DNA from: Eledone cirrhosa
Lineage: Eukaryota
Assembly (NCBI GenBank): GCA_964016885.1
Contig: CAXHJY010001318.1
Span: forward strand, 17,313-81,312
Direction: 5' to 3'
DNA: 64,000 nt
Part shown: one piece after another, positions 1 to 64,000 of the stretch
Numbering within the stretch: the stretch's first letter is position 1
How the letters are laid out: each line of letters starts with the position of its first letter
Position numbers and translations under genes: made by a program
The notes under the pieces: generated by a model
The model's input: the letters and a program-made list of their open reading frames with translations, nothing else
Database searches by the model: none
Told to the model about the DNA's origin: nothing

Positions 1-27586: not shown

Positions 27587-30500
27587 ATAAAAACAAATAA
27601 CGAAACGAAATTAAATTTCGTTTCGTTTGTAACTCACTTTTGTATGACTGACGCTTAAACAATTAAGTTAAAAATGTACATCCACATATGTATACTGAAA
27701 TACTAGTATGCATATGAATACACACACGTATACATATGTAGATGTACCGAGTTTTTCACTGGTCACTTTACTGTGAGTGTCCAGCTATTCTGTATGTAAA
27801 CACACAGACAAACCGGTTTTTAGAGTCATACTGGTTTTTGAGGAAACACCTTTCCTCTATTCTCCAGAAAGCCAGACAAGGAATATTGAACTAGTTTCGA
27901 TGTTGTTACATCTCATCAGCAATATTTACCTATCTTCCGGCCTTTTTAGAGAATCGTAAAAGCACATATCGTTATATGCTTTTTCTATGAAAATTAGTAG
28001 TGGGCAGACTAATTTGCATAGACCGTGAGTACGTACCGGTTCAACGGAGACGATAAAAACAAATAACGAAACGAAATTAAATTTCGTTTCGTTTGTAACT
28101 CACTTTTGTATGACTGACGCTTAAACAATTAAGTTAAAAATGTACATCCACATATGTATACTGAAATACTAGTATGCATATGAATACACACACGTATACA
28201 TATGTAGATGTACCGAGTTTTTCACTGGTCACTTTACTGTGAGTGTCCAGCTATTCTGTATGTAAACACACAGACAAACCGGTTTTTAGAGTCATACTGG
28301 TTTTTGAGGAAACACCTTTCCTCTATTCTCCAGAAAGCCAGACAAGGAATATTGAACTAGTTTCGATGTTGTTACATCTCATCAGCAATATTTACCTATC
28401 TTCCGGCCTTTTTAGAGAATCGTAAAAGCACATATCGTTATATGCTTTTTCTATGAAAATTAGTAGTGGGCAGACTAATTTGCATAGACCGTGAGTACGT
28501 ACCGGTTCAACGGAGACGATAAAAACAAATAACGAAACGAAATTAAATTTCGTTTCGTTTGTAACTCACTTTTGTATGACTGACGCTTAAACAATTAAGT
28601 TAAAAATGTACATCCACATATGTATACTGAAATACTAGTATGCATATGAATACACACACGTATACATATGTAGATGTACCGAGTTTTTCACTGGTCACTT
28701 TACTGTGAGTGTCCAGCTATTCTGTATGTAAACACACAGACAAACCGGTTTTTAGAGTCATACTGGTTTTTGAGGAAACACCTTTCCTCTATTCTCCAGA
28801 AAGCCAGACAAGGAATATTGAACTAGTTTCGATGTTGTTACATCTCATCAGCAATATTTACCTATCTTCCGGCCTTTTTAGAGAATCGTAAAAGCACATA
28901 TCGTTATATGCTTTTTCTATGAAAATTAGTAGTGGGCAGACTAATTTGCATAGACCGTGAGTACGTACCGGTTCAACGGAGACGATAAAAACAAATAACG
29001 AAACGAAATTAAATTTCGTTTCGTTTGTAACTCACTTTTGTATGACTGACGCTTAAACAATTAAGTTAAAAATGTACATCCACATATGTATACTGAAATA
29101 CTAGTATGCATATGAATACACACACGTATACATATGTAGATGTACCGAGTTTTTCACTGGTCACTTTACTGTGAGTGTCCAGCTATTCTGTATGTAAACA
29201 CACAGACAAACCGGTTTTTAGAGTCATACTGGTTTTTGAGGAAACACCTTTCCTCTATTCTCCAGAAAGCCAGACAAGGAATATTGAACTAGTTTCGATG
29301 TTGTTACATCTCATCAGCAATATTTACCTATCTTCCGGCCTTTTTAGAGAATCGTAAAAGCACATATCGTTATATGCTTTTTCTATGAAAATTAGTAGTG
29401 GGCAGACTAATTTGCATAGACCGTGAGTACGTACCGGTTCAACGGAGACGATAAAAACAAATAACGAAACGAAATTAAATTTCGTTTCGTTTGTAACTCA
29501 CTTTTGTATGACTGACGCTTAAACAATTAAGTTAAAAATGTACATCCACATATGTATACTGAAATACTAGTATGCATATGAATACACACACGTATACATA
29601 TGTAGATGTACCGAGTTTTTCACTGGTCACTTTACTGTGAGTGTCCAGCTATTCTGTATGTAAACACACAGACAAACCGGTTTTTAGAGTCATACTGGTT
29701 TTTGAGGAAACACCTTTCCTCTATTCTCCAGAAAGCCAGACAAGGAATATTGAACTAGTTTCGATGTTGTTACATCTCATCAGCAATATTTACCTATCTT
29801 CCGGCCTTTTTAGAGAATCGTAAAAGCACATATCGTTATATGCTTTTTCTATGAAAATTAGTAGTGGGCAGACTAATTTGCATAGACCGTGAGTACGTAC
29901 CGGTTCAACGGAGACGATAAAAACAAATAACGAAACGAAATTAAATTTCGTTTCGTTTGTAACTCACTTTTGTATGACTGACGCTTAAACAATTAAGTTA
30001 AAAATGTACATCCACATATGTATACTGAAATACTAGTATGCATATGAATACACACACGTATACATATGTAGATGTACCGAGTTTTTCACTGGTCACTTTA
30101 CTGTGAGTGTCCAGCTATTCTGTATGTAAACACACAGACAAACCGGTTTTTAGAGTCATACTGGTTTTTGAGGAAACACCTTTCCTCTATTCTCCAGAAA
30201 GCCAGACAAGGAATATTGAACTAGTTTCGATGTTGTTACATCTCATCAGCAATATTTACCTATCTTCCGGCCTTTTTAGAGAATCGTAAAAGCACATATC
30301 GTTATATGCTTTTTCTATGAAAATTAGTAGTGGGCAGACTAATTTGCATAGACCGTGAGTACGTACCGGTTCAACGGAGACGATAAAAACAAATAACGAA
30401 ACGAAATTAAATTTCGTTTCGTTTGTAACTCACTTTTGTATGACTGACGCTTAAACAATTAAGTTAAAAATGTACATCCACATATGTATACTGAAATACT

Positions 30501-33029
30501 AGTATGCATATGAATACACACACGTATACATATGTAGATGTACCGAGTTTTTCACTGGTCACTTTACTGTGAGTGTCCAGCTATTCTGTATGTAAACACA
30601 CAGACAAACCGGTTTTTAGAGTCATACTGGTTTTTGAGGAAACACCTTTCCTCTATTCTCCAGAAAGCCAGACAAGGAATATTGAACTAGTTTCGATGTT
30701 GTTACATCTCATCAGCAATATTTACCTATCTTCCGGCCTTTTTAGAGAATCGTAAAAGCACATATCGTTATATGCTTTTTCTATGAAAATTAGTAGTGGG
30801 CAGACTAATTTGCATAGACCGTGAGTACGTACCGGTTCAACGGAGACGATAAAAACAAATAACGAAACGAAATTAAATTTCGTTTCGTTTGTAACTCACT
30901 TTTGTATGACTGACGCTTAAACAATTAAGTTAAAAATGTACATCCACATATGTATACTGAAATACTAGTATGCATATGAATACACACACGTATACATATG
31001 TAGATGTACCGAGTTTTTCACTGGTCACTTTACTGTGAGTGTCCAGCTATTCTGTATGTAAACACACAGACAAACCGGTTTTTAGAGTCATACTGGTTTT
31101 TGAGGAAACACCTTTCCTCTATTCTCCAGAAAGCCAGACAAGGAATATTGAACTAGTTTCGATGTTGTTACATCTCATCAGCAATATTTACCTATCTTCC
31201 GGCCTTTTTAGAGAATCGTAAAAGCACATATCGTTATATGCTTTTTCTATGAAAATTAGTAGTGGGCAGACTAATTTGCATAGACCGTGAGTACGTACCG
31301 GTTCAACGGAGACGATAAAAACAAATAACGAAACGAAATTAAATTTCGTTTCGTTTGTAACTCACTTTTGTATGACTGACGCTTAAACAATTAAGTTAAA
31401 AATGTACATCCACATATGTATACTGAAATACTAGTATGCATATGAATACACACACGTATACATATGTAGATGTACCGAGTTTTTCACTGGTCACTTTACT
31501 GTGAGTGTCCAGCTATTCTGTATGTAAACACACAGACAAACCGGTTTTTAGAGTCATACTGGTTTTTGAGGAAACACCTTTCCTCTATTCTCCAGAAAGC
31601 CAGACAAGGAATATTGAACTAGTTTCGATGTTGTTACATCTCATCAGCAATATTTACCTATCTTCCGGCCTTTTTAGAGAATCGTAAAAGCACATATCGT
31701 TATATGCTTTTTCTATGAAAATTAGTAGTGGGCAGACTAATTTGCATAGACCGTGAGTACGTACCGGTTCAACGGAGACGATAAAAACAAATAACGAAAC
31801 GAAATTAAATTTCGTTTCGTTTGTAACTCACTTTTGTATGACTGACGCTTAAACAATTAAGTTAAAAATGTACATCCACATATGTATACTGAAATACTAG
31901 TATGCATATGAATACACACACGTATACATATGTAGATGTACCGAGTTTTTCACTGGTCACTTTACTGTGAGTGTCCAGCTATTCTGTATGTAAACACACA
32001 GACAAACCGGTTTTTAGAGTCATACTGGTTTTTGAGGAAACACCTTTCCTCTATTCTCCAGAAAGCCAGACAAGGAATATTGAACTAGTTTCGATGTTGT
32101 TACATCTCATCAGCAATATTTACCTATCTTCCGGCCTTTTTAGAGAATCGTAAAAGCACATATCGTTATATGCTTTTTCTATGAAAATTAGTAGTGGGCA
32201 GACTAATTTGCATAGACCGTGAGTACGTACCGGTTCAACGGAGACGATAAAAACAAATAACGAAACGAAATTAAATTTCGTTTCGTTTGTAACTCACTTT
32301 TGTATGACTGACGCTTAAACAATTAAGTTAAAAATGTACATCCACATATGTATACTGAAATACTAGTATGCATATGAATACACACACGTATACATATGTA
32401 GATGTACCGAGTTTTTCACTGGTCACTTTACTGTGAGTGTCCAGCTATTCTGTATGTAAACACACAGACAAACCGGTTTTTAGAGTCATACTGGTTTTTG
32501 AGGAAACACCTTTCCTCTATTCTCCAGAAAGCCAGACAAGGAATATTGAACTAGTTTCGATGTTGTTACATCTCATCAGCAATATTTACCTATCTTCCGG
32601 CCTTTTTAGAGAATCGTAAAAGCACATATCGTTATATGCTTTTTCTATGAAAATTAGTAGTGGGCAGACTAATTTGCATAGACCGTGAGTACGTACCGGT
32701 TCAACGGAGACGATAAAAACAAATAACGAAACGAAATTAAATTTCGTTTCGTTTGTAACTCACTTTTGTATGACTGACGCTTAAACAATTAAGTTAAAAA
32801 TGTACATCCACATATGTATACTGAAATACTAGTATGCATATGAATACACACACGTATACATATGTAGATGTACCGAGTTTTTCACTGGTCACTTTACTGT
32901 GAGTGTCCAGCTATTCTGTATGTAAACACACAGACAAACCGGTTTTTAGAGTCATACTGGTTTTTGAGGAAACACCTTTCCTCTATTCTCCAGAAAGCCA
33001 GACAAGGAATATTGAACTAGTTTCGATGT
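27587..33029 (-). repeat. Left arm: ~11.7 tandem copies of a 466-bp hammerhead-containing monomer (retrozyme-like)
   Basis: Exact 466-bp period (ORF track 27777, 28243, ...). Copies appear identical. The arm starts directly after (TA)n. Confidence 0.97.
27882..27926 (-). ncRNA. Minimal type I hammerhead (first of 11 intact copies in the left arm, period 466)
   Basis: Reverse complement of aatattg CTGATGA gatgt aaca acatc GAAA c ta gtt caatatt. Confidence 0.9.
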
Positions 33030-33033
33030 TGTT

Positions 33034-36000
33034 ACATCGAAACTAGTTCAATATTCCTTGTCTGGCTTTCTGGAGAATAGAGGAAAGGTGTTTCCTCAAA
33101 AACCAGTATGACTCTAAAAACCGGTTTGTCTGTGTGTTTACATACAGAATAGCTGGACACTCACAGTAAAGTGACCAGTGAAAAACTCGGTACATCTACA
33201 TATGTATACGTGTGTGTATTCATATGCATACTAGTATTTCAGTATACATATGTGGATGTACATTTTTAACTTAATTGTTTAAGCGTCAGTCATACAAAAG
33301 TGAGTTACAAACGAAACGAAATTTAATTTCGTTTCGTTATTTGTTTTTATCGTCTCCGTTGAACCGGTACGTACTCACGGTCTATGCAAATTAGTCTGCC
33401 CACTACTAATTTTCATAGAAAAAGCATATAACGATATGTGCTTTTACGATTCTCTAAAAAGGCCGGAAGATAGGTAAATATTGCTGATGAGATGTAACAA
33501 CATCGAAACTAGTTCAATATTCCTTGTCTGGCTTTCTGGAGAATAGAGGAAAGGTGTTTCCTCAAAAACCAGTATGACTCTAAAAACCGGTTTGTCTGTG
33601 TGTTTACATACAGAATAGCTGGACACTCACAGTAAAGTGACCAGTGAAAAACTCGGTACATCTACATATGTATACGTGTGTGTATTCATATGCATACTAG
33701 TATTTCAGTATACATATGTGGATGTACATTTTTAACTTAATTGTTTAAGCGTCAGTCATACAAAAGTGAGTTACAAACGAAACGAAATTTAATTTCGTTT
33801 CGTTATTTGTTTTTATCGTCTCCGTTGAACCGGTACGTACTCACGGTCTATGCAAATTAGTCTGCCCACTACTAATTTTCATAGAAAAAGCATATAACGA
33901 TATGTGCTTTTACGATTCTCTAAAAAGGCCGGAAGATAGGTAAATATTGCTGATGAGATGTAACAACATCGAAACTAGTTCAATATTCCTTGTCTGGCTT
34001 TCTGGAGAATAGAGGAAAGGTGTTTCCTCAAAAACCAGTATGACTCTAAAAACCGGTTTGTCTGTGTGTTTACATACAGAATAGCTGGACACTCACAGTA
34101 AAGTGACCAGTGAAAAACTCGGTACATCTACATATGTATACGTGTGTGTATTCATATGCATACTAGTATTTCAGTATACATATGTGGATGTACATTTTTA
34201 ACTTAATTGTTTAAGCGTCAGTCATACAAAAGTGAGTTACAAACGAAACGAAATTTAATTTCGTTTCGTTATTTGTTTTTATCGTCTCCGTTGAACCGGT
34301 ACGTACTCACGGTCTATGCAAATTAGTCTGCCCACTACTAATTTTCATAGAAAAAGCATATAACGATATGTGCTTTTACGATTCTCTAAAAAGGCCGGAA
34401 GATAGGTAAATATTGCTGATGAGATGTAACAACATCGAAACTAGTTCAATATTCCTTGTCTGGCTTTCTGGAGAATAGAGGAAAGGTGTTTCCTCAAAAA
34501 CCAGTATGACTCTAAAAACCGGTTTGTCTGTGTGTTTACATACAGAATAGCTGGACACTCACAGTAAAGTGACCAGTGAAAAACTCGGTACATCTACATA
34601 TGTATACGTGTGTGTATTCATATGCATACTAGTATTTCAGTATACATATGTGGATGTACATTTTTAACTTAATTGTTTAAGCGTCAGTCATACAAAAGTG
34701 AGTTACAAACGAAACGAAATTTAATTTCGTTTCGTTATTTGTTTTTATCGTCTCCGTTGAACCGGTACGTACTCACGGTCTATGCAAATTAGTCTGCCCA
34801 CTACTAATTTTCATAGAAAAAGCATATAACGATATGTGCTTTTACGATTCTCTAAAAAGGCCGGAAGATAGGTAAATATTGCTGATGAGATGTAACAACA
34901 TCGAAACTAGTTCAATATTCCTTGTCTGGCTTTCTGGAGAATAGAGGAAAGGTGTTTCCTCAAAAACCAGTATGACTCTAAAAACCGGTTTGTCTGTGTG
35001 TTTACATACAGAATAGCTGGACACTCACAGTAAAGTGACCAGTGAAAAACTCGGTACATCTACATATGTATACGTGTGTGTATTCATATGCATACTAGTA
35101 TTTCAGTATACATATGTGGATGTACATTTTTAACTTAATTGTTTAAGCGTCAGTCATACAAAAGTGAGTTACAAACGAAACGAAATTTAATTTCGTTTCG
35201 TTATTTGTTTTTATCGTCTCCGTTGAACCGGTACGTACTCACGGTCTATGCAAATTAGTCTGCCCACTACTAATTTTCATAGAAAAAGCATATAACGATA
35301 TGTGCTTTTACGATTCTCTAAAAAGGCCGGAAGATAGGTAAATATTGCTGATGAGATGTAACAACATCGAAACTAGTTCAATATTCCTTGTCTGGCTTTC
35401 TGGAGAATAGAGGAAAGGTGTTTCCTCAAAAACCAGTATGACTCTAAAAACCGGTTTGTCTGTGTGTTTACATACAGAATAGCTGGACACTCACAGTAAA
35501 GTGACCAGTGAAAAACTCGGTACATCTACATATGTATACGTGTGTGTATTCATATGCATACTAGTATTTCAGTATACATATGTGGATGTACATTTTTAAC
35601 TTAATTGTTTAAGCGTCAGTCATACAAAAGTGAGTTACAAACGAAACGAAATTTAATTTCGTTTCGTTATTTGTTTTTATCGTCTCCGTTGAACCGGTAC
35701 GTACTCACGGTCTATGCAAATTAGTCTGCCCACTACTAATTTTCATAGAAAAAGCATATAACGATATGTGCTTTTACGATTCTCTAAAAAGGCCGGAAGA
35801 TAGGTAAATATTGCTGATGAGATGTAACAACATCGAAACTAGTTCAATATTCCTTGTCTGGCTTTCTGGAGAATAGAGGAAAGGTGTTTCCTCAAAAACC
35901 AGTATGACTCTAAAAACCGGTTTGTCTGTGTGTTTACATACAGAATAGCTGGACACTCACAGTAAAGTGACCAGTGAAAAACTCGGTACATCTACATATG

Positions 36001-38868
36001 TATACGTGTGTGTATTCATATGCATACTAGTATTTCAGTATACATATGTGGATGTACATTTTTAACTTAATTGTTTAAGCGTCAGTCATACAAAAGTGAG
36101 TTACAAACGAAACGAAATTTAATTTCGTTTCGTTATTTGTTTTTATCGTCTCCGTTGAACCGGTACGTACTCACGGTCTATGCAAATTAGTCTGCCCACT
36201 ACTAATTTTCATAGAAAAAGCATATAACGATATGTGCTTTTACGATTCTCTAAAAAGGCCGGAAGATAGGTAAATATTGCTGATGAGATGTAACAACATC
36301 GAAACTAGTTCAATATTCCTTGTCTGGCTTTCTGGAGAATAGAGGAAAGGTGTTTCCTCAAAAACCAGTATGACTCTAAAAACCGGTTTGTCTGTGTGTT
36401 TACATACAGAATAGCTGGACACTCACAGTAAAGTGACCAGTGAAAAACTCGGTACATCTACATATGTATACGTGTGTGTATTCATATGCATACTAGTATT
36501 TCAGTATACATATGTGGATGTACATTTTTAACTTAATTGTTTAAGCGTCAGTCATACAAAAGTGAGTTACAAACGAAACGAAATTTAATTTCGTTTCGTT
36601 ATTTGTTTTTATCGTCTCCGTTGAACCGGTACGTACTCACGGTCTATGCAAATTAGTCTGCCCACTACTAATTTTCATAGAAAAAGCATATAACGATATG
36701 TGCTTTTACGATTCTCTAAAAAGGCCGGAAGATAGGTAAATATTGCTGATGAGATGTAACAACATCGAAACTAGTTCAATATTCCTTGTCTGGCTTTCTG
36801 GAGAATAGAGGAAAGGTGTTTCCTCAAAAACCAGTATGACTCTAAAAACCGGTTTGTCTGTGTGTTTACATACAGAATAGCTGGACACTCACAGTAAAGT
36901 GACCAGTGAAAAACTCGGTACATCTACATATGTATACGTGTGTGTATTCATATGCATACTAGTATTTCAGTATACATATGTGGATGTACATTTTTAACTT
37001 AATTGTTTAAGCGTCAGTCATACAAAAGTGAGTTACAAACGAAACGAAATTTAATTTCGTTTCGTTATTTGTTTTTATCGTCTCCGTTGAACCGGTACGT
37101 ACTCACGGTCTATGCAAATTAGTCTGCCCACTACTAATTTTCATAGAAAAAGCATATAACGATATGTGCTTTTACGATTCTCTAAAAAGGCCGGAAGATA
37201 GGTAAATATTGCTGATGAGATGTAACAACATCGAAACTAGTTCAATATTCCTTGTCTGGCTTTCTGGAGAATAGAGGAAAGGTGTTTCCTCAAAAACCAG
37301 TATGACTCTAAAAACCGGTTTGTCTGTGTGTTTACATACAGAATAGCTGGACACTCACAGTAAAGTGACCAGTGAAAAACTCGGTACATCTACATATGTA
37401 TACGTGTGTGTATTCATATGCATACTAGTATTTCAGTATACATATGTGGATGTACATTTTTAACTTAATTGTTTAAGCGTCAGTCATACAAAAGTGAGTT
37501 ACAAACGAAACGAAATTTAATTTCGTTTCGTTATTTGTTTTTATCGTCTCCGTTGAACCGGTACGTACTCACGGTCTATGCAAATTAGTCTGCCCACTAC
37601 TAATTTTCATAGAAAAAGCATATAACGATATGTGCTTTTACGATTCTCTAAAAAGGCCGGAAGATAGGTAAATATTGCTGATGAGATGTAACAACATCGA
37701 AACTAGTTCAATATTCCTTGTCTGGCTTTCTGGAGAATAGAGGAAAGGTGTTTCCTCAAAAACCAGTATGACTCTAAAAACCGGTTTGTCTGTGTGTTTA
37801 CATACAGAATAGCTGGACACTCACAGTAAAGTGACCAGTGAAAAACTCGGTACATCTACATATGTATACGTGTGTGTATTCATATGCATACTAGTATTTC
37901 AGTATACATATGTGGATGTACATTTTTAACTTAATTGTTTAAGCGTCAGTCATACAAAAGTGAGTTACAAACGAAACGAAATTTAATTTCGTTTCGTTAT
38001 TTGTTTTTATCGTCTCCGTTGAACCGGTACGTACTCACGGTCTATGCAAATTAGTCTGCCCACTACTAATTTTCATAGAAAAAGCATATAACGATATGTG
38101 CTTTTACGATTCTCTAAAAAGGCCGGAAGATAGGTAAATATTGCTGATGAGATGTAACAACATCGAAACTAGTTCAATATTCCTTGTCTGGCTTTCTGGA
38201 GAATAGAGGAAAGGTGTTTCCTCAAAAACCAGTATGACTCTAAAAACCGGTTTGTCTGTGTGTTTACATACAGAATAGCTGGACACTCACAGTAAAGTGA
38301 CCAGTGAAAAACTCGGTACATCTACATATGTATACGTGTGTGTATTCATATGCATACTAGTATTTCAGTATACATATGTGGATGTACATTTTTAACTTAA
38401 TTGTTTAAGCGTCAGTCATACAAAAGTGAGTTACAAACGAAACGAAATTTAATTTCGTTTCGTTATTTGTTTTTATCGTCTCCGTTGAACCGGTACGTAC
38501 TCACGGTCTATGCAAATTAGTCTGCCCACTACTAATTTTCATAGAAAAAGCATATAACGATATGTGCTTTTACGATTCTCTAAAAAGGCCGGAAGATAGG
38601 TAAATATTGCTGATGAGATGTAACAACATCGAAACTAGTTCAATATTCCTTGTCTGGCTTTCTGGAGAATAGAGGAAAGGTGTTTCCTCAAAAACCAGTA
38701 TGACTCTAAAAACCGGTTTGTCTGTGTGTTTACATACAGAATAGCTGGACACTCACAGTAAAGTGACCAGTGAAAAACTCGGTACATCTACATATGTATA
38801 CGTGTGTGTATTCATATGCATACTAGTATTTCAGTATACATATGTGGATGTACATTTTTAACTTAATT

Positions 38869-38873
<5 letters not shown>
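33034..38873 (+). repeat. Right arm: ~12.5 tandem copies of the same monomer, inverted relative to the left arm
   Basis: Reverse complement of the left arm, 397 bp longer, ending in (TA)n. Confidence 0.97.
33477..33521 (+). ncRNA. Minimal type I hammerhead (first of 12 intact copies in the right arm; last at 38603-38647)
   Basis: Stem I aatattg/caatatt (extendable with agg/cct and gccgga/tctggc); CTGATGA 33484-33490; stem II gatgt/acatc; GAAA 33505-33508; palindromic stem III ACTAGT; predicted cleavage after GUU at 33514. Confidence 0.9.
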
Positions 38874-38908
<35 letters not shown>

Positions 38909-39002
38909 TTGTGTGACTTTCATGTGGTTGTCCATGGTGTAATTTTCTGTCACATATTCTCTATTTTGTGCTCAAGTATGTCTTCACGTGTGTGTATAAC
39001 AA

Positions 39003-39050
<48 letters not shown>

Positions 39051-39180
39051 TTAAACATTCGTTTTATGTTTGCAAAAGTGTGTTCCTTTGTCGCGTGTCA
39101 TATATATGTATAATATGTGTATATATGTGTATAAGTTTGTGGGTATGTGTAAGTATATATATATATATATATATATATAT

Positions 39181-39445
39181 AACGAAGGAAATGTGGTAAG
39201 GAACCAGGTGGACCATAACGCACCAAAGTACTCAATACTTAGGGTAGTAGAGTGGGTAATAGGAACGAGTAGGACCCCGACGGCTGAGCTCAAGCCGTTT
39301 CGACGGCTAATTCTGGACTAAATGAAAATTTTTATCCTGGTATATGAATAGCCGGCTATTCATATACCAGGATAAAAATTTTCATTTAATCCAGAATTAG
39401 CCGTCGAAACGGCTTGAGCTCAGCCGTCGGGGTCCTACTCGTTCC

Positions 39446-39447
<2 letters not shown>
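39181..39447. mobile_element. TA-embedded fold-back hammerhead element
   Basis: Palindrome centred at 39353/39354 with arms 39260-39447. GAAA 39406-39409; stem III acggct/agccgt; GUC 39426-39428. Confidence 0.85.
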
Positions 39448-39476
<29 letters not shown>

Positions 39477-40519
39477 CTATATTTGTGTGTAAATAACCAA
39501 GGATCTGTGTGAATTTACTTTATTTGTAACAGTATCTGTATGTGTATGTGTGGTGTCTGAAGACCTTGCATGTATGTATGTACCTGTATGTGTACGTATA
39601 TATGTAAATGTGTATATATATATATATATATGTGTGTGTGTGGCTCAAGATCTTGCATGCATGTACCTCTATGTGTACGTATATATGTGAATGTGTATAT
39701 ACATATGTGTGTTTGAAAATCTTTCATGTATGTATGTGTATGTATGTACCTGTATGTGTACATATATATGTGTATATATATATATGTGTGTGTGCATGTG
39801 TGTGTTTGAAGGTCTTTCATGTATGTATGTGTATGTATGTACCTGTATGTGTACGTATATATATATATATATATATGTGAATGTGTATATACGTGTGTGT
39901 GTATGTGCGTGTGTCAGAAGATCTTGCTTGTATGTATGTATGTATGTGTATGTACATACATATATGTGTACGTACATATGTGAATGTGTATACATATATA
40001 TGTGCGTGTGCCTGAAGATCTTGCACGTATGTATGTCTATGTACATGTATGTGTACTTATATATGTGAATGTATTTATATATATATATGTGTGTATGAAT
40101 GTGTGTGTGTGTCTGAGTATATTGTTTGTATGTATGTGTATATACGTACATGTATCTGTACGTATATATATATGTGTGTATGTGTACATGCGTGTGCTAT
40201 ATCTTATGAGGAAAACCTGGTTCCAATTTTTCTCCTGACGGTGTGTGTGGAGGCGGGTATGTGTGTGTGTGTGGAGGCGGGTATGTGTGTGTGTGTGGAG
40301 GCGGGTATGTGTGTGTGTGTGTGTGGAGGCGGGTATGTCTGTGTGTGTGGAGGCGGGTATGTGTGTGTGTGTGGAGGCGTGTATGTGTGTCTTGGAGTGT
40401 GTGTGTTTGTGTGTGTGTAGGAAGTGTGACCGTGTGTGTGTTTGTGTCGCTGTCTGTATAATCGTGCGTGCGCATGAAATTGTCCCTTGACACGTGCGTG
40501 TCATATGTATCTATGTATG

Positions 40520-40817
<298 letters not shown>

Positions 40818-41164
40818 CGTATATATATATATATATATATATACATACATATATATATATATATACACACATATATATATATATATAATACACACACACA
40901 CACATATATGTATATATATATATCTATGTATATATATATATGTATATATGTATATATATATATGTATATACATATACACACGTGTGTGTGTGTATGTATA
41001 TGTATATATGTGTATGTATATAGGTACATATATGTGTGTATGTATATATATATATGTGTGTGTGTGGGTGGATGCGCGCGCATATATGTGTGCCTGTATG
41101 GCTGTGCTTGTGTGTGTTATAGACAAACAGGTTGTGAAAGAAGTACCAATATTCTCTAAGCAAG

Positions 41165-64000: not shown

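What the first reader, a model, noticed from the sequence alone, without database searches (positions are those of the whole stretch)
27587..38873. 11.3-kb palindrome of tandem hammerhead monomers: a candidate two-sided rolling-circle retrozyme insertion
Seen: a 466-bp monomer repeated ~11.7x on one strand and ~12.5x on the other, forming 5443-bp inverted arms around a 4-nt loop plus 397 extra bp. It holds 23 intact type I hammerheads, copies appear identical, and both outer ends run into (TA)n at different monomer positions, with 2-3 nt of TA microhomology (27587-27589 ata; 38872-38873 ta). The ribozyme-sense 3' ends point outward. Known: metazoan non-LTR retrozymes are tandem HHR-bearing repeats that yield circular RNAs and are thought to use Penelope-like RT. 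Inference: both ends of a cut in (TA)n primed reverse transcription on a circular or multimeric RNA, each went about 12 rounds, and the two cDNAs were joined head-to-head. Sequence identity suggests a very recent single event.
Basis: partly seen in the sequence, partly recalled or inferred. Interest (0 to 1): 0.95.

Follow-up and report, generated by a model that had tools for sequence, protein, structure and literature searches.

The report
Ribozyme retroelement inserted from both ends
This is a very young copy of an abundant ribozyme-bearing jumping element in an animal genome, and it and its relatives suggest that both ends of one DNA cut are used to copy the same small, probably circular, RNA from two fixed start points, which speaks to an unsettled step in how Penelope-like elements move.

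Summary
In detail: 11.70 + 12.53 identical 466-bp monomers, 5,443-bp perfect arms, 23 intact type I hammerheads and (TA)n flanks. It is not a one-off. The family has at least 7,828 ribozyme cores and at least 2,257 insertion ends at monomer position 302. In 69 positionally sampled insertions, 48 have an inverted second arm ending at position 226-234 and none ends at 302. Both arms share the same variant (28 of 45), sit in a target duplication of about 12 bp where readable, and cross the cleavage site freely. In 8 of 57 neither arm contains the other, which rules out simple fold-back for those. Best reading: a non-LTR retrozyme inserted by Penelope-type twin priming, one end from each of two fixed internal sites on one RNA, probably a circle. 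Retrozymes, inverted Penelope ends, tails and dual start sites are published; I did not find the one-site-per-end rule, the 12-bp stagger or the single-template evidence in print. Not shown: RNA, circles, cleavage, the partner element, or reads spanning this locus.

The parts
27570..27586 (.). Left (TA)n target flank; with the shared ATA at 27587-27589 it would be the top-strand primer
   Evidence: 17-nt pure TA run; primer role inferred from the family TSD geometry
27587..33038 (-). Arm started at monomer site m302: 11.70 identical monomers, 11 intact hammerheads; ends in stem II (m443)
27587..27655 (-). 69-nt 'tail' (m234-m302) between the two start sites; holds a 13-bp hairpin with a similar hairpin in a sister family
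27882..27926 (-). First intact type I hammerhead of the left arm (repeats every 466 bp to 32586); weak stem III with palindromic CUAG; predicted cut GUU^C
33025..33038 (.). Internal junction: hammerhead stem II, GATGT-TGTT-ACATC; 5-bp overlap between the arms, loop comes from the left arm
33034..38873 (+). Arm started at monomer site m233: 12.53 identical monomers, 12 intact hammerheads
33049..33514 (+). One monomer from cleavage site to cleavage site (m1-m466), the predicted circular RNA
   Evidence: circular fold -153.9 vs -92.9 +/- 5.8 kcal/mol for 40 shuffles
33477..33521 (+). First intact hammerhead of the right arm (repeats to 38647); predicted cut between 33514 and 33515
38477..38873 (+). 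397 bp (m303 to m233) of the right arm with no in-register partner in the left arm
38874..38905 (.). Right (TA)n target flank; with the shared TA at 38872-38873 it would be the bottom-strand primer
   Evidence: 32-nt pure TA run; primer role inferred

Best explanation
A non-autonomous hammerhead retrozyme copied into the genome by a Penelope-like (PLE) RT/GIY-YIG protein supplied in trans. Step 1 (inferred from TSDs): a staggered cut in (TA)n leaves two 3' overhangs of about 12 nt. Step 2 (pattern shown, chemistry inferred): each overhang pairs by 1-3 nt with a fixed internal site on the same RNA, one at m302 and the other at m228/233, on either side of a hairpin. Step 3 (inferred): both RTs copy the RNA through the ribozyme site, here about 12 times each, most simply by rolling round a ligated 466-nt circle. 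Step 4 (inferred): the two same-polarity cDNA ends join by microhomology, here via the self-complementary stem II, and each is filled in. The result is a head-to-head insertion with a tail at one end. This locus is a very young, long, exactly in-register example of the family rule.
For: Pairing: of 69 unique insertions picked only by having the m302 end, 42 have an inverted partner ending at m226-234 and 6 more resolved that way; 0 end at m302; 5 end elsewhere, 13 show no second arm, 3 unresolved. Of 24 picked by the m233 end, 15 pair with m302 and 1 with m233. One cut: 7 of 21 loci with readable flanks have a 6-9-nt direct repeat at the exact boundaries vs 6 of 420 mismatched flank pairs; counting bases shared with the element it is 12 bp in 10 of 20. 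One template: the partner arm is strictly the closest of about 100-140 arms in 28 of 45 loci. Not copy-back: in 8 of 57 pairs each arm holds sequence missing from the other; in L153 the 202-nt arm supplies the hairpin loop of a 2,591-nt partner. Read-through: 39 of 57 and 36 of 57 arms cross the cleavage site, and only 8 of 114 arm ends lie within 15 nt of it. Single-monomer amplification: 21 of 21 full units identical here and 18 of 18 at C1:30.83 Mb, each 3-4 changes from any unit in 14 other sampled arrays; the window's two-allele haplotype occurs only here, 23 of 23 genome-wide matches. Public run X1 shows (TA)n loose ends at m228, m233 and m302. Junction overlap of 3 nt or more in 18 of 63 vs 6.4% for random phases. 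Frangieh 2024 (PMC11167929): a PLE protein cuts and extends both strands, starts at two adjacent internal RNA sites that define the tail, and is modelled as a dimer. RT + GIY-YIG ORFs exist in this genome, and 4 of 12 examined show inverted arms with a tail at one end.
Against: No RNA evidence for expression, cleavage or circles. No PLE terminal repeat homologous to the monomer in 44 PLE loci examined. Frangieh found unprocessed linear RNA to be the dominant substrate in vitro and no start-site difference between strands. 13 of 69 insertions show no second arm and 5 of 20 readable flank pairs show no TSD. Arm lengths are uncorrelated (rho -0.23, p 0.09, n 57), so this locus's near-equal long arms are unexplained luck under this model. 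The two longest arrays (31 and 70 copies) share variants among scattered units, so arrays also change after insertion. In another PLE family 6 head-to-head pairs among the first 100 listed matches carry the same end motif on both sides; these were not inspected. BLAST end calls can inflate junction overlaps.
Confidence: 0.62

Rival explanations
1. Same twin priming, but no circle: the template was an uncleaved multimeric transcript, or short arms were expanded after insertion by unequal exchange.
For: The weak palindromic stem III is the type reported to cleave poorly as a monomer (PMC7229834, passages); 8 of 9 Xenopus dimers showed no cleavage (Li 2026); hammerhead cleavage was dispensable for PAc insertion. 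Arrays of 13, 31 and 70 units exist as possible donors, and the longest show post-insertion turnover.
Against: No donor with this haplotype exists elsewhere in the assembly. The young long arrays each carry their own fixed differences and almost no unit-specific ones, across both inverted arms, as expected from one monomer copied many times. The assembly may lack the donor.
Confidence: 0.2
2. Snap-back self-priming at this locus: the m302-primed cDNA folded at stem II and copied itself, then switched register to meet a short m233-primed end. This is close to the self-priming model that Arkhipova 2013 proposed for head-to-head PLE palindromes.
For: The centre is exactly a natural hairpin, the loop comes from the left arm, and the arms differ by less than one unit. 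Arkhipova 2013 (PMC3846280, passages) reports palindromes at inverted PLE junctions. Small symmetric insertions of other families occur in this window.
Against: Pure copy-back cannot give the extra 397 bp. In the family, in-register junctions are 17 of 73 (loop under 60 nt; about 19 expected from random phase, my arithmetic) and only 3 of 73 have loops of 4 nt or less. L153 shows hairpin joining where snap-back is impossible, and 8 of 57 pairs are mutually non-containing.
Confidence: 0.11
3. Assembly or library artefact: a fold-back read or mis-sized tandem array on a small unplaced contig.
For: The contig is an 81,312-bp piece apart from the chromosome-scale ones; a 5.4-kb perfect palindrome is what fold-back reads make (own knowledge); no reads over this locus were seen.
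Against: The two flanks differ and the ends are the two family sites, not mirror images. The haplotype is private, so no second locus could be chimerically joined. Equally long two-armed insertions with out-of-register junctions sit on chromosome-scale contigs (6.9+13.0 copies; at least 9.2+11.6; 13.7+5.0). Copy number could still be off.
Confidence: 0.06

Closest known systems
Metazoan non-LTR retrozymes (Cervera and de la Pena 2020, PMC7229834; Li, Clavereau and Pollet 2026, bioRxiv 10.64898/2026.07.22.740005)
   Same: Low-GC tandem units each with a type I hammerhead, no ORF, thousands of copies, TSD longer than 4 bp, co-occurrence with PLEs; rolling reverse transcription of a circle was proposed there.
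   Different: In the text I read, those papers describe head-to-tail tandems and do not describe head-to-head two-arm insertions, fixed start sites or (TA)n targeting. They show circles or PLE ancestry for their families; neither is shown here.
EN+ Penelope-like elements: inverted pLTR plus tail (Arkhipova 2013, PMC3846280; Craig 2021, PMC8557442) and the PAc in vitro system (Frangieh 2024, PMC11167929)
   Same: Head-to-head inverted 5'-truncated copy, extension at one end only, AT-rich or (TA)n targets, two internal RT start sites bounding the tail, 8-10-bp TSDs around inverted insertions, palindromes at some junctions.
   Different: No protein is encoded. The tail is 69-74 nt rather than 30-40. 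Arms are multimers of up to 13 identical units. The data favour two target-primed cDNAs, one per site, over antisense self-priming.
LINE-1 twin priming (as summarised in Meyer 2010, PMC2837659)
   Same: Both nicked strands prime on one RNA; two inverted cDNAs are joined by microhomology inside a TSD.
   Different: In L1 it is a variant route with one primer on the poly(A) end, a variable internal second site and an internal deletion. Here it is the majority route, both sites are internal and fixed, and arms overlap and exceed one unit.

Membership tests
non-LTR retrozyme | Two or more consecutive tandem units, each with a complete type I hammerhead | tested here: met
   11 + 12 intact cores at 466-bp spacing; stems conserved with a compensatory pair
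non-LTR retrozyme | Unit of a few hundred bp, low GC, no protein ORF | tested here: met
   466 bp (slightly above the 150-450 bp of Cervera 2020, inside the 51-972 bp of Li 2026), GC about 35%, no ORF of 150 aa or more; PBS/PPT not looked for
non-LTR retrozyme | TSD longer than 4 bp when present | tested here: met
   About 12 bp in family members with readable flanks; unreadable at this locus because both flanks are pure TA
non-LTR retrozyme | Ribozyme self-cleaves | not testable with these tools
   Needs in vitro transcription of monomer and dimer
non-LTR retrozyme | Expressed as linear and circular monomer RNA | not testable with these tools
   No RNA run was available
Rfam Hammerhead_HH9 (RF02275) | Score at or above the gathering threshold of 52 bits | tested here: not met
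   36.5 bits, E 2.7e-7; nothing at the gathering threshold
autonomous EN+ PLE | Encodes RT and GIY-YIG endonuclease | tested here: not met
   No ORF in the element; such ORFs exist elsewhere in the genome
PLE-type insertion | Inverted 5'-truncated copy with a tail at one end only | tested here: met
   48 of 69 sampled insertions; tail 69-74 nt
PLE-type insertion | AT-rich or (TA)n target | tested here: met
   58 of 72 loci have at least 6 nt of TA on both sides; the search patterns required AT on one side
PLE-derived non-autonomous element | Homology to the pLTR of an autonomous PLE | tested here: inconclusive
   None found in 44 GIY-YIG loci out of 10,597 first-look candidates; hits were retrozyme copies inserted nearby
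L1-type twin priming | Two inverted pieces of one RNA inside one TSD | tested here: met
   (family level)
L1-type twin priming | First primer on the poly(A) end, variable second site, internal deletion | tested here: not met
   Both sites internal and fixed; 27 and 24 of 57 arms exceed one monomer

The most novel reading that the evidence does not exclude
PLE machinery inserts by asymmetric twin priming as its normal route: two RT active sites sit on one circular ribozyme RNA at two fixed sites flanking a hairpin, each takes one 12-nt overhang of a (TA)n cut, and both roll round the circle, writing kilobase palindromes in one step. This family would be a genome-scale record of that reaction and would explain PLE inverted ends and tails without antisense self-priming.
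Probability: 0.45. Interest if true: 0.82.

Novelty: new variant of a known kind. Interest (0 to 1): 0.64.

Why it matters
Craig 2021 names the formation of tandem/inverted PLE structures and microsatellite bias as unresolved, Frangieh 2024 leaves the steps after initiation unvalidated, and Cervera 2020 proposes but does not show how retrozyme circles are primed and inserted. This family gives thousands of natural products with a sharp, testable rule: one end per start site, a stagger of about 12 bp, one template, read-through of the ribozyme site. It ties retrozymes to PLE enzymes by mechanism rather than by co-occurrence, argues against the published self-priming model for this family, and suggests a way for satellite-like arrays and long palindromes to arise in a single insertion.

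Tried and rejected
Empty allele: searches with both flanks found only this locus at 100% plus unrelated repeat copies, so the pre-insertion site is unknown. Sequencing runs: no RNA holder listed. X23 (raw Hi-C reads, about 1 in 100 read) gave 0 reads, which the tool marks as no test; X6 and X9 each gave one low-depth contig closing on itself, not used as evidence. A monomer-only stretch was laid, so the centre and flanks of this locus were not tested with reads. Autonomous partner: not found. Coupled RTs that cannot pass each other on one circle would bound the arm-length difference to -69..+397; rejected as a general rule because several loci differ by kilobases and lengths are uncorrelated. 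Cleaved linear monomer as template: rejected, no pile-up of ends at the cleavage site. (TA)n added by the RT rather than pre-existing: rejected where readable, since direct duplications of interrupted repeats exist. Rfam miRNA and sRNA hits are AT-rich hairpin noise far below gathering scores. The bacterial promoter scan was uninformative. Earlier scan notes: nothing returned. Rows dropped before counts: 8 duplicates of the same insertion or a duplicated segment (L078, L079, L081, L083, L084, L086, L095, L119); one locus with inverted ATG/CAT flanks left out. The same-end pairs of the other PLE family were not inspected, so the generality of the rule beyond this family stays open.
Full report
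Observation. Two mismatch-free arrays of period 466 run 27587-33038 and 33034-38873; perfect inverted arms of 5,443 bp surround the loop TGTT, with 397 extra bp at the right. Numbering the monomer from the predicted GUU^C cut (m1), the left arm runs m302 to m443 and the right m452 to m233. There are 11 + 12 intact hammerhead cores. Rfam HH9 matches at E 2.7e-7 but below its gathering score. Over 156 locus-level copies the stems are 88-100% paired, with an A-U/U-A swap in stem II. The palindrome centre is stem II itself.

Context. The window lies on an 81,312-bp contig of a 3.0-Gb genome. Exact patterns give 7,828 ribozyme cores, 2,257 ends at m302 followed by AT, and 399 ends at m233 (a stricter pattern), with zero control matches. 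These are lower bounds. Contigs of public run X1 show (TA)n loose ends at window 33276, 33281 and 33350, which are m228, m233 and m302; X1 may or may not be the source sample.

The family rule. I analysed 70 of the first 71 listed m302 matches (one had been fetched earlier) and the first 30 m233 matches, all on contig C1, chosen by position only. After removing 8 duplicates: of 69 m302 insertions, 42 have an inverted second arm ending at m226-234 and 6 more resolved so when longer stretches were fetched; none ends at m302; 5 end elsewhere, 13 show no second arm, 3 remain unresolved. Of 24 m233 insertions, 15 pair with m302, 1 with m233, 1 is complex, 3 show no second arm and 4 ran off the stretch. 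Independent choice of site would make roughly half of the m302 set same-site pairs (inference). The segment between the sites, 69-74 nt with a 13-bp hairpin, is present at one end only.

One cut. 21 of 72 resolved loci have an interruption of the TA run within 10 nt of a junction; 7 of these show a 6-9-nt direct repeat at the exact boundaries, against 6 of 420 mismatched flank pairs. Including the 1-3 bases shared with the element ends, the repeat is 12 bp in 10 of 20, 13-14 in 3, 10 in 1, absent in 5 and ambiguous in 1. For both flanks to prime cDNA inside a duplication the cut must leave 3' overhangs (inference). At this locus both flanks are pure TA, so a 12-bp duplication fits but cannot be read.

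One template, two primers. The partner arm is strictly the closest of about 100-140 other arms in 28 of 45 loci. In 8 of 57 pairs each arm has at least 8 monomer positions absent from the other, for example m302-238 with about m179-233 in L053, so neither is a copy of the other. In-register junctions are no commoner than random phase (17 of 73), and the 3 with loops of 4 nt or less all sit on natural hairpins or palindromes. In L153 the short arm supplies the loop, which snap-back cannot do. Overlaps of 3 nt or more occur in 18 of 63 junctions vs 6.4% at random, with the caveat that BLAST calls the ends. Two same-polarity cDNAs can pair extensively only through the RNA's own hairpins, which explains a stem II centre (inference).

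Circle or multimer. Arms cross the cleavage site in 39 of 57 and 36 of 57 cases with no pile-up of ends there (8 of 114 within 15 nt), so cleaved linear monomer is not the template. Young long arrays are uniform across both arms yet distinct from each other: window 21 of 21 full units identical, C1:30.83 Mb 18 of 18, L117 6 of 6, each 3-5 changes from the nearest unit among the other 14 arrays compared. The window's m332G + m409A haplotype occurs nowhere else in the assembly. This favours one monomer copied many times. Against: no RNA data; PAc prefers unprocessed RNA in vitro; the 31- and 70-unit arrays show shared variants among scattered units, so expansion after insertion happens.

The enzyme. 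A GIY-YIG search gave 10,597 first-look candidates, 150 scored. Nine of 11 ORFs scanned carry an RVT_1 match and 7 also GIY-YIG; those printed have a CX4CX2C linker before the nuclease, the Neptune/Nematis mark described by Craig 2021. Four of 12 ORF loci (L190, L193, L197, L198) show inverted arms with a tail of about 40-60 nt at one end. No PLE terminal repeat matched the monomer in 44 loci, so the partner is unidentified. Six same-motif head-to-head pairs among the first 100 matches of another PLE family could be exceptions to the rule or motifs internal to a tailed arm; not inspected.

Artefact risk. No reads over this locus and no empty allele were obtained. Distinct flanks, family-typical ends, a private haplotype and similar long two-arm insertions on chromosome-scale contigs make an artefact unlikely, though copy number is unverified.

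Literature seen. Frangieh 2024 (PMC11167929): main text and part of methods, plus passages. Li 2026 (bioRxiv): parts 1-3 of 5, introduction to discussion. Cervera 2020 (PMC7229834): passages and Discussion. Craig 2021 (PMC8557442), Arkhipova 2013 (PMC3846280), Meyer 2010 (PMC2837659) and PMC11722881: passages. No supplements were read; Frangieh Figs S1-S2 and Cervera Fig S9 may bear on the pairing and rolling claims. Eight searches showed no paper describing one-site-per-end twin priming for PLEs or head-to-head retrozyme insertions; the library omits most subscription journals, including older Penelope papers.

Verdict. Real, very young, and a member of a known class (non-LTR retrozyme with PLE-type ends). 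The palindrome is an extreme of a family-wide rule rather than a new kind of element. The value lies in the rule, which discriminates between published models and is directly testable. Novelty: new variant of a known kind. Interest 0.64.

Noticed in passing
window 39154-39448: A small insertion of another family with the same layout: (TA)n, about 200-nt arm, perfect centre, 95-nt inverted arm, (TA)n. Other self-inverted stretches at 6302-6524, 9583-9665, 16603-16856, 19429-19543, 19641-19823, 25357-25685, 25803-26010 and 59361-59476.
   Followed up: partly
window 5193, 26986, 52953, 53146 (+ strand): Four further hammerhead-like motifs unrelated in sequence to the finding's monomer.
   Followed up: no
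window 49273-51849 (-): 858-aa open frame made of about 22 tandem 36-aa (108-bp) repeats; resembles the end of a LINE ORF (recalled, not tested).
   Followed up: no
L195 7079-9000; also L179, L198, L105, L039: A sister retrozyme family (period about 480-510 bp, about 64% identical) with the same hammerhead geometry, loop II AACA, CUAG stem III, a similar hairpin, inverted arms and an end near the site matching m228/233.
   Followed up: partly
L212-L213 (G000:C1:5.74 Mb) and L032-L035 (G000:C1:81.85 Mb): Arrays of 31 and 70 units that keep a short inverted m302 arm; variants shared by scattered units suggest two-arm insertions turning into satellites.
   Followed up: partly
L215 8711-9273: Two-arm copy flanked by (ATG)n on the left and (CAT)n on the right, i.e. 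inverted microsatellite flanks; unexplained.
   Followed up: no
runs X6 and X9 laid on window 33148-33613: Runs labelled as other organisms each hold one low-depth contig (495 and 416 nt) that closes on itself and is 95-99% like the monomer; 20 listed rows under 17 organism codes hold the stretch or part of it. Carry-over between libraries, related species or transfer cannot be told apart.
   Followed up: partly
family-wide, monomer m466: The cleavage triplet varies: U in 98, C in 49, A in 8, G in 1 of 156 locus-level copies; the window has GUU.
   Followed up: no
L185 3809-6622 (-), L187 1775-5062 (+): Open frames of 938 and 1,096 aa with RT and C-terminal GIY-YIG motifs; candidates for intact PLE proteins.
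   Followed up: partly

What the first reader, a model, noticed from the sequence alone, without database searches (positions are those of the whole stretch)
33008..33055. The palindrome turns exactly at hammerhead stem II
Seen: the centre reads aatattgaactagtttc-gatgt-tgtt-acatc-gaaactagttcaatatt. The symmetry axis (33030-33033) is the antisense of the stem II loop (aaca), and the CUGAUGA half is missing from this unit. Inference: the 5-bp self-complementary stem II provided the microhomology, either for two nascent cDNAs to anneal or for one cDNA to fold back. The ribozyme fold would then be doing a second, DNA-level job in integration. The junction lies upstream of the predicted cleavage site, so the template was uncleaved or circular at this point.
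Basis: partly seen in the sequence, partly recalled or inferred. Interest (0 to 1): 0.9.

Follow-up and report, generated by a model that had tools for sequence, protein, structure and literature searches.

The report
Double-primed hammerhead retrozyme insertion
This 11-kb palindrome is a very young insertion of a small ribozyme-bearing mobile RNA that was copied into DNA from two fixed start points at once and joined head to head; its turning at the ribozyme's small hairpin is a one-off, because other copies in the genome turn elsewhere, more often just past the ribozyme's cut site.

Summary
Observation confirmed: an 11.3-kb head-to-head array of a 466-nt type I hammerhead repeat turns at stem II, with 5 bp shared by both arms. 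The arms end at two different fixed monomer positions (326 and 257) in (TA)n, as do other copies of this family (6,097 ribozyme cores, 2,017 exact 326/(TA)n ends; 75 of 90 resolved insertions inverted). This matches Penelope-like two-site ('tail') priming of both target strands on one RNA. So two cDNAs annealing on an uncleaved or circular template fits, and plain fold-back does not. Stem II is not a hotspot: 3 near-symmetric junctions genome-wide against about 4 expected. The longer tail hairpin has 22, and the 30 nt just 3' of the cleavage site have 23, of which 19 have both arms one pass long. What remains of interest: natural records of double-primed, probably rolling-circle integration, and a junction excess pointing to the self-cleaved 5' end (or the stem I helix) as a reverse-transcription boundary.

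The parts
27570..27589 (.). Left target remnant, (TA)10; its last 3 bases (ATA) are shared with the monomer end
27587..33038 (-). Left arm: 11.7 tandem units of the 466-nt retrozyme, RNA sense on the minus strand, outer end at monomer position 326 (distal priming site, end of the tail), inner end at position 1; 11 complete hammerheads
   Evidence: 0 mismatches to the monomer
33025..33038 (.). Head-to-head junction at hammerhead stem II (GATGT-TGTT-ACATC); ACATC 33034-33038 belongs to both arms (5-bp microhomology); loop in antisense reading on the + strand
   Evidence: this exact junction occurs once in the assembly
33034..38873 (+). Right arm: 12.5 tandem units, RNA sense on +, inner end at monomer position 10, outer end at position 257 (proximal priming site); 12 complete hammerheads
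33466..33537 (+). First complete type I hammerhead of the right arm (CUGAUGA core, stem II, GAAA, 2-bp palindromic stem III, GUU cleavage triplet, predicted cut between 33514 and 33515)
   Evidence: (RF02275, 36.5 bits); cut site by standard hammerhead numbering (established knowledge)
33747..33816 (+). One copy of the 69-nt 'tail' between the two priming sites (positions 257-326), containing the 13-bp hairpin at 286-314
   Evidence: (TA)n loose ends at positions 326, 257 and 252 also in public short-read contigs
33515..33536 (+). One copy of positions 25-46, just 3' of the cleavage site (stem I and its extension), where near-symmetric junctions of other loci pile up
38872..38905 (.). Right target remnant, (TA)17; first TA shared with the monomer end; no target-site duplication can be read in the microsatellite

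Best explanation
The palindrome is one recent integration of a non-LTR retrozyme RNA by a Penelope-like (RT plus GIY-YIG) enzyme acting in trans. The enzyme nicks both strands of a (TA)n tract. Each 3' end primes reverse transcription on the same RNA, one at position 326 and one at position 250-258, on either side of a hairpin. Both polymerases run towards the RNA 5' side; on a circle (or an uncleaved multimer) they go round many times and give tandem arms. The two cDNA 3' ends are then joined head to head using whatever 0-4 nt (sometimes a whole hairpin's length) of complementarity they offer. Here the ends stopped at positions 1 and 10, where stem II offered ACATC/GATGT. Stem II served as a chance microhomology, not as a dedicated device. 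Shown: the anatomy, the two fixed outer ends, the near-identity of the two arms within a locus, and the junction counts. Inferred: the enzyme's identity, double priming, the circular template, and end-joining.
For: Outer ends 326 and 250-258 in (TA)n: in 6 of 7 inverted loci with both ends in view found by monomer homology (one had 434/257), and second-arm ends at 250-258 in 56 of 58 with the end in view (short arms were picked by that end). 2,017 exact 326/(TA)n ends. Of the first 100 listed, 99 were fetched and 1 duplicate dropped: 75 inverted head to head, 15 with no inverted arm called, 8 running off the fetched stretch. Either arm can be the longer (e.g. 49 vs 940 nt in L141; 1,024 vs 10 nt in L139), so neither is a copy of the other. 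Arms of one locus differ by a median 0.7% against 6.5% between loci (51 loci; 27 had no closer arm elsewhere), which points to one template variant. 43 of 75 have both arms crossing the cleavage site. Microhomology averaged 1.6 nt against 0.75 for random joins; 11 of 61 had 3 nt or more against 7% expected. Public short-read contigs show (TA)n ends at 326/257/252 and 13 listed head-to-head joints, none at stem II (12 more joints not shown). One insertion (L109/L259) joins retrozyme sequence directly to a sense-strand fragment with an RT-like YLDD motif; its middle part is 70% identical over 112 aa to a GIY-YIG-bearing ORF in L145. Literature: a purified PLE cuts and extends both strands, starts RT at two internal sites that bound the 'tail', and is modelled as a dimer (PMC11167929, main text read); PLEs carry an inverted 5'-truncated copy, a tail and a (TA)n bias (PMC8557442, passages).
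Against: No autonomous PLE that shares this RNA's tail was identified. The L259 pieces hit no Pfam family, so the link to a PLE rests on one chimeric locus and on architecture. The tail is 69-74 nt, longer than the 30-40 bp described for PLEs. Arm-to-arm identity could be helped by gene conversion between inverted arms. The window's own centre could not be checked in reads: the runs laid carry other alleles at 33380 and 33457 and the list of pieces was cut. The two arms are close in length (11.7 and 12.5 units), which the model does not require. Circle versus uncleaved linear multimer cannot be told apart from an invariant array.
Confidence: 0.8

Rival explanations
1. One reading: hammerhead stem II is a recurrent, functional joining device in integration.
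For: Clean 5-bp join in the window. Two more near-symmetric joins in stem II (L088, L089). Among 14 distinct junctions with one arm crossing the cleavage site and the other at 27-43, 7 stop at positions 9-15 (my reading; post hoc), a weak hint of a polymerase pause at stem II's 3' strand.
Against: 3 junctions against 3.5-4.2 expected; 0 in the GUC subfamily, which makes up about half of the sampled insertions with a readable core; 22 at the tail hairpin with a narrower search window; 0 of 75 and 2 of 75 arm ends in positions 1-14; 0 of 13 joints in short-read contigs. As a DNA hairpin stem II is the weakest of six tested (-2.0 kcal/mol against -11.8 for the tail hairpin).
Confidence: 0.05
2. 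One cDNA folded back at stem II and copied itself (self-priming, as proposed for palindromes at PLE inverted junctions).
For: The loop is kept in the cDNA reading (TGTT) on the strand that carries the left-arm cDNA. Self-priming has been proposed for PLE head-to-head palindromes (PMC3846280, passages).
Against: A copy of the left arm would stop at 326 and run into the left flank. The right arm is 388 nt longer and ends at 257, the second priming site used across the family.
Confidence: 0.04
3. The insertion is real but its symmetric centre arose later, by deletion or conversion at the centre of a long inverted array that had a longer spacer.
For: Long inverted arrays recombine, and a short hairpin can guide slippage (established knowledge).
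Against: All units are identical with no mismatch over 11.3 kb, leaving little time. Known palindrome processing tends to add central asymmetry rather than remove it (recalled).
Confidence: 0.04
4. The centre is a sequencing or assembly artefact (fold-back or template-switch read inside a collapsed array) on a small unplaced contig.
For: The contig is not one of the chromosome-scale ones (C1345); units are 100% identical; no second copy or empty site of the left flank was found in the assembly; no read test of the centre was possible.
Against: Both outer ends are the canonical 326/257 pair, so one head-to-head junction is required and only one is present. Arrays elsewhere in the same assembly keep unit-to-unit differences, and head-to-head joints occur in independent short-read contigs.
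Confidence: 0.07

Closest known systems
Non-LTR retrozymes of animals (Cervera and de la Pena 2020, PMC7229834; Li et al. 2026 preprint 10.64898/2026.07.22.740005)
   Same: Non-coding tandem repeat, low GC (about 35%), one type I hammerhead per unit, strongly self-paired monomer (z = -10.4), monomers to long multimers, co-occurrence with PLEs; unit length within the 51-972 bp range of the 2026 preprint.
   Different: Those papers propose circRNA reverse transcription and PLE mobilisation but, in the parts read, describe no inverted double-armed insertions, fixed priming sites or (TA)n targeting. Here most resolved insertions are head-to-head with two fixed ends. Expression and cleavage were not tested here.
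Penelope-like elements with GIY-YIG endonuclease (Penelope/Poseidon, Neptune, Naiad; PMC8557442, PMC3846280, PMC11167929)
   Same: Inverted 5'-truncated copy head to head with the direct copy, a tail present at one end only, (TA)n target without a readable duplication, type I hammerhead, two internal RT start sites.
   Different: No ORF; arms are whole-monomer tandem arrays of up to at least 31 units; tail 69-74 nt rather than 30-40 bp; junctions can be mapped against the cleavage site.
LINE-1 twin priming
   Same: Both target strands prime on one RNA; the two cDNAs are joined head to head, often by microhomology.
   Different: In L1 the second priming site is opportunistic and the first is the poly(A) tail; here both sites are fixed and internal, and both arms can be multimeric.

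Membership tests
Type I hammerhead ribozyme (HH9-like) | CUGANGA and GAAA core, NUH triplet, stems I-III with stem I open | tested here: met
   Rfam alignment, (36.5 bits, below gathering 52 because stem III is minimal); fold
Type I hammerhead ribozyme (HH9-like) | Stem II pairing kept by compensatory change | tested here: met
   Pair 2 of stem II is A..T in 106 and T..A in 94 of 201 cores read, mismatched in 1 (related copies, not independent events)
Type I hammerhead ribozyme (HH9-like) | Self-cleavage at the predicted site | not testable with these tools
   Needs in vitro transcription
Non-LTR retrozyme | Short non-coding tandem repeat with one type I hammerhead per unit, no LTR | tested here: met
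   466-nt period; 23 complete ribozymes in the window; no ORF of 200 aa or more in the array
Non-LTR retrozyme | Dispersed mobile family | tested here: met
   6,097 exact cores of the GUU type; 2,017 exact 326/(TA)n ends
Non-LTR retrozyme | Expressed as linear and circular RNA | not testable with these tools
   No RNA holder listed; multimeric identical arms are indirect support only
PLE-type integration | Inverted 5'-truncated copy head to head with the direct copy | tested here: met
   75 of 90 resolved insertions
PLE-type integration | Tail at one end only, bounded by two RT start sites | tested here: met
   Ends at 326 and 250-258; tail 69-74 nt, longer than the 30-40 bp in print
PLE-type integration | AT-rich or (TA)n target | tested here: met
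   the sample was selected for a (TA)n end, the and loci were not
PLE-type integration | An autonomous PLE that shares the cis-acting tail sequence | tested here: inconclusive
   Not found in about 830 kb of fetched loci; one retrozyme-to-PLE-like chimera (L109/L259); no genome-wide protein search was run
Autonomous Penelope-like element | Encodes RT and GIY-YIG endonuclease | tested here: not met
   The array is non-coding; it works like a PLE passenger and is not a PLE

The most novel reading that the evidence does not exclude
These roughly 2,000 insertions record the full integration cycle of an animal retrozyme. A PLE dimer clamps the tail hairpin and primes two cDNAs on one RNA. On circles both roll and build inverted tandem arrays in a single event. 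On self-cleaved linear monomers both run to the ribozyme-made 5' end, where the enzyme stutters on a 5-6-nt template stretch (CAAGG-type reiterations at 7 of 44 junctions), like telomerase at its template boundary. The ribozyme would then shape integration through its cleavage site, not through stem II, in contrast to the in vitro finding that cleavage is dispensable for PLE insertion.
Probability: 0.4. Interest if true: 0.7.

Novelty: new variant of a known kind. Interest (0 to 1): 0.5.

Why it matters
How animal retrozymes integrate, whether tandem arrays come straight from reverse transcription of a circle, how PLE inverted structures form, and what the hammerhead contributes are open in the papers read (PMC7229834 discussion; PMC8557442; PMC11167929). 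This family gives fixed priming coordinates, two template states (crossing the ribozyme, or stopping just 3' of its cut site) and about 2,000 natural junctions. That turns these questions into a census and a simple in vitro assay. The stem II coincidence itself carries no special meaning.

Tried and rejected
Stem II hotspot: rejected. Fold-back: rejected on unequal ends. Looked for an empty allele or second copy of the left flank to read a target-site duplication: only the window itself matched in full, the rest were partial repeat hits; the right flank was not searched. Reads: no RNA holder listed. The contigs of three runs (two samples) hold the family but other alleles, and the one raw-read run laid nothing, so the window's centre was not tested. 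Rfam at gathering level found nothing; the miRNA and sRNA hits are hairpin noise. The 70-nt GC-rich insert at the L168 junction matches no Rfam family. The second palindrome at 39179-39448 was tested as an independent case of a turn at a ribozyme cut site: no hammerhead was found at its axis, so it gives no support. L143 looked like a two-element chimera but can be read as a nested insertion; not used. mis-segmented one subfamily and was replaced. Earlier scan findings: none returned. Literature searches returned no paper on inverted retrozyme arrays or on twin priming in PLEs. The library lacks most subscription papers. The bioRxiv supplements and the model figure S9 of PMC7229834 were not seen and may bear on novelty.
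Full report
The observation. It is the centre of a perfect inverted repeat of a 466-nt unit. Taking window 33491 as monomer position 1, the left arm is antisense and runs from position 326 (window 27587) to 1 (33038). The right arm is sense and runs from 10 (33034) to 257 (38873). Both match the monomer throughout and share ACATC. The unit holds an HH9-like type I hammerhead (below Rfam's gathering score) with stem II at 1-14 and the predicted cut after 24, and it folds far better than shuffles (z -10.4). Both outer ends lie in (TA)n. The window is on contig C1345 of a 3.0-Gb genome.

The family. The core occurs 6,097 times exactly (GUU type only). A homology search returned loci whose inverted copies end at 325-326 on one side and 251-258 on the other in 6 of 7 cases with both ends in view. 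The 326/(TA)n end occurs 2,017 times. I fetched 99 of the first 100 listed (the first 135 Mb of C1) and dropped one duplicate. Of the 98, 75 are inverted head to head, 15 had no inverted arm called, and 8 ran off the fetched stretch. Four of the 75 second arms were assigned by hand, and L168, counted among the 15, is inverted with a 70-nt insert. Second arms end at 250-258 in 56 of 58 with the end in view. Public short-read contigs show the same (TA)n ends and 13 listed head-to-head joints at scattered positions, so the architecture is not a long-read artefact.

Mechanism. On each side the strand whose 3' end lies in the target continues as antisense, that is as cDNA. Either arm may be far longer than the other, so each was copied from a sense template, not from the other arm. 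The arms of a locus differ by a median 0.7% against 6.5% between loci (51 loci), so they come from one RNA variant. This is what a PLE enzyme does in vitro: it cuts and extends both strands and starts at two internal sites that bound the 'tail' (PMC11167929; parts 1-2 of 4 read, covering the main text). Inverted 5'-truncated copies, tails and (TA)n bias are PLE hallmarks (PMC8557442, PMC3846280; passages). Retrozymes have been proposed as PLE passengers (PMC7229834, passages and discussion; 10.64898/2026.07.22.740005, parts 1-3 of 5). One locus joins retrozyme sequence to a sense fragment with a YLDD motif, related to a GIY-YIG ORF nearby in the sample. The PLE label for it rests on that and on my recall of PLE motifs, since Pfam did not hit the fragment itself. 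In 43 of 75 insertions both arms cross the cleavage site, so circles or uncleaved multimers are common templates. The invariant 24-unit array here is most simply rolling-circle copying of one molecule (inference). Joins use little homology: mean 1.6 nt against 0.75 at random (61 flush joins).

Testing stem II. The exact junction occurs once. Allowing any spacer up to 30 nt gives 3 loci including this one, and 0 in the GUC subfamily, which is about half of the sample with a readable core. Uniform independent ends predict 3.5-4.2 for 1,400-1,700 inverted insertions. The same kind of search gives 2 at the 396-421 hairpin, 7 at the base of the long hairpin, 22 at the tail hairpin with a spacer of only 15 and 23 for positions 16-46. 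Anchors differ in length and in conservation, so these counts are comparable only roughly. In the sample, arm ends in 1-14 were 0 and 2 of 75, while 226-262 held 18 and 17 (6 expected). Fold-back fails for this locus because the right arm is longer than the left and ends at the second priming site. Annealing of the left cDNA's ACATC end to the right cDNA's GATGT end explains every base. This is post hoc and not seen in the unselected sample, so it is at most a weak pause.

What the census points to instead. The 23 junctions at 16-46 are far above expectation (Poisson p 2e-10 against 4.3). In 19 of the 23 neither arm is longer than one pass (my count), against 6 of 75 in the sample. The Fisher test was run with 18 and is not matched for position. 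Widening the spacer to 31-60 adds only 21, where uniform ends would give 2.6 times the first window. Arms reach 25-26 repeatedly, and a few single-pass arms pass the site (L197 to 21-23, L251 to 12-14, L253 to 14). The simplest reading is run-off from the 5' end of a self-cleaved monomer with some trimming (my odds about 55%). Stalling of the leading polymerase in the 25-54/425-459 helix on its first pass, with the second catching up, predicts much the same (about 35%; pairing). Seven of the 44 junctions carry short reiterations or restarts of the CAAGG stretch at 32-36. These could be template-boundary slippage by a telomerase-related enzyme or ordinary templated insertions from end-joining repair; I could not separate the two.

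Limits. The centre of this locus was not verified in reads, no empty site was found, no RNA evidence was available, and no partner PLE was identified. The sample comes from one chromosome arm and was selected for an exact 326 end. Literature searches found no description of inverted retrozyme arrays, but the library is incomplete and supplements were not read.

Verdict. A real, very young retrozyme insertion with PLE-type double-ended anatomy. The stem II axis is a correct observation and a chance event. Interest lies in the family-wide record of double priming and in the junction excess just 3' of the cleavage site. Interest 0.5; new variant of a known kind.

Noticed in passing
window 39179-39448: A second (TA)n-inserted head-to-head element with the same two-end design (arms of about 95 nt around a CCGG axis, 80-nt tail on the left). 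At least 20 near-identical whole palindromic copies lie elsewhere, and longer non-palindromic parents continue past the axis. No hammerhead was found at the axis. Possibly a MITE-like derivative of another PLE-mobilised family.
   Followed up: partly
L109 / L259 (G000:C1:41489652-41492120): A retrozyme arm joined through 40 nt of inverted retrozyme to a frameshifted 1.2-kb retroelement fragment (YLDD motif, thumb-like region, GIY-YIG-like end); a possible template switch between a PLE RNA and the retrozyme.
   Followed up: partly
L168 (G000:C1, near 107307500): 70-nt GC-rich insert of unknown origin between two single-pass arms ending at 38 and 43; no Rfam match.
   Followed up: partly
G000 junctions at C2:352049194, C4:336899312, C5:10814541, C4:255994422, C4:80802302, C15:12059508, C21:33412539: Short reiterations or restarts of the CAAGG stretch (monomer 32-36) at the junction.
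   Followed up: partly
monomer positions 226-262, sample L091-L239: Inner ends of both arms pile up around the second priming site (18 and 17 of 75, 6 expected), including many second arms of only 10-22 nt; suggests collision with, or early release from, the second primer.
   Followed up: partly
G000:C1:5738326-5752444 and C1:81846868-81879593: Much longer arrays (31 units in one arm; more than 30 kb with recurrent unit variants), suggesting local expansion after insertion towards satellite DNA.
   Followed up: no
L240 and G000:C28:15832640: Perfectly symmetric junctions at the 6-bp palindromes AATATT (stem I) and ACTAGT (stem III): any short self-complement in the ribozyme can serve as a join.
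   Followed up: no
window 26984-26998: An isolated CTGATGAGGTC motif in the left flank, possibly a decayed hammerhead of another family.
   Followed up: no
window 13115-14540 and 1307-1868: Minisatellite arrays of about 100 bp and 128 bp built on microsatellite-rich units.
   Followed up: no
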